From assembly GCA_964373715.1 (NCBI GenBank), contig CAYJVR010000004.1, forward strand, positions 89,255-153,254: a DNA stretch of 64,000 bases, given 5' to 3'. The notes under the pieces are model-generated. The model saw only the letters and a list, made by a program, of their open reading frames with translations, had not been told where the DNA came from and ran no database searches. How positions within the stretch are numbered: the stretch's first letter is position 1; each line of letters begins with the position of its first letter. The translations under genes were made by a program, and so were the position numbers. Of this stretch, positions 1 through 64,000 are shown piece by piece. This DNA is from an uncultured Planctomycetia bacterium (GTDB lineage Bacteria; Omnitrophota; Gorgyraeia; 1-14-0-20-64-10).

Positions 1-269
1 GCATTGACAACCTCCCCCTGGTCCGGTACCGCTTTAAAGAAGAACAGGAAGAGCATCCTCAGCGGCTCGGGCTCATCGCCGAGTGGTCCCCCCAAGAAAT
101 CAAGCCTCTTGACGGCAAACAGATTGACGTCGGTTCTTACGTCACCTACTCGCTCGCCGGCATCAAATCGCTCTCCAATCAGGTCAAAAAACAGCAAGAG
201 CTTATCGAAAATCAACAAAGAGATCTCCAGGAACTGAAAAAAGAGCTTACCCGGCTTAAAACGAAATGA
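1..269 (+). CDS. 3' end of a secreted fibre-like protein carrying a C-terminal intramolecular chaperone (peptidase S74) domain; the start lies outside the window
   Basis: Frame 3 is open from nt 3 to TGA at 267-269 with no in-window start, so it is absent from the ORF track. It translates to ...IDNLPLVRYRFKEEQEEHPQRLGLIAEWSPQEIKPLDGKQIDVGSYVTYSLAGIKSL...QQELIENQQRDLQELKKELTRLKTK. This shares the RLGILxEEAP...VDxxxxxAxLIxAVKxQQxEIxxLxxEL pattern with the C-termini of ORFs 7622..9373, 9370..11133, 11130..12914 and 1271..2935. Confidence 0.6.
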   Translation, partial: IDNLPLVRYRFKEEQEEHPQRLGLIAEWSPQEIKPLDGKQIDVGSYVTYSLAGIKSLSNQVKKQQELIENQQRDLQELKKELTRLKTK

Positions 270-784
270 TCCGTCCGAGCCTTAAAGAAAATTTGATCCT
301 CCTCACGGCTGCGCTCTTTCTCTGCTTCCCCGCAACCGCTGCCGCAAAAGAAATCGATATTAAAGTGGAGGAGTCGCCGGCGAACGCGCTCGACATACAA
401 AAACAGGCGGGAAAAACCCTTGAAGAAATCCAGCGTAAAAACAAGGAGATGCAAAACAGAGAGATGGAGCGGCTGCAGCAGGATTATCCGGCCATTTATG
501 AATCGAGGAAAGTTGCCGACGCCAGACGCAATAAAATAAGCGCGATTGTCGCCGCCTTCCATCAGAATAAGACCTCCGCGCAGGAGGCGGAACAGAAGCT
601 GACCCCCCTAATGAGGGAAGAACTCAGCGAGCAAATCAGCCAGATGGGCCTAAAAATCTCGGCCTTGGAAAAACATCTGGCTTTTCTGAAAAAGGCCAAA
701 CAAGACCCCCATTTGTTGGTTGAAAAGAAGATCGATGAGCTCCTGGGGCTTACCCTGCCGACTCCTGAAGGGGGGACCTTTTAA
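266..784 (+). CDS. small secreted coiled-coil protein (hypothetical); start ATGA-overlaps the stop of the upstream S74-domain gene
   Basis: N-terminal signal-peptide-like hydrophobic stretch (LILLTAALFLCFPATAAA); the rest is charged, heptad-like, low-complexity sequence. Paralogous to the next ORF: the conserved C-terminal block KAKQDPHLLVEKKIDELLGLTLPTPEGG matches QARKNPNFFVKSKVDELLGKSLPNPED. Confidence 0.5.
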   Translation: MIRPSLKENLILLTAALFLCFPATAAAKEIDIKVEESPANALDIQKQAGKTLEEIQRKNKEMQNREMERLQQDYPAIYESRKVADARRNKISAIVAAFHQNKTSAQEAEQKLTPLMREELSEQISQMGLKISALEKHLAFLKKAKQDPHLLVEKKIDELLGLTLPTPEGGTF

Positions 785-785
785 G

Positions 786-1274
786 GTGGGCAAGCTATTG
801 CGGACTTATCTGCTTTTTGCAGTTCTTCTCATCTCTGTCCCTGCCGGCTTGAGCCTGGCGGCGGATGAACTCCCGACCCCGGAAAAAATACGGGACGATC
901 AGCAAAGAATGCGGCTTGAAATAGAAAAAGCTCGGTGGAAAGAACTGGAGGAGTTAAAGAAAACCTCCCCCGACGCTTATAAGGAGCAGAAAGCGGCCCT
1001 GACCAGGCAAGTGCAGATCAGCGATATCATCAACTCCTTTCATCAAATGACGATCTCCCAGCAAGAGGCGCGGCGAGCCTTGGCGCCGTTGGTCCAGCAG
1101 GAGATTAAGAATAATGTTCAGCTGTTGGACAAAAAGATTGAGATCTTACAGAAGAAGCTGGTTTTCTTGAAACAGGCGAGAAAAAATCCCAATTTTTTCG
1201 TCAAGAGCAAAGTGGATGAACTGTTGGGGAAATCGCTTCCAAATCCAGAGGATATGCTTCCGGATTTTTTTTAA
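786..1274 (+). CDS. small secreted coiled-coil protein, paralog of 266..784; a GTG start at 786 is preferred over the TTG at 720
   Basis: GTG at 786-788 lies 2 nt after the stop of the previous ORF and is preceded by the SD-like AAGGGGGGAC. From that start the N-terminus VGKLLRTYLLFAVLLISVPAGLSLAAD is a signal peptide. The 720 TTG start would overlap the previous gene by 65 nt. Confidence 0.5.
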   Translation: MGKLLRTYLLFAVLLISVPAGLSLAADELPTPEKIRDDQQRMRLEIEKARWKELEELKKTSPDAYKEQKAALTRQVQISDIINSFHQMTISQQEARRALAPLVQQEIKNNVQLLDKKIEILQKKLVFLKQARKNPNFFVKSKVDELLGKSLPNPEDMLPDFF

Positions 1275-2935
1275 GGGAGATTTTCCTTCTTCTCGAGAAC
1301 CTCGATCCGTTTCTTCAGAGACGTATTTTCGGCTTTGAGTTCTTTGACCGCCTGTAAAAGAACAGCGGTAAATTTCCCGTAATCCAGCCCTTTATACCCG
1401 TCGCTCGTATAAACAAGTTCCGGGAAAACCTTTTCGACATCCTGAGCAATCACGCCAATCTCTTTTCTTTCCGGCAATACAGGGTATCCTTTTGCCTTGT
1501 AGAGATCATTCCAATCGTAAGAAACACCCTCAATGGCGTCTATTTTCTGCAGAACACCGGTTAAAGGCTCAATGTGGCTCTTTAAACGAACATCCGACGG
1601 CGTAATAGTTCCCGACGCAAGGATGTTGCCTATGACATGCAGCTTCTCTGTCGGGCTGTCTGTCCCAAGCCCGACAAACTCGCCCGGTGTAATCGTGAAA
1701 GGAAATGACCAGCTGACACCGTTGTTGTAGGCAATCTGGAACTTATTCACAACGCCGGCCGCTTGTTTATGCGAAATCTGCCAGAACTTGTCGGTCGCCT
1801 CATCCGACACAAGGTTAAGGGCGGAAAAATTGTCCCCGTCCCCGGTCCCCCAAATGGATTGATATGCCGCGTCACCGTTTCGGTAGACCGTCAAAGCGGA
1901 GCCAGGATTCAAAAGCCCGATACCGACGTTTCCGTTACCCGCAATAGCCAATCGAACCGTCTGAAGGGTCGGCACAACGTCTCCGGTTCCACTCACGCTG
2001 CCGATGCCGGTATACATAAAGATGCCGGAGGCCCCAGTGCCTGTCGAAATACCGGAGGAGAGGACCAGGTTTCCCCCGTCCCTGTTCGTCGCCGCCACGG
2101 TGGTCCCGCCGGCCCTGACCGTCAGGTTGTTGCCTCCGGTGTTCGGGGCGGTATGCCGCTCCATCTGTATCATCCGGGTGTTATTACCGTTGATTCCAAT
2201 CGTAGCGGTGGCGTTGTATGCCCCTATCGCCAGCATGGGGACATCCAAAGAAATATTGGTTGAGTCTTGAAGGACAAACACCGGCTGCCATCCGCCGCCG
2301 GCGTTAAAATCGCGGTAGAGCACATGGAAATTATGCGATGCCGTCGCGCTCCTGTTATGGCCGATCTGCCAAATCTGGTCGTCCGCCTCAGATCCGACAA
2401 CTCCGAAATCGGCGTCGAGATTGATGGCGCAGTAGTTATCCGGATCCCCCACTCCGGTAGACCGGAGCCGCATGTAGAGGGCGTCATAAGGGCGCACGAT
2501 ATCCACGCCGGACAAAGGGGTGGCTGTCCCTATGCCGAAGTTCAAAGCCGGTCCCCCGGGTCCAGGAACATCGTTGCCCGGCATAAAGACCACCTGGCCT
2601 ATCCCATCATCCGGTCCGCGGACACGCAGGAGGTCTTCCGGCGTCCCAGGGGCGGTCAAAATGGAGCGGATGTCCAACAAACCGGCCGGAGTGCGGGTAC
2701 CCATCCCCACGCGCCCCTCCACGGCTAAACCGTTAGCCGGAACAGGCTGAGAATTGTAGCCGGCGCCGATGCCGGCGCTGTTGACGTAAAGAGGGTCCGG
2801 AAGGTCATTGCCGGTAGCCGGATAATAGGTAACGAACTCGAGGGTTTCAGCCCAGACAAGCCCGGCCATCAAACCGACTAAAAGGAACAGCGCAATTCCG
2901 TGTGTCCGCCATGTTTTGATGATCATTTGTGTCAC
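1271..2935 (-). CDS. secreted Gly-rich fibre-like protein with C-terminal intramolecular chaperone (peptidase S74, tail-fibre/endosialidase chaperone) domain
   Basis: Signal peptide (IALFLLVGLMAGLVWA). N-terminal motif FVTYYPATGNDLPDPLYV is shared with the three tandem paralogs. Central region has repetitive G-x-G-T motifs (GIGTATP, GMGTRTP, GLGTDSP). C-terminus PSDVRLKSHIEPLTGVLQKIDAIEGVSYDWND...GVIAQDVEKVFPELVYTSDGYKGLDYGKFTAVLLQAVKELKAENTSLKKRIEVLE matches the S74 signature SDxRLKxNI...Y.Y..-...IGFIAQEV...P. Its stop overlaps the stop of 786..1274 in a convergent TTAA. Confidence 0.7.
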   Translation of the reverse strand: MTQMIIKTWRTHGIALFLLVGLMAGLVWAETLEFVTYYPATGNDLPDPLYVNSAGIGAGYNSQPVPANGLAVEGRVGMGTRTPAGLLDIRSILTAPGTPEDLLRVRGPDDGIGQVVFMPGNDVPGPGGPALNFGIGTATPLSGVDIVRPYDALYMRLRSTGVGDPDNYCAINLDADFGVVGSEADDQIWQIGHNRSATASHNFHVLYRDFNAGGGWQPVFVLQDSTNISLDVPMLAIGAYNATATIGINGNNTRMIQMERHTAPNTGGNNLTVRAGGTTVAATNRDGGNLVLSSGISTGTGASGIFMYTGIGSVSGTGDVVPTLQTVRLAIAGNGNVGIGLLNPGSALTVYRNGDAAYQSIWGTGDGDNFSALNLVSDEATDKFWQISHKQAAGVVNKFQIAYNNGVSWSFPFTITPGEFVGLGTDSPTEKLHVIGNILASGTITPSDVRLKSHIEPLTGVLQKIDAIEGVSYDWNDLYKAKGYPVLPERKEIGVIAQDVEKVFPELVYTSDGYKGLDYGKFTAVLLQAVKELKAENTSLKKRIEVLEKKENLP

Positions 2936-3055
2936 AAAATCTCTCTTAATAATAGGTTACCATTAAATAGAACTCTTTTCTTCCGGTGTAAACTTGGCCT
3001 TTAATAAAAGTATACAATAAGTTCGACTCCTTTTTCCAGTCAAAATTGTTCTATT
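2936..3055 (-). promoter_or_regulatory. AT-rich intergenic region, putative promoter for the 1271..2935 fibre gene
   Basis: A 120-nt AT-rich island in a GC-rich genome, immediately upstream of the start at 2935 and downstream of the end of sucD. It contains AAAAGTATAC, which also occurs upstream of the pilin operon at ~14676. Confidence 0.3.
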
Positions 3056-3961
3056 TTATACCCTGGCCCTGACCCGAGCCTCTTCCAGAACCCGGGCAAG
3101 GGTTTCGCCGATAGAGGAAGGATTCTTGGAGATGGCCACGCCGGCCTTGCTGAGGGCTTGAACCTTGGAAGCATGCGTTCCCTGCCCCTGGGCAATGACG
3201 GCGCCTGCATGGCCCATTCTCTTTTCGGGCGGAGCGGTGGCCCCTGAGATAAAAGCAGCCACCGGTTTGGTGACAGACTCCTTAATATAAGCCGCTGCTT
3301 CTTCTTCAGAGGAACCGCCGATTTCACCGATCATCACAATCGCCTGCGTGTCGGGGTCAGCTTGAAACCTCTTGAGGATATCCACAAACCCGGAGCCGGG
3401 AACCGAGTCTCCCCCGATCCCGACGCAAGTGGACTGCCCTAACCCGAGGTTCGTCAGCTGCCATACCGCCTCGTAGGTGAGCGTCCCGGAACGTGAAACA
3501 AGGCCGATCGAGCCCGGCCGGTGGATGTAGCCTGGCATAATGCCGATCTTGCACTGTCCCGGCGTGATCACGCCGGGACAGTTCGGCCCGATGATAACGG
3601 GCCTGGTTTTCTGCTCGATCGAAGAGAGGAATCTCTTGACCTTGACCATATCGAGCGCCGGGATCCCCTCGGTGATCACGACGATGAGCGGTATCCGGGA
3701 ATCCACCGCCTCGTAGATGGCGTCTGCACCGAAGGGAGCCGGCACGAAAACCCCGGTGGCGTTCGCCCCGGTCTTCGACACGGCCTCAGCCACCGTGTCG
3801 AAGATCGGGATCCCCTCCCATTTGGTGCCTCCCCGGCCCGGTGTCACTCCGCCGACAACCTGGGTGCCGTACGCCTTCATCTGCGCGGTGTGGAACAAAC
3901 CTGCTTTTCCGGTGATTCCTTGGACGATAACGCGCGTCGCTTTATCCAGCAGAATGCTCAC
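3056..3961 (-). CDS. sucD: succinyl-CoA synthetase alpha subunit
   Basis: The conserved N-terminus [33 protein letters not shown] and CoA-ligase motifs are present. A GTG start at 3961 is inferred from homology; the ORF-track extension to 4048 is non-homologous. Confidence 0.85.
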
Positions 3962-3998
3962 CCCACCACCCCACCAATTTTTCCACCAAATGGTGGGG

Positions 3999-5210
3999 TC
4001 ACCGCCGGACCCCTTTCGCGGCCGCTTTGCCGTTCGTCCGCGCGGCAAATCCCTGCGCGGCTTTCACCGCCTCCGCGGCCGCCTTATCGAGGGTGGACGC
4101 CATTATAAAACCGAGCCCGGACTCTTCGAGGATCTTCCGGCCTGCATCAACATTGGTCCCTTCCAGCCGGACAACAAGCGGAACCTTGATTTTGATCGTA
4201 CGCGCGGCCTGCACGATCCCCTGAGCGATAACGTCGCATTTCATGATCCCGCCGAAGATGTTGACCAAAACAGCCTTGACGTTCGAGTCGGCCAAAATCA
4301 ATTTAAAAGCCTCCCGCACCTGGTTGACGTCGGCCCCACCACCCACATCGAGAAAATTGGCCGGCTCGCCGCCGTGGAGCTTGATCACGTCCATCGTCGC
4401 CATCGCCAACCCGGCGCCGTTGACCATACAGCCTATTGAACCGGAAAGAGAGACATAGCTGATGCCTATCTCTCTCGATCGGGCTTCCATCGGGCTGTCC
4501 GCGTCGGCGGTTTTAAGTTTGAGAAGATCCGGGTGCCGGTAGAGCGCGTTGTCATCCACCGTCAGCTTGCCGTCGAGCGCCACCATGCCCTTTTCCTTCG
4601 TGAGCGCCCACGGATTCACCTCGACAAGCGAGGCGTCCAGCGAGAAAAAACCCTTCGCGATCGCCAGCAGCTGTTTCACCGCGGCCGTCTGCTGGTCGGC
4701 CGGAATCCCGAGCCAGGCCACAATCTGCCGAGCCTGATAGGGCTGGAGCCCGAGCAGTGGATCGAACGGCGTCTTCAAAATGGCGGAGGGGTTCTCCTTC
4801 GCCAGCTCTTCGATCGTCACGCCCCCTTCACGGGCCGCGACGACGATCGGCAGCTGCTTGGACCGGTCCAGCAGGACCGACACGTAAAACTCCTTGAGGA
4901 TCGTCACCCCCTGCTCGACCAGCAGCGCCTTGACCGGCACCCCGTCGGGACCCGTCTGGGCGGTGACAAGCCTCTTGCCCAACAGCTTTTTAGCGGTCTG
5001 TTTCGCTTCGGCGAGATTCTTCACTTTCACGATCCCGCCCGCCTTGCCGCGGCCGCCGGCGTAAACCTGGACCTTCAGGACAACCGGGTATTTGCCGGCC
5101 TTCTTGACCGCGGCCGCCACCTGCGGGGCCTTAAATAAAACAGCCCCTTGGGGGGTGGGAACCCCCCACGAGGCCAGGTACTTCTTCGCTTGGTATTCGA
5201 GGAACCGCAT
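3999..5210 (-). CDS. sucC: succinyl-CoA synthetase beta subunit (ATP-grasp)
   Basis: [24 protein letters not shown]... matches the typical SucC N-terminus, and [15 protein letters not shown] is the ligase-CoA motif. Confidence 0.9.
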
Positions 5211-6167
5211 TTACGTGACCTGGAGAGCTCCCCCTTTGAGGAAAATGTCGAGAGCCTCCATCTCCTTCTTCACCGCTTCCGCGGAAGCGGCCAGCGCGGC
5301 CTTCTCCTCGGAAGAGAGGCTTACCTCCACGATCTTTTCGACTCCCTTGGAACCCAGCAGAACCGGCACGCCGCAGAAGACGTTCTTGAGTCCGTACTGC
5401 CCGTTCAGATAAACGCAGGAAGGCAAAAGCCTCTTCTCGTCGTTCAGGATCGCCTGCGCCATGTCGGCCGCCGAACTGGCCGGCGCGTAGAAAGCCGAGC
5501 CTGTCTTCAACAGCTTGACCACCTCGGCGCCCCCGTAGCGGGTCCGCTGGATCAGCTGCTGCAGCTCGGCGGCGGGAATAAGCTGGGTAACCGGGATCCC
5601 GGCGACCGTCGTGCAACTGGGCACCGGGACCATACTGTCGCCGTGGCCGCCCAATACCAGCGCCTGGACCTCCCGGACGGAAACCTTCAGTTTCTCAGCG
5701 ATAAAGAACCGGAACCGGGCAGAATCGAGCACCCCCGCCATACCCAGCACTCGGCGCTCTTCCCAGCCGATCAGGCGCCAGGCGCAATAGGTCATGATAT
5801 CCAGCGGATTGGTCACCATGATAAGAACAGCGTTCGGGGCGTGATTCTTCACCTGGGGAATGATCGAGGAAACAATCTTGGCGTTCGCTTCGAGAAGGTC
5901 GGAACGGGACATCCCCGGCTTGCGAGCCAAACCGGCCGTCACGACGACGACTTGGGCGCCGCTTATGACGTTGTAATCGGTCGAACCGACCACCGCGCAA
6001 TCATGATTCTCCAGCGGGGCCGCTTCCGCCAGGTCAAGAGCTTTCCCGGCGGCCAGGCCGTCGGCGACATCCACCAGAGCGACATCGGCAAGCCCCCGCT
6101 CCAAAATCCTCTGGGCGCAGGTGGCACCCACGTTCCCCGCACCAATCACAGCGACTTTTCGACGCAT
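5211..6167 (-). CDS. mdh: malate dehydrogenase (LDH-like MDH family)
   Basis: Rossmann motif VAVIGAGNVGATCA, the IMVTNPLDIMTY stretch and the GGHGDSMVPV motif characteristic of NAD-MDH of the LDH-like type. Confidence 0.9.
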   Translation of the reverse strand: MRRKVAVIGAGNVGATCAQRILERGLADVALVDVADGLAAGKALDLAEAAPLENHDCAVVGSTDYNVISGAQVVVVTAGLARKPGMSRSDLLEANAKIVSSIIPQVKNHAPNAVLIMVTNPLDIMTYCAWRLIGWEERRVLGMAGVLDSARFRFFIAEKLKVSVREVQALVLGGHGDSMVPVPSCTTVAGIPVTQLIPAAELQQLIQRTRYGGAEVVKLLKTGSAFYAPASSAADMAQAILNDEKRLLPSCVYLNGQYGLKNVFCGVPVLLGSKGVEKIVEVSLSSEEKAALAASAEAVKKEMEALDIFLKGGALQVT

Positions 6168-6191
6168 GAAAGTGCCTTTCAGGAGAGACCG

Positions 6192-7535
6192 TCAGCCGCG
6201 ATGGGCCAACGGAACGTAGGACCGCTCCGTCGAGCCGGTGTAAATCTGGCGGGGCCGGTAAATCCTAAAACTCGGAGACTCCAACATCTCTTTCCAGTGG
6301 GCCAGCCAGCCGGCGCTGCGGCCGATCGCGAAAATAACCGTAAACTGCTCCGTGGGGATGCCTATCGCCCGCAGTATGATGCCGCTGTAAAAATCCACGT
6401 TCGGATAAAGTTTCCGGGAGACGAAGTAATCGTCCTTGAGGGCCGCCTCCTCGAGGCGCTTGGCCAGATCCAGAAGAGGATCCTTAATCCCGAGACGGCT
6501 GAGCACCTTATCGCAAGCCGTTTTGATGATCTTGGAACGGGGATCGAAGTTCTTGTAGACCCGGTGGCCGAAACCCATCAGCCGGAAACCGGAATTCTTG
6601 TCCTTCGCCATCGCCAAATACTTGCTGAAATCTCCCCCGTCCCGGTGGATCGCCTCCAGCATTTCAATCACCGCCTGGTTCGCCCCTCCGTGCAGCGGGC
6701 CCCACAGAGCCCCGATTCCGGCCGAGATAGCGGCGAAAGCGTTCGCGCGGGAAGAGCCGACGACCCGGACGGTCGAAGTGCTGCAGTTCTGCTCGTGGTC
6801 GGCATGCAGTATGAACATCTGCCTCATCGCTTGGACAAGCACCTCATCCGGGCCTCCGTTGCCGCCGGTGGGGCCGAACGTCATGTAAAGATAATTCGCG
6901 ATCAGGGACAGGTCCCTTTTCGGCGGTATGTAACCGAGCCCTTTGCTGCGGCGGTAGCTGTAAGCGGCGATAGTCGGCATCTGGGCCAGGAGGGTTAAGA
7001 TCACCTCATCCATCTCTTCCCGCGTTGGGTTCGGGTTGGTCAAGACCGGGTAGTAGCCGGACAAGGCGGAAACAGCGGCCGAGAGGGCCGCCATCGGGTG
7101 AACCCCCTTGGGCAGATCGTTTAAAAACCGCTCCATCCCTTCCGGAAGAGAGGACTTCTCCGCCAGGCGGCTCTGGAAATGCTCCAGTTCCCGCTTCGAG
7201 GGCAGTTCCCCGTAGATCAGCAGGTAGGCGACCTCGGAATAGGTGGCATTCTCGGCCAGTTCCTCGATCGAATAGCCCCGGTACCGCAGAACACCCCTCT
7301 CCCCATCGAGAAATGTGACGGCGCTGGTGCAGGCGCCCGTGTTGCCGTAGCCCAGATCAAGCGTCACGTAGCCGGTCTGGTCGCGCAGTTTGCTGATATC
7401 AACGCCCTTTTCCTGCTCCGTGCCGGAAACAACCGGAAAATCCAATGTTTTTCCGCCCACGGTTAAGCGGGCGGTTTCAGAAGGAGAGTGATTCACGTTC
7501 CGAACCTCTTGGGTTTCTGTAGAGTGCCGATTCAT
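6192..7535 (-). CDS. gltA: citrate synthase
   Basis: HADHEQNCSTSTVRVVGSS and GPLHGGANQAVIEMLEAI are citrate synthase signature regions. Confidence 0.9.
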   Translation of the reverse strand: MNRHSTETQEVRNVNHSPSETARLTVGGKTLDFPVVSGTEQEKGVDISKLRDQTGYVTLDLGYGNTGACTSAVTFLDGERGVLRYRGYSIEELAENATYSEVAYLLIYGELPSKRELEHFQSRLAEKSSLPEGMERFLNDLPKGVHPMAALSAAVSALSGYYPVLTNPNPTREEMDEVILTLLAQMPTIAAYSYRRSKGLGYIPPKRDLSLIANYLYMTFGPTGGNGGPDEVLVQAMRQMFILHADHEQNCSTSTVRVVGSSRANAFAAISAGIGALWGPLHGGANQAVIEMLEAIHRDGGDFSKYLAMAKDKNSGFRLMGFGHRVYKNFDPRSKIIKTACDKVLSRLGIKDPLLDLAKRLEEAALKDDYFVSRKLYPNVDFYSGIILRAIGIPTEQFTVIFAIGRSAGWLAHWKEMLESPSFRIYRPRQIYTGSTERSYVPLAHRG

Positions 7536-7621
7536 GGTTATCGGGAATAAATAAAAGACCGCGAAAAGAAGCTTATTTTACCGTAACGGCGGGAACCGCG
7601 CAAACGATTTATTGCGGGGAG

Positions 7622-9373
7622 TTACTTCCTCAGCTCTTCCAGTTCCGACCGGAGAGCGTTTATCTCCACCTGCTGCGCCTTCACGGCGGCCAAGAGGGCG
7701 GCCAAAGAATCGCCCTGCACAATTCCCTGCCCGGAGTCGTCCACCATCTCAGCAGGCGCTTCTTCGGTGAGGATCCCCAGCCTGTGCGCTTTCGCGTGAT
7801 CTCCGCTCTTTAAACGAAAATGGTAAAGAGAAACCGACAAGAGCTTCTCCAGAATGGCCTGCTCTTCCGGGAGGGTCAACGGAACCAGATCTGTTTTTAC
7901 CTGGACCGTCGAGTTATCGAACGTCGCTCCGACTCCCTCAGCCCGTGCGTCTCCGTTGATTTTGACGACCTCCGCGGCTCCAATCGCAGCCGTCACCCCA
8001 AAAAACGCCCCGTCCTGATAAAAAGCCCCCTGGATAGGCGACGCGGCACTCCTGTTGCTCGACCTAATATTTACCGTGAGGGTAGACGGATAAGGATTGC
8101 CCGCGGCGTCCCGGACCGCCGAGTACCCGAAACCAACCCGCCCCCCCTCGAGTTCAATGTAAGCAGGAACACCTCCCTCTGAAGAGGTACCTGCTCTTCC
8201 CAAGCGCAGTATGGGACCGGTCGTAAACATCTGATAAACTGGGTTCGCGGCAGGAGAGGAGTTGACGGTGACCGTCGTCCCGTAAAAAGACGGCGGTCCG
8301 GTTGCGCTATCCACAAGATGCATCATCGCCCTTGGGGCGATTGTCTTCACACCCACGGTTCCGTTAAATATAGCGTTGGCCGCTGCGACCCTCAAGCGGG
8401 CGTTGGTGGTAGTCGTGGTGTTAATTGCCGCGTACCCATCGTTCCGCATCCGGAACCGGACGGTGGCAGGCGTTCCGCCGCCGGTGGTATCCATCATAAC
8501 CTGGAATTCGCCGGCTGCCAAAACAGCATTCCCCTCATTGAGCAGGTTAAACGGCCGGCCGCCTGCTGAGGGGGTAAACCGGATCACCCCTCCGGTGAGG
8601 AAGCCAACGCCGCCATTCTCAGACGGGCCCACATCCAGCTGGGCCAGAGGGTCCGCGAAACCACCGTTAGCGGCTCCTTCAAAAAATATTCCCACGCTTC
8701 CATTGTTCAGAACCCGTATCTTTTCACCCGCTGTACCCGTGCCACCGGGGGGAATACGGGTGCTCAACTGTAATTTTCCGGAACTGTTCTCCAGCGTGAA
8801 GCGAGTATGGTCCGGGTTCGCTCCGTTGAGGGCGCCGGCCCAAAAAACATTGCCCCCCGCATTGAGTCCATCCTTGGGGCCGATCTCCAGAGGAGCCAGC
8901 GGATCCCTGACGCCGGTATCCTCCGAAAAAATCCCCACGCGGCCGGTGTTTAAAACCCGCATCCGTTCGCTCGACCCAGCCGCGGTCTGCACGATAAGGC
9001 GCAGCTGCATCGTATTGTTCTCGAAATAGCGCCACCGGTTGGCCCCTGCCCCGAGTAAACGCACCGCACCGCCCAAGTTGACCGCGTCCCGCGGACCGGC
9101 ATCCAGCGGCACGGCCGGAGCGGCCACATTGACCCCCACCGACCCCGCGACGATCGCGGAATCGGCGGGAGGATCAATCGCCGCGTACGGAGCACCGACG
9201 GTCAAACGCCTGACATGGAACGGATCCGGGATGTTCCCGTTGGTCGGGTAATACTCGATCATATCCACTTGGGTCTGCTCGGCCCACGCGGCCGGACAAA
9301 TCAGGCTGAGCAAGGCCCCCAGGGTAAAAAGGAAACGTCCTCCTTTTCTTCCGTACGAGAACTTTTTCATCAC
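7622..9373 (-). CDS. secreted fibre-like protein with C-terminal S74 intramolecular chaperone domain (tandem paralog 3 of 3)
   Basis: Signal peptide LFTLGALLSLICPAAWA. N-terminal motif MIEYYPTNGNIPDPFHVRRLTVG is conserved in all paralogs. The central region is Gly-rich and repetitive. C-terminus VKTDLVPLTLPEEQAILEKLLSVSLYHFRLKSGDHAKAHRLGILTEEAPAEMVDDSGQGIVQGDSLAALLAAVKAQQVEINALRSELEELRK is an S74-like chaperone domain. The start overlaps the upstream gene by 4 nt. Confidence 0.75.
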   Translation of the reverse strand: MMKKFSYGRKGGRFLFTLGALLSLICPAAWAEQTQVDMIEYYPTNGNIPDPFHVRRLTVGAPYAAIDPPADSAIVAGSVGVNVAAPAVPLDAGPRDAVNLGGAVRLLGAGANRWRYFENNTMQLRLIVQTAAGSSERMRVLNTGRVGIFSEDTGVRDPLAPLEIGPKDGLNAGGNVFWAGALNGANPDHTRFTLENSSGKLQLSTRIPPGGTGTAGEKIRVLNNGSVGIFFEGAANGGFADPLAQLDVGPSENGGVGFLTGGVIRFTPSAGGRPFNLLNEGNAVLAAGEFQVMMDTTGGGTPATVRFRMRNDGYAAINTTTTTNARLRVAAANAIFNGTVGVKTIAPRAMMHLVDSATGPPSFYGTTVTVNSSPAANPVYQMFTTGPILRLGRAGTSSEGGVPAYIELEGGRVGFGYSAVRDAAGNPYPSTLTVNIRSSNRSAASPIQGAFYQDGAFFGVTAAIGAAEVVKINGDARAEGVGATFDNSTVQVKTDLVPLTLPEEQAILEKLLSVSLYHFRLKSGDHAKAHRLGILTEEAPAEMVDDSGQGIVQGDSLAALLAAVKAQQVEINALRSELEELRK

Positions 9374-11133
9374 GGGTCTAAACCCCCAAGAGTTCCGTGA
9401 GCGGCGGATTGAGCGGTTTTCTCTTTCCTTATCCGCCCGATCCTGGCCCTTAAAGATTCGATCTCTTCTTGCTGGGCCTTGACCACCGCGATCAGAGCGG
9501 CCATATATTCCGGCAGGTCCAGCGCCTCATGGTGGTCGTCCACAATATCGTCCATGGCCTCCTCGACCAGTATCCCCACGCGATGCGATTTAGACGTTTC
9601 GACAGCCTCTTTCCTCTGGTAATTGTACAGGGGCACATCCATCAGCTGAGAGGCAAGCCCCCTCTCCTCCAGTGAAGTCAGACGGGCCAAATCTGTTTTA
9701 TAGGCGACCGAACTGCCCCATGTCCAGCCGCCGGTCGCCAGAGCGTCCCCGAAAACCTTCAAAGCATAACCGGCCGTGTAGGTGAACCCGCCGATCAAGC
9801 ACCGGTCGGTATGGGCCTGCCCTATCACCGTGAACATGTTGTTCCCGATAGGCATTCCCCTGATCCCAGTCTGTCCGTCGGCCCCGGATGGCGGCACTGT
9901 TATATTCCCCAGTCCACCCCTGCAGACAATACGCAGCTTCAAGACGTTTGCTGTTGGTGGGCCTACGGCGTCATACTCCCCGATGACCAGATCCTTATCG
10001 CTCACGGCTGAAGTCTGGTAATATAACCCGTAAGCAACAGTGGTGGTAGCGGGTTCGACTATAAGACCTCCGCCCGAGGGGGCCAAGGAGGAAGCCAGGA
10101 TACGGACGCCCGGCATCGTATCGGTCGTCGGAATACCGTTCAGCTTGAGATCCCCCTCTATAACGGTATTTCCATCGACCCGCAGCCCCCCCGCGGGAGG
10201 TGTTGGTAGCGGACTGCCGATCCCAAAACCTCCGGCATTCGTGAGCACCACTTTAGCGCTTGAAGAGCCGGCGCCGTCGTCCGTCCAAAACTGCAAATCA
10301 TTGCCCACACTGCGGATTTGCGCGTAGCGGGGATTCGCCGTGGTTCCGGCCAAATGAATCCTGGCCCCGGTTGCCGCAGATTCCGCGCCGATGTGCAGGA
10401 CTTCGGTGGGATTGACCACACCGGTACCATTGACGAAAATCCCGACACTGCCCGCCAACACACCCGCCCCGTCATCGACAACCGTCCGCAAAACCTCCCT
10501 GTCCGGATTGACGCCGTCCTGCATCATGAGCCTGAACCGGCCGGCATTGTTCTCCAGATGGAAATACCCGTTCGTGTCGGCCCCGACAAACATCAGCTGG
10601 CCGCCCAGGTCGGTGGGATCCCTGGGCCCGAGGTGAAGCGGCTCCTGCGGATCAAGCGCAAGACCGTCGGAGTGGGGATAAATCCCGAGAAAACCGGTTT
10701 CCATTATCCGCATTCTTTCCGTAGCGACCGCCGCTCCGGTATCATCGGTGTTGGTGAAGAACCGTATTCTTCCCGTGTCGTTTTCCAGATAGAACCAGCG
10801 GTTGGCCCCCGCTCCGAGCAGGCGCAGAGCGCCGCCCGAGTTGACCGCGTCCCGGGGCCCGATGTCCACAGAGATAATAGGAGCGGCTATAGACGGGTTA
10901 TTTGTTCTCACTCCCAGCGGGCCGGCGATGATAAGGGAATCGGCCGGCGGGGTGGTGGCCAGATAAGGGGTCCCGACTGTTTGACTCTGGACGCGGAACG
11001 GGTCCGGCAGGCTTCCTGACGGCGGATAGTAGGTTGTCACCTCCATCGTTTCGACGGCCCAGACCAGGGTGGCTGTGACCAGCACTCCCGCGAGAGTTCC
11101 AAAAACAGGAGTCTGCCAGAATTTATTGTTCAT
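9370..11133 (-). CDS. secreted fibre-like protein with C-terminal S74 intramolecular chaperone domain (tandem paralog 2 of 3)
   Basis: Signal peptide TLAGVLVTATLVWA. N-terminal motif TTYYPPSGSLPDPFRVQSQTVG. C-terminus YKTDLARLTSLEERGLASQLMDVPLYNYQRKEAVETSKSHRVGILVEEAMDDIVDDHHEALDLPEYMAALIAVVKAQQEEIESLRARI. A 4-nt overlap on both sides indicates translational coupling. Confidence 0.75.
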   Translation of the reverse strand: MNNKFWQTPVFGTLAGVLVTATLVWAVETMEVTTYYPPSGSLPDPFRVQSQTVGTPYLATTPPADSLIIAGPLGVRTNNPSIAAPIISVDIGPRDAVNSGGALRLLGAGANRWFYLENDTGRIRFFTNTDDTGAAVATERMRIMETGFLGIYPHSDGLALDPQEPLHLGPRDPTDLGGQLMFVGADTNGYFHLENNAGRFRLMMQDGVNPDREVLRTVVDDGAGVLAGSVGIFVNGTGVVNPTEVLHIGAESAATGARIHLAGTTANPRYAQIRSVGNDLQFWTDDGAGSSSAKVVLTNAGGFGIGSPLPTPPAGGLRVDGNTVIEGDLKLNGIPTTDTMPGVRILASSLAPSGGGLIVEPATTTVAYGLYYQTSAVSDKDLVIGEYDAVGPPTANVLKLRIVCRGGLGNITVPPSGADGQTGIRGMPIGNNMFTVIGQAHTDRCLIGGFTYTAGYALKVFGDALATGGWTWGSSVAYKTDLARLTSLEERGLASQLMDVPLYNYQRKEAVETSKSHRVGILVEEAMDDIVDDHHEALDLPEYMAALIAVVKAQQEEIESLRARIGRIRKEKTAQSAAHGTLGGLDP

Positions 11134-12914
11134 GGCCGCCCCTGTGCCCGCTCTTTCTCCAGATGATCAAGCTCCGACTTCAAAGACTCGATCTGAGCCT
11201 TCTGCGCTTTGAGCGCGGCCAACAACACGGACATGTAATCACTGCCGGCGATCGCACGCCCGCTGTCATCCACAATCTCTTTCGGCGCCTCTTCCGCCAG
11301 GATCCCGATGTGCCGGATTTTCGAATCGCCCGCCCCATTTTTCAAACGGTAGCGGTAAAGGACCTGTCCCGCCAATTTGTCCAGCAAATTTTTTTCATCG
11401 GTTGGACTCAGCCGGACCAGATCGGTCTTCCCGATCACAGAACTGCCTTCCGATTTGTTGCCGCTGGAATAAACCGCCCCCTGCACATGCATTTTATAAG
11501 GGAATACCAAAACCCCGCCCGCGCCGAACACCGCGGTATCTCCAAACATGGCGGCGTCGTTGCCGGCTAATCCGACGTCAAAAGGATAGGCCGGCGTCGT
11601 TATGTTGACGCCGACATACGCAGTCCCACCGACAGGATGGATCACAATGCGGCTGGCGGCATTGCCGCTGAGGGCCGGAGACTCGTCCCCGATCCGAAAA
11701 TCGGTGACCCCGCCGCCGACATCCACCGCCTGAAAAGCATAGGGCACCTTGGTCGCCGGCGGATTAATCGGGCCCTCCATTAAAAGGCCGGTAGTTCCTT
11801 TTATATGGAGTCCCGGGCTCGCAGCCGGGGCGCTTAACCCGATTACCATTTTTCCGGTACCCGCGACACCGACTTGAAGATTTCCGCCGGCCACATGAAG
11901 TTTCGTGCTCGCGCTTGGAACAGGAGCGGGGTTCCCGAAAGAGACATTTCCGGTGTTGGTGATCCGCATTTTCACGCTTTCAATTCCAACGCCATCCTGG
12001 GTCACAACCTGCAGTGTCTGGGCGTTGTTTTCGAAATAGAGGTACCTGTTTGTTCCGGCGCCTCTTAAAAGAAACTGTCCCCCGAGGTTCGTGGCATCGC
12101 GGGGCCCCAAGTGCAGAGCGGCCAGAGGATCCGTCACCCCGGTGTTGTTGTAGAAGATCCCCATTTGCCCCGTGGGTAAAATCCGGATTGCCTCATTCGC
12201 GCCGTTTTGCATCCTCAAACGGAATTGCGACGATTGATTCTCGATCAAAAAATAGGGGTGGTCCGGGTTGGCTCCGTTGACCGCGCCGGCCCAGAGGACC
12301 TCCGCGCCGTCGTTCGCGTTATCCACAGGGCCGACCTCCAGCATAGAGGTCGCGGCGGGGTCCACAACTTTATTCGTGCTCGGATAGATGCTCATTCTCC
12401 CCGTCTGGAGAATACGGACCCTATCCTCCGGGGCACCGACAGCGTTTTCAGACCAGATCCGGAACGCCCCGGTATTATTTTCAAACTCCCAAAACCGGTT
12501 GGCTCCCGCCCCCCGCAAGCGGATCAGGCCGCCTAGATTTCCAGCCGGGTTTCGGGCCACTTCAAGAGGAAACGTCGGGTTTGGCTCCCGGATCCCCAAC
12601 CGGCCGGCGATGATTAAAGAGTCGGCGGGGGTGGTGTTATTGGTCAGATAAAGGGTGGCCCCTTGATCAGCCCCCACCGTCATCCGGCGGACATGGAAGG
12701 GGTCCGTTGCCGTTACCGGCGGGAATGCGTAATACTCGACCATATCCACCTGCTCCGCCCAGGAGACCGTGGCCAGCATGCCGCCGGCGATCAGTACTCC
12801 GAATACTCCGGATCTTTTCTTCAGCATTTCGCGCACCCATCCGTGATTTGGCCTTAAGCTCTTTCTTTCGGCTTTTCCATACTGCTCAAAAAGCGGCCAA
12901 AAGAAACCGTTCAT
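11130..12914 (-). CDS. secreted fibre-like protein with C-terminal S74 intramolecular chaperone domain (tandem paralog 1 of 3); the true start may be the internal Met at ~12824
   Basis: MLKKRSGVFGVLIAGGMLATVSWA is a signal peptide if translation starts ~30 codons in. N-terminal motif MVEYYAFPPVTATDPFHVRRMTVG. C-terminus GKTDLVRLSPTDEKNLLDKLAGQVLYRYRLKNGAGDSKIRHIGILAEEAPKEIVDDSGRAIAGSDYMSVLLAALKAQKAQIESLKSELDHLEKE. Confidence 0.7.
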   Translation of the reverse strand: MNGFFWPLFEQYGKAERKSLRPNHGWVREMLKKRSGVFGVLIAGGMLATVSWAEQVDMVEYYAFPPVTATDPFHVRRMTVGADQGATLYLTNNTTPADSLIIAGRLGIREPNPTFPLEVARNPAGNLGGLIRLRGAGANRFWEFENNTGAFRIWSENAVGAPEDRVRILQTGRMSIYPSTNKVVDPAATSMLEVGPVDNANDGAEVLWAGAVNGANPDHPYFLIENQSSQFRLRMQNGANEAIRILPTGQMGIFYNNTGVTDPLAALHLGPRDATNLGGQFLLRGAGTNRYLYFENNAQTLQVVTQDGVGIESVKMRITNTGNVSFGNPAPVPSASTKLHVAGGNLQVGVAGTGKMVIGLSAPAASPGLHIKGTTGLLMEGPINPPATKVPYAFQAVDVGGGVTDFRIGDESPALSGNAASRIVIHPVGGTAYVGVNITTPAYPFDVGLAGNDAAMFGDTAVFGAGGVLVFPYKMHVQGAVYSSGNKSEGSSVIGKTDLVRLSPTDEKNLLDKLAGQVLYRYRLKNGAGDSKIRHIGILAEEAPKEIVDDSGRAIAGSDYMSVLLAALKAQKAQIESLKSELDHLEKERAQGRP

Positions 12915-12929
12915 TTCAGATCACCCCGG

Positions 12930-13442
12930 TTACTGGGTTGGCACTGTCCATTTGATCCTCATCCGGACTCGCCGCAAGTCGGTTACGTTATCCCCGTTAA
13001 AATCTCTGCCGATCAAACCATCCCCGTCAAAATCCTCATCTGCAATTCCATTGGCGTTTTCATCCGCTCTTTCCACATAAAGGTAAACCCCTTCTCCTGC
13101 TGCCGTCTGGAAACGCTGCAGTTCTGTCGGAAAATTCAGCCAGGTCGCTTTCACTGGGGCTACAGCCGGCACTGACGATGAGTTGGGCGGACTCGTCATA
13201 ATGTTGTCCACGTAATAGCCCGGCGCAAGCGTCGTCCCGTCGCCTAAAGCGGCCGCCACAGCCAACCGGAGCTTCTCCGTGACCCGCTGGATATGGCCCT
13301 GGACCATAATCTCCGTTTCCGACCGCCAGCTCACTTTCCGGCTGAAAGCAAAAGCGGTAAATATCCCGCTGGTGACAAGGGCGAATATCAGCATCGCCAG
13401 CATAATCTCCAAGAGGGTGACCCCCATTCGTCCGCTTTTCAT
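12930..13442 (-). CDS. prepilin-type N-terminal cleavage/methylation domain pseudopilin (GspH/I/J-like minor pilin)
   Basis: Start trimmed to the ATG at 13440-13442, with a GGAGAT SD 8 nt upstream. N-terminus MKSGRMGVTLLEIMLAMLIFALVTSGIF has the class III signal G|VTLLE with Glu at +5 followed by a hydrophobic helix. The ORF-track N-terminal extension overlaps the upstream gene. Confidence 0.6.
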   Translation of the reverse strand: MKSGRMGVTLLEIMLAMLIFALVTSGIFTAFAFSRKVSWRSETEIMVQGHIQRVTEKLRLAVAAALGDGTTLAPGYYVDNIMTSPPNSSSVPAVAPVKATWLNFPTELQRFQTAAGEGVYLYVERADENANGIADEDFDGDGLIGRDFNGDNVTDLRRVRMRIKWTVPTQ

Positions 13443-13446
13443 CCTA

Positions 13447-13977
13447 TTAATCTCCATAATCCGAAAAAACGCGCACCCGGAACTCCGGCTGCCCCACGCC
13501 GTTGATGCCCGATTGAGCTGTGACATCCACCTCGCGGCCGACGCGGCTGGGGAGGAGAGCCCCCATAAAAATATCATTCGTCCGAAAATCCGGCGCCCCG
13601 CCGCCCGCGGCGGCACACACGTTGCCGGAGACTCTCGACGTAATCACGTAAGCCCTGGGAGACCCGTGCGATCCCGCGTGAGTCTGCGCATGCCGGATCG
13701 CATTGGCAAACCCGGCCGGCGGTCGGGTAGCCAAAGCTTCAAGGTTAAACACCGCGTCAGTATACGTCGTATCCAGTTCGATCCGGTTGAAAACGTACCG
13801 GACCCCCGCCTCGCAAGCCGCCTGCGCCGCGGCATGATCCGCTTGAAGGAACGCCGCGTTAAAGCTGTTGAAGGAGAGGTTCATTACCGCCATCACGATA
13901 AAAAGAACCATCAGAGACGCCGCCACCGCAACAACCAGCGCAACCCCTTTTTCCGATGAACGGTCTCTTTTCAACAT
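13447..13977 (-). CDS. pseudopilin-like protein lacking Glu+5 (GspK/PilX-like minor pilin candidate)
   Basis: Start trimmed to the ATG at 13975-13977, which overlaps the stop of the upstream pilin by 1 nt. MLKRDRSSEKGVALVVAVAASLMVLFIVMAVMNLSFNSFNAAF has a prepilin-like hydrophobic N-terminal helix without E5, as in GspK. The 88-codon upstream extension in the ORF track lies wholly within the neighbouring gene. Confidence 0.5.
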   Translation of the reverse strand: MLKRDRSSEKGVALVVAVAASLMVLFIVMAVMNLSFNSFNAAFLQADHAAAQAACEAGVRYVFNRIELDTTYTDAVFNLEALATRPPAGFANAIRHAQTHAGSHGSPRAYVITSRVSGNVCAAAGGGAPDFRTNDIFMGALLPSRVGREVDVTAQSGINGVGQPEFRVRVFSDYGD

Positions 13978-14591
13978 CAGTTCGTCACCATCCCCCGCGG
14001 GCTGACCGTGCTGACCACCGTGCTTGTCCGCGTCTGCGTTCCGACCGTCTTTGTGACGGTCATCGAGATATCCAGCTGGGCCGGAGAAACGAGCGTGAAT
14101 GTGAAGCTGGCTACATTCCGGGCAATGATTTCCCCGCCGAAACCGGGATCCCCCGGATCCGCGACGGAAGCGCCCGGCACAAAATCCCGCCTGTAATACA
14201 AGATCTGGGCGCCGGAATCGTATCCGTAGTAATCCCACCAATCGTCCGTGGGGTCTAACGGGGTAGCCGTGCCGCCCGAAATGCTTCTATGGTCATAGCG
14301 GACCGCTATCTTGGAAGAAACATTTCCGACAGCCCCGTATTGGATGAGCCTATTCCCTAAGCCGACGAACTTCTTCAGGTGGGCGTGACCGTAAGAAGCC
14401 TCTCCTTGGGTTGTCGCCATGCCGACAGTCTGCATCAAGAAATTATGGGAGGTTCCGGTCACCATGACCATCCCCAGCCCAACAACCCCGATGAGGACCG
14501 CCGCCAACATGACCTCAACCAGCGTCATCCCTTTTCGTGAGAATAGCATCGGTTCTGCATAACCTCTCTTCAGGCAAGGGTCGGCTTTCAA
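13977..14591 (-). CDS. prepilin-type N-terminal cleavage/methylation domain pseudopilin (first gene of the pilin-fibre operon)
   Basis: MLFSRKGMTLVEVMLAAVLIGVVGLGMVMV has a canonical G|MTLVE prepilin peptidase site with E5, followed by a ~20-aa hydrophobic helix. Confidence 0.65.
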   Translation of the reverse strand: MKADPCLKRGYAEPMLFSRKGMTLVEVMLAAVLIGVVGLGMVMVTGTSHNFLMQTVGMATTQGEASYGHAHLKKFVGLGNRLIQYGAVGNVSSKIAVRYDHRSISGGTATPLDPTDDWWDYYGYDSGAQILYYRRDFVPGASVADPGDPGFGGEIIARNVASFTFTLVSPAQLDISMTVTKTVGTQTRTSTVVSTVSPRGMVTN

Positions 14592-14710
14592 TGACTAACC
14601 CTTTGGTTTTCTAGTATAAACTAACTATTAAATTGCTTAATAATAGCTCGGTTTTCCATATTTTCTTTTTCTCATAAAAAAGTATACCCGATCAAGCCCC
14701 TTATGACAAA
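14592..14710 (-). promoter_or_regulatory. AT-rich intergenic region, putative promoter of the pseudopilin/S74-fibre operon
   Basis: A 119-nt AT-rich spacer (ctagtataaactaactattaaattgcttaataatag...cataaaaaagtataccc) lies between the GDE gene end and the first pilin start. All six downstream genes are same-strand with 0-16 nt spacing or overlaps. Confidence 0.3.
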
Positions 14711-16879
14711 CTACAAATCGACCAGCTTAGCCTCCCGAATGGCCCTTAATATCTCCCCCACGGACCATGCTTGGGAAACTGCGCCCTGCGGGACATGGGG
14801 AGGATCTCCGTCAAAGAGCTCGCTGACGGACCCCAGCGCCCCCTCCTGAAGGTGGGTCAAGAACGGCTCCAGCTGTTTCCTGATCCGCTTCTGGGTGGCG
14901 GGGGTCAGCCGCCGGGCTTTGATAACAGCGCTCACATAAGGGCCCATGAGCCACGGCCAAACAGTCCCTTGATGATAGGCCTGGGCCCTCGTTTTCACTT
15001 CGCCGGCGAAATACCCGCGATACTCCGGGTGCCGGGGCGTGAGGGTTCTTGGCCCAAATGGGGTGAGCAATTCTCTCTCCGTCATCTCTAAAACCCAGGA
15101 GAGAGAATCCCTGGAAAACGGCGAGAAAGGAAGGCTGGCGGCGATCAACATATTCGGGCGCAGCGAGGCGTCTTTCCCTGTTTTCGTCACCCGGTCGTAA
15201 ACAATCCCGCCGGGACCGATGAAAGCCCGTGTGAAGCTTTTCTCAACCAACCGGGCCATTTGGATACATGTGCCCGCACGGCGCAGCCCGGCCCGCTGGC
15301 CGATCTCAGCCATGATGTTCAGCGCGCAATACCAAAGTGCATTGATTTCAATTGGCTTGCCGAAACGGGGCGTCACCGCTTTCCCGGGAGCATCGCCGCG
15401 AAGATTCGGTTCCCGGGCATCCATCCAGGTCATCGGCAGCTCTTCGTCAGACAACTGGATTAGCCCATCCTCATCCATCCCGATGCCGTAAGCGGTTCCT
15501 TCAAGGTAAGACTCCATGATGTCCTGCATCGGCCCCAAAAGCTTGCGGGTGATAAAACGCAGGTCTTTCGTGGCATTCCAGTAATGCCATACCGCCCAAA
15601 AGAACCAGAGCGACGTGTCGGCCGAATCGTATTCGGGCGATCCGTCTTCCTCCGCCAACCTGACCGGCAATAACCCCCATTTGATCTTGGAGATAAAGGT
15701 TTCTAGCAGATCGCGCGCCGCGTCAAAACGACCGGTGCTTAAGGTCAATCCCGGCAGGGCAACCAAGGCGTCTCTTCCCCAGACGGTGGCCCAAGGAAAA
15801 CCGGCGAGCAGAAAAGCATCAAGCGGCGCATGAGACGGCCTGCTCCGTTTTAAGCGAACGGGCGGCCTCTTTTCGTGGGAGCCGGTCCGGGGCAGATGGA
15901 CCAGAAAGTTGTCGGCAGTCCAGGCCAAACGGGCTGAGAGAGGCCCTTGCGGCGGCGTGATCGTCCTGGCGAGAACGGCCTGGGTATTCTGCAAACGCCT
16001 CTGGTGAAACGTCAGATCCACCCCGCCCCGCCGCCCCGTCGACGCGACAAAAGCGCAGGACTCGCCGACCCTCATGAGGTAAAGCAGCTGGCCCGGCGAC
16101 CACAAATCCTCGAAAACCCGGTTGGGGCCTTCCCTTTCAGAGACATACTCAAAGTTTTTGTACCAGCAGGGGCTTTTCTCAACCAGCTCCGCCGTGTGAT
16201 GGATGACTAGAGGGGGCAGTGACGGATACGGCCTGAGCGTCAATTCCCCTTCTTTTTCTTCGATCCTCGTGTTGAAATTCGCGTTCTCCTCAGACACCCA
16301 GCGAAAATCCCTCATCGCAATGAGAGGCCTCACCGCCAGCTCAATGGCGGATGACCCCTCCCGCAGGGTATAGCCGATAACCACCGCGTTTTCGCCGGGC
16401 AGCAGAAAAACCGTTTTTTCCAGAAGAATGTCGCCGACCCGGTAAAAAAAAGTGGGGCTCGGGTCCAAACGGAACTCCGCAAGAAAGCGGTATCCTTCCG
16501 GATGAATAACGTTTCCATACCGGTGGGTTGACAGTTCCGTCCGTCCGCTGGAGACAACCACCATTTCATCCACCGCGGAAAGAAGCACAACGCGTCCCAG
16601 CGGCGGCTCTGTAGCGGCGACAAGAAGGCCGTGGTACCGGCGGGTATTCATCCCAACAACTGTGGAGGAGGCGTAGCCGCCGATCCCGTTGGTGATGATC
16701 CACTCCCTGCCGGAGGCTTCAGCCGGCTTACGGCAAAACTCCGGACCAAAACGGATCGGCTGAAGATGTTTTAAAGGAAGGCTCTGCCGTACGGCCGGCA
16801 GATTTTCTTTCTGAAAACCGGCCTCTGAAGCCGGAAGATCCCAAGACGCCGGGTGAGATTCGGTCCCCTTGTTGCGCAT
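14711..16879 (-). CDS. glycogen debranching enzyme family protein (GDE_N + amylo-alpha-1,6-glucosidase domain)
   Basis: N-terminus EWIITNGIGGYASSTVVGMNTRRYHGLLVAA matches the GDE_N motif; the C-terminal region LMGPYVSAVIKARR...GAVSQAWSVGEILRAI matches the GDE_C six-hairpin domain. Start trimmed to Met56 (16879) from homology; the longer ORF would overlap the upstream CMD gene. Confidence 0.75.
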   Translation of the reverse strand: MRNKGTESHPASWDLPASEAGFQKENLPAVRQSLPLKHLQPIRFGPEFCRKPAEASGREWIITNGIGGYASSTVVGMNTRRYHGLLVAATEPPLGRVVLLSAVDEMVVVSSGRTELSTHRYGNVIHPEGYRFLAEFRLDPSPTFFYRVGDILLEKTVFLLPGENAVVIGYTLREGSSAIELAVRPLIAMRDFRWVSEENANFNTRIEEKEGELTLRPYPSLPPLVIHHTAELVEKSPCWYKNFEYVSEREGPNRVFEDLWSPGQLLYLMRVGESCAFVASTGRRGGVDLTFHQRRLQNTQAVLARTITPPQGPLSARLAWTADNFLVHLPRTGSHEKRPPVRLKRSRPSHAPLDAFLLAGFPWATVWGRDALVALPGLTLSTGRFDAARDLLETFISKIKWGLLPVRLAEEDGSPEYDSADTSLWFFWAVWHYWNATKDLRFITRKLLGPMQDIMESYLEGTAYGIGMDEDGLIQLSDEELPMTWMDAREPNLRGDAPGKAVTPRFGKPIEINALWYCALNIMAEIGQRAGLRRAGTCIQMARLVEKSFTRAFIGPGGIVYDRVTKTGKDASLRPNMLIAASLPFSPFSRDSLSWVLEMTERELLTPFGPRTLTPRHPEYRGYFAGEVKTRAQAYHQGTVWPWLMGPYVSAVIKARRLTPATQKRIRKQLEPFLTHLQEGALGSVSELFDGDPPHVPQGAVSQAWSVGEILRAIREAKLVDL

Positions 16880-16896
16880 CAAGGCGCCCTCAGAGG

Positions 16897-17280
16897 TTAC
16901 AGCTCCGGTTCCAGCCCAAATCCTGTGACAAGGGTATTCAAAGCGGTGGAGAGGCTGGCCACTTCCAAAAGCTCGGCAATCTCCCCATCCGTTGCGCCCA
17001 GGCGTTTTAAAGCGATTGAATGGATCGTCACGAAATAGGGGCACCTCTGCGCCGCCGCCACGGCAAGAGCGGCGAACAGCTTCGCTTTGACATCCAATGC
17101 CCCGGACCCGAAAAGACCTTTGACCTGGGTCCAGACCGCCTCCAGCTGTTCCGACCGATTGGCCAGCGCTCTGAATAACTGCGGCACAAAAGGAATTTCC
17201 AGGGTCACCTTGATCTCTTCAAAAATCTCTTTTACCTTGCCGGTGGCCTCAGTCTCGTCCATCAAACGGATGATTGCCAT
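16897..17280 (-). CDS. carboxymuconolactone decarboxylase (AhpD-like) family protein
   Basis: A 127-aa all-helical protein, MAIIRLMDETEATGKVKEIFEEI...ATDGEIAELLEVASLSTALNTLVTGFGLEPEL, matching CMD-family topology. Confidence 0.7.
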   Translation of the reverse strand: MAIIRLMDETEATGKVKEIFEEIKVTLEIPFVPQLFRALANRSEQLEAVWTQVKGLFGSGALDVKAKLFAALAVAAAQRCPYFVTIHSIALKRLGATDGEIAELLEVASLSTALNTLVTGFGLEPEL

Positions 17281-17344
17281 AGCGCGTTCTCCTCTTGTGA
17301 TAAAATGGTCCGAAGGCTACGGGGCTTTCATAAGAGGAGTATAC

Positions 17345-17776
17345 ATGAGTCAGCCTTCCAGGGAAAATTCGATTTTGCCGGTGCTGCTGCCGGCGGCGGT
17401 TCTGCTGTTATCCGGCTGCGCCCCTCTTTTGCTGGCATCGGCGGGAGCCGTGGTCGGCTATGCCGTCAGCCGCGACTCAGTCACTCTCGACATGGACGCT
17501 CCGCTGGACACCGTCTGGAGGGCCAGCCTGGAGGAGTCGGCGCGGCTGGGCGCTATAAAGAAACAGGATCAGGTCAACGGACGGATTGACGGACGGATTC
17601 AAAAAGCGGATGTCGTCTTAACGCTTGAGCAGCTGACCCCTTCCACCGTCCGCGTGGTGATACGAGCCCGGAAAAACCTCCTGCCTGAAATCGAACCGGC
17701 TCAAAAGCTCGGGATGAACATCGCGCGGCGGATCGGGCAGACCTCGAAAAACAGTTCGGAAGATACTCGGGATTAA
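17345..17776 (+). CDS. lipoprotein (DUF3568-like), paralog of 34561..34932
   Basis: ATG at 17345 with an AGGAG SD. Lipobox AAVLLLSGC|APL. Shared GYAVSRDS / GYAISKDS segment and overall similarity with the 123-aa ORF at 34561..34932. Start trimmed from the ORF-track 17087. Confidence 0.6.
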   Translation: MSQPSRENSILPVLLPAAVLLLSGCAPLLLASAGAVVGYAVSRDSVTLDMDAPLDTVWRASLEESARLGAIKKQDQVNGRIDGRIQKADVVLTLEQLTPSTVRVVIRARKNLLPEIEPAQKLGMNIARRIGQTSKNSSEDTRD

Positions 17777-17810
17777 ACGGCGGTCCTGCAAAAAAAAACG
17801 AAAGAGGTTC

Positions 17811-18353
17811 TTACTGTCCCTCGGGGCCTTCCTTCCCTTCCTCCCCCTTCTCCGGCTCCAAATCTTTGAAGAAATCTTCCGGTTTCATCGTCTGAAGGTT
17901 TTTCTTGAATTTCTCCACCTCCTCTTCCGTAATCGGCTTCATGATCACCGGGCATTTCTTCAGGACCTTCTCATCGATGTAGATGGGGGTGTTCGTCCGG
18001 ACGGCCAAAGCCATCGCGTCCGATGGGCGGGAATCAATCTCATGACGCTGGGTGCCAATCATGAGGGTGATGGAGGCGAAGTACGTTCCGTCCTCGAGAT
18101 CGGTGACAACCACTTTTTCCACTTTCACCCCGAGGCTGCCGAGGATCGACGACATCAAATCATGCGTCATCGGCCTGGGCAGTTGCTCTCCCTGGAGCTT
18201 CAGCCCGATGGCGTTCCCTTCGTTAACGCCGATCCAGATGGGAACAAGCCGCTGCCCACCCACCTCTTCGAGCGTGACAACGTACTGCCCCAGAAGAGGG
18301 ATCAGCACCAGAGAGAATATCTTAGCTTCTTTTAAATGGCCGTTTGATTTCAT
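17811..18353 (-). CDS. bifunctional nuclease (BFN/DUF151) domain protein
   Basis: IFSLVLIPLLGQYVVTLEEVGGQRLVPIWIGVNEGNAIGLKLQGEQLPRPMTHDLMSSILGSLGVKVEKVVVTDLEDGTYFASI matches the conserved BFN core. Confidence 0.7.
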   Translation of the reverse strand: MKSNGHLKEAKIFSLVLIPLLGQYVVTLEEVGGQRLVPIWIGVNEGNAIGLKLQGEQLPRPMTHDLMSSILGSLGVKVEKVVVTDLEDGTYFASITLMIGTQRHEIDSRPSDAMALAVRTNTPIYIDEKVLKKCPVIMKPITEEEVEKFKKNLQTMKPEDFFKDLEPEKGEEGKEGPEGQ

Positions 18354-18436
18354 TGCAACGTCAATTGTAGCTGGCGGCGAAGCGCCGTGTCAAATAAGCC
18401 CATTTTTATTATTGCAAGTAAAGCCGAAGAAACGGC

Positions 18437-19888
18437 TTAGGCCTGCCGCCGTAAGGTGACGAGAACTTCCATGTGGGCGGTATGCGGGAAGAAATCGAAC
18501 ATGCAGATCGAGGCCACACTGTAGCTGGGATCCCTTGAGAGAAGAATCTTCAAGTCCCTGGCCATGCTTAAAGGGTTGCACGAAAGGTAGACAAGCGCCG
18601 GAGACTTGGCTTCCAGCAGCGGTGCGTAAACCTCTTTGTGCAGCCCGGCGCGCGGAGGATCCACAACGATCAAGTCCGGTTTCGGCCCGACTTTAAAGAG
18701 GGCGCGCCCTTTCAAAAGATCTTCCACTTTCCCGCAGAGAAAAGTGGCGTTGCCGATATTATTCAAGACGGCGTTGCGTTCCGCCAGCGCGACATTTTCC
18801 GGTTCTGATTCAACCCCGTAAACCGCCGCCGCGCGCCGCGCCATCGAAAGGGCAATCAAACCGATCCCTGAATAAAGATCATAAACGACTTCACGTCCGG
18901 AGAGAGCGACCGATGCCCGGATCGCCTCATAAATCCGGGAGGCGAGGATCAGGTTCGGCTGGACAAAGTTCGTCGGTTTAATTTGGAAAAGGATCTCCCC
19001 AATTTCATCTTCAAGCACCTCCGAACCGTAGACCAGCGCTGTCCTCTCCGGCTGTGCGACATCGGAAACCCTGGTCGAGACGCCCCAATAAAAGGACTTC
19101 AGTTCCGGTAATCTGATCGGAAGCTCTTTCACAAGCGCTTCAATCGGCTCGCTCGGCCCATCATTTGTGACAATCAGAAGCATAAGGTCGGACGTATGCC
19201 GGCTGGAGCGGATGACCGCGTACCGCCAAAACCCCTCGTGAATCTTCGGGTTGTAGGCCTTAAGCTCGAACTTATTGGCGATCTCTTTGACCGCCTGCAG
19301 GAGCGCGGAAACCTTGGGCGGGGCGATAAAACAGGTTTTAACATCTTCGATCCGCTGGAAGGAGCCCCTTTCATGCAGCCCGAGAGTGATCCTCTCCCCA
19401 AGCTGGCCGAAACTGAACTCCATTTTGCTCCGGTATGCCCATGGATCGTCCATCGGCACCACATCAAACGGAGGGACTGTTCTAAGACCCCCTTCCGTCT
19501 GGAGAATGTTCCTTAAAACCCTGCTTTTCCAGTCGACCTGCGCGGGATATGCCAGGTGCTGGAGCTCGCAGCCCCCGCACGGACCGAAATGAGGGCAGCG
19601 GGGCTCGACCCTGTCCGGCGAGGGGCTCTCCACCCGGATTACCTTGGCCTCGAATTGGTCCCGCCGCACCCGTATCAGCTCGGCGGAAACCTGGTCTCCC
19701 GGGATCCCCTCCCGGACGAAAATGGAGCGGCCATTGGCCAGGGCGACGCCGCGGCCGTTCGGGGCTAAACTTTCGACCCTGAGGCTGAGGATATCCCCTA
19801 CCTTCATCTTGGGGTGAGGCTTTATATGCGGCTGGGTTGTTGAGGACATGGTACGTTTGCTTTCACAAGCAGAGACGAAGAAGGGCAT
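18437..19888 (-). CDS. rlmD: 23S rRNA (uracil-5-)-methyltransferase RlmD/RumA family (TRAM + 4Fe-4S + SAM MTase)
   Basis: TRAM domain KVGDILSLRVESLAPNGRGVA, Cys cluster CPHFGPCGGCELQH, and C-terminal MTase motifs DLYSGIGLIA and DPPRAGL. Confidence 0.85.
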   Translation of the reverse strand: MPFFVSACESKRTMSSTTQPHIKPHPKMKVGDILSLRVESLAPNGRGVALANGRSIFVREGIPGDQVSAELIRVRRDQFEAKVIRVESPSPDRVEPRCPHFGPCGGCELQHLAYPAQVDWKSRVLRNILQTEGGLRTVPPFDVVPMDDPWAYRSKMEFSFGQLGERITLGLHERGSFQRIEDVKTCFIAPPKVSALLQAVKEIANKFELKAYNPKIHEGFWRYAVIRSSRHTSDLMLLIVTNDGPSEPIEALVKELPIRLPELKSFYWGVSTRVSDVAQPERTALVYGSEVLEDEIGEILFQIKPTNFVQPNLILASRIYEAIRASVALSGREVVYDLYSGIGLIALSMARRAAAVYGVESEPENVALAERNAVLNNIGNATFLCGKVEDLLKGRALFKVGPKPDLIVVDPPRAGLHKEVYAPLLEAKSPALVYLSCNPLSMARDLKILLSRDPSYSVASICMFDFFPHTAHMEVLVTLRRQA

Positions 19889-19966
19889 AGGTTCTAAACT
19901 TCATTTTCCCCTATGCCCTTCGGCAGAAACAGGTGTTCGGCTTGACGTACGAAACGGGCTTCTAAC

Positions 19967-20485
19967 TTACTGGGTAACAGGCTTGGAAACAGCCTCGCCA
20001 ATAATAATGGACTGGGCCGATCTTTTTCCGGTCGCCACATCATACGTGTACTCGACGGTCAACTTATCCCCGACTTTCAAGTCGGAAACCGCCTTGGTGG
20101 AAGACCCCTGCGAGATCTTCGCCTCAGCCGGAAGGGCGATCTCTTTCCTTACACCGTAGCGATCCTGCACCGTCATCGAAGCAGGGGTCGCGTTTGTGTC
20201 CACCGAGGAAAGCTCTCCGGTAAAGGTAATGATAATCGGCTTTAAAACCGGAATCGGAGCGTCGGCCGGCGCAACGGCTGTTGCGGCAGCGGCGGCATCC
20301 GGCGCCTGGCTGGCATCCGCAGGAACAGCCGCGGAGGAAGCCGTCGTCTGCTGGGCCTCGGTTGAATCCGTGGCTGCCGTTTCCCCTCCGTGCTCCTGAC
20401 CTCCATGTTCGGCAGCTAAACCAACAGCAGGAAACAGGCCAAGCGTGATGACCAAAATACCCAAAACCCATGCGGCGCGAGTCAT
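19967..20485 (-). CDS. secreted hypothetical protein with an Ala/Thr-rich low-complexity linker
   Basis: Start trimmed to the Met with a GGAGG SD (MTRAAWVLGILVITLGLFPAVGLA signal peptide). An acidic, Ala-rich spacer precedes a C-terminal beta-rich domain. Confidence 0.45.
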   Translation of the reverse strand: MTRAAWVLGILVITLGLFPAVGLAAEHGGQEHGGETAATDSTEAQQTTASSAAVPADASQAPDAAAAATAVAPADAPIPVLKPIIITFTGELSSVDTNATPASMTVQDRYGVRKEIALPAEAKISQGSSTKAVSDLKVGDKLTVEYTYDVATGKRSAQSIIIGEAVSKPVTQ

Positions 20486-20669
20486 CGTTTCCTCTACCTC
20501 CTTAAAAATGGGGTTTTCAAGCGGGTTGTAGGACAAATTCATAGCATTTCTGACAACCATGTGAAACGGCCTTCATTATAGCCCCCTTACCCCCCTTGTC
20601 AAGGGTTCGCAGGAGTATCCGCGTTGACATAAAGAAGCAGCCGATGGTATCGTGCCGTCATAATCCAAA

Positions 20670-21422
20670 ATGATGATCCGCGATCTCCTTGTAGGCATTC
20701 ACTCTTTGCTGTTCCCTGCCTCCTGTCCCGGCTGCGGCATACCGGTGGAGGATGTCCGGACCATGCCTCTTTGTGCCGCCTGCTTTAAGGGGATCCCCAG
20801 GGTTCTTCCCCCTTGGTGCCGGCGCTGCGGCTTTTCTCTGGCCCATTCCGGCGCCGGCGTAGACCTGTGCGGCGGCTGCCGGACGAAGAAATTCTCTTTC
20901 GACAGCGTCATCAGCGCCTGCCACTACGAGACGCCTGTGAAGGAACTCGTCACTGCGCTTAAATACCAAGGGCGGCTTTCGGTCGCCCCTTTCCTGGGAA
21001 ATCTTCTGAGCGCAGCGGTCAAGGAGCGTCTGGGCGCAGATCCTGCCGACGGAATCGTGCCGGTTCCCCTGCATCCGGTCCGCCTGCGGGAAAGGACTTT
21101 CAACCAGGCGCTGGCGCTTGCCCAGGAACTTTCCAAGAGGACAGGTCTTCCTTGCTGGAACAATCTTCTCTTCCGGGACCGGTTTACACCGCCGCAAGCG
21201 GCTCTTTCCAAAAAAGAACGGCTCGCCAATGTGCGGTCCGCCTTCTCCCTCAGGGAGGAAATAACCCCACAGGCCATGCGGATACTTCTGGTGGATGACG
21301 TTTTCACCACCGGCGCGACGGCGGAGGCCTGCTCCAAACTCTTAAAGCAAGCGGGAGCTGACCAGGTGACAATCGTGACCGTCGCCCGCCAGGAGCTGCA
21401 TTCCCAAAAGACGGCGCCGTGA
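20670..21422 (+). CDS. comF: ComF family protein (phosphoribosyltransferase domain)
   Basis: N-terminal Cys4 motifs (CPGCG...CAAC...CRRCGF...CGGC) and the C-terminal PRTase motif LLVDDVFTTGATAEAC. Confidence 0.8.
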   Translation: MMIRDLLVGIHSLLFPASCPGCGIPVEDVRTMPLCAACFKGIPRVLPPWCRRCGFSLAHSGAGVDLCGGCRTKKFSFDSVISACHYETPVKELVTALKYQGRLSVAPFLGNLLSAAVKERLGADPADGIVPVPLHPVRLRERTFNQALALAQELSKRTGLPCWNNLLFRDRFTPPQAALSKKERLANVRSAFSLREEITPQAMRILLVDDVFTTGATAEACSKLLKQAGADQVTIVTVARQELHSQKTAP

Positions 21423-22516
21423 GAATCCTGCGGACGTACATCTTGAAAGAGCTGTTCCAACCGATGGGGATAGCTCTGCTCCTGTTCACCTTCATCCTTC
21501 TGGTCGGCAACCTGGTCAAGCTGGCTGACCTGCTGATCAACAAGGGGGTCTCCCCTCTGGCAGTTTTTCAAATGTTCGGGCTGCTGATCCCAACGCTGTT
21601 AAGCTACACGGTGCCGATCGCCGTGCTGACCGGGACTCTGCTCGCCTTCGGGAAACTCTCAAGCGACCGGGAAATCCTGGCGATGAGAGTCTCCGGGATA
21701 AGTCTCTGGGCGATCTCCCTGCCGGTCCTCACGGTCGGAATGATCTTGAGTTTAGGGTTGATGCCGATCAACGACCGGGTGGTCCCCTGGACCCATTACG
21801 CCAGCCGGAAGGTTCTGCAGGAAATCGGCATACGAAATCCGACCGCTTTCCTGGAAGCAGGCACCTTCATCCGGGAATTCAAACCTTACATACTCTTCCT
21901 TTACGGGGTCGAGGGGAACAAACTCTCTAAGATCCGGATCTACGAACCGCAGGAAGGCAAGCCGACCCGAACCGTGGTAGCGGAGCGGGGAGAGTTCATC
22001 CCTATCCCGCAGGAACGGCGCGTGATCCTCAAGCTTTACGACGGCTCGGCCGATGAGCCGGATCCGAAAAACCCTCTGAAATTCTACAAGCTCCGGTTCA
22101 AAACCTACGCGATGAACCTCAACCTGCTTGAGGGGAAAAACGACCCGGACAAAATCCAGCGCAAACCGAAGGACATGAACATCGAGCAGATGGAACAGGA
22201 GATTGCCCGCCTCGAAATCCAAAAAATTGACGCGACGCCGCTGAAAATTGAGCTGAGCCGCCGGGTCGCTTTCTCCTTCTCTCCGTTCATCTTCATGCTG
22301 ATCGGTTTCCCTCTGGGAATCACCACGCGCCGGGCGCAGCGCTCGGTCGGGTTTGGATTAAGTGTAATCGTCTTTTTGGGCTATTACCTTTTCATCATAA
22401 TCGGCCAGGCCCTCGCCGAAAAAGGGCTGCTCGGTCCCGCTCCGGCAATGTGGCTGGGAAACATCGTTTTCGGCCTGGCGGGCTTGTTCCTCCTCTGGAG
22501 AGCGGCCGCCAAATGA
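21419..22516 (+). CDS. lptF: LPS export ABC permease LptF/LptG (YjgP/YjgQ) family
   Basis: MRILRTYILKELFQPMGIALLLFTFILLVGNL is the typical YjgP/YjgQ N-terminus; six TM helices surround a periplasmic beta-jellyroll. GTG start overlaps the comF stop. Confidence 0.8.
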   Translation: MRILRTYILKELFQPMGIALLLFTFILLVGNLVKLADLLINKGVSPLAVFQMFGLLIPTLLSYTVPIAVLTGTLLAFGKLSSDREILAMRVSGISLWAISLPVLTVGMILSLGLMPINDRVVPWTHYASRKVLQEIGIRNPTAFLEAGTFIREFKPYILFLYGVEGNKLSKIRIYEPQEGKPTRTVVAERGEFIPIPQERRVILKLYDGSADEPDPKNPLKFYKLRFKTYAMNLNLLEGKNDPDKIQRKPKDMNIEQMEQEIARLEIQKIDATPLKIELSRRVAFSFSPFIFMLIGFPLGITTRRAQRSVGFGLSVIVFLGYYLFIIIGQALAEKGLLGPAPAMWLGNIVFGLAGLFLLWRAAAK

Positions 22517-22688
22517 GCGGATTACTGAATTTGATGCGCAGGGAGTACACGGTTCGAAGGCAATCGGAGGCCCGAACGGGCACGGCTCCCGGCAGGGAGA
22601 GTGAGGGCCGACGTTTAGTGCGGCCGGACTCGCAGGGGCCGGCAAACGGCCTGAGAAGCGTGTACTTCCTGCATGCTGCACAAACGTT

Positions 22689-23792
22689 ATGAAAATTCTA
22701 GACCGGTATACGCTGCGGACTTACCTGGCGCCGTTGGCTTGGTGTCTGACAATCTTCATCGGCCTTTACATCGTCATTGACATCCTGGGCCATCTGGATG
22801 AGATCCTGCGCAACCATGTTCCCTTGAAAATCCTCGGCATTTACTACGGAACAATGGCTCCTCTTGTCTTCGTGCAGGTGGCGCCGTTTGCCTGCCTGAT
22901 GGCTACCCTGTACGCGCTCGGAAACCTCAACCGGCACCAGGAGCTCATGGCCATGCGGGCTTCCGGCATCTCCCCCTGGACAATCAGCCGGCCCTTGATC
23001 TGGATAGGCCTCTTGATGTCGGCGGGAGTCCTCCTGGTCAATGAAACGGTCGCCCCTCAGGCAGCCCTGATCACCAGCTCTATTAAGGAAGAGCGGCTGG
23101 AGAAGGCGGCTGATCCCAAAAAACCGCATCGGGTGATCAAAACGATCCAGCACCTGGCGGCCTACGGGCAGGAACAGTCGCTTCTTTACGCGAAGAGCTT
23201 CGACCCGGTCGAAAAAACGTTGAAAGGCATCGTGATCCTTCAACACGGCCCCGACCTGCGCGTCCGGCGGAAGGTCACCGCCGAGTCGGCCGAATGGGTC
23301 AACTCCCGCTGGCGGTTTTTAAACGGCACGATTCTGCAGTTCAACACGGAAGGGGAATCGGTCGGCCGGGCTGTCCCTTTCACGGCGAAGTACATCCGGG
23401 CGGGAGACCGGCCGGAGATCCTGGCGAAGGCCGACTCCGAGGCTTCCTACATGAACAGCCGTGATTTATACCGGTACATCAAACGGCTCACGATCGCCGG
23501 GAAATCCACCTTGAGGAAACTTTGGGTGGACCTGTACGCCAAGCCGGCCACCGCACTTGCCTGTCTGGTCACGACGATGATCGGCATCCCTTTCGCGATC
23601 CAGCCGGTGCGCGGCGGCACAGCGATCGGTTTGAGCCTCGGGCTGGGGGTTGGGCTCGTCTTCTACAGCATGAACGCCATCGCTCTCGCTCTCGGAAAAG
23701 GGGGGGTTCTGCCGCCGCTCGTCGCCGCCTGGTGCACCCACACCCTTTTTATCCTCTTTGCTCTGAACATGACTTGGAAACGCCTCGCTTAA
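22689..23792 (+). CDS. lptG: LPS export ABC permease LptG/LptF family
   Basis: MKILDRYTLRTYLAPLAWCLTIFIGLYIVID has the same family architecture as the preceding gene. Confidence 0.8.
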   Translation: MKILDRYTLRTYLAPLAWCLTIFIGLYIVIDILGHLDEILRNHVPLKILGIYYGTMAPLVFVQVAPFACLMATLYALGNLNRHQELMAMRASGISPWTISRPLIWIGLLMSAGVLLVNETVAPQAALITSSIKEERLEKAADPKKPHRVIKTIQHLAAYGQEQSLLYAKSFDPVEKTLKGIVILQHGPDLRVRRKVTAESAEWVNSRWRFLNGTILQFNTEGESVGRAVPFTAKYIRAGDRPEILAKADSEASYMNSRDLYRYIKRLTIAGKSTLRKLWVDLYAKPATALACLVTTMIGIPFAIQPVRGGTAIGLSLGLGVGLVFYSMNAIALALGKGGVLPPLVAAWCTHTLFILFALNMTWKRLA

Positions 23793-23902
23793 TGCTGAAA
23801 CCCCACCGGCGGCTGGATCACCTAATCTACGTGCTGATCGCCTATTCAATTGTCGCCGGGACAATCCTCTGGTGGATGCTCCGCCAGAAGCCTCCTGATT
23901 AA
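23792..23902 (+). CDS. possible small single-TM membrane protein (36 aa) abutting lptG
   Basis: ATG overlaps the lptG TAA by 1 nt. It encodes MLKPHRRLDHLIYVLIAYSIVAGTILWWMLRQKPPD, a charged N-terminus followed by one TM helix. The evidence is weak. Confidence 0.25.
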   Translation: MLKPHRRLDHLIYVLIAYSIVAGTILWWMLRQKPPD

Positions 23903-24066
23903 GCAGCGTTTGCGGGGCAGCTTCTCAGGCCCGCTCGCGGCCCCAGCGTGGCCGCTCACTGCAACGACGTCCCTCGCTATCCGCCTGGGGCGGACCCGCC
24001 TCAGGCGGGTGCTCGGCTCGCAATGACGCTCAAACCATGCCCTTACCGACAGGACCCCCTGTTGTT

Positions 24067-24615
24067 TTAAAGGTATTTGAGGATCCCGCTCCAGGCTTTT
24101 TTCTTTTGTTCGTAGCTCATCGCGGCGTGGGCGGGGCTCGTGGAGGGCATCCTAAACGAGGGAATTTCTATCTTCGCTTCGAAGTTTTTCCTGTAGATGG
24201 AGTAGGCCGTACCGCCGTTCAAAAAAAGGGCCCGGATTGTCGGATGCTTTTTCACGAGCCCCGGGATATCGTTTAGTGTCACGCAGGTGATGTCGGCATC
24301 CAACGCCCCTTCCCGCTCACAGCTCTCGAATACGTCCCAGAGCGCGATCCCGTTCCGGCTGAGGATCCCAATCCTTTGCTCGTAAGACATCTCCCTCGGG
24401 AAGCCGAACAGGTCGGCCATGATCTTCCAGAAGTGGTTGCCCGGAAACCCGTAGAACTGCCGGACCTTCAGCGCGACCGGCCCCGGCATGGTACCGAGAA
24501 TGAGGATTTTTGGATTTTTCCCGACGGCCGGCTTGAAACTCCGAAGGAGCCTAGTAGGAGAGAACTTCTGAGGGGCAAGAGACACGGGGCGCGGGGCAGG
24601 TTTTAAAGATTTCAC
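24067..24615 (-). CDS. uracil-DNA glycosylase superfamily protein (DNA-deoxyinosine / mismatch glycosylase-like)
   Basis: ILILGTMPGPVALKVRQFYGFPGNHFWKI matches the G/U-mismatch / hypoxanthine-DNA glycosylase active-site region (GxMPG...F.N.FW). Confidence 0.6.
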   Translation of the reverse strand: MKSLKPAPRPVSLAPQKFSPTRLLRSFKPAVGKNPKILILGTMPGPVALKVRQFYGFPGNHFWKIMADLFGFPREMSYEQRIGILSRNGIALWDVFESCEREGALDADITCVTLNDIPGLVKKHPTIRALFLNGGTAYSIYRKNFEAKIEIPSFRMPSTSPAHAAMSYEQKKKAWSGILKYL

Positions 24616-24655
24616 TCGACCCCCGTCTCTCGCCCCATACCCCCGCTTAGTTTAG

Positions 24656-25918
24656 TTAGGTGCCGACTTCCCAGGAGGCCAGATACTTTTCCTGCTCCGC
24701 GGTCAGTTTGTCCATCTTGACCCCCAAGCTCTTCAGCTTGAGCTCGGCAATCTTCTTGTCCAGCACCTCCGGCAGGCGGTAGACCTGGGCGGAGAGTTTC
24801 CCCTTATTCTTGACGAGCCATTCTGCAGAGAGGGCCTGGTTGGCAAAGCTCATGTCCATGACCTGGGCCGGGTGCCCTTCGGCGCACGAGAGGTTCACGA
24901 GGCGCCCTTCGCTCAAGACCATCACCTTCTTGATCGATTTGCCGCCGTTTAAGGTGTACTCGACCACCTGCGGTTTGATTTCCCGCTCCCTCTTGCTCAT
25001 CCGTTTCAACCCCTCGAGGTCAATCTCCACGTTGAAATGGCCGCTGTTGGCGACAATCGCCCCGTCCTTCATTTTCTTGAAAGTATCGGTGGAGATGACG
25101 TTGATGTCGCCGGTCACGGTGATGAAGAGATCCCCCTGCGCGGCGGCCGCCAGAATCGGCATCACTCTGTAGCCGTCCATCACCGCCTCCAGGGCCCGGA
25201 CCGGGTCCACTTCGCAGACGATGATGTGGGCGCCGTGTCCCTGCGCCCGCATCGCCACGCCGCGGCCGCACCAGCCGTAGCCGGAGACCACTACGGTCAT
25301 GCCGGACAGCAGGACGTTGGTCGCTCGGATGATGCCGTCTAACGTGGACTGGCCGGTGCCGTACCGGTTATCAAACATGAATTTTGTCTGGGAGTCGTTG
25401 ACCGCCACAACCGGGAACAGGAGTTTGCCGGAATCGGCAAGCGCCTTTAAGCGGATCACGCCGGTGGTCGTCTCCTCTGTGGAGCCGATCATATCCTCCG
25501 CAATCTTCGGGAACCGCTTATGGATCGTGGAGACGAGGTCGGCCCCGTCATCCATCGTCAGGTGCGGTTTAGCGCCCAGCACGGCGAGGATGTGCTTATA
25601 GTAGGTGTTCCTGTTCTCCCCTTTCCGCGCAAAGACCGAAAACCCGCGCACCGCCAAAGCGGCCGCGACGTCGTCCTGCGTGGAGAGCGGGTTCGAGGCG
25701 CAGGTGAAAACCGTGGCGCCGCCCGTCTTTAAGGTATCGACCAGCTGCGCGGTCTCGGTGGTGACATGGAGACAAGCGGCGATCCTCAACCCCTTTAAAG
25801 GTTTTTCCTTCTCGAACCGCCGGCGAATCTGGCCCAAAACCGGCATGAACCGGCCGGCCCAATCAATGCGGGCCTGGCCCGCCTTAGCGAGAGAACGATC
25901 CGTCACATCAAATTTCAT
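24656..25918 (-). CDS. ahcY: adenosylhomocysteinase
   Basis: MKFDVTDRSLAKAGQARIDWAGRFMPVL, CLHVTTETAQLV and the NAD-binding motif VVSGYGWCGRGVA. Confidence 0.9.
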   Translation of the reverse strand: MKFDVTDRSLAKAGQARIDWAGRFMPVLGQIRRRFEKEKPLKGLRIAACLHVTTETAQLVDTLKTGGATVFTCASNPLSTQDDVAAALAVRGFSVFARKGENRNTYYKHILAVLGAKPHLTMDDGADLVSTIHKRFPKIAEDMIGSTEETTTGVIRLKALADSGKLLFPVVAVNDSQTKFMFDNRYGTGQSTLDGIIRATNVLLSGMTVVVSGYGWCGRGVAMRAQGHGAHIIVCEVDPVRALEAVMDGYRVMPILAAAAQGDLFITVTGDINVISTDTFKKMKDGAIVANSGHFNVEIDLEGLKRMSKREREIKPQVVEYTLNGGKSIKKVMVLSEGRLVNLSCAEGHPAQVMDMSFANQALSAEWLVKNKGKLSAQVYRLPEVLDKKIAELKLKSLGVKMDKLTAEQEKYLASWEVGT

Positions 25919-25961
25919 TGTTTGGATTCCTGTGGTTGATTGTTGAACACGCGCGGTTAAG

Positions 25962-27194
25962 TTAACGGGCCGACTTGGAAAACCGCTTCGGCGAGGAGGC
26001 GCTGCTGCCGTTTCTGCCGAGCAGATGCTTCAAATCACCGCCCGCGGAGGAGACCGCCCGCTTCAGGGCATCCGTTTTGTCCGTCTCCTCCCAGGTGAAG
26101 CCGCTCTCATTCCGGCCGAAGTGGCCGTACGCGGCGGTCTTCGTGTAGATCGGGCGCCGCAGTTTCAGGTCCCGGATGATGCCGCCGGGGGTCAGGTCGA
26201 ACGTCTTGAGGACCGCCTGCTCCAGAATCCCCTCCGGAACCTTCCCGGTCCCGAACGCATTCACCATGACCGATACCGGCTCCCGGACTCCGATGCAGTA
26301 GGCCAGCTGAATCTCGCAGCGGGAGGCGAGCTTCGCCGCGACGATGTTCTTCGCTATGTAACGGGCCATGTAGCTGGCGGAACGGTCCACTTTCGTCGGG
26401 TCTTTGCCGCTGAAAGCGCCGCCTCCGTGCCGGCCAAACCCACCGTAGGTATCCACGATGATCTTCCGGCCAGTCACCCCGGTATCCGCCATCGGGCCAC
26501 CGACTTCGAACCGGCCCGTGGCGTTGATGAAGTACTTGGTGTCCTTCGAAACATACTCTTTCGGGATGATCGGGTCAATTACGGACTCCCGGATCTCCCT
26601 ACGGAGTTTCGGCGTAGAAACCTTCGGGCTGTGATGCGCGGCGATTACGATGCCGGTCACCCGAACCGGGCGGCCGTCCACGTATTCGACGGTCACCTGG
26701 GACTTCCCGTCCGGCCTTAGATAAGGAAGTAATTTGTTCTTGCGAACTTCGGAAAGCCGGCGGACCAACCGGTGGGCCAGCATAATCGGCAGAGGCATCA
26801 TTTCCGGCGTCTCATTGGTGGCGTACCCGAACATCATCCCCTGGTCGCCGGCCCCGCCGGTATCCACACCCATTGCAATGTCGGGCGACTGTTCCTGGAT
26901 AGCCGTCATGACGCCGCAGTTCTTATAGTGGAAACCGATCTCCGGGTCGTTATAACCAATATCGTGTATTGTGTCGCGCACGATGCGGGGGACATCGACG
27001 TAGCTGCGGGTTGTGATTTCTCCGGCTACAATCGTCAAACCTGCTGTCACCAGCGTTTCGCACGCGGAGCGGCCGGCCGGGTCATCCGTGAGAATGGCAT
27101 CGAGGATCGCATCGGAAACCTGGTCGCAAATCTTGTCCGGGTGCCCTTCGGTGACCGACTCGGAGGTAAAAAGGTGTTTCTGCCGTGCGCTCAT
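25962..27194 (-). CDS. metK: S-adenosylmethionine synthetase
   Basis: [38 protein letters not shown] and [19 protein letters not shown] are invariant MetK motifs. Confidence 0.95.
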
Positions 27195-27214
27195 TTGTTT
27201 GATTCCTTTTTATA

Positions 27215-27949
27215 TCAGGGTGTGAAAAACTTTTGTGCGTGTTCATACGAAGCCGTGTCGCCAATGTCAAACCAGGAACCCTGAATGCTGTAAGCAAACA
27301 CCGGCTCCCGGGCGACAATCCAGTGGATGAATGATCCGAGGGTATCCGCCGAACCGTTGTATTTTAACACCTGTTGAAGCCTGTCAGACGGGAAAAAATA
27401 GACCGCCGTGGAGATCAGTTTGGAGGTCGGGTTAAGCGGCTTCTCCTGCAGTTCGATAATCTTCCCGGCCGTGTCCGTTTTTAAGACACCGTAGCGGGAA
27501 GCCAGCGACAGGTCGGGCAACTCGTACGCTCCGAGCGTGACATTCGGGGCTTTTGACCGGGCAAAGGATATGAAACCTTTCAAATCATCCCGGAACAGGT
27601 TATCGCTTCCCAAAACAAGGATCTCCTGCTTGGCCATCGGGTGGGATTTCAGGGAGAAGAGTATGTCACCGATGGAGCCGAGCCGTGTCTCTTCCGAGAT
27701 CGAACCGTCGTCCAAAACGGTGCAGGGTATTTTGAAATCCTTCTTCGCCGCCCAATTCTGGAATTCAGCGGCATACTTGTGGTTTGAGACAAGGACTATC
27801 TCGGTCGTGCCGAAACCGGGGGCCAGAAGCTTCTGTACCAGGTAGTCGAGAATCGTCTTCTGACTGACCGGCAGCAGCGCTTTCGGAGTCTTCTCCGCCA
27901 GTGGATAGAGGCGCGTGCCGTATCCTCCCGCCAATATGAGCGCAATCAT
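27215..27949 (-). CDS. sugar-phosphate nucleotidyltransferase (glucose/mannose-1-phosphate NTP transferase family)
   Basis: MIALILAGGYGTRLYPLAEKTPKALLPV is the GxGxR NTP-transferase signature. Confidence 0.75.
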   Translation of the reverse strand: MIALILAGGYGTRLYPLAEKTPKALLPVSQKTILDYLVQKLLAPGFGTTEIVLVSNHKYAAEFQNWAAKKDFKIPCTVLDDGSISEETRLGSIGDILFSLKSHPMAKQEILVLGSDNLFRDDLKGFISFARSKAPNVTLGAYELPDLSLASRYGVLKTDTAGKIIELQEKPLNPTSKLISTAVYFFPSDRLQQVLKYNGSADTLGSFIHWIVAREPVFAYSIQGSWFDIGDTASYEHAQKFFTP

Positions 27950-29010
27950 CTTTTCATGAATTTCTTCAGGGCTTCCACCCGGACCACCGGAGTGGGGTCG
28001 ATCCCGTAAAGGAGCCCCAGATAAACGGAGACAAAATCCCCCAGCGCGACGAGCCCAAGCATCCTGCTCAAAACGGTCCGGCCCGGAACGCTGGTTTCGA
28101 TCACCCGTGCCCCTTCCTTTCGGATCAACTGCTGAGTAAAGGCTATCCGGCGCAGCGTCCTCGGGTGCACGGAGGGATCGGTGAGGAACAGCGCGACCAT
28201 TTTTTTCGTCAGCGCCCGGGGCTCTACCCAGCCGGAGATCTCGTTATGAGTTGCCTCCGGGAAAATGTGGTGAAACGCCAGTGTTTTGGAGTTCTCTTCC
28301 AGCTGGGTCCTCCACCGGAAAGTCACCCCCTCCCACCCGCCAGCGGCTCCATAAATGACCGGCAGCCTTCCCTTCATCTGAAGGGCAATCTTCTTGGCCT
28401 GATTGGCTGAACTTTTCACTGAAAAAGAGAGCTTATCGGCGATGAATTTCGCGACCGAATCGCACGCCTCCTCCACGCGGAGATCCTTCCTTGAAACAAG
28501 CCCCAGCCGGGCCAACAATCCAAGCGGCACAAATGAGAGATAACCGATCGCCGTCCGTGGAGGCCAGCCTGCGGGAATCCGGTGCAGAGGAAAACCGTCT
28601 GCCTTCGCCCAGGCGGCCAATTCACCGCCGGAGGTCACCGCCACCAGTTTCGCTCCCCGAGCTTTGGCTTGGTGGGCCGCGGAAAGAGTTTCCTCCGTAT
28701 TCCCCGAATAACTGCAGACAAGAACCAGCGTGTCCCGGTTCACCCAAGCAGGAATCGCATAGGTCCGGTTGACGGTGATCGGCGTCGGGATCAGGTTGCC
28801 GATCATCCCCTGAACGAGATCCCCGCCGATAGCAGACCCGCCCATCCCGAGCACAAGCAGGTGCCTCGGGTCCCGGTATTTGGAGGATACTTTCCATTTC
28901 AACCCCTGTTTCCAGGCGTCGAGACACTGCTCCGGCAGAGCCGTAACCCGGCTGATCATGTCGAAACGGTCTACCCGTTCAATCGCTTTAAGCTGGTCGA
29001 GTTTGTTCAT
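27946..29010 (-). CDS. bifunctional phosphoglucose/phosphomannose isomerase family (SIS domain)
   Basis: Start trimmed to the ATG at 29008-29010, 3 nt after the ptsI stop. Contains LVLGMGGSAIGGDLV and SYSGNTEETL SIS motifs. The ORF-track upstream extension overlaps ptsI. Confidence 0.7.
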   Translation of the reverse strand: MNKLDQLKAIERVDRFDMISRVTALPEQCLDAWKQGLKWKVSSKYRDPRHLLVLGMGGSAIGGDLVQGMIGNLIPTPITVNRTYAIPAWVNRDTLVLVCSYSGNTEETLSAAHQAKARGAKLVAVTSGGELAAWAKADGFPLHRIPAGWPPRTAIGYLSFVPLGLLARLGLVSRKDLRVEEACDSVAKFIADKLSFSVKSSANQAKKIALQMKGRLPVIYGAAGGWEGVTFRWRTQLEENSKTLAFHHIFPEATHNEISGWVEPRALTKKMVALFLTDPSVHPRTLRRIAFTQQLIRKEGARVIETSVPGRTVLSRMLGLVALGDFVSVYLGLLYGIDPTPVVRVEALKKFMKR

Positions 29011-29012
29011 TT

Positions 29013-30803
29013 TTATAGGTCCGGAACAAGTTCGTGGAGCCGCATCTGTGCATACTCCTCTATCTCTTTCCCCGTGGATAAACGCAGAGATTCCTTCACC
29101 ACCTCTTTCGCCCGGAACGTCGGCACCGACCGGATCACTTTCTTGATCCGCGGAACATTCACCGGGCTCATGGAGAAAGAATCTAACCCCATACCTAACA
29201 AGATAAGCGCCAAAGCCGGCTCGCCGGCCATCTCGCCGCACATGCCGACCCAAATATTTTGTTCATGAGCCACCTCGATGACATGCTTGATCAGCCGCAA
29301 AACGCCCGGGTGTGCCGGCTCGTAAAGGTAGGCGATCTTCTCGTTCACCCGGTCCACCGCCAACGAATACTGGATCAGGTCGTTCGTCCCTATCGAGAAG
29401 AACTGCACCCCTTTCGCCAAAAGATCCACCGTCATGGCGGCCGAAGGAACTTCGATCATGGCCCCCACCTCGATCTTCTGATCAAACGGAACGCCTTTCG
29501 ATTTGAGCTCCCTCTTGACGTCATCGAGGATCCGGTTGGCGTCGTTGAGTTCCTCAACGCCGGAGATCATCGGATACATCAGCTTCACCTTGCCGAACGC
29601 GGAGGCCCTCAACGTGGCCCTGAGCTGAACACGGAAGATGTCCGGCCTTGCCAGGCAGAAACGTATGGCGCGCCAGCCAAGGAAAGGGTTCATCTGGTTC
29701 GGCACTTTCAGTTCGGAGATAAACTTGTCGCCGCCCAAATCAATCGTCCGGATGATCACGGAGTGGGGGGCTATCGCCTTAGCAACCTCTTTGTAAGCTT
29801 CGAACTGCTCCTCTTCATTGGGCAAATCATTACGGTTGAGGTAGAGAAACTCCGTCCGGTACAGGCCTATCCCCTCGGCGCCGTGCGCGATAACCGACGG
29901 AATCTCTTCCGGCAGTTCGATGTTGGCCGCCAGATGGACGCGACGTCCGTCGGGCGTCTCCGCCGGCAAGTCTTTCGATTTCAGCAGGGCTCTGTCCTGC
30001 GTATGGAGCTTCTTCTTCGCTATTTCATAGCGCTTGAGGGTCTGCGGATCCGGGTTGACGTAGACGGTGCCGCTGGTGCCGTCCACGATAACCATGTCGT
30101 CCGGCCTGATCTGCTCGGTGGCCATCTCGAGGCCGACCACGGCCGGGATCTCGAGAGATTTCGCCATGATCGCCGTGTGGGACGTCCGCCCGCCGATGTC
30201 GGTCACGAAACCGATCACATGCTGGCGGTGCATCGTCGCGGTGTCTGACGGAGAAAGGTCGTAGGCGACAACAATCGCCGCCCGGTGCAAATCCGCCAAG
30301 GATTTGCGCTTTAAGCCGGTTAAGTTCCTTAAGATGCGCCGCCCAACATCCTCCAGATCACTCGTCCTCTCCCGGAGGTATTCATCCTGCACCTTTGAAA
30401 AAACGGCGACGTATTTCTTCAGAACCTCTAAAAAGACCCACTCGACCGAAAGTTTCTCGGCCTTCAACCGGGTGACAACCTCATCGATCAAGGACCTGTC
30501 CTCGAGAACCATCAGGTGGGCGTTGAAAATCTCCCCGTGCTCGATCCCGATCTCTTTGGAAATTTTCGCCTGGATGGCGAGGATTTCACGGCGGGTTTGG
30601 ACCAGCGCCTCTTCAAAGCGGGCGATTTCGGAAGGGATCGCCGAGACCGGCACGGCCTGTTTACCGACCGGGATCTCCTCGCTGTCGAGAAGGAACGCGC
30701 GGCCGATGGCGATGCCGGGAGAAGCCGGAATCCCCTGGAGCACTCGCGGTTCGCTGGAAGGTTTCTGAGGCCCTTTCGAGCTGATTTTAGGAGTGCGCGC
30801 CAT
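29013..30803 (-). CDS. ptsI: phosphoenolpyruvate-protein phosphotransferase (PTS enzyme I)
   Basis: GGRTSHTAIMAKSLEIPAVVG contains the catalytic His region; the C-terminal PEP-utilising TIM-barrel includes the GTNDLIQYSLAVDR motif. Confidence 0.9.
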   Translation of the reverse strand: MARTPKISSKGPQKPSSEPRVLQGIPASPGIAIGRAFLLDSEEIPVGKQAVPVSAIPSEIARFEEALVQTRREILAIQAKISKEIGIEHGEIFNAHLMVLEDRSLIDEVVTRLKAEKLSVEWVFLEVLKKYVAVFSKVQDEYLRERTSDLEDVGRRILRNLTGLKRKSLADLHRAAIVVAYDLSPSDTATMHRQHVIGFVTDIGGRTSHTAIMAKSLEIPAVVGLEMATEQIRPDDMVIVDGTSGTVYVNPDPQTLKRYEIAKKKLHTQDRALLKSKDLPAETPDGRRVHLAANIELPEEIPSVIAHGAEGIGLYRTEFLYLNRNDLPNEEEQFEAYKEVAKAIAPHSVIIRTIDLGGDKFISELKVPNQMNPFLGWRAIRFCLARPDIFRVQLRATLRASAFGKVKLMYPMISGVEELNDANRILDDVKRELKSKGVPFDQKIEVGAMIEVPSAAMTVDLLAKGVQFFSIGTNDLIQYSLAVDRVNEKIAYLYEPAHPGVLRLIKHVIEVAHEQNIWVGMCGEMAGEPALALILLGMGLDSFSMSPVNVPRIKKVIRSVPTFRAKEVVKESLRLSTGKEIEEYAQMRLHELVPDL

Positions 30804-31140
30804 GTCCGGGCCGGTGCCTGACGAGGTTCACGATCGCCGGCACCTCATGATGGGAAACCAACTGTTCCAAAGCCACTAAAGCCTCTTCCGCGTCAGGGCC
30901 CTGCGCGGTCACCTCAATCGTGGTACCCCGGCTCGCGGCTAGCATCAACAAACCCATGATCGATTTGCCGTCCACCTCCTCGGCCCCTTTTTTGACCCAG
31001 ATCCGCGACTTGAAGCGGCTGGCGACCTGGACGAACAGCGCGGCGGGACGAGCGTGCAGACCCTGCTGGCTGTGTATGATCACTTTCCTTTTGACCGAGT
31101 TGTTCTCGGATTTTGTTTTTTTAGCTTTGGCTTTTTTCAT
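30787..31140 (-). CDS. ptsH: HPr/NPr phosphocarrier protein; the N-terminal Lys-rich extension may not be translated
   Basis: IIHSQQGLHARPAALFV has the HPr active-site His15 context, and the SIMGLLMLAA region is conserved. Confidence 0.8.
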   Translation of the reverse strand: MKKAKAKKTKSENNSVKRKVIIHSQQGLHARPAALFVQVASRFKSRIWVKKGAEEVDGKSIMGLLMLAASRGTTIEVTAQGPDAEEALVALEQLVSHHEVPAIVNLVRHRPGHGAHS

Positions 31141-33184
31141 CCGCTGACTCTATCTTCACCGCGCACCGGACTTCCCACGCGCCTCGGGCGGGCACATGAA
31201 CATCCCACAAAAAGGCCAGGCACGCCCCCTGGTAGTTCCTTTCCATTCCCTTTTCCGAATCAGAGACCGTCTCGACAGGAAAATACCACAGCCGGGCCTC
31301 CCGGGTATAGCTCCACGAAATCTTCAGCCGCAGCGCCGGGTCCGCCACTGAAAACCAGCTCACTCCTTGAGCGTCGCCGATACGGTTGACGTGGGCATCC
31401 TTCAGCGTAAGATTCCATTCGGAACCGAAAAGAAAGCTTTTCGGCTCTCCGGCCGGATTCGACAACCGGTAGCCCACGTCGAACCCTCGGACGTTCTTTG
31501 ACAGGGTGATCTTCTTCGTTACGGTTAAAGAGGAGTTACCTCCCACCTTCAGAAAAACATTCCCCTGTCTTGTGAAAACCGCCGAAACGTTCCCCTTGCC
31601 GCGGACCACACGGGCCTGGTAATCCCCCTCAACGAAATCGCCCAACTCCGGTTCGGTTCCCCTGGCAAAATTCTGAAAACTCGCGGAAGGGGAAAAAACA
31701 TGGTCAATGAGAGACACCCGCCGGGTCCTGTCATACACCAAAAGATCGGCCAACTCCGGCTGGAGCTCCTGTTCCTGATCGTGAATGCTCAGCGGCATCT
31801 GCTTCTGGCCCGCAGAGGCGTGGACCGGGTTTTTCTTCCCAGCCAGCTTGCCGTGGTACGCTTCGGGCTTCCTGCTCAATGTGTCGATAAGGTTGATCCC
31901 GGTCCCTTTGTCGCTCAACTCGATCAATTGCGCGCCCCGGTTGGAATCGGCCAAAAGGGTCAGCCCCTTTGAGCGCAGAGAGACCTCCTCTTCATTATCG
32001 GCGTCAAAATCGGCCTCTTCAGCGCACACCCAAGGCCTTTTGCTGTGAAGACCGTCCATTATCTTCTCCGCCTCCAGCAAATGACCGTAAACAGCCCGCC
32101 GAAGATGCTTCAGGTAAAGCCCCCCGAAAACACCGTGCCAGTAGGCGTCGTTGCTCTGCGCCATATAAAGGTGGTCCTGCGCCTGGCGAAGCGACGACGC
32201 CGCGGAAGAGGTTTTCATCCTCGGCCCGCCTTTTGCCTCCGCAATACAGCCGCTGAGCCACAACATTTTCTTGTGCATCGCGTCCGCTTCCGGATATTTC
32301 GCGAGGAAATTCCGGAAAGAGCCGCCCGACCAGCCCAGCATCTCCTCGTAGCTGGCGACCGGCACGTAGACCCTGCCCAAAGGGGTGGTCTGCTCCAGAG
32401 CCTCACGGAAGGTGGTCATCTTCAGCCAATCCCTGTTTTTCTCCAGTTCTCTGAAAAACCGCTCGAGCCAGCCCTCTTCGTAGACCCACTTCTGCGTGCC
32501 CGGCCAAAGACCGAATTTTTCCCCGTCGTCGGCCAAGACAACGGTGCGCGGACGTTCGCTCCGGAATTCCTTTAATATCCGGATCACATCGTCCACCTGG
32601 TTGAATGGGACGGCATAACGCAGTTTTTTCAACGAGGGAAACAGCGCGACCGTATCCCCCCTGTCTTCGGTCAGGTGATACCCGAACCTATCTTCTTCTT
32701 TAACGCCCGCCAAAGCGAGATGATGGTCGTCGACAATCGCGTAGGCCACCCCGGCTTTCGACAACAGCGGCACCAGTCCAGGTTCCCAGACCCGCTCAGA
32801 AAGCCAGATCCCGTGCGCCGCCTTTGTTCCGTTCCCGCCTTCCAAACCGAACTTTTTTAAGGCGCCGCGCATCATTCCCAATTGAGCGAGCGCGTCCCTA
32901 TCCGGGACCATCACCAGGATCGGCTCATAGTAACCAGAGCCAAGGAATTCCGCCTGTCCGCGGCGGACGAGGGCCTTCAGCCTTTTCAGGAAATCGGGAT
33001 GCTTCTGCCGGACCCAATCGAGCAGAGAGCCGGAATAATGGAAAACAACCCGGACATTCGGATGCCGCTCAAGGAGATCCACGAAGGGCTTGTAGGCCTT
33101 TTGGTAGGCCTCTTCGAAAACCCAATTAAAATTTCCAACAGGCTGATGGCAGTGAACAGCAAGAATGAAACGGGTGACATTCAT
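31121..33184 (-). CDS. glycoside hydrolase family 57 protein (alpha-amylase / 4-alpha-glucanotransferase / branching-enzyme type)
   Basis: MNVTRFILAVHCHQPVGNFNWVFEEAYQKAYKPFVDLLERHPNVRVVFHYSGSLLDWV is the GH57 N-terminal catalytic region (HQP, FHYSG). Confidence 0.85.
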   Translation of the reverse strand: MNVTRFILAVHCHQPVGNFNWVFEEAYQKAYKPFVDLLERHPNVRVVFHYSGSLLDWVRQKHPDFLKRLKALVRRGQAEFLGSGYYEPILVMVPDRDALAQLGMMRGALKKFGLEGGNGTKAAHGIWLSERVWEPGLVPLLSKAGVAYAIVDDHHLALAGVKEEDRFGYHLTEDRGDTVALFPSLKKLRYAVPFNQVDDVIRILKEFRSERPRTVVLADDGEKFGLWPGTQKWVYEEGWLERFFRELEKNRDWLKMTTFREALEQTTPLGRVYVPVASYEEMLGWSGGSFRNFLAKYPEADAMHKKMLWLSGCIAEAKGGPRMKTSSAASSLRQAQDHLYMAQSNDAYWHGVFGGLYLKHLRRAVYGHLLEAEKIMDGLHSKRPWVCAEEADFDADNEEEVSLRSKGLTLLADSNRGAQLIELSDKGTGINLIDTLSRKPEAYHGKLAGKKNPVHASAGQKQMPLSIHDQEQELQPELADLLVYDRTRRVSLIDHVFSPSASFQNFARGTEPELGDFVEGDYQARVVRGKGNVSAVFTRQGNVFLKVGGNSSLTVTKKITLSKNVRGFDVGYRLSNPAGEPKSFLFGSEWNLTLKDAHVNRIGDAQGVSWFSVADPALRLKISWSYTREARLWYFPVETVSDSEKGMERNYQGACLAFLWDVHVPARGAWEVRCAVKIESADEKSQS

Positions 33185-33223
33185 GAGAGAAATTCTTTCC
33201 GGGAGATTGGATGGATAACAACG

Positions 33224-33694
33224 TCACAAGCCCTTTTGATCCTCCTGCTGAATGATCTTTAGAACCTGCTTTTCATCCTTCGATTCCTTAAGGCCCTCTC
33301 GGAAGAACCGGTCTTTCAACAGCCGGGAGATTTTCGCGAGCGCCTTCAGGTGAGGCCCCGCCGAATCTTCCGGAGCGACCAGAAGGAAGAATATTTGGAC
33401 CGGCTCTCCATCGAGAGAATCAAAATTGACGCCGCGGCGGGAAAGACCGAACGCGCCCACCAGCTGCTTCACGAAATTCGATTTCCCATGCGGGATGCCC
33501 ACGCCCTGCCCGATACCGGTGGAACCAAGGGCCTCGCGCGCCAGGAGGATGGGAATCAGCTTATCCTCGTCGGATGCTTTAATTTGTCCCGCTTTGACAA
33601 GATACTTAACGAGCTCACGAATGACCCCCTCTTTGTCTGCGGCGGTCAGATCCACACAGATGGCTTTTTCATGAAGGAAGTCGGTGATTTTCAC
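33224..33694 (-). CDS. ptsN: PTS EIIA (fructose/nitrogen-regulatory EIIA-Ntr type)
   Basis: ALGSTGIGQGVGIPHGKS contains the phosphorylatable His of EIIA type 2. Confidence 0.8.
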   Translation of the reverse strand: MKITDFLHEKAICVDLTAADKEGVIRELVKYLVKAGQIKASDEDKLIPILLAREALGSTGIGQGVGIPHGKSNFVKQLVGAFGLSRRGVNFDSLDGEPVQIFFLLVAPEDSAGPHLKALAKISRLLKDRFFREGLKESKDEKQVLKIIQQEDQKGL

Positions 33695-33768
33695 GCTGTA
33701 CTACCTCCGAATAAAGTGCACCTTAACATCAAAACGTCAATCGTTTCATCCGCATTTATAGAAAAAAA

Positions 33769-33801
33769 CTGGAGCGGGTGAAGGGACATAGAACCCTCGC
33801 C
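33769..33801 (-). pseudogene. degenerate duplicate of the tRNA-Gly 3' portion (T-arm + acceptor + CCA); tRNA remnant
   Basis: The 19-nt run tggagcgggtgaagggac is identical to 33954-33972 at the 3' end of tRNA-Gly, but the T-loop is corrupted (TTCTATGT versus TTCAAGT). No 5' acceptor or D-arm partner lies within 100 nt, and GC-rich hairpins follow. Confidence 0.35.
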
Positions 33802-33953
33802 CCGCTTCCTGCGGGGCTCCCGGGGCGGAACCGAAGGTTCCTCCCCGACGATCCTCCTTCGAGGAATGCGAGGGGCGATCCCCCTCGCGCACCCCTGGGT
33901 TCAAGTCCTCTCCCGCTTACAAAAGGCCAAAGAACAGCCCCACAACATAAAGA

Positions 33954-34029
33954 TGGAGCGGGTGAAGGGACTTGAACCCTCGACAGCCTCGTTGGCAACG
34001 AGGCGCTCTACCAACTGAGCTACACCCGC
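33954..34029 (-). tRNA. tRNA-Gly (anticodon GCC), CCA encoded
   Basis: Reverse complement GCGGGTGTAGCTCAGTTGGTAGAGCGCCTCGTTGCCAACGAGGCTGTCGAGGGTTCAAGTCCCTTCACCCGCTCCA. Cloverleaf checked by hand; anticodon loop TTGCCAA. Confidence 0.85.
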
Positions 34030-34080
34030 AACAAACTCCTCAAAATCTAAAACAGCACTCTTGGATCTACAACCGGCTCT

Positions 34081-34162
34081 TGGGCACGGAGGGAGTTGAA
34101 CCCCCACCCCTTTCGGGACAGGATCCTAAATCCTGCGCGTCTTCCAGTTCCGCCACGTGCCC
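34081..34162 (-). tRNA. tRNA-Leu (anticodon TAG), long variable arm
   Basis: Reverse complement GGGCACGTGGCGGAACTGGAAGACGCGCAGGATTTAGGATCCTGTCCCGAAAGGGGTGGGGGTTCAACTCCCTCCGTGCCCA. Anticodon stem CAGGA/TCCTG, loop TTTAGGA, discriminator A. Confidence 0.8.
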
Positions 34163-34202
34163 GAAAAAGGAAGCCCATTCAAAATCCGGCTCTGAATTTT
34201 TA

Positions 34203-34275
34203 TGGGCCGTGTAGGAATCGAACCTACAACCTTGACATTAAGAGTGTCCTGCTCTGCCGATTGAGCTAACGGCCC
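34203..34275 (-). tRNA. tRNA-Lys (anticodon CTT)
   Basis: Reverse complement GGGCCGTTAGCTCAATCGGCAGAGCAGGACACTCTTAATGTCAAGGTTGTAGGTTCGATTCCTACACGGCCCA. Anticodon loop CTCTTAA; one mismatch at the top of the anticodon stem. Confidence 0.7.
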
Positions 34276-34410
34276 GAAACCTTCAAGGAATTTGGCCTAG
34301 GCCGGCCAAAAGACTATTTTAGCCTACAGACAGACCCATATAAACGGTTTTAAGGCCCTGTCCCCGTACCTCCTGAACTCGACTTCACAGCAGGCATAAC
34401 CGTGAAAAAA

Positions 34411-34484
34411 CGCGCCCGCCGAGAGTCGAACTCGGAACCTCCAGGTTCGAAGCCTGTCACTCTATCCAGTTGAGCTACGGGCGC
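34411..34484 (-). tRNA. tRNA-Arg (anticodon TCG)
   Basis: Reverse complement GCGCCCGTAGCTCAACTGGATAGAGTGACAGGCTTCGAACCTGGAGGTTCCGAGTTCGACTCTCGGCGGGCGCG. Anticodon loop CTTCGAA. Confidence 0.8.
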
Positions 34485-34560
34485 AAAAAGACACTCTCGA
34501 CGAAGGTAGGCTCTCCAAGATAACAGATCGCTGGGGGGAAATCAAACCGAAGAAACGGTT

Positions 34561-34932
34561 TTACAGCCTTTCGTTAATCTTATTATAAACTTCCTGCGCG
34601 ATTTCAATCTTGGGCATCACATTTCTGGCCTTAACACACAGTTCCACCGTCTTTTTCGTAAGCTGTTTGACTGTGATCGTGACCGTAGCTTCGCCCACCG
34701 TAGCCTGAATCTTCCCGTGATGCTCATCTTCCAGAGTCACAGAACCCAGCTGCTTGGCGACAGTCAAGCTTTGGCGATAGACCCTGGCCATCGGCAGTTC
34801 ATACGTATTCTTGATCGAATCTTTGCTGATAGCATAGCCGCCCGCCACTCCCGCCCCTATCAGGAAAAGAGGGCAGCCGCTCAACCCCAAAGGAGCCAAC
34901 AGGAACAACGCGAATGCAACTTTCTTGGACAT
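34561..34932 (-). CDS. lipoprotein (DUF3568-like), paralog of 17345..17776
   Basis: Lipobox LLAPLGLSGC, and similarity to the other lipoprotein (GAGVAGGYAISKDS versus GAVVGYAVSRDS; C-terminal VK/AR...P.IE.AQ block). Confidence 0.6.
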   Translation of the reverse strand: MSKKVAFALFLLAPLGLSGCPLFLIGAGVAGGYAISKDSIKNTYELPMARVYRQSLTVAKQLGSVTLEDEHHGKIQATVGEATVTITVKQLTKKTVELCVKARNVMPKIEIAQEVYNKINERL

Positions 34933-34952
34933 CGTAAAAACCCTCCCCCTGT

Positions 34953-35756
34953 CTACTCTTTCTTAACCGGTAAAAACCTCTTCAGGGTGTCTGTCGCTTT
35001 CCCGGTAGCCTCTTTTGTCGAATCGAGAACCTTACTGCCGGCATCCAATCCTGTAGTGATTGTGGCATTGACGGCGTCGACCGCCCGCGACGTAACTTTC
35101 TTGATGTTGCCTGTCAAATCCCGTGTCAGCGACCCAAGGTCGAAATGGGTCAGGCGGGCGATCGCGGTGTTGGTCAGCGCCCTGGCAACCACCAGGCTCG
35201 CCAGCATTTCGGGGCTGCTGACCCCTTCGTAGGTCTCGTTTAAGTTCACGTTAAACTCCTCAACAGACGGATCGCCCCCGTTGGAATAATCTTTGTAAAC
35301 CACCTTTCCAACCTTCAGATGAAGCCGGTCAATTTTGAATTCCTGCTTCCGGCCCGGCTGAGAAGGGCTGGCTCCCTGCCGTTTTTTCTCTTGGACAAAC
35401 TTCAGGGAATCCAGGTTGAGCGCCCCTTTTTCGTTCTTCTCCACCAGGAATTCTCTCAAGTTAAGCCGGACCTCCTGGAGATGGATCTTGCCCCCCAGCA
35501 AAGCTCCCAGGTTGTATCGGACAAAGAGATCGGGCAGGTCCATCATCACCGAGTTGGAAAACCCCGCGGGGTTATACAGTTTAAGGCCCCTGACTCCAAC
35601 CGAAGAGCCGAAGAGGTCGACGTTCAAGTTCATATCGAGGCGAAGGCCGGTTACCGCCCGGACCATCCCGGAAACTGCCATGCCGCCCAACACGTTCCTT
35701 CCGAAAAACAGAACCAGGCAGACGGCGACAAGGACAACCGCCGCCTTTTTAACCAT
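34953..35756 (-). CDS. secreted hypothetical protein
   Basis: Signal peptide MVKKAAVVLVAVCLVLFFG; no recognisable catalytic motif. Confidence 0.45.
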   Translation of the reverse strand: MVKKAAVVLVAVCLVLFFGRNVLGGMAVSGMVRAVTGLRLDMNLNVDLFGSSVGVRGLKLYNPAGFSNSVMMDLPDLFVRYNLGALLGGKIHLQEVRLNLREFLVEKNEKGALNLDSLKFVQEKKRQGASPSQPGRKQEFKIDRLHLKVGKVVYKDYSNGGDPSVEEFNVNLNETYEGVSSPEMLASLVVARALTNTAIARLTHFDLGSLTRDLTGNIKKVTSRAVDAVNATITTGLDAGSKVLDSTKEATGKATDTLKRFLPVKKE

Positions 35757-36420
35757 CGGACTCTCCTTCTGTAACCGGTTTTTTCGCCCTCAAAACGATG
35801 GGAAGGGTGACCAGGTTCACCAGGAATTTTTGATACTCTTCAACAACATAAAGCGCATTGCGGGGGTTGGACCACCATCTCCCCGGCTCAAACATATCAT
35901 AGGAGGTCGGGTAAGAGAACACCTCTGTTCCGTCAAATACCTCCCTGAATATGAAGCGGGCCCGCCGGGAAGAGACCGGCGACGTGACGATGACAATCTG
36001 CCGGGGCAAATCAGGCGTAAAATACCTCTTTACCTTCAGCGCCTCCTCGATCGTTCCATTCGCTGCTCCAGGCAAAACCTGGATCTGCGACTCCGGAACC
36101 CCAGACGCAATGAGGATCCGTACCGACAGAGGAGGCTGCTTCGGGTCAAAAAGCCCGAGACCCAACAGTTCTCTGACCATAATGGTGTCGGTCGGCTCCG
36201 GAACAACCAGGACTTTTCCCGCGCGGGCTTGCTTGTAAAGATCTCGGGCGGCCAATGACCTGCGGACCGGATCCCCCGACAGGACGACGGCCACATCGGC
36301 CTGGACGAATGAATCTTTGACAACCAAGAACTCCCCCGCGTGGAGGAAAAACTCTATCCCTAAGACGATGAGGATCACCAGCACGACCAGCAGTTTTCCT
36401 ATATGCTTCTTCATCATCAC
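35749..36420 (-). CDS. YdcF/ElyC/SanA (DUF218) family protein
   Basis: An N-terminal TM helix followed by ADVAVVLSGD...VIVTSPVSSRRARFIFRE, which matches DUF218 motifs. Confidence 0.65.
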   Translation of the reverse strand: MMMKKHIGKLLVVLVILIVLGIEFFLHAGEFLVVKDSFVQADVAVVLSGDPVRRSLAARDLYKQARAGKVLVVPEPTDTIMVRELLGLGLFDPKQPPLSVRILIASGVPESQIQVLPGAANGTIEEALKVKRYFTPDLPRQIVIVTSPVSSRRARFIFREVFDGTEVFSYPTSYDMFEPGRWWSNPRNALYVVEEYQKFLVNLVTLPIVLRAKKPVTEGESDG

Positions 36421-36426
36421 ACCTCT

Positions 36427-37239
36427 CTAGTCCTGCGCAAGCCGCCCCAAACGACCCTGCATGCGCGCCCGACGAAAGATCCAGACGAAAAACAAAATCC
36501 CCAGAAGGAAATAAAAGAGAGTTAAGCCAAAAATCGCAGGCCACATGGATAGAGAAAGGGACTGCCCTCTTAAAGAGGCGCGCAGACCCTCAAAAATATA
36601 GGTGGTCGGCAGACACCGGGAGACTGCCTGCGCCCAAGCCGGCAAAACATCCACCGGATAAAAAACACAGCTGAACGGCTGTATGAGAAACGGTATCCCC
36701 CAGATCAGAGCCTCCGCCGCGTACCCGAAACGCAGCAGCAGCCCGCCGGTAAAAAGACCGATCGCCCAACCGAAAAAAAGCAGCAAGGCGGCCAACGGGA
36801 GAAAAATCCATCCGATCCGGATGATCTCAAAAGCGTAAAGGAAATAAGCGATGCAGGATAAAACGCAGGTCACCACCGTCACTTTGATCAGCCCGTAGAG
36901 GAAAACGGCGGTGATCCACTCCCAAAGCCTCAACGGGCTCAACAGGATGTTCGTCACGTTGCGCGTCCAAACCTCCTCCATTAAGGAAAGGGTCAACGCC
37001 TGCTGGCTTCGGTAATGGATGTCCCATGAGATCATCGCCCCAACGAGAAAGACTATAAATTGGATGATGGGGCCGTTGGCCGCTTTCTGGATATACAAGG
37101 CCACAAACCCCCAGATCAGCAGATCCATCACCGGCCAGAAAAAGACCTCAAAAAGCCGGACCAGGCTGCGCCGGTGAAGGATCAGATAGCGGAAAAAGAT
37201 CGCCCGGATCCGTCTCAGAGAAGAGGCTTCAGGAAACAT
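36427..37239 (-). CDS. ABC-2 type transporter permease
   Basis: Six predicted TM helices; immediately downstream of and overlapping the ATPase gene. Confidence 0.7.
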   Translation of the reverse strand: MFPEASSLRRIRAIFFRYLILHRRSLVRLFEVFFWPVMDLLIWGFVALYIQKAANGPIIQFIVFLVGAMISWDIHYRSQQALTLSLMEEVWTRNVTNILLSPLRLWEWITAVFLYGLIKVTVVTCVLSCIAYFLYAFEIIRIGWIFLPLAALLLFFGWAIGLFTGGLLLRFGYAAEALIWGIPFLIQPFSCVFYPVDVLPAWAQAVSRCLPTTYIFEGLRASLRGQSLSLSMWPAIFGLTLFYFLLGILFFVWIFRRARMQGRLGRLAQD

Positions 37240-37981
37240 GAAACAGCTCCCCGCTGGTGGCCACCCGGATGAACAATTCCTCCAGAGAGCGGCTCTGCAG
37301 GCGCGTTAACACTTCCCGAGTTGTCCCTTCGACAAGCAGCTTTCCCTGGTGAAGGAAGAGTATCCGGTCGCAGAAGCTTTCCACCTCCTGCATATTGTGG
37401 GAAGTGTAGAGGACCGTCATCTGCCTCTCGCGGCGAATTTCCTGCAAAAGCTCCCTCACCTTAGAGGCCATGTATGGATCAAGCGACCGGGTTGGCTCAT
37501 CGAGAATCAGCAGTTCCGGGCTGTTTAAGAGGGCTTTCACCAGCTTCAAGCGCATCTGTTCACCCGCGGAAAGGGTCCCGACCAACTGGCGGCGCAGCTT
37601 CACCAAGCCGAACTGTTCCATAAGTTTTTCCAGGAACCGGCCGGCGTCGCGCACCCCGTAGAGACCTATAAAAACATTCAGGCATTCGGTCACGCTGAGG
37701 TTCGAGGGAAGATCCACATCTGCAGAAGCGAAACTTAAGCGAGGCAGAACCTTGAGCCTGTGCCGAATCGGGCAAAATCCAAGAACTTCCACCGCGCCCG
37801 AGGTCGGCTGCAGCAGACCCAAAACAGCATGTAGCGTGGTTGTTTTCCCGGCCCCGTTCGGCCCCAGCATGCCGACCACCTCTCCTGAACGAACCCGGAA
37901 GCTTAAATGGTCCACCGCCGGCCGCTCGGAACCGGCATAGCGGTGGACAAGCTCCCGCACCATGATCGGGTCTTCATTCAC
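37229..37981 (-). CDS. ABC transporter ATP-binding protein
   Basis: Walker A GPNGAGKTT, signature LSAGEQMRL, Walker B LLILDEPT. Confidence 0.85.
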   Translation of the reverse strand: MNEDPIMVRELVHRYAGSERPAVDHLSFRVRSGEVVGMLGPNGAGKTTTLHAVLGLLQPTSGAVEVLGFCPIRHRLKVLPRLSFASADVDLPSNLSVTECLNVFIGLYGVRDAGRFLEKLMEQFGLVKLRRQLVGTLSAGEQMRLKLVKALLNSPELLILDEPTRSLDPYMASKVRELLQEIRRERQMTVLYTSHNMQEVESFCDRILFLHQGKLLVEGTTREVLTRLQSRSLEELFIRVATSGELFHVS

Positions 37982-38020
37982 GCCGTTTTCCCCATCGCTC
38001 CAGGCAGGATACCATATCTC

Positions 38021-38761
38021 CTACCGGCCTGAAGCGGACGCCTTGCGCAGTTTCTCGACCTCATCGGAAGTGAGGAACCTCCCCTCCCCGGCGGCGAGGT
38101 TCCCCAGAGAAAGCGGCCCGAAGGTGACCCGGCACAACCGCACGACTTTATAGCCGATCGCCGCGAACAGGCGCCGCACCTCCCGTTTTTTTCCCTCGGA
38201 AATCTGAAGCACAACCGTCGCGCCGGAAACGTTCTCGATCTTCCGTGCCTTCGCAATTCCTTCCTCCAGCCGCACCCCTTCCAGCAACCGGCCGGTCTCC
38301 TTTGGGTCAAAGGGCCGGTCGAGTTCGGCCCGGTATGACTTCACCACCTCGTAGCGGGGATGGATAAGCCTGTTTGCCAGATCACCGTCGTTGGTGAAAA
38401 GAAGCAGGCCGGTCGAGTCCCGGTCCAGCCGGCCGACGGGGAGAACCCGGGTTTTCGATCCCGGACCGTGGGCCAGCGCCCGGACAAGGTTCTTGGGCAG
38501 CAGCTCGTAAACGGTCTTTTTCGCGTGAGGGTCCGAAGCGGTTGTCGTGTACCCTTCCGGCTTATAAAGCAGGAAATAAACCTGCGCCTCAAAACGGATC
38601 GGCTTGCCCAGAAAGGTAATCTTGTCTTTTTCGGGCTCCACCTGGCGGCCCAGATCTTTCGCCACCTCGCCGTTGACGGTGACCCGTCCCTCGAGAATAT
38701 GGGTTTCGCATTTCCGCCTGGCGCCCACACCGCCCAACGCCAGCGCTTTGGCAATCCTCAT
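38021..38761 (-). CDS. pseudouridine synthase, RsuA/RluB family (S4 + catalytic domain)
   Basis: S4 domain MRIAKALALGGVGARRKCETHILEGRVTVNG, and the catalytic motif GRLDRDSTGLLLFTNDGDLANRLIHPRYEV. Confidence 0.85.
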   Translation of the reverse strand: MRIAKALALGGVGARRKCETHILEGRVTVNGEVAKDLGRQVEPEKDKITFLGKPIRFEAQVYFLLYKPEGYTTTASDPHAKKTVYELLPKNLVRALAHGPGSKTRVLPVGRLDRDSTGLLLFTNDGDLANRLIHPRYEVVKSYRAELDRPFDPKETGRLLEGVRLEEGIAKARKIENVSGATVVLQISEGKKREVRRLFAAIGYKVVRLCRVTFGPLSLGNLAAGEGRFLTSDEVEKLRKASASGR

Positions 38762-38883
38762 TCCTACCCCCTGCTTTGATGCCGGTTGATAAGCGGCTTA
38801 CGGCTTACAGCTATTGTAAAACAAAAGGGGCCGCGGCGCTCTGCCGCAGCCCTTTTTCCCATCAGACGGGATCCGGCTTGGTC

Positions 38884-39420
38884 TCAGCCTTTAGCGAAAC
38901 CGGCGATGGTGATGGCCTGGGCCGCCGCCGTGACAATTGCCGCGATCCGGACAACCGACTGCACCCCTTCTTTGGTCACCCCCGCCTTGACGGCCTGGCG
39001 CGTGTGGGCCTCCATGCACGCGCCGCACCCGTTGATCGCCGAAACCGCAAGCGAGGCCAGCTCAAAATCGAGCTTGTCCATCCCGGGGCTGGCAATTACC
39101 GTCATGCGCAGCCTCGCCGGCATCGAGGCGTAATCCTTATCCTCCACGAGATGCGTGAACCGGTAATAGACGTTGTTCATCGCCATGATGATCGCCGCCG
39201 ACCTGACGCCGTTGATCTCACTCTCATTCAAAAACTCGGAGGCATGGGCATAGAGGCTCTTGGCCGCCGGCTCGCTTTTGGCGGCGTAGGCGCTCGCCAG
39301 CGCCGCCGCCGCGATCTGCTTTTCGGACAATCCCGGGCTTCCTTCTTTCGTCAGGGCGCTCGACAGGTTCAGCCGGATGTCCTTGGCATAATCCGGTATC
39401 GCTTCCTGCAAAGCTTCCAT
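38884..39420 (-). CDS. ahpD: alkylhydroperoxidase AhpD family core domain protein
   Basis: C-terminal AINGCGACMEAHT contains the AhpD CxxxH-like catalytic Cys pair; directly downstream of the peroxiredoxin gene. Confidence 0.8.
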   Translation of the reverse strand: MEALQEAIPDYAKDIRLNLSSALTKEGSPGLSEKQIAAAALASAYAAKSEPAAKSLYAHASEFLNESEINGVRSAAIIMAMNNVYYRFTHLVEDKDYASMPARLRMTVIASPGMDKLDFELASLAVSAINGCGACMEAHTRQAVKAGVTKEGVQSVVRIAAIVTAAAQAITIAGFAKG

Positions 39421-39959
39421 TAAGAAACCTTAAGCGTCGCCTGGCCTTTCTGCCAGTTGCAGGGACACAACTCATCGGTCTGCAGCGCGTCCAGGACCCT
39501 CAGCACCTCACCCGGGTTGCGCCCCACGCTCAAATCGGTGACCATGACGAACCGGACAATCCCTTCCGGATCCACGATGAACACGGCCCTCTGGGCGACC
39601 CCTTCGTTCCGGTCAATGATTCCCAGCGCGGTTCCGAATTCCCGCTTGATGTCGGCCAGCATCGGGTAAGGGAGCGTGCTCAACTCCTCTTTCTGCTGCC
39701 GCCAGGCGAGGTGGACGAACTCGGAGTCGGTGCTGCAACCCAGAACTTGGGCGTCCCGCTGCGCGAATTCCTTGTTCAGCTTGCCGAACGCGGTAATTTC
39801 CGTCGGGCAAACGAAGGTGAAGTCCTTAGGCCAGAAGAACACGACGAGCCACTTGCCCTTGTAGGTATCGTTGTTGATGTTCACAAAGGCGTTCTTGATG
39901 TCGTTCGAAACGGTTGCTTTAAGATTAAACTCCGGGAAACGGCTTCCAACACTCAGCAT
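39420..39959 (-). CDS. ahpC: peroxiredoxin (AhpC/Prx family)
   Basis: FFWPKDFTFVCPTEI is the peroxidatic Cys motif. Confidence 0.85.
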   Translation of the reverse strand: MLSVGSRFPEFNLKATVSNDIKNAFVNINNDTYKGKWLVVFFWPKDFTFVCPTEITAFGKLNKEFAQRDAQVLGCSTDSEFVHLAWRQQKEELSTLPYPMLADIKREFGTALGIIDRNEGVAQRAVFIVDPEGIVRFVMVTDLSVGRNPGEVLRVLDALQTDELCPCNWQKGQATLKVS

Positions 39960-40088
39960 GGTAAAACCTCCTTGTTTCGTTTGTGCTGTTGTTACGGCAA
40001 GAATGATTGATTGGTATAAACAGGTTATCTGTTTTTAACTAATAACTCAAATCAATTATAACTATCACTATGATAGAATATATCTATT

Positions 40089-40979
40089 ATGGATCTCCAA
40101 CAGCTCCGCTACGCGGTCGCGCTTTCCCGGGAACTCCATTTCCGTAAAGCGTCGGAAAAGATGAACGTCACCCAGCCGACCCTCAGCCAGGGAATCAAGA
40201 AGCTCGAGGGGGAGCTGGGTTCCCTTCTGTTTGAGCGTTCACCCCGCGGGGTAAAACTCACGCCTGCGGGCAAAAAATTCATCCCCCGGGCAATCTCCAT
40301 TCTCGAGGAGGTTGGCGAAAGCATCCGGGAACTGCAGGAAGCCTCCGGAGAAGCGGCCGGCGCGGTCCGGGTCGGCTCGATACCGACGATCTGCCCTTAC
40401 CTGATGCCCCAGGTGATCACGGAGCTTAGAAAAACAGCCCCGCGGCTCACGATCGAACTCCGGGAAGAGACCACTTCCCTGCTGGTCGAACACCTGAAGG
40501 CGGGGGAGTTGGACATGGGGGTTCTGGCCCTGCCGATCACGGAAAAGGGGATATCCAGCCTTTCGATCCGCAGCGAACCATTCTACCTGGCCGTCTCGAA
40601 ACGGCACCGGCTGGCGGGCGCCAGGCGGATCAGCCCAAAGGAGGTGGCCCGGGAGAGGGTCTTGATCCTTCAGGAGGGGCATTGCTTCCGGAACCAGTCG
40701 CTCGAATACTGCAAGCTTTCCCCGAAAGACCCCCATGTGATCTTCCAGGGGGGAAGCCTTACTTCCGTGCTGAAACTCGCGGCCTCAGGCGAAGGGGTGA
40801 CCTTCGTCCCGAAGATGGCTCTGGACCCGAAAGGAAACCCTGGCCTGGCGTACATCCCGTTCACGCCGCCGGAACCGGAGAGAGAGATCGGCGTCATCTG
40901 GCGGGTGACCTCCTCGCTGAACCTCTCCCAAAAAGCAGTTCTGGAAACCGTCGAAAAGGTTCTTGAACAATTGTATTAA
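40089..40979 (+). CDS. LysR-family transcriptional regulator, OxyR-like (divergent from ahpC-ahpD)
   Basis: HTH MDLQQLRYAVALSRELHFRKASEKMNVTQPTLSQGIKKLE with a LysR substrate-binding domain; the divergent arrangement with ahpCD matches the typical oxyR position. Confidence 0.75.
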   Translation: MDLQQLRYAVALSRELHFRKASEKMNVTQPTLSQGIKKLEGELGSLLFERSPRGVKLTPAGKKFIPRAISILEEVGESIRELQEASGEAAGAVRVGSIPTICPYLMPQVITELRKTAPRLTIELREETTSLLVEHLKAGELDMGVLALPITEKGISSLSIRSEPFYLAVSKRHRLAGARRISPKEVARERVLILQEGHCFRNQSLEYCKLSPKDPHVIFQGGSLTSVLKLAASGEGVTFVPKMALDPKGNPGLAYIPFTPPEPEREIGVIWRVTSSLNLSQKAVLETVEKVLEQLY

Positions 40980-41136
40980 TAGAAACTAAATCTATATGAG
41001 CTCTTGAATTTTCGCGCCCCATCAGGCATAGTTGGTTCAGAAGCGACATCAAAACAACAAAGGGGGCGCCTAGAGAAAAAACCTGACCGTTATCCCAAAA
41101 ACCGATGGAATTCCATTTCAAAAACCGTTCTGAAAA

Positions 41137-41183
41137 GAGCCCGGGGCTGCTGGAAACAACCCCGGGTTGTTTTTTGCCGGCGG
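41137..41183 (+). terminator. rho-independent terminator (orphan, ~160 nt downstream of the LysR gene)
   Basis: agCCCGGGGctgctggaaacaaCCCCGGGttgttttttg: a 7-bp GC stem followed by a TTGTTTTTT tract. Confidence 0.55.
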
Positions 41184-41193
41184 AAAAACAAGG

Positions 41194-41223
41194 GCCGCAG
41201 CCTTTTCGGCTGCGGCCCTTGAC
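41194..41223 (-). terminator. rho-independent terminator downstream of the intron-containing tRNA (minus strand); a possible bidirectional hairpin
   Basis: The perfect 11-bp stem GGGCCGCAGCC-ttttc-GGCTGCGGCCC lies directly 3' of the tRNA on the minus strand, followed there by CTTGTTTTTCC. Confidence 0.5.
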
Positions 41224-41225
41224 GT

Positions 41226-41525
41226 TGGTCGCGGGGCCTGGATTTGAACCAGGGACCTTCAGGTTATGCGTACCACTTCAGCTTTCGCTGCTTCATGCTC
41301 CAGCATGAATTTGTGGTCTGGACTATCCCATCACCCCGTACCTAGTGGTACGGGGTGCCCGCCGTCTAGTCTCTACACCTTCCTTGCGCTCAAAACCACA
41401 AGGCTTGGTTCGGGATCACCAGTAAAGGCTTCCCCGACTTTGACGGGTTTTAACTCAACCGTTGCCGGCTGAGTGGCCCAGATTTTATTTGAGCCTGACG
41501 AGCTACCAGACTGCTCCACCCCGCA
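41226..41525 (-). tRNA. tRNA-Met/Ile2 (anticodon CAT) interrupted by a group I intron; exons ~41492..41525 and 41226..41268
   Basis: 5' exon (rc) TGCGGGGTGGAGCAGTCTGGTAGCTCGTCAGGCT carries the acceptor, D-arm and 5' anticodon stem. 3' exon CATAACCTGAAGGTCCCTGGTTCAAATCCAGGCCCCGCGACCA carries the anticodon, 3' anticodon stem CCTGA, T-arm and acceptor. Joined, the anticodon loop is CTCATAA. The anticodon stem is TCAGG/CCTGA, so it is not an initiator tRNA. Confidence 0.7.
41269..41491 (-). ncRNA. group I self-splicing intron (Azoarcus-like, IC3-type) in the anticodon loop of tRNA(CAT)
   Basis: The intron RNA contains GGAAGGUGUAGAGACUAGACGGCGGGCACC (R element / P7 5' strand, near-identical to the Azoarcus ribozyme GAAGGUGUAGAGACUAGACGGCACCCACC) and GGGAUAGUCCAGACC (S element / P7 3' strand). 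The 5' exon ends in U, a GGCC internal guide sequence 11 nt into the intron pairs with exon GGCU, and the terminal intron nucleotide is G. Confidence 0.7.
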
Positions 41526-41590
41526 ATAGATTTTCAAAGATACTGGAAGCTATTATAGCCCCTTTAAGAGACAAGGGCAAACCTTCTTAT

Positions 41591-43838
<2,248 letters not shown>

Positions 43839-44129
43839 CCACCACCCGATCCACTTCCTGCCCAGCTTTGATGAAGATCAGCGTTGGAATGTTGAGGATG
43901 CCGAACTGCGCCGCCAGATCCGGATGTTCGTCCACGTTCACCTTGCCTACGGTCACTTTGCCCTTATAAGTGCCGGCCAGCTCATCGAGAACCGGAGCGA
44001 TCGCGCGGCACGGAGCGCACCAGCTCGCCCAAAAATCAACAACCACCGGCGTCTTGGACTGAAGAACGTGGGTTTGGAAATTCGCCTGCGTCACCGTCAA
44101 AGTCCCGTCACTCATGACTCTCTCTCCTT

Positions 44130-45356
44130 CTATTGATGATGGCGTTTTGGATGCCGCGGTTCAGTATAACACAACAGAATAAACCCGCTTAAGGCGAAAA
44201 TCCCAGCGACAGCAGCCAGCACAACCCCGCGGCCTCCCTGTTCGGCCAGCCATCCAGCGAGGAGCATCGAGCCGATCAACGACAGGTTCATGACGACCCC
44301 CATGCTGCTGAAAATCCTCCCGTGGAGGCGGGTCGAATGGCTTTCATGGACCAGGATATTGGTCACGATCCCCACAGGGGCGATCCAGAATCCTAAAAAT
44401 GCGGTGGCGACCGAAGCGGCCACTCCCGATTTGAGCCACAGAACGCCCGCAATGAAGAGCCAGAGGGCACCGCCGCTGCCCATAAAGGAGAGGCCCAGGA
44501 CCATCCTTCTGGGCGACCGGGTTCCCCACCGCCCATAAACCAGCGAACCGCCCAGCATACCGACCCCTAACCAAAGGCTTAAAAACCCGAGGTCTTTCGT
44601 GACCGAGCCCAGCACCTGCTGAACCATGACCGTTCCGATCACAAAGCTGGCTCCGGCCCCCATCGTCAGCAGGGACAGGAGCCCGGCCGCCCGCCGGGTC
44701 GCCTTGTGTCGCCACAGCTCCCGCATCCCTTCCAAAACCTCCTTGAACACCAAGCGGACCGAATGGGAGACCTTCTCCTTCTGATGGCGCCGGCGCGCGA
44801 GCGGCATGATAAAAAGGGCGGAAACCAAATAACTGGCGCCGTTGACCCAGCAGCTTCGATTTACACCGATCCACTCCACCATCAGCGCCCCCACGAGAAG
44901 GATCAACGCGGAACCGATCATGCCGGAACTGGTAAAAAGGGCGTTTGCCTGCGCCAACTCTTTCGGTTTCACAACGTCCGGGATCATCGCCAGCCGGGCC
45001 GGGACAAAGAAGGTCGCGACGGAAAAGAGGAAAAAGACACCGACATATAAAAAAATACCGCCGTGATACACGGCCAGCCAGGGAAACGTGAGGATCGCCG
45101 CGGAACGGATGAGGTCGCAAGCGACCATCGTCTGCTTCCTGTCCCACCTGTCTACGTAAGCGCCGGCAAGCGGGTTCACTAAAAGCCCCGGCAAAGAGAT
45201 CGCGGCCATCACTGTGGCCAGCGTCATTGTCGAACCGGAAGCGCGGGTCGTTACCAAAGCCACAAGGACCAGCTGGCTGAGCCGGTCGCCGAACTGCGAA
45301 CACAGCTGTCCCAGCCAGAGCAGCCGGAAATTTCGATCCTTCAGGAGAGAAAACAA
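44130..45356 (-). CDS. MFS transporter
   Basis: Twelve predicted TM helices; MFS-like GDRLSQLVLV and DRWDRK motifs. Confidence 0.7.
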   Translation of the reverse strand: MFSLLKDRNFRLLWLGQLCSQFGDRLSQLVLVALVTTRASGSTMTLATVMAAISLPGLLVNPLAGAYVDRWDRKQTMVACDLIRSAAILTFPWLAVYHGGIFLYVGVFFLFSVATFFVPARLAMIPDVVKPKELAQANALFTSSGMIGSALILLVGALMVEWIGVNRSCWVNGASYLVSALFIMPLARRRHQKEKVSHSVRLVFKEVLEGMRELWRHKATRRAAGLLSLLTMGAGASFVIGTVMVQQVLGSVTKDLGFLSLWLGVGMLGGSLVYGRWGTRSPRRMVLGLSFMGSGGALWLFIAGVLWLKSGVAASVATAFLGFWIAPVGIVTNILVHESHSTRLHGRIFSSMGVVMNLSLIGSMLLAGWLAEQGGRGVVLAAVAGIFALSGFILLCYTEPRHPKRHHQ

Positions 45357-45381
45357 TCAGGCCTCCCTTTTCGTCGGATCT

Positions 45382-46167
45382 TTAAACAGAGGCGGGCCGG
45401 TACATCGTCAGGACAAAACCGGTCAAAAGAAGCCAAACCCACCCGAGGATTTCCAGGGCGACACCGAGGGCAACCTTATTCCAGCGGTCTCGGGCCATCC
45501 GTCCGAGCCACAGGCAGACAAAGGCGATCGACAACCAAAAAGCAGTGAACAAAACGCCGAGCATTCCCCTGTCGAAAAGACCGACCATCAGATAGATCAC
45601 GGCCACAAACACGGGGATGACCGTCCCCCCCTCGACCGTTTCTAAACGGAGATTCGAAATGGCTCTGCCGAAAACAGATTTCTGCTCCTTCACATACTTG
45701 AGGACCGGCACATAATCAAAATCGTTCAGGTTCCCGGATTCGCGCCGTTTGCGCCGCCGCCATTCCCTCCGATCAAAAATCTCCTCGAAGATGAACTGCC
45801 TCTTCTTCAGAAAAAAGTAGAGGTCCCAATCCTCTTGATAGATGTCGTCATCCAGATGGAATTTATCCGCGGCGATTGTGCACAGGGTATACAGGTCCGT
45901 GTGGTCTAAAACGGCAAAAACAAGCGGGCTTTTCTCAGAGACAAACTCGACGTAGACCTGGCGGACATCCTCTTCGGTGACAAACGGCCATTGGGTTTGA
46001 AAAGAGACTTTCCTCTCCTCTTCTCCGCGGCCGGTCCGTTCCAGGCACAGGTTCTCCCGGAAAACCCACTTAAGGGAAGAAGGCAACCCCCTCTGGCCCA
46101 CCAAGCCTCGCCAGTGAGCCATCACCTTATTAAAAGGGGGCCGCTTACCCTTGCTCATTGGAGGCAT
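45382..46167 (-). CDS. hypothetical membrane protein (soluble N-terminal domain + 3 C-terminal TM helices)
   Basis: ORF with C-terminal hydrophobic helices; no recognised motifs. Confidence 0.4.
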   Translation of the reverse strand: MPPMSKGKRPPFNKVMAHWRGLVGQRGLPSSLKWVFRENLCLERTGRGEEERKVSFQTQWPFVTEEDVRQVYVEFVSEKSPLVFAVLDHTDLYTLCTIAADKFHLDDDIYQEDWDLYFFLKKRQFIFEEIFDRREWRRRKRRESGNLNDFDYVPVLKYVKEQKSVFGRAISNLRLETVEGGTVIPVFVAVIYLMVGLFDRGMLGVLFTAFWLSIAFVCLWLGRMARDRWNKVALGVALEILGWVWLLLTGFVLTMYRPASV

Positions 46168-46220
46168 TATAGTATACTTCCGACAGAGACAAACACCCCT
46201 TTGAAGGAGAGGTTTTTCCG

Positions 46221-46940
46221 ATGCCTTCTTTAAAAGAACCTGTGCTGATCTGCTGGAGCGGAGGCAAAGACAGCTCTCTCGCTCTGCAGGCGGTTTTAAG
46301 CGACCCCGCCTTCCACGTACAGTCCCTGTTGACCACCGTGACGGAGGGTTACGACCGGATCAGCATGCACGGCGTCCGCAGGACCCTGCTGCTGGAGCAG
46401 GCCGAAGCGGTCGGCCTTCCGCTGGAAGAGGTGAAGATCCCGAACGCCTGCGTCAATGAAACGTACGAAGAGGCCATGCGCCGCGTGCTGAGCCATTACC
46501 GGCAGGAGGGGGTAAGACGGGTCGTGTTCGGTGACCTCTTCCTCGAAGAGATACGGGCTTACCGGCAGAAAAACCTGGCCCGTATCGGCATGGAAGGTCT
46601 CTATCCTCTGTGGGGGCTGGACACCCGCCGGCTGGCGGAGAAATTCATCGCCTCCGGATTCAAGGCGGTCCTTGTCTGCGTGGACCCAAAACAAATCTCC
46701 CCGGAGTTCTGCGGCAGAGAATTCGATGCTTCGCTCCTGCGCGATCTGCCGCCGAGCGCAGACCCGTGCGGGGAAAATGGGGAGTTTCACACCTTCGTGT
46801 ACGAAGGACCGATATTCAAGCGACCGATCCCGATCCAGCGCGGCGAGATTGTGGAACGGGAGGGTTTCTGGTTCTGCGACTTGCTGCCCATCTCTAAAAT
46901 AATTGAGCCGGCACGGGGAACCCGTACCGGCTCAATCTAA
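46221..46940 (+). CDS. Dph6-related ATP pyrophosphatase (MJ0570-like PP-loop, adenine nucleotide alpha-hydrolase fold)
   Basis: VLICWSGGKDSSLAL is a PP-loop SGGKDS motif. Confidence 0.7.
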   Translation: MPSLKEPVLICWSGGKDSSLALQAVLSDPAFHVQSLLTTVTEGYDRISMHGVRRTLLLEQAEAVGLPLEEVKIPNACVNETYEEAMRRVLSHYRQEGVRRVVFGDLFLEEIRAYRQKNLARIGMEGLYPLWGLDTRRLAEKFIASGFKAVLVCVDPKQISPEFCGREFDASLLRDLPPSADPCGENGEFHTFVYEGPIFKRPIPIQRGEIVEREGFWFCDLLPISKIIEPARGTRTGSI

Positions 46941-46972
46941 TCTAAAGCGGGGATATCTGCCCGGAGGATTTC

Positions 46973-47578
46973 TTAGGCAGCCCGCCTACGCGAACGAAGA
47001 CCGAATCCGGCCAAACCCACTCCCATCAAAAGCATGGAGGCTGGCTCGGGAATAACGCCATTACCGCCGCCCTGCTGGTTGACGGTGTAGTTGCCGGAAA
47101 GGGTCGACTGATAAAGGCGAAACTCGTCGTTGCCGGCCGTGCTCTCTTCAACGCCCGCATTGAAAATCCCATCCGTCTGCAAAGCAGCCAGAGCAGCGGG
47201 AGTCAGGTTAAAATCGGTCGTTGTTATGGTGCTGCCAACGTTGGCTAAACTTCCAAGGGCATTTCCGTCTCCGGAGACATTCCACGTCTCGTTGCTAGTA
47301 TTCACATCCTTATAGGAAATCGTCAGCTTGGCATCAGAAATGGTGATGTTCCCGATCAAGTTCGGAGCAATCTCGGCAAGAATGTCATGAATCCAACTCT
47401 CATCTGGATTACTAGCGCCATCCTTTATCTTATCACTCCCAGTATTTCCAGGGCCGAGAACATTAAACGAATCCCACAAATCAACGAAATCGCTGAAAAC
47501 GATGGCCTGCGCTGGCTGAGGAACCACAAACAGCATCCCCCCAAAAACTAGCACGAATCCAATCAGCTTCTTCATCAA
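46973..47578 (-). CDS. PEP-CTERM sorting-domain secreted protein (exosortase substrate)
   Basis: N-terminal signal MMKKLIGFVLVFGGMLFVVPQPAQA; C-terminal VIPEPASMLLMGVGLAGFGLRSRRRAA is the PEP motif + TM helix + Arg cluster. Confidence 0.7.
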   Translation of the reverse strand: MMKKLIGFVLVFGGMLFVVPQPAQAIVFSDFVDLWDSFNVLGPGNTGSDKIKDGASNPDESWIHDILAEIAPNLIGNITISDAKLTISYKDVNTSNETWNVSGDGNALGSLANVGSTITTTDFNLTPAALAALQTDGIFNAGVEESTAGNDEFRLYQSTLSGNYTVNQQGGGNGVIPEPASMLLMGVGLAGFGLRSRRRAA

Positions 47579-47818
47579 GACCAGCCTCCTATAACCTAAA
47601 TTTCTAGTTACTTCTAATCAAAACCCAAGATAAAAACAGTACAGCATCTCTATATAAAGCATGTTTCATGCCTAACAAAGACACCCTCTCTCCTATAGCT
47701 AAAATTAAGCAGATTTCATTTTTTCTCTCTTAAAAAGGGGTATAACTGGAACTCTTCGATGAGGAAAGCTACAGTTTTGTCGAAAAAATCAGACTATTCA
47801 GGCGAGGTAGGGGTAGGT

Positions 47819-48130
47819 AGTGGCCTAGTTTGCCCCGCCTCGGGGAACTCCGGCGATGCACCGCTCGGAACGTCCCGGCGAGCCGTTCCTCGCTCCGGCA
47901 CTCGGCTGGCTCGTCCCCCGCGGGAGAGTTTGTCTGCAGGGACGTCGGACGACGCGAGCGGGCACGGTTCCCTTCAGGGAGAGCGAGCGAGTCCGTCGAG
48001 CGCAGTCCGGCACGCCGGGCCGAACAAGCGACCCGAAGACAGGCTCTCCCGGCGGGGGACACCTTGCCCGCTGCGCCTCATGACGGTGCCCTGCCGGAGT
48101 TCCCCTTGTGGGGTTTTAAACTAGGCCACT
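47819..48130. repeat. GC-rich (~70%) imperfect-palindromic element bounded by 13-bp perfect inverted repeats (AGTGGCCTAGTTT / AAACTAGGCCACT); MITE-like or structured RNA
   Basis: Terminal IRs at 47819-47831 and 48118-48130. A second matching inverted block GGGGAACTCCGG / CCGGAGTTCCCC lies just inside them, and a third pair is GTCCCCCGCGGGAGAG / CTCTCCCGGCGGGGGAC. ORFs on both strands here are GC-artefacts. Located in the 5' region of the CBS-domain gene. Confidence 0.4.
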
Positions 48131-48218
48131 GCCTAAAATCAGATTCCCTTCCGAAGAAAGGCCGGAAGGCTTATAATAAAAAGACACGCCGAAAGGCTTG
48201 TCGCGGAGGTTTGCCATC

Positions 48219-48696
48219 AATGGCACGAAAACCGATCAAAGACCTGCTAAAAGAAAACAAGGTAACCGTCGTCTCGCACGCCCAGTGCATCCAAGCGAGC
48301 CCGAACCTCTCGATCGGCCAAACGATCGAGCTCATGCGCAACAACAAGTCCGGGTACGTGCTGCTGGTTGATGGAGGACAAGTGACCGGCATTTTCACGG
48401 AGGTGGATGTCGTCCGCAAGATACTCTGCAGCACCGTGGACTGGAGCAAACCTGTCCGCACCGTGATGACACAAAACCCCTCCGTGTTGACGCAGGCTGA
48501 TTCCGTCGGTACGGCGATTGACCTGATGGGAAAAGAGCGCTTTTACCATATCCCCTTGGTGGATGAAAAGAAAAATCTCGCCGGTATTATCTCAGTCCGT
48601 TCCGTGATCAAATTCCTGGCAGAGTTCTATCCGACCGAGGTGTACAATTTACCCCCTGACCCGCATCAGGTGATGAACACGCAAGAAGGGGGCTAG
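48219..48696 (+). CDS. CBS-domain pair protein
   Basis: Start trimmed to the ATG at 48219 (MARKPIKDLLKENKVTVV...). Two CBS motifs (GYVLLVDGGQVTGIFTEVDVVRKI; YHIPLVDEKKNLAGIISVRSVIKF). The ORF-track N-terminal extension covers the palindromic element and is rejected. Confidence 0.6.
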
Positions 48697-48702
48697 TGCA
48701 TC

Positions 48703-50565
48703 ATGGAGAAGGAGTCAACTAAAGGGTTGGCCGCAAAGCAACAAACGGCGGTTTCCGCGATCACCGTCCGGTTCGCCGGAGATTCCGGCGACGGAATGCA
48801 GCTGACCGGAGACCAGTTTACCGATACCGCCGCCGTCATGGGAAACGATTTCTCAACGTTTCCCGACTTCCCAGCTGAAATCCGCGCGCCCGCCGGCACC
48901 CTGCCGGGCGTGAGCTCTTTCCAGATCCAGTTCTCGGAAAACGTGATCTTCACTCCCGGCGACATAGCCGACGTGCTCGTGGCGATGAACCCCGCCGCCC
49001 TGAAAGTGAACCTGGGCAACGTGAAGAAGGGCGGGATGGTGATCGTCAACGAAACCGCGTTCAATGAGGGGAACCTGCGCAAGGCGGCCTGGAAAACCAA
49101 CCCGTTGGCCGACGGAACGCTGAAGGATTACCAGCTGGTCAGCATTCCCCTGTCGGAATTGAACCTGAAAACGCTCAAGGACCTGCCTCTGCAGACAACA
49201 GAAGCGGACCGGTGCAAGAACTTTTTCGCGCTCGGCCTCGTCTTCTGGCTGTACGACAGAAGCATGGATCACACGGTGGCGTGGATCAAGACAAGGTTCT
49301 CCAAGCGGCCCGAGATCGGCGAGGCCAATATGCTGGCACTCAAAGGCGGTTACAACTATGCCGATATGACGGAGCTTCTGCCGATCCAGTTTCATGTCAA
49401 AAAAGCGCATTTGGAGCCCGGCATCTACCGGAAGATCACCGGCAACGAAGCCATCGCCATCGGGCTTATTACGGCCGCCCATCTGGCGGGGAAAACCCTC
49501 TTCTACGGCACTTATCCGATCACGCCGGCCAGCTCGATCCTGCACGAACTGGCCAAGCACAAGAATTTCGGGGTCAAGACGTTCCAGGCGGAAGATGAGA
49601 TAGCCGCCGTCGGCGCCGCGCTCGGAGCCTCTTTCGGCGGACAGATCGGAGTCACCGGTTCCAGCGGCCCCGGCATCTGCTTGAAAGCGGAGATGATGAA
49701 CCTGGCAATTATGGTCGAGCTTCCGCTGGTCGTCATTGACGTCCAGCGGGCGGGCCCCTCGACCGGCCTGCCGACTAAAACGGAACAAGCGGATCTTCTG
49801 CAGGTTTTGTTCGGCCGGAACAGCGAATCCCCGATCGCGGTGCTCGCCGCAAAAACTCCTTCGGATTGCTTTGCCATGGCAGTCGAATCAGTCCGGATTG
49901 CCGTAAAACACATGACCCCGGTGGTCCTTCTTTCGGACGGCTATCTTGCCAGCGCGGCGGAACCATGGAAACTGCCGGAAATCAAAAAACTGCCTGCGAT
50001 TGAGATTACGCACGCCAGCGCCTTGCCGGGAACCCCTTTCCTTCCTTATCAGAGAGATCCGGCGACACTCGCCAGGCCTTGGGCTATTCCCGGCACGCCG
50101 GGGCTCGAACACCGGATCGGAGGGCTCGGTAAAGCGGATTTAACCGGCAACGTCAGCTACGACCCGCTCAACAATCAGAAGATGGTCAACCTGCGGGCCG
50201 AGAAGGTGCGGCGGATCGCCGATGACATCCCTCTGCTTGAGGTGGAAGGGCCCGTCTCAGGCAAACTTCTTGTTGTCGGATGGGGCGGGACTTTCGGACA
50301 CATCCGCCAAGCGGTGCTTCAGCTTCAGGAACAGGGAATCCCGGTGTCGCACGCCCACTTAAACTACCTCAACCCGTTCCCTAAGAATTTGGCGGAGGTG
50401 CTGGGCCGGTTTGAAAAAATCCTTGTCCCGGAACTCAACATGGGCCAGCTGATTGTTCTGCTCCACCATCATTATCCCAACGTAAAATCGGTAGGCCTCA
50501 ACAAAGTGCAGGGCCAACCGTTCGAGGTCGCTGAAATCATCCAAAAAATCAAGGATCTGCTATGA
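48703..50565 (+). CDS. korA: 2-oxoacid:ferredoxin oxidoreductase alpha subunit (fused gamma+alpha; KorA/OorA-like)
   Basis: An N-terminal gamma-like domain (AGDSGDGMQLTGDQF) is fused to the alpha domain (GTYPITPASSILHELA, VIDVQRAGPSTGLPTKTEQADL). Confidence 0.85.
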   Translation: MEKESTKGLAAKQQTAVSAITVRFAGDSGDGMQLTGDQFTDTAAVMGNDFSTFPDFPAEIRAPAGTLPGVSSFQIQFSENVIFTPGDIADVLVAMNPAALKVNLGNVKKGGMVIVNETAFNEGNLRKAAWKTNPLADGTLKDYQLVSIPLSELNLKTLKDLPLQTTEADRCKNFFALGLVFWLYDRSMDHTVAWIKTRFSKRPEIGEANMLALKGGYNYADMTELLPIQFHVKKAHLEPGIYRKITGNEAIAIGLITAAHLAGKTLFYGTYPITPASSILHELAKHKNFGVKTFQAEDEIAAVGAALGASFGGQIGVTGSSGPGICLKAEMMNLAIMVELPLVVIDVQRAGPSTGLPTKTEQADLLQVLFGRNSESPIAVLAAKTPSDCFAMAVESVRIAVKHMTPVVLLSDGYLASAAEPWKLPEIKKLPAIEITHASALPGTPFLPYQRDPATLARPWAIPGTPGLEHRIGGLGKADLTGNVSYDPLNNQKMVNLRAEKVRRIADDIPLLEVEGPVSGKLLVVGWGGTFGHIRQAVLQLQEQGIPVSHAHLNYLNPFPKNLAEVLGRFEKILVPELNMGQLIVLLHHHYPNVKSVGLNKVQGQPFEVAEIIQKIKDLL

Positions 50566-51599
50566 GCGCGCAATCTCCGCTGCCGGTGGCCGGATCTCCC
50601 TACAAGAAGGACGATTTTGTCTCGGGCCAGGAGGTGCGCTGGTGCCCCGGCTGCGGGGACTACGCCATCCTGGCAACGATGCAACGGACCTTGTCGAAGT
50701 TTGATTTCCCCAAAGAGAAATACGTCTTCATTTCCGGGATTGGGTGCTCCAGCCGGTTTCCGTACTACATGAACACCTACGGATTTCACACGATCCACGG
50801 CCGGGCGCCGACGATCGCCACCGGGTTGCGCTGCGTGAACCCGGAGCTGGAAATCTGGCTCATCACCGGGGACGGGGACGGCCTCTCCATCGGCGGCAAC
50901 CACATCATGCACTGCATGCGCCGCAACGTGAACCTCAAGATCCTTCTGGTCAACAATAAGATTTACGGCCTGACGAAGGGGCAGTATTCCCCTACGTCAG
51001 AGATCGGCAAGATGACGAAGTCTTCGCCGATCGGTTCGATCGATTACCCGATCAACCCGCTGTGCATCGCGATTGCCTCAGAGTCAACCTTCATCGCGCG
51101 AACCGTGGACAGCATCCCGGCCCATATGAACGCCGTGCTGGAACGGGCAATGCAGCATAAAGGAACCGCCTTCGTTGAAATTTACCAAAACTGCCTCATA
51201 TTCAACGACAATGCCTTTGAAGGGGTGGCGGGCCGCAACACGCGCGACGACCGGATGGCTTACCTGGAACACGGCAAACCTCTGCTTTTCGGCAAGGAGA
51301 AAGAGAAGGGGGTCCGGATGAACGGCCTCCGGCCGGAGGTGGTCAACATTAAAGATGTCCCGTTGGAAAGCCTTTTAGTCCATAACGAAAAAGACCCGAA
51401 CCCGTACTACGCCTATATGCTCACCCAGATGGATGACCCGGAATCCCCCTTACCGGTCCCGTTCGGCGTCCTGAGGGCGATCGAAAAACCGACTTACGAC
51501 GATATGATGAACCAGCAGATTCAAAACGCAATCAAACAGAAAGGGCCTGGGGATTTGAAAAACTTGATCTACGGACCCGACACCTGGACGGTGACTTAA
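50562..51599 (+). CDS. korB: 2-oxoacid:ferredoxin oxidoreductase beta subunit (TPP-binding)
   Basis: TPP motif GDGDGLSIGGNH; CPGCGDY N-terminal Cys motif; 4-nt overlap with korA. Confidence 0.85.
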   Translation: MSAQSPLPVAGSPYKKDDFVSGQEVRWCPGCGDYAILATMQRTLSKFDFPKEKYVFISGIGCSSRFPYYMNTYGFHTIHGRAPTIATGLRCVNPELEIWLITGDGDGLSIGGNHIMHCMRRNVNLKILLVNNKIYGLTKGQYSPTSEIGKMTKSSPIGSIDYPINPLCIAIASESTFIARTVDSIPAHMNAVLERAMQHKGTAFVEIYQNCLIFNDNAFEGVAGRNTRDDRMAYLEHGKPLLFGKEKEKGVRMNGLRPEVVNIKDVPLESLLVHNEKDPNPYYAYMLTQMDDPESPLPVPFGVLRAIEKPTYDDMMNQQIQNAIKQKGPGDLKNLIYGPDTWTVT

Positions 51600-52145
51600 A
51601 TGCACGAAAACCAGTGCCCATCATGCCATTTTGAGATCTTGCCGGGGGACGATAGGTGCCCGCAGTGCCTGCACACCCTCATGCACCGGGATCTGCCGCA
51701 GCCAAAAAAAGATGACGTCTATCAGAACGTGCTGATGACCGCCCCCATCTCCACGCTTGTCACAGGCAAGGACCTACTCGTGGCCAGCAAAAAAGACACC
51801 ATCAAGAAGATCGTCGAGGTGCTGCGGGAGAAAAAGAAGGATTGCGTCCTCATCTACGAAAAGAAAAAGCTGGTGGGAATCCTGAGCCTGCGGGACCTTC
51901 TGAGGAAAGCCACTTTTAAGGAACTGGATTTATCGAAAACCACGGTAGAAAAGGTGATGACCCCGAATCCGGAGTTTGTGCGCGGAGAAGACCCGATCGC
52001 CTTCATGGTCAACAAAATGGCGATGGGCGGCTTCCGGCATGTGCCGGTTCTTCAAAATGACGGAACCCCACTCAGTATCGTCTCAATAAAGGACGTTCTC
52101 GGCTACCTCTCGAAAAGAGAGGGGGCCTCTCCAAAAAGCACTTAG
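51600..52145 (+). CDS. CBS-domain pair protein with an N-terminal zinc-ribbon (CxxC...CxxC)
   Basis: MHENQCPSCHFEILPGDDRCPQCLH is followed by two CBS motifs (LIYEKKKLVGILSLRDLL; HVPVLQNDGTPLSIVSIKDVLGYL). The start abuts the korB stop (TAA-ATG). Confidence 0.7.
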   Translation: MHENQCPSCHFEILPGDDRCPQCLHTLMHRDLPQPKKDDVYQNVLMTAPISTLVTGKDLLVASKKDTIKKIVEVLREKKKDCVLIYEKKKLVGILSLRDLLRKATFKELDLSKTTVEKVMTPNPEFVRGEDPIAFMVNKMAMGGFRHVPVLQNDGTPLSIVSIKDVLGYLSKREGASPKST

Positions 52146-52248
52146 CAGCTATCTCGCAAATCCGCAGAAGTGATTTGAGGGGAGCTCTATCCAGAAAAAT
52201 ACAACCGGACGTCGTCTTGTATAGATATTCCGTAGTGCATAAACTGAA

Positions 52249-53106
52249 TTAGCGCTGAAGCGGATCTCTTTCAAATTCAATCGCCCGGATCTTCAAAGAA
52301 CCCTGATAATAGTTCTCATGCGGATCGCCGACCACAAAGTAATCGGGGTGAGAGTCGGCATGCCAGACCTTATCTTTATTCACACGAGCTTTTTGCAGGA
52401 GATTCCCCCTGCCATCGTAGAGGCTTAAAACATACTCGGTGTCGGTTTTTTCGACCTCGGCCCGGTACCAGGCATTTCTTTTGTATTCCACCGCCTTATC
52501 CCAAGATTTCGTCCACTTCTGGGTATAACCGTTAAAAGCTGTGAGGCTGTTGCCCTTATCGAAGTAGACCATGAAGATCGGATTCGGCATCCCGCTGCCG
52601 TAGGTATTGTTGTCCACATCGATGACCAGTTTACGATGCTTGTGCCACCATTCATTGATGTAGTGCCCTGCGGGGGCTTCATCCGTAATCGCTAACAGGT
52701 AACAGCCGTTTTCGTTAAGCGGCCCTTCCGAATAGTCGGGGTCTTGGCCAACCCCTTTGAGGTTCTCCAGCCCGTAATCAATTTCTCCAACCTCCACGGC
52801 AACCCTGTACCTTTTCCCAAGAGGCCTGGCCGACCGGATAATAGCTGAATCACCGTAGCTGTCGGACCTCTGCCAAGCAAAACTGGACGCCCCATCAATA
52901 ACAAAAGTGCCTCCGCGAAACAGCTCGAAAACGAGTTCACCCCCTTTTCCAAAACGCATGCCGTCTTTCGGGACAATCGGCTTTGAGAAAAGCCCCTTCC
53001 CTGAAAGTTCAGGGTTCGCCGTCCCCCAGGAGCAGGATCCGGCGACAAGAGCAAGCACCCACACTGCCGCCGACAAAAAGCTCTTCCGGTAGACCGCCCT
53101 CGGCAT
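52249..53106 (-). CDS. secreted hypothetical protein (possibly concanavalin/LamG-like glycan-binding fold)
   Basis: Signal peptide after the trimmed start (MPRAVYRKSFLSAAVWVLALVAGSCS); C-terminal beta-rich region; function not assignable from sequence. Confidence 0.4.
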   Translation of the reverse strand: MPRAVYRKSFLSAAVWVLALVAGSCSWGTANPELSGKGLFSKPIVPKDGMRFGKGGELVFELFRGGTFVIDGASSFAWQRSDSYGDSAIIRSARPLGKRYRVAVEVGEIDYGLENLKGVGQDPDYSEGPLNENGCYLLAITDEAPAGHYINEWWHKHRKLVIDVDNNTYGSGMPNPIFMVYFDKGNSLTAFNGYTQKWTKSWDKAVEYKRNAWYRAEVEKTDTEYVLSLYDGRGNLLQKARVNKDKVWHADSHPDYFVVGDPHENYYQGSLKIRAIEFERDPLQR

Positions 53107-53131
53107 TATTTTTTTATGATATAGTGAATAC

Positions 53132-54133
53132 GTGAGATTTTTCCTCAAAAGCTTGTTCCTCTTTTTACTGTTTCAGTTTATCATGCCGGGCGCTATCCCA
53201 TGCTGGGGAGCGCCGCCGCCCGCCGCTTCCAGATACAGCAAACCAATTCGTGGCATGTGGGTTTGGCATTTCGAGGCTTATTCCACCGTGGAGGCCCGCA
53301 ACCGGCTGATCGAATTCTGCCGGGGGGAGAACCTCTCTCTTATGCTTGTTCAGGTTCATTACAAGCTGGATCCGGCAACCCAGATCCCGCTGGCGATGAG
53401 GGACCCCCAGGCCTACGGCGCCCTGATTGAGCAGGCCCAGAAAGCCGGCATCACGGTGGAAGCGCTGGAAGGAGACCCGCATTGGGCGCTTAAAGACCAG
53501 AGAGAAACCTGGTGGCAGAAGTTCGACGTGATCATGGACTGGTACGACCGGCAGCCGAGCCAGCGCCGGTTTTCAGGCCTCCATCTCGACGTTGAACCGT
53601 ACCTTTTAGACGGCTTTGACACGCCGGAGAAATGGAACATCCTGACGCAATACGTCGAGTACATGGACGAAGTCAGAACAGCTCTGAAAAAAAGATCTCC
53701 GGAGCTTATTTTTGCCGCCGACATCCCGTTCTGGTACGACAATATCCTCCACGACGACGAATATTCCAACCACTGCATCGTTGAATTTAAAGGCGCGAAA
53801 AAACCGGTCAGCCAGCATATCCAAGACATATGCGACTACATCGGCATCATGTCATACCGGCAGCACGCGCTCGGTGAAAACTCGATCACGCAGCTGTGCC
53901 TGGGGGAGCTGGCCTACGCGAAGACTCTTGGGAAGAAGGTCTTCTCCGGCGTCGAAATGTCGCCGGACCAAGACCCGCCGACGATATCGTTTTACGGAAC
54001 GACTGTTGCCCTTTTCCGGGAACAGGTGGGATTGGTGGAGAAAACGTTCGGCCAGCGAAGAGAATTCGGCGGTGTCTTGATCCACTACTACAACAGCTAC
54101 CGGGATTTCCTGGAGTCGGCGCCAGCAAAGTAA
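53132..54133 (+). CDS. secreted putative TIM-barrel glycoside-hydrolase-like protein (GHL/DUF4015-like)
   Basis: Signal peptide; the RGMWVW motif near the N-terminus and the spacing of acidic residues resemble putative-glycosidase TIM-barrel families. Only weakly supported. Confidence 0.4.
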   Translation: MRFFLKSLFLFLLFQFIMPGAIPCWGAPPPAASRYSKPIRGMWVWHFEAYSTVEARNRLIEFCRGENLSLMLVQVHYKLDPATQIPLAMRDPQAYGALIEQAQKAGITVEALEGDPHWALKDQRETWWQKFDVIMDWYDRQPSQRRFSGLHLDVEPYLLDGFDTPEKWNILTQYVEYMDEVRTALKKRSPELIFAADIPFWYDNILHDDEYSNHCIVEFKGAKKPVSQHIQDICDYIGIMSYRQHALGENSITQLCLGELAYAKTLGKKVFSGVEMSPDQDPPTISFYGTTVALFREQVGLVEKTFGQRREFGGVLIHYYNSYRDFLESAPAK

Positions 54134-54174
54134 CCGCGCCCCACCCTTCTACTAAACTCAGGGTAAACGGTTTT

Positions 54175-55293
54175 TCAGCCGTTCTTCTTCTCGAACTCCT
54201 TCATAAAGAAGATGAGCGCGTCTACCCCTTCTTGAGACATCGCGTTGTAGATCGAGGCGCGAGCCCCGCCCACCGAACGATGGCCCTTGAGTTCGAGCAG
54301 TTTTTGGGCGGCTGCTTCTTTGATGAACTTCTCCTCCAACTCTTCGGAAGGAAGCCGGAAAGTCACGTTCATCCGGGAACGGCACTCTTTCGCCGCGGTC
54401 GGCTTGTAGAAACGGCTGGAATCAATCGCCGCGTAAAGCGCGGCGGCCTTCTGGTTATTCTTCTTCTCGATCGCCTCGACTCCTCCCTGCTTAATGAGCC
54501 AACGGGTCACCAGGGACAAAACGTAGATCCCGAAACAGGGGGGGGTGTTGTAAAGAGAGTTTTCCGCGATCTGAGTGGCGTATTCGAACATCCCCGGAAG
54601 CTTGCGAACCGGCTTCGCAGCCCAGTCTTTCCGCACCACAACAAGCGTGACACCCGAAGGCCCCAGATTCTTCTGAGCCCCGGCATAGATGAGGCTGAAT
54701 CTTTTCACATCTACGGGACGGGACAGGATATCCGACGACATGTCGGCCACCAGAGGGGCCTTGCTGTCAGGGAAAGAGGCCATCTGCGTTCCGGCGATCG
54801 TTTCATTCGACGTGACATGGAGATAGGCGGCGTCGAAGCTCAACTTCCACTCCGAAAAAGCCGGCATCCGGGTCGGGATCTCTTTCGAGGTATCCGCCGC
54901 GATATTCACTTTTCCGACCGCTTTCGCCTCGCCGACCGCTTTTGTGGCCCATGCTCCGGCATTGATGTAGTCGGCCGTCTGCCCGTCCCCCAAAAAATTC
55001 CATGGGATCATGGCGAACTGGCCGGTGGCACCCCCCTGAAGAAGAAGGACCGCGTAATCATCCGGGAGGTTCATCAATTTCCGGATATTGCCTATCGCCT
55101 CTTCATGAACAGCGCCGTACACCTTACCCCGGTGGCTCACCTCCATGATGGACGATCCGCAGCCTTTATACTCGGGCAAGTCTTCCCTAATCTGACTGAG
55201 GACTTCCTCCGGCAAAGAGGCCGGACCCGCGCTGAAATTAAACGCTCGGCTCATCAAAACCTCCGGTTTATTCATAGAAGATGGCTGTGTCAT
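54175..55293 (-). CDS. serC: phosphoserine aminotransferase
   Basis: FNFSAGPASLPEEVL at the N-terminus; PLP-binding context (the Lys in ...GAQKNLGPSG). Confidence 0.9.
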   Translation of the reverse strand: MTQPSSMNKPEVLMSRAFNFSAGPASLPEEVLSQIREDLPEYKGCGSSIMEVSHRGKVYGAVHEEAIGNIRKLMNLPDDYAVLLLQGGATGQFAMIPWNFLGDGQTADYINAGAWATKAVGEAKAVGKVNIAADTSKEIPTRMPAFSEWKLSFDAAYLHVTSNETIAGTQMASFPDSKAPLVADMSSDILSRPVDVKRFSLIYAGAQKNLGPSGVTLVVVRKDWAAKPVRKLPGMFEYATQIAENSLYNTPPCFGIYVLSLVTRWLIKQGGVEAIEKKNNQKAAALYAAIDSSRFYKPTAAKECRSRMNVTFRLPSEELEEKFIKEAAAQKLLELKGHRSVGGARASIYNAMSQEGVDALIFFMKEFEKKNG

Positions 55294-55419
55294 GGAACGA
55301 ACCTTTGAAAACCCTTATTTTACATTACTTAAGTTCTTGATTACAATGCAGCAGAGTCTAAGAGCGTACTGCCGCCGGAAATCATTCTGCGGATCGGCCA
55401 AATATAGCCCGAGGAAAGA

Positions 55420-56598
55420 ATGTCTGCCTCGTCTAATCCTAAAAAACTAAAAGCGCTTATTTTAGCCGAGAAGCACTACTACCTCGAAGCGCTTCTGCAA
55501 TGCCTGGGGCCGTTAGGAATCCGGCTGCATGTCATGTCAGCCAAGGAGGACCTTCACGTACAACTGTCCCGCTACTGCGCTGATTACTGGATCTGCGGGT
55601 CTTTGCGTTTGATGCAAGAGCAAGGGCATCTGGCGGATACGCTCAACATCTACTGCAGAGAAAACCGAATCTCGGTTGTCGTTCCCACCGATTTCATCAG
55701 CACGCTGCTCCTTTCCAAGATAAAGAAAGAACTGCATGCCGCGGCACTTTTCCCGACGGCCGATCCGGAAACTCTTATTGTGCTGAACAACAAATGGGAG
55801 TTCATGAAATCATTCGAGAAAAAAATCCCCTTCCCAAGCACGAAACGGCTTGATGAGAAAGCGCACCTCGATTCGCTTGATCTGCCTTTCCCTCTCATGG
55901 CCAAACGGTTGGACGATAAGGAGGGCTACGGTTCCTCCGCCCGCCGGGTCGATTCGCCAGAAGAACTATCCGCTTACGCTCTCGAAAAAGGATGGGCGTC
56001 CTCCCTGCTCGCGCAAGAATATATACCGGGGAAGGACATCGATTTAAGTGTTTTAGCGGTTGACGGCCGGGTTCTGGCCTGGACCATCCAAGAATGGCTA
56101 ACGGAAGAAAGATTGCGCTTTGTTCGGGAAGACCGTGTCCTGCAAATCGGCGAACAGATCATCTCTTCAACCCGGTTTACAGGGATAGCCCATTTTGACA
56201 TGCGAATTGATGAGCGGGATAACTCGCTCAAGGTGCTGGAATGCAACCCCCGCTGCTGGGGATCTATCGAGGCTTCCGCGAAGCGCGGGGTCAACTTCCC
56301 TTACGCCGGAATCCTTGCCGCTCTTGGCTATTCCCTCGACGGACGGATGAATTACAAGCCGGGTTTTTATTTTCCGAAACGGAGCTTCCGTCAGTATTTT
56401 ACATTCCGGGTTTCCATCCAATGGTGGATCACAGGATCAATCCTTCGGGATCTATGCGCAATTCTTTCAGACCCGCTACCTTATCTCTATTTTAGAATCC
56501 CGAAATTTCTTCGAAAAAACCTGCTCATCTTCAGTAAATCCTATCCTCTGGTCTCCCGACGAAAACAACGATCTCTTCCCGTTAATCCTGGTTCATAA
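55420..56598 (+). CDS. ATP-grasp domain protein (carboxylate-amine ligase-like)
   Basis: GIAHFDMRIDERDNSLKVLECNPRCWGS is the ATP-grasp C-terminal E-x-N-x-R motif region. Confidence 0.55.
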   Translation: MSASSNPKKLKALILAEKHYYLEALLQCLGPLGIRLHVMSAKEDLHVQLSRYCADYWICGSLRLMQEQGHLADTLNIYCRENRISVVVPTDFISTLLLSKIKKELHAAALFPTADPETLIVLNNKWEFMKSFEKKIPFPSTKRLDEKAHLDSLDLPFPLMAKRLDDKEGYGSSARRVDSPEELSAYALEKGWASSLLAQEYIPGKDIDLSVLAVDGRVLAWTIQEWLTEERLRFVREDRVLQIGEQIISSTRFTGIAHFDMRIDERDNSLKVLECNPRCWGSIEASAKRGVNFPYAGILAALGYSLDGRMNYKPGFYFPKRSFRQYFTFRVSIQWWITGSILRDLCAILSDPLPYLYFRIPKFLRKNLLIFSKSYPLVSRRKQRSLPVNPGS

Positions 56599-57922
56599 AA
56601 CGGGTATCCCCGTTTTGGAGCGCCGTGTTCAACAACAGCCAGCTCACCGAGGAGACAGAATTCCACTCCGCGTAAGTGTCTCCATCCGGATTGACATACC
56701 GGGTGACGGCAAACGGGAGAGCCCCGTTCCAGGTCCCCTGGGTTGTCCGGACGTCTTGAATAAGGCCGACATTCTGTAGAATGGAGCTGGTCTTCGCGAT
56801 ATCGCCCACTCGGTAGTAGGCTACCGCCGTCGTGAGCGTCCCTTCCACCCAAACGGTCTGGCGGGCCGCATCGGGCGAATAGCCGGTGATGGCCTGAGCG
56901 CTTCCGGGGATCGTCTGCTGGTTCGAGAAAACCGATTCGACGTAATTCAGCGCGCTCTGGGCCAAATCGGCGCGGCCGACCGCATTCAAAAAGAGCGCTC
57001 CCAGCGCGTTAGCGTCCAAAGCCGCCGCATCATCCCCTATCCCTTGGCGAAAATGCCCGCCGGCACCTCCCGTCCAATGGTTATTCAACAGGGAATTTTT
57101 GATCTGGGTCGCTGTGGTCAGATAGGTGCTTTTTCCGGTTACGCGGTAGAACTCCCGGAAAAAGAAATACGCATCCACGTTGTGCTCCGTGGAAATCCAG
57201 GTGACGTCCGGCCCTCCCCACAGAGAACCCGAGGAGGTCTGCAGCCCTTTGAGCTTTTGCGCGATTTTCATCGCCGAAGATTCAAACCTCTTGTCGCCGG
57301 TCACCCGCTGATAGAGAGCCATCGCGTATCCGACCCACGCGAGCGTGCCGCTGCGAACCCGGCTGTCTTTATAAGTCGAATCCACTTGAAAGGAAAAACC
57401 CACGGAGCCGTCTGCGGCCATCAGGCCTTTCAAAGCGGTCAGAACAGAGCGCGCATCCGCGGTCCTTCCTTGAAACAAAAAGGAGATGGCCCCGATCGCA
57501 TCATCGTAGGTCCAAGAACGGCCCCTCAAAAAAGCCTGCGGGTCGCTAGCAGGAATGTCGAAGCTCACCAAAAGCCCCGCCCGGCTCGCGATCGGCTGTA
57601 TACCGGTCAAAGCAGGATCATCCCTGCCGGTGAGCCATGTTAAGCTTCCCTCACCGAATACATAGCCGGCCGGCGTTGTGGGAACTTGAAGAGTCATTTG
57701 CGCGACACGAGTCCGCTCGACCGCCTGTCTCTGGGAGAAATCGGCCTGCTCCGCCCGCGCCGCCTCAAGGTTTTGGGTCAATGTCGCGCTGGCGCTGTCG
57801 ATCTGCTGGTCGATCGTCTGGGTGGAAACCGCAGAAGCAAGTCCCGGCCCCAGGCCAAAAATAACCGTTATTAAAAAAACCGCTACCCGAAAAATACCGT
57901 TTTTGCAAAAACCCGAGAACAT
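56582..57922 (-). CDS. secreted hypothetical protein (possible alpha/alpha-toroid glycosidase-like)
   Basis: Signal peptide MFSGFCKNGIFRVAVFLITVIFGLGPGLASA; rich in W/Y/G as in carbohydrate-active enzymes; no firm motif. Confidence 0.45.
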   Translation of the reverse strand: MFSGFCKNGIFRVAVFLITVIFGLGPGLASAVSTQTIDQQIDSASATLTQNLEAARAEQADFSQRQAVERTRVAQMTLQVPTTPAGYVFGEGSLTWLTGRDDPALTGIQPIASRAGLLVSFDIPASDPQAFLRGRSWTYDDAIGAISFLFQGRTADARSVLTALKGLMAADGSVGFSFQVDSTYKDSRVRSGTLAWVGYAMALYQRVTGDKRFESSAMKIAQKLKGLQTSSGSLWGGPDVTWISTEHNVDAYFFFREFYRVTGKSTYLTTATQIKNSLLNNHWTGGAGGHFRQGIGDDAAALDANALGALFLNAVGRADLAQSALNYVESVFSNQQTIPGSAQAITGYSPDAARQTVWVEGTLTTAVAYYRVGDIAKTSSILQNVGLIQDVRTTQGTWNGALPFAVTRYVNPDGDTYAEWNSVSSVSWLLLNTALQNGDTRFMNQD

Positions 57923-58011
57923 AATTAATAATCTCCTTTTAATTTAATTAACAGCAGGAAGGAATTATATCACGGGAAGACGGTACGAAGATACCTTTTT
58001 GGCACATGCAA

Positions 58012-58040
58012 TGGCTTGACACCTATAACCTAGAATTGTA
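58012..58040 (+). promoter_or_regulatory. candidate sigma70-type promoter for the ABC transporter pair
   Basis: TTGACA (58012-58017) - 17 nt - TAGAGT, about 25 nt upstream of the ATG at 58066. Confidence 0.3.
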
Positions 58041-58065
58041 GAGTGGGATAGCTGGCTTTCCCTCT

Positions 58066-59004
58066 ATGGCTGACGACATTCTGATTGAAACAATCCATCT
58101 GCGTCGGGAGTACGGCGACACAATCGCCGTACAGGATGTCAACCTCACCGTCCCGAAAGGGGCTGTGGTCGCGCTGGTGGGCCCGAACGGCGCCGGAAAG
58201 ACCACCCTCCTGAAAATGATGGCCGCGCTGCTGGAGCCGACCCGCGGAACAGCCCGGATCTGCGGCCTGGATGTCCGGGAATCCCCCCGGGAAGTCCATT
58301 CCAAAATCGGGTTCCTCCCTGACTTTTACGGGCTCTACGATGAGCTGACGGTGAGGGAGTATCTGGAGTACTTCGGAATGGCCTACCGCCTCGAAAAAAA
58401 CCGCCGGGAGGATATTATTGACCGGGCGCTGGCCCTCGTCACGCTGATAGACAAAAGCAGCAGCCCGATCGAAACCCTCTCGCGGGGGATGCGGCAAAGG
58501 CTGGCGATCGCCCGAACCCTGCTGCACGACCCGCCGGTCCTGCTGCTGGACGAACCGGCGGCCGGCTTGGATCCGGAGGGCAGGCACGATCTGCAGCAGC
58601 TGTTCCGCCGGCTGGCACAGGAGGGAAAAACCTTGATCGTCTCCTCTCACATCCTCACCGAACTGGAGGATTACTGCAGTCACATCGCCATTCTGCAGAA
58701 GGGGACCCTTGCCGCCGCCGGAAGAGCGGATCAAATCCGGGAATCGCTCACAAAGGAACGGCAGCTGAGGATACGAGTTTCTTCCGATTCCGGCGATCTG
58801 GAGAATCTGCTTAAAGGATTTCCGAACGTGGAGCGGTGTGTCAAAGAGCCGGAGTGTTGGCTTATCTCCTTTTCCGGCGGAGATCAGGAGCAGCACGCGC
58901 TGCTGAAACATCTGGTCGACGCCGGCGTTACGGTCACCTTCTTCGGCGAAGAAAAACGGACTATTCAGGACACCTACTTAGCGCTGATGAACAGAAAGCC
59001 ATGA
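58066..59004 (+). CDS. ABC transporter ATP-binding protein
   Basis: Walker A GPNGAGKTT, signature LSRGMRQRL, Walker B LLLLDEPAAGLD. Confidence 0.85.
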   Translation: MADDILIETIHLRREYGDTIAVQDVNLTVPKGAVVALVGPNGAGKTTLLKMMAALLEPTRGTARICGLDVRESPREVHSKIGFLPDFYGLYDELTVREYLEYFGMAYRLEKNRREDIIDRALALVTLIDKSSSPIETLSRGMRQRLAIARTLLHDPPVLLLDEPAAGLDPEGRHDLQQLFRRLAQEGKTLIVSSHILTELEDYCSHIAILQKGTLAAAGRADQIRESLTKERQLRIRVSSDSGDLENLLKGFPNVERCVKEPECWLISFSGGDQEQHALLKHLVDAGVTVTFFGEEKRTIQDTYLALMNRKP

Positions 59005-60362
59005 ACCTATTCTCCCGTTTCCCTGATCTGTATCGCTACACGCGCAGTGAAGCTACCAGGGCCCGCTTGCTGGCCGGTTTCCTGACCTCAAACTTCATCT
59101 GTTTCTCCGTTTTCGTTTTCATGAAGGATTTGCCGAACCGATGGATGGCCTTCTACCACACGGCGCTGTGGCTGCAGATTTTGCCCCTGCTGGTCTACGG
59201 GACGCTGCGGACGACCGGCGCAATCTCCCAGGAACGATTGGAAAGAACTTGGGATTTCCAGAGATTGACGCCTCTGAACTCATTCGACATCACGCTGGGC
59301 AAACTCCTCGGAGCGCCGGTTTTCGGCTATTTCCTCTTCGCGGCAATGCTACCCTGGACCTTTCTGGTGATCCTGGCGTCGGGTGATATAGGCTTGGCCG
59401 ATTTCTGGGCGACCTACCGGCTGCCTTTCGCGGTCGCTTTCTTCGCGCTGAACTTCGGCCTTCTGATCTCCGCCCAGTCTTTCGACGGCCGCCAGAGCAA
59501 ATTCGCCAGCTCGATGGGGGCCTTCCTGGGGCTTTGGGCAGTTTCCCAGCTGGTTTCGATGCAGGCCGTCCACATCGTGAAGAGGCTGCATCCGGAAAAC
59601 TCCGCGGTCCAGCAAACGGTCTCTTTTTACAGCCTGCCGATGAGCTTTGAGGGTTTCATGATCCTCAGCCTGGTTGTCTACGGTATCTGGGCATTTTTCG
59701 GGGCGCAGTGGAGGATCGGCGAGGATCTGCTGGAGAAAAGGAGATTCTGGCGGTTCCCCGCCTTCCTGGTTTTTTTGACCTGGTATACGCTGGGAAGCAG
59801 CGTTCCCATGGGCTTCCCTGTCCCATCAAATTCCAAGGAGATAAGTACCCTCACCGCATTGGCCTACGCTTGTTTTTTCGTCTACGCCGGCGGATTCCTC
59901 TGGGTGGAACGGGCCGATTACTGGAGGCGCTGGCTGCGCGGACGGAAGGAGGACCCCGACTGGCTTGACCGGACGCCGGTATGGGTAACAGGCTATATCT
60001 CTTTGGCGGTCATCGCGGCATACTTAAGCGTGCTGGCACTTCTGAAAATTCAAGGAGGCTGGTCGAGGGTGCTGGTCCTGCTTCCTCTGTTCGCAGGAAG
60101 AGACCTTTTTTTCCTGCAGTGGTGCCGATTCACCCGGAGCCGGCGGGCCGACATGATGGCAGCTATTTACATCTGCCTGGCCTACGCTTTGCCCCCGATG
60201 CTGCTGGCTCCCTTTAAACTGACGGCGCACTCATATCTCTATGCTCCGATACCGCAGGGTCAGGTTGGCTTCCTTCAAAATATCATTCCCGGTTTTCTGC
60301 AGATGCTCCTGGCGGGGCTGCTGGTCTTCCGAAAGCTCCACTCACAGCCCCAGCCGGAATAA
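59001..60362 (+). CDS. polytopic membrane protein, putative ABC-2 type permease partner
   Basis: The ATG at 59001 overlaps the ATPase stop (ATGA). About 10-12 TM helices; the ORF-track upstream extension to 58836 overlaps the ATPase gene. Confidence 0.55.
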   Translation: MNLFSRFPDLYRYTRSEATRARLLAGFLTSNFICFSVFVFMKDLPNRWMAFYHTALWLQILPLLVYGTLRTTGAISQERLERTWDFQRLTPLNSFDITLGKLLGAPVFGYFLFAAMLPWTFLVILASGDIGLADFWATYRLPFAVAFFALNFGLLISAQSFDGRQSKFASSMGAFLGLWAVSQLVSMQAVHIVKRLHPENSAVQQTVSFYSLPMSFEGFMILSLVVYGIWAFFGAQWRIGEDLLEKRRFWRFPAFLVFLTWYTLGSSVPMGFPVPSNSKEISTLTALAYACFFVYAGGFLWVERADYWRRWLRGRKEDPDWLDRTPVWVTGYISLAVIAAYLSVLALLKIQGGWSRVLVLLPLFAGRDLFFLQWCRFTRSRRADMMAAIYICLAYALPPMLLAPFKLTAHSYLYAPIPQGQVGFLQNIIPGFLQMLLAGLLVFRKLHSQPQPE

Positions 60363-60495
60363 CCGAAAAATACACTAGAAAAGAAACTGCCGATACGATG
60401 AGTGAGCAAGGAAAAATCGCGAGCAAGAAACCGGAAATCCGGCAGGTCTGGGAATCGGGTCGGGTAATGTTCCTGCTGAGCTTCTGATCGAGCAG

Positions 60496-60957
60496 ATGAA
60501 CCATTTCAGCGACAACATTTCAAGCGCGGACACCAAAGCAACATTCTTGATCGGTATTCTAAGCGCCTTGCTCGTTACCTTCTACACCAACGACGCGCGC
60601 AAAACGCTCTCTTGTCCTAGAACCGACTGGGGTCCGGTCCAATGGGTTACCCTCTGCTCTTTGGCATGCTTGGCAGCCGGAATACTTCTGGGGATTTATG
60701 TCGTCCGGCCCCGCCTCCTTAAAAACAGGGGCAATGGCCTGATTTCCTGGCCTCATGTGAGCGGCTTTAAAACCTGCACCGATTATGTGAGCCAGTTGGG
60801 CAACTCCTCCCGTTCAGAAATACTAGGAGAGCTGGCGGGCAGCAACTATGACCTCTCGAAGATCTGCGCGGCGAAATACTACTGGCTCAGCTGGTCATTC
60901 CACGTGGGGGGAACCGGTTTGATCGCAACGCTGCTGGCGCAGATCATCTCCCCCTGA
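60496..60957 (+). CDS. hypothetical membrane protein
   Basis: A 153-aa protein with 3-4 TM helices; no motifs. Confidence 0.35.
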   Translation: MNHFSDNISSADTKATFLIGILSALLVTFYTNDARKTLSCPRTDWGPVQWVTLCSLACLAAGILLGIYVVRPRLLKNRGNGLISWPHVSGFKTCTDYVSQLGNSSRSEILGELAGSNYDLSKICAAKYYWLSWSFHVGGTGLIATLLAQIISP

Positions 60958-61248
60958 AACAGAAACACGTGAGGATGCTTGCAGGCTCAGCAAGTCTCTC
61001 TGCAGAATAAAACCTCGATAAGTGCTTCTCTAAATTTAGTATTTGTTAATAAATACCGCATTTAAAATAACCCGACGGATACGCAAAAACAGCGGAATCT
61101 GTTATCGGAAGAATTTTCGGTATGATTTTTACTCCTTGCAACTTATAAACTTATGAAACCATCTGTTAATTGTACGCTATAGCTTATTCAGCTTCCTGAA
61201 AATCTTTCAAAAGCCAAGTAAACTTAGAAGTGAGGCAAAAGTAAAATC

Positions 61249-62070
61249 ATGATAAACGGACCGTATTACGGCGAAAATGAGGCTTTCCTTAAGAAAAAGC
61301 CTCACATCGGGCAAATCCTGGTGGAGCGCAAGGTGATCACGCCTAAGCAGCTTCAGGAGGCTTTGGATCATCAGAAGAGCCATGGGGGGCTGCTGCTCGG
61401 ACAGATATTCATCCATTTGGGGTTTGTCTCTGAAGAAGAGCTGGCCATCGCCATGACCAGCCTCTACCACCTGCCTTACCTGCCTCTGCACCACTACGAA
61501 ATTGACGGATGGGCCGTAGATCTTATCCCCCAAGAGATGGCGAAAGAGAACCTGATCATTCCGATTGAGAGGATGGGCAACTCATTGACCGTCGTCATAG
61601 CCGATCCCTCTAACACTCAGGCCCTGGAAAAAATCCGGCAGATTACCCACTGTGAGATCCTGCTGCTCGTCAGCACTGCTTCGGACATCAGGACGATGAT
61701 CGACCTTTACTACAACTCCCAGGCCGGCCGGCACGAACGGCGGAACGAGCCGAGATTCAACCGGCAGCTGCCGCTCATCGTCGCCGATGAAACTCAAGTG
61801 GTCAAAAGTCACACGCGGGACATCAGCGCAACCGGCATATCTTGCCTGCTAACCAAGCCGTTCCGCCAATCCGCTAAAGTGGACATCTTCCTCAGCATGC
61901 CCAGCGAGCCGCACCCAAACCTCATTAAAAGCCGAGGCACCGTCGTTTGGATCCGCCCAATCCCTGTCGCCCCGGAAATCGGTTGGAATTACCAGACAGG
62001 AATCTGTATGAGTGATCTCTCCGAGGAAAACCGTTCCAAGATCCGCCAGTTCCTCGAAATCGCCGCTTAG
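61249..62070 (+). CDS. fusion of the type II secretion/T4P ATPase GspE N-terminal (T2SSE_N) domain with a PilZ c-di-GMP-binding domain
   Basis: ILVERKVITPKQLQEALDHQK...LGFVSEEELAIAMTSLYHLPYL...VVIADPSNTQALEKIRQITHCEILLLVSTASDIRTMIDLYY is a GspE_N-like domain. RRNEPRFNRQLPLIV...DISATGISC is the PilZ RxxxR...D/NxSxxG motif. Confidence 0.65.
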   Translation: MINGPYYGENEAFLKKKPHIGQILVERKVITPKQLQEALDHQKSHGGLLLGQIFIHLGFVSEEELAIAMTSLYHLPYLPLHHYEIDGWAVDLIPQEMAKENLIIPIERMGNSLTVVIADPSNTQALEKIRQITHCEILLLVSTASDIRTMIDLYYNSQAGRHERRNEPRFNRQLPLIVADETQVVKSHTRDISATGISCLLTKPFRQSAKVDIFLSMPSEPHPNLIKSRGTVVWIRPIPVAPEIGWNYQTGICMSDLSEENRSKIRQFLEIAA

Positions 62071-62080
62071 GAAAAAGCTC

Positions 62081-63481
62081 CTAGCCCGACAAATCTTTCA
62101 TGGCCTGCCGGATCCCCGGAAAAGCCTTGAGGAAAACCTTGACTATTTTTGGATCAAAGTGCTTTCCGGATTCCCGCTTTAGATGCGCTATAACATCCTC
62201 AAAGCTCCACCGCTGCTTGTAAACCCGGCGGGAGCTGAGGGCGTCGAAAACATCCACGAGCCCGACGATTCGCCCTTCCATCGGAATATGGCTCCCTTTA
62301 AGCCCTTTGGGATACCCGGAACCGTCATATTTTTCATGGTGTGTGAGGGCAATCCGCTCCGCCATCCGCATCAACTGGGAATCCGCCTGGGCCAAGATCT
62401 TAGCCCCATAGATGGTATGCTTGCAAATCTCCTCCCACTCGCTTTCGGTTAAATTGCCCCGCATAATCGTCAGCTTCTTCACCTCATCGACCGTCAGCAA
62501 AGGCTTCACCTTCCCGTCGCGATCCATAAAGCGCTGGGAACCGATGTGGCGGATCTGCGCCATCAGCGGTTCGGGCATTTCTATGCTGGAGGGGCGATTC
62601 GCCTGACGGATCTCCTCCGCAAACCGGGAGATTTCTTTTAAGCGTTCCGCAGGCGCATCAACCAATTTCAGCTTTTCTGACCACCACGCCAACCGGTACT
62701 CTATCGCCCCGAGCTCGGTCGACGTGAGTTTCTCCGATTTGAGCAAAATGGCATCCGGCGTGGCCACTTTTCCTATGTCATGCAAGGTCGAGGCAAGCCG
62801 GATCATTTCGACCTCCTCGGGCTCCATCCCCATTGTTTCGGCAACCAAACACGTGTAGACGGACACGCGCTTAAGATGCGCCGCCGTATCGTGCTGATCC
62901 CGATGCTCCGCCATCAACGCCAGACGAAATATGGTCTCTTGTTGGGCCTGCTTGAGATCGTCATAGAGTTGAGAGTTTTCCACCGCCACTGAAGCATGAT
63001 TCGAAAGGATTGTTAAAAGCCGTTCATCTTCCTGAGTAAACCATCCCCGCCTTTTATTCAAAACCTCGAAAACGCCTAGCACGTTCTGGTTTTTGGAATC
63101 CCACATCGGCATCATTAAGGCAGTCTTAGTGTGATACCCCGTCTGCACATCCACGTGACGCGAAAACCGGCTGTCGGCATAAACATCGCGAACATTGATG
63201 GTCTTGCATGTCAGAAAAGCCTGCCCGGCTAATCCTTGCCCTTTGCGGAGCAGAATGGTTTTCGTCTCCATCCCCTGCGCAAGCTTCGACCATAACTGAC
63301 CGGTCCGCCGGTCCACCAAAAACACCGTGCACCGGTCCGCCTCCAAAACCTGACGCGCCGCCTCCGTCAAGAGAACCAATAACCGGTCAAGGTCGGTTTC
63401 CGAGGCAATCTTTAAGTCATACTTCAGCAGAAGCAAAAGCTTTTGACTAAGATTGCTGCCCATGCGCGAAACCTCCTGCAA
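62081..63481 (-). CDS. GAF domain + HD-GYP domain c-di-GMP phosphodiesterase
   Basis: N-terminal GAF (RCTVFLVDRRTGQLWSKLAQGME...); C-terminal HD (LHDIGKVATPDAILLK) and HHEKYDGSGYPKGL (HD-GYP signature). Confidence 0.8.
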   Translation of the reverse strand: MQEVSRMGSNLSQKLLLLLKYDLKIASETDLDRLLVLLTEAARQVLEADRCTVFLVDRRTGQLWSKLAQGMETKTILLRKGQGLAGQAFLTCKTINVRDVYADSRFSRHVDVQTGYHTKTALMMPMWDSKNQNVLGVFEVLNKRRGWFTQEDERLLTILSNHASVAVENSQLYDDLKQAQQETIFRLALMAEHRDQHDTAAHLKRVSVYTCLVAETMGMEPEEVEMIRLASTLHDIGKVATPDAILLKSEKLTSTELGAIEYRLAWWSEKLKLVDAPAERLKEISRFAEEIRQANRPSSIEMPEPLMAQIRHIGSQRFMDRDGKVKPLLTVDEVKKLTIMRGNLTESEWEEICKHTIYGAKILAQADSQLMRMAERIALTHHEKYDGSGYPKGLKGSHIPMEGRIVGLVDVFDALSSRRVYKQRWSFEDVIAHLKRESGKHFDPKIVKVFLKAFPGIRQAMKDLSG

Positions 63482-63573
63482 TAATAAACTCTAAGCGGAA
63501 GACTCTATTCCCGCACATCTCTGAAACCCTTCAGAACCGGCCGCATAAAACCGCGCTAGCCGCGTTGCGAGTA

Positions 63574-64000
63574 TCATGCTAGGAGGAAACACATGGCCAG
63601 CGCCAGAGCGATGCGGTACCAGCCGAACAGAACTAATCCGTGGTTTTGAAGATAGCCAATGAAGGCTCGAATAGTGAACATGGCGACAAAGATAGTTGTC
63701 AGGAACCCGCTGATGATCGCTATCCAGCCCGTCTCTTGGAAAAGTAACGGTCCGCCCTTTGCTGCTTCGAACAGGGTTGCCGCCCCCATGCTCGGCAACG
63801 CCAGCAGAAAGCTGTATTCAGCAGCCATTGGGCCAGGTAATCCCAAACATATCCCTGCCAAAATGGTGACCATCGATCGAGACATTCCCGGCCAGAACGC
63901 ACAGCATTGAGCCAGACCGATGATCGCAGCATCCTTCGCTGTCAGCGTTCCCATGCCCCGAGTCTGTCTACCTGCCCGCGACGGCCTGTCAAACATAACC
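63574..64000 (-). CDS. uppP: undecaprenyl-diphosphatase (BacA/UppP), C-terminal part; the gene continues beyond the window end
   Basis: GMSRSMVTILAGICLGL and EYSFLLALPSMGAAT are UppP motifs; the ORF is open to the window edge. Confidence 0.7.
   Translation of the reverse strand, partial: VMFDRPSRAGRQTRGMGTLTAKDAAIIGLAQCCAFWPGMSRSMVTILAGICLGLPGPMAAEYSFLLALPSMGAATLFEAAKGGPLLFQETGWIAIISGFLTTIFVAMFTIRAFIGYLQNHGLVLFGWYRIALALAMCFLLA

What the first reader, a model, noticed from the sequence alone, without database searches (positions are those of the whole stretch)
47819..48130. 312-bp GC-rich imperfect palindrome with 13-bp perfect terminal inverted repeats upstream of the CBS-korAB block
This is the most GC-rich stretch in the window. 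It is delimited by perfect 13-bp inverted repeats (AGTGGCCTAGTTT ... AAACTAGGCCACT), with a second matching inverted block (GGGGAACTCCGG / CCGGAGTTCCCC) 10-12 nt further in and a third pair (GTCCCCCGCGGGAGAG / CTCTCCCGGCGGGGGAC) deeper still. The two arms differ in length between the conserved blocks. The element sits between a PEP-CTERM gene promoter and the start of a CBS-domain gene, making an apparent but non-homologous N-terminal extension of that ORF. Candidate explanations are a MITE-like non-autonomous transposable element (no obvious target-site duplication), a large structured cis-regulatory or non-coding RNA closed by a 25-bp interrupted P1 helix, or a cruciform-forming recombination site.
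Basis: seen in the sequence. Interest (0 to 1): 0.55.

Follow-up and report, generated by a model that had tools for sequence, protein, structure and literature searches.

The report
Dispersed GC-rich structured hairpin element
The 312-bp GC-rich palindrome is real and non-coding, and is the largest copy of a small, apparently undescribed family of hairpin-closed structured elements scattered through Omnitrophota-type genomes. It is most likely a structured RNA (or selfish hairpin DNA), not part of the neighbouring CBS gene or its leader.

Summary
Window 47814-48135 ("E1") is the most GC-rich stretch (0.69-0.71 against 0.565). It carries the three inverted blocks as described and folds far better than shuffles (RNA z = -9.3).

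It is not an N-terminal extension. The CBS gene starts at ATG 48220, as in its 158-aa homologues. It is probably not the CBS-kor leader either: a TATAAT box found upstream of CBS in three relatives lies downstream of E1 (48172-48177).

E1 is not unique. Its apex (47940-48040) is a roughly 100-nt core shared with two more elements in the window: E2 (22538-22675, +) and a diverged E3 (23907-24031, -). The core is also shared with elements in three other MAGs, one of them named Omnitrophica. The core is two hairpin arms. One holds GA-GC-GGGCACGGY-hairpin-GA-GC-GA; the second arm is variable. Each copy is closed by a stem that differs completely in sequence and length from the others. Helices covary, and five of six copies fold better on the core strand.

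Related genomes lack the elements at the same sites, flanking genes are unrelated, and orientation is mixed. Nothing in Rfam 15 matches. The termini are not conserved between copies and I found no target duplication, so E1 is not a classical MITE.

Best reading: an undescribed, dispersed family of structured RNA-like elements. Whether it acts as RNA or as single-stranded DNA is unresolved.

The parts
47814..48135 (+). E1: the whole GC-rich hairpin-closed element (322 nt including the extended inverted repeat)
   Evidence: highest GC in the window; RNA fold -200 kcal/mol, z -9.3
47814..47831 (+). Outer closing helix, left arm (TAGGTAGTGGCCTAGTTT). The 13-nt perfect part is 47819-47831.
48118..48135 (+). 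Outer closing helix, right arm (AAACTAGGCCACTGCCTA)
47842..47863 (+). Second helix block, left arm (GGGGAACTCCGG...)
48084..48105 (+). Second helix block, right arm (...CCGGAGTTCCCC)
47877..47894 (+). Extra side hairpin (GGCGAG-CCGTTC-CTCGCT), present only in the longer left arm
   Evidence: minimum-energy fold
47913..47928 (+). Third (inner) closing helix, left arm (GTCCCCCGCGGGAGAG). It encloses the part equivalent to the short family members.
48044..48060 (+). Third (inner) closing helix, right arm (CTCTCCCGGCGGGGGAC)
47940..48040 (+). Conserved family core: the conserved hairpin arm P2 plus the variable hairpin arm P3
   Evidence: Covariance model R2 scores 95.9 bits, E 1e-23; alignments
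47948..47995 (+). P2 module: stem - GA - GC - loop GGGCACGGU - hairpin UCCC/GGGA - GA - GC - GA - stem. The exact shared 24-mer is 47960-47983.
   Evidence: (model R1, 63.9 bits)
48007..48022 (+). P3 hairpin CCGGCACGCCGGGCCG, identical over 16 nt to the Omnitrophica element in locus L028
22538..22675 (+). E2: a short (138-nt) family member between lptF and lptG. Core 22558-22658; closing helix GCAGGGAGUACACG / CGUGUACUUCCUGC.
23907..24031 (-). E3: a diverged family member just downstream of lptG, in the opposite orientation to E2. The GGGCACGG loop is changed and the apical hairpin is changed by compensatory substitutions.
   Evidence: alignment score 46 against shuffles 17.9 +/- 2.7, 0 of 1000; 67.2 bits; E3 is one of the sequences R2 was built from
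48172..48177 (+). TATAAT box, the probable -10 of the CBS-kor promoter, downstream of E1. A TATAAT stands upstream of CBS in relatives L005, L006 and L007.
   Evidence: read from the sequences
48205..48222 (+). GGAGG Shine-Dalgarno sequence (48205-48209) and the true CBS start codon ATG (48220-48222)
   Evidence: homologues are 158 aa and start MA.KPIKDL

Best explanation
E1 is a non-coding element and the largest known copy of a dispersed family that I could not find described. The other copies are E2 and E3 in this window and elements in three other MAGs: one named Omnitrophica and two unclassified.

Every copy has the same plan.
- A conserved, strand-specific core of about 100 nt with two hairpin arms.
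- Arm P2: a stem, a tandem GA/GA, a 2-bp step, an asymmetric loop GGGCACGGY, and a UCCC/GGGA hairpin.
- Arm P3: a variable hairpin.
- A closing stem whose sequence and length are free. In E1 it has grown into a rod of roughly 100 bp with one side hairpin.

Most likely the element works as a structured RNA made from the core strand. The conserved loop and GA modules would form a binding platform for a protein or another RNA, held on a stable stem. The family turns over in genomes like a selfish or multi-copy small-RNA family.

Shown:
- E1 is non-coding.
- It belongs to a family with a conserved core and non-conserved termini.
- Helices covary.
- Related genomes have empty sites.

Likely, read by eye from four sequences: E1 lies upstream of the CBS-kor promoter and not inside its leader.

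Inferred:
- Transcription, and action at the RNA level.
- The binding-platform role.
- The way copies spread.
For: Non-coding:
- The CBS gene has a GGAGG/ATG start at 48220 and 158-aa homologues starting MA.KPIKDL.
- The ORFs across E1 have no Pfam match.
- A six-frame translation of E1 and E2 found no protein among 5.8 billion.

Not the leader:
- TATAAT at 48172-48177 lies after E1, and a TATAAT also stands upstream of CBS in L005, L006 and L007.

Family:
- The 24-mer GGGCACGGYTCCCNNCAGGGAGAG occurs twice in the window against 0 expected.
- The flanks of the two copies also align.
- A scan of one genome per species (GTDB) found L015 and L012, which are similar well beyond the pattern.
- L028 was found by the covariance model alone (27.8 bits) and shares a further 16-nt P3 hairpin with E1. 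The E1 and L028 cores align with score 48 against shuffles 19 +/- 3.
- E3 aligns to E2 with score 46 against shuffles 17.9 +/- 2.7, 0 of 1000.
- Model R2 scores its six training members at 67-96 bits (a match by construction) and nothing else above 16 bits in 154 kb.

Structure:
- Each copy for which a closing helix was checked (E2, L015, L012, L028, E3) has its own near-perfect closing helix of about 10-28 bp, on top of E1's own.
- On the five-sequence alignment, 87% of cells pair against 69% in shuffles and 31-51% when partners are slid.
- 14 of 23 pairs change on both sides.

Strand:
- Five of six copies fold 5-16 kcal/mol better on the core strand.
- E1's fold has 12 G-U pairs against 3 A-C mismatches.

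Turnover:
- lptF and lptG overlap or abut in L028, L030 and L031, where this genome has E2.
- The L028 element fills the gap between two divergent -35 boxes that are 18 nt apart in this strain.
- L005 has only 53 nt upstream of CBS.

Flanking genes are unrelated. No Rfam 15 family matches any copy, even at E up to 10.
Against: - Only six members are known, and two (L015, L012) were found with a pattern that fixes part of the core.
- The consensus structure was predicted on the same small alignment on which pairs were counted.
- There is no transcription evidence, and no shared promoter or terminator in the flanks.
- L015 and L012 are antisense to co-directional neighbours, so any transcript needs its own promoter.
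- Strand asymmetry and G-T tolerance would also suit a single-stranded-DNA substrate.
- The core strands of the short copies are G-rich, which alone favours their folding.
- E3 shows no strand preference, and its fold is not better than shuffles.
- Empty sites in related genomes and a GC content above that of the host are classic marks of mobile DNA.
- The promoter assignment rests on TATAAT boxes read by eye; the promoter scan did not list the window's box, and the box in L005 is only about 6 nt from the ATG.
Confidence: 0.5

Rival explanations
1. A mobile palindromic element acting at the DNA level (MITE/REPIN-like). The conserved, oriented hairpin core would be the recognition site, on one single DNA strand, for a transposase supplied in trans, for example an HUH/Y1 enzyme of the IS200/IS605 or RAYT kind. 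The closing stems would only stabilise the hairpin, and no RNA function would be needed.
For: - Three sites are occupied in one genome and empty in relatives.
- Orientation relative to neighbours is mixed and flanking genes are unrelated.
- There are three copies in 64 kb, including a diverged one.
- GC content is above that of the host in every genome.
- Copies sit at harmless places: between divergent promoters and between genes.
- The same lptF-lptG junction holds other hairpin-closed inserts in L025.
- E1's left end reads GTAG, and E1's right arm, E2 and L015 read GCAG at their outer ends, recalling the GTAG tag of REPs (PMC3733652).
Against: - The termini are not conserved between copies, even within one genome.
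- No target-site duplication is seen.
- The conserved part is a branched core of about 100 nt with tandem G-A motifs, far larger than the 20-40-nt hairpins of REPs or IS200/IS605 ends (PMC3733652).
- No transposase was looked for genome-wide.
- E1's end sequence was not found in 185,579 species genomes or in the JGI metagenomes.
Confidence: 0.3
2. E1 is a composite: a short E2-like family element (47913-48060) nested inside an unrelated palindromic element (47814-47912 plus 48061-48135). This concerns E1's size only and is compatible with either reading above.
For: - The inner closing helix 47913-47928 / 48044-48060 delimits a 148-nt unit, about the size of E2, L015 and L012.
- E1's outer arms show no significant similarity to the outer parts of the other long copy, L028.
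- Other hairpin-closed inserts without the core exist in this clade.
Against: - No second copy of the outer arms was found anywhere.
- L028 also has a long form of about 290 nt, so long forms may be a regular variant.
Confidence: 0.25
3. A DNA structure (cruciform) that buffers supercoiling or insulates the two divergent promoters.
For: - E1 and the L028 element both lie between divergently transcribed genes, and the L028 element sits exactly between two -35 boxes.
- The DNA-parameter fold gives -101.9 kcal/mol, z -6.9.
Against: - E2, E3, L015 and L012 are not between divergent promoters.
- A cruciform does not explain a conserved asymmetric core or the strand bias.
Confidence: 0.07
4. A cis-regulatory leader or riboswitch of the CBS-korAB operon, or a translated N-terminal extension of the CBS protein.
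For: - E1 is on the same strand as CBS, and a weak promoter-like site lies about 110 nt upstream of it at 47678-47705.
- The ORF 47830-48696 is open.
Against: - The TATAAT box shared with relatives, the Shine-Dalgarno sequence and the conserved start all lie downstream of E1.
- CBS homologues are 158 aa.
- A relative with 77% CBS identity has only 53 nt upstream.
- Other family members flank unrelated genes.
- The extension has no Pfam match and no protein homologue.
Confidence: 0.04

Closest known systems
MITEs (miniature inverted-repeat transposable elements, e.g. Correia/NEMIS, RUP, ERIC/IRU)
   Same: Small (about 125-320 nt), non-coding and intergenic. Able to fold into a long hairpin. Several copies per genome in either orientation. 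Present at a site in one genome and absent from it in related genomes.
   Different: MITE copies share their terminal inverted repeats and have target-site duplications. Here the termini differ completely between copies, the apex is what is conserved, and no duplication is seen.
REP / REPIN elements mobilised by RAYT transposases (PMC3733652)
   Same: Extragenic palindromes that form larger hairpins, are probably transcribed, and are strand-specific for the enzyme. A GTAG or GCAG tetranucleotide stands at the outer ends of E1, E2 and L015.
   Different: REP units are 20-40 bp, nearly identical within a genome and highly abundant. Here the repeated unit is a branched core of about 100 nt, the stems are private to each copy, and only three copies occur in 64 kb. 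No RAYT gene was looked for.
Multi-copy trans-encoded small-RNA families that change position between related genomes (for example the 'cuckoo' RNA families of Rhizobiales; recalled from my own knowledge, not checked here)
   Same: Paralogous structured RNAs in unrelated intergenic regions, with conserved hairpin loops, covarying stems and variable synteny.
   Different: Those families have mapped promoters, terminators and transcripts. None is shown here. Closing stems of up to about 100 bp are unusual for small RNAs.
Retron msr-msd non-coding RNA
   Same: A variable inverted repeat closes a structured RNA that carries a long hairpin of variable length.
   Different: A retron needs an adjacent reverse-transcriptase gene. 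E1 is followed by CBS-korAB and E2 by lptG.

Membership tests
MITE | Terminal inverted repeats shared by the copies of a family (the transposase binding sites) | tested here: not met
   E1, E2, E3, L015, L012 and L028 have unrelated termini; only the apex aligns
MITE | Target-site duplication flanking the element | tested here: inconclusive
   No direct repeat abuts the inverted repeats in any copy. A TA at both ends of E1 cannot be told apart from the inverted repeat itself. A 9-nt repeat AAAATCAGA (47785-47793 / 48135-48143) is placed asymmetrically.
MITE | Multiple copies, with presence/absence differences between genomes | tested here: met
   Three copies in the window; empty sites in relatives
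MITE | A parent insertion sequence with the same ends in the genome | not testable with these tools
   Only 64 kb of the source genome is available; the genome and metagenome scans with E1's ends found nothing
REP/REPIN | A 20-40-bp stem-loop unit with an unpaired GTAG or CGTC tag, near-identical in many copies (PMC3733652) | tested here: not met
   The E1 arm motif occurs only in E1. GTAG/GCAG occurs at some ends but inside paired stems of unrelated sequence.
REP/REPIN | An associated RAYT (Y1 transposase) gene | not tested
   The window's genes were not all annotated, and the rest of the genome is not available
Any Rfam 15 RNA family (riboswitches, ribozymes, 6S, group II domain V/VI, omega-RNAs, etc.) | A covariance-model match | tested here: not met
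   No hit on E1 at gathering score. Only chance-level miRNA/snoRNA hits at E up to 10 in or beside E1, and none on E2 or on the L015, L012 and L028 elements.
Cis-regulatory leader / riboswitch | Lies between promoter and start codon, in sense orientation, upstream of a recurring gene class | tested here: not met
   E1 lies upstream of the TATAAT box shared with relatives. Neighbours are unrelated, and two copies are antisense.
Retron ncRNA | A reverse-transcriptase gene immediately downstream | tested here: not met
   Pfam: CBS/POR domains downstream of E1; LptF_LptG downstream of E2
The new family proposed here (E-family) | P2 module (stem, GA, 2-bp step, GGGCACGGY loop, UCCC/GGGA hairpin, GA, 2 bp, GA, stem) plus a P3 hairpin, enclosed by a closing helix | tested here: met
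   E1 scores 63.9 bits with model R1 and 95.9 bits with R2, both of which it helped to train. Closing helices are shown.

The most novel reading that the evidence does not exclude
The elements are a new class of structured non-coding RNA in Omnitrophota and allied uncultured bacteria. A conserved core of about 100 nt with two hairpin arms would be the active part: a protein or RNA binding platform, or a catalytic or self-propagating RNA. The closing helix would be free to expand up to about 100 bp. The RNA genes would multiply and move within genomes without conserved ends or target duplications, which would imply an unknown way of spreading.
Probability: 0.25. Interest if true: 0.75.

Novelty: new variant of a known kind. 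Interest (0 to 1): 0.55.

Why it matters
Omnitrophota are uncultured, mostly ultra-small bacteria (PMC10066038), and two full-text searches found no paper on their non-coding RNAs.

A recurrent element that is conserved at its apex but free at its ends does not fit the usual pictures of a MITE, a REP or a riboswitch.
- If it is an RNA, it is a new structured RNA class with a well-defined, testable 100-nt core.
- If it is DNA, it points to a way of moving that recognises an internal hairpin and not the ends.

In practice:
- The element produces a false 130-codon N-terminal extension of a CBS gene.
- The assemblies examined break at or near it.
- The long L028 element also starts a Logan contig.

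Annotators of these genomes therefore need to know about it.

Tried and rejected
Searches that found nothing useful:
- Exact search for E1's end structure (GTGGCCTAGTTT N6-18 GGGGAACTCCGG) in one genome per species and in JGI metagenomes: no hit.
- Relaxed core patterns in metagenome and viral contigs: only chance hits inside high-GC coding DNA, or nothing.
- Of the nine genome hits, only L015 and L012 extend beyond the pattern. L009-L011, L013, L014, L016 and L017 match only, or barely beyond, the pattern-fixed segment. L011 is the one doubtful case.
- blastn of E1 against plasmids and phages: nothing.
- A concatenated six-frame translation of E1 and E2 used as a protein query, to catch spurious ORFs called on related elements: nothing.
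- The DNA of the closest relative's E1 could not be fetched because the sample files were too large.

Similarities tested and found not significant:
- The region upstream of CBS in L006 (81% relative) shares only a 10-mer with E1.
- E1's outer arms against L028's outer arms.

Ideas rejected:
- A possible pairing of the conserved loop with 48061-48072 (pair I8) has no counterpart that I could find by eye in E2 or L015, so it was dropped.
- Resemblances considered by eye and rejected: a sigma-54 -24 box (no -12 element), integron attC core sites, group II intron domain V, and guanidine-II ACGR loops. For the last two, no Rfam hit appeared either.
- The long-range inverted repeat at 36785/37073 lies inside an ORF and is probably chance.

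Full report
**Observation**

- The 13-nt ends AGTGGCCTAGTTT / AAACTAGGCCACT are perfect and occur nowhere else in the window. They extend to 18 nt with one mismatch.
- The second block (GGGGAACTCCGG / CCGGAGTTCCCC) and the third block (GTCCCCCGCGGGAGAG / CTCTCCCGGCGGGGGAC) are present and collinear.
- The arms differ in length: 59 nt against 33 nt between blocks 2 and 3.
- This is the most GC-rich 312-nt stretch: 0.708, with the next peak at 0.673 and a window mean of 0.565.

One perfect 13-mer inverted repeat within 400 nt is not rare, at about 0.25 expected per window. The whole is far from chance:
- The + strand folds as RNA at -200.3 kcal/mol (z -9.3).
- The - strand folds at -188.8 kcal/mol (z -6.7).
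- With DNA parameters the fold is -101.9 kcal/mol (z -6.9).

Three independent Logan contigs reproduce the right arm exactly. A strain more than 90% identical has the same spacer length. The element is therefore not an assembly artefact. I call it E1 (47814-48135).

**Not coding, and probably not the leader**

- Pfam confirms a PEP-CTERM gene at 46973-47578 (-) and CBS-korA-korB-CBS from 48220 (+).
- The CBS gene has GGAGG at 48205-48209 and ATG at 48220.
- Its 108 homologues (E at most 1e-20) are almost all 156-171 aa, and the ones I read begin MA.KPIKDL.
- The 130-codon "extension" and the other ORFs across E1 have no Pfam match.
- A six-frame translation found no relative among 5.8 billion proteins.
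- Names attached to homologues place the organism in Candidatus Omnitrophica/Omnitrophota.
- A TATAAT box stands upstream of CBS in this window (48172-48177) and in relatives L005, L006 and L007. It lies downstream of E1. E1 therefore sits between the divergent promoters, not inside the CBS-kor leader. This rests on reading four sequences by eye; the promoter scan did not list the box.

**E1 is not unique**

A self-comparison of the window gave one unexpected hit, at 22564-22605. That region is the 172-nt spacer between lptF and lptG. It holds a 138-nt hairpin-closed element, E2.
- E2 shares with the apex of E1 the exact 24-mer GGGCACGGYTCCCNNCAGGGAGAG (2 found, 0 expected). The flanks of the 24-mer are also similar.
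- A scan of one genome per species with this pattern returned nine loci.
- Two of them, L015 and L012 (both unclassified MAGs), are similar well beyond the pattern. Each is closed by its own long helix.
- The other seven match only, or barely beyond, the pattern-fixed segment. They lie mostly in high-GC genomes, and the ones I examined sit inside ORFs. I treat them as chance, with L011 doubtful.
- A 48-nt covariance model (R1) then found a further copy without any pattern, in L028 (an Omnitrophica MAG, GCA_023818545.1), at 27.8 bits.
- The L028 copy is a GC-rich element of about 290 nt. Its core aligns with E1 (score 48 against shuffles 19 +/- 3) and includes an identical 16-nt hairpin, CCGGCACGCCGGGCCG.
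- blastn then revealed E3 (23907-24031, - strand), a diverged copy just beyond lptG. Its alignment to E2 scores 46 against 17.9 +/- 2.7 for shuffles, 0 of 1000.
- A 100-nt model (R2) built from the six copies scores them at 67-96 bits, which is a match by construction. Nothing else in 154 kb scores above 16 bits.

**Anatomy**

All copies share one plan.
- A closing helix that is near-perfect but unrelated in sequence from copy to copy. E2: 14 nt per arm with one bulge. L012: 13 positions with one mismatch. L028 domain B: 18-19 bp. L015: about 28 bp. E3: 10 bp with a bulge. E1: an interrupted rod of roughly 100 bp.
- A conserved arm, P2: stem, GA, a 2-bp step (GC/GC, or AC/GU in E2), the loop GGGCACGGY, the hairpin UCCC-N4-GGGA, then GA, 2 bp, GA and the stem.
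- A variable hairpin arm, P3.

On the five-sequence alignment, 87% of cells form standard pairs. Shuffles give 69%, and sliding the partners gives 31-51%. Fourteen of 23 pairs change on both sides. In E3 the apical hairpin CUCCC/GGGAG has become CCGCC/GGCGG, two compensatory changes.

Caveats: there are only five or six sequences, the structure was predicted on the same alignment, and two members were found with a pattern that fixes part of the core.

**Strand**

Five of six copies fold 5-16 kcal/mol better on the core strand. E1's fold has 12 G-U pairs against 3 A-C mismatches. The tandem G-A motifs make sense on one strand only. This favours a single-stranded nucleic acid of that polarity, either RNA or single-stranded DNA.

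**Genomic behaviour**

- Flanking genes are unrelated: PEP-CTERM/CBS-kor, lptF/lptG, a type II secretion ATPase and DUF7544, and an unknown gene and hisG.
- E2 is in sense orientation. L015 and L012 are antisense to co-directional neighbours.
- lptF and lptG overlap or abut in L028, L030 and L031, where this genome has E2.
- In L025 the same junction holds two other hairpin-closed inserts without the core (fold z -6.95).
- The L028 element fills the space between two divergent -35 boxes that are 18 nt apart in this strain.
- L005 (CBS 77% identical) has only 53 nt upstream of CBS.
- Every copy is more GC-rich than its host locus.
- I see no target duplication, promoter or terminator shared by the flanks.

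**Comparison with known kinds**

- No Rfam 15 family matches any copy, even at E up to 10.
- Plasmid and phage collections hold nothing similar.
- Classical MITE membership fails on the defining feature of shared termini.
- REP/REPIN membership fails on unit size, on identity between copies and on abundance (PMC3733652). A GTAG/GCAG at several outer ends is a lead worth testing.
- A riboswitch or leader fails on position, orientation and gene association.
- A retron fails for want of a reverse transcriptase.

**Conclusion**

E1 is the largest copy of a dispersed family of hairpin-closed structured elements that I could not find described. The family has a conserved, oriented core and free termini.
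- I favour a structured RNA whose conserved loop and GA module is a binding platform (confidence 0.5).
- The main rival is a selfish DNA hairpin mobilised in trans through recognition of the internal hairpin (0.3).
- E1's unusual length may come from growth of the closing helix, or from nesting of a short family element inside another palindrome. This is unresolved.
- Transcript mapping and a model-based census of complete genomes would decide between the readings.

Noticed in passing
window 41213-41535 (-): A tRNA gene with anticodon CAU (Met/fMet type) is interrupted in its anticodon loop by a group I intron (Rfam RF00028, 58 bits, 41298-41501). ARAGORN did not report this tRNA.
   Followed up: partly
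window 33954-34485 (-): A cluster of four tRNA genes (Gly-GCC, Leu-TAG, Lys-CTT, Arg-TCG). A four-tRNA cluster is also present in relative L028 (18638-19212).
   Followed up: no
window 22538-22675 (+) and 23907-24031 (-): E2 and E3 lie in inverted orientation and bracket lptG plus a 36-codon ORF (23792-23902). Relatives L028, L030 and L031 lack E2, and L028 has no spacer after lptG where E3 would lie.
   Followed up: partly
L025:4421-4628: In a relative with 76% LptG identity, the lptF-lptG junction holds two other hairpin-closed inserts (a 14-bp and a roughly 18-bp closing helix; fold z -6.95) without the family core. This site seems to collect such elements.
   Followed up: partly
L007:831-4689: In another Omnitrophica MAG, the region upstream of CBS carries a helicase (ResIII), an N6/N4 DNA methyltransferase and a large serine recombinase whose product also hits the C-terminal domain of diphthamide synthase. 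This looks like an island integrated into the gene that lies at 46221-46940 in this window.
   Followed up: no
window 48056-48065; L004 start; L029 start: Three Logan contigs start inside E1. The NCBI contig of a close relative starts 34 nt before CBS. A Logan contig starts inside the long L028 element. E2 assembles without a break. Either the long GC-rich hairpins break short-read assemblies, or extra copies exist.
   Followed up: partly
window 47785-47793 and 48135-48143: A 9-nt direct repeat AAAATCAGA flanks E1 asymmetrically: 20 nt before the left arm, and overlapping the last base of the right arm. It could be a remnant of a target duplication, or chance.
   Followed up: no
window 48146-48168: A small hairpin CCTTCCG...CGGAAGG lies between E1 and the TATAAT box, overlapping the expected -35 region. 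It scores as a terminator-like site on the - strand.
   Followed up: no
window 3553-3582 and 3767-3809: A perfect 30-nt palindrome (ACTGTCCCGGCGTGA / TCACGCCGGGACAGT) and a nearby 17-nt inverted repeat with a 9-nt loop.
   Followed up: no
L005:1260-1285: In this relative the TATAAT box is only about 6 nt from the CBS ATG, which suggests a leaderless mRNA. This window, L006 and L007 have leaders of roughly 35-40 nt with a Shine-Dalgarno sequence.
   Followed up: no
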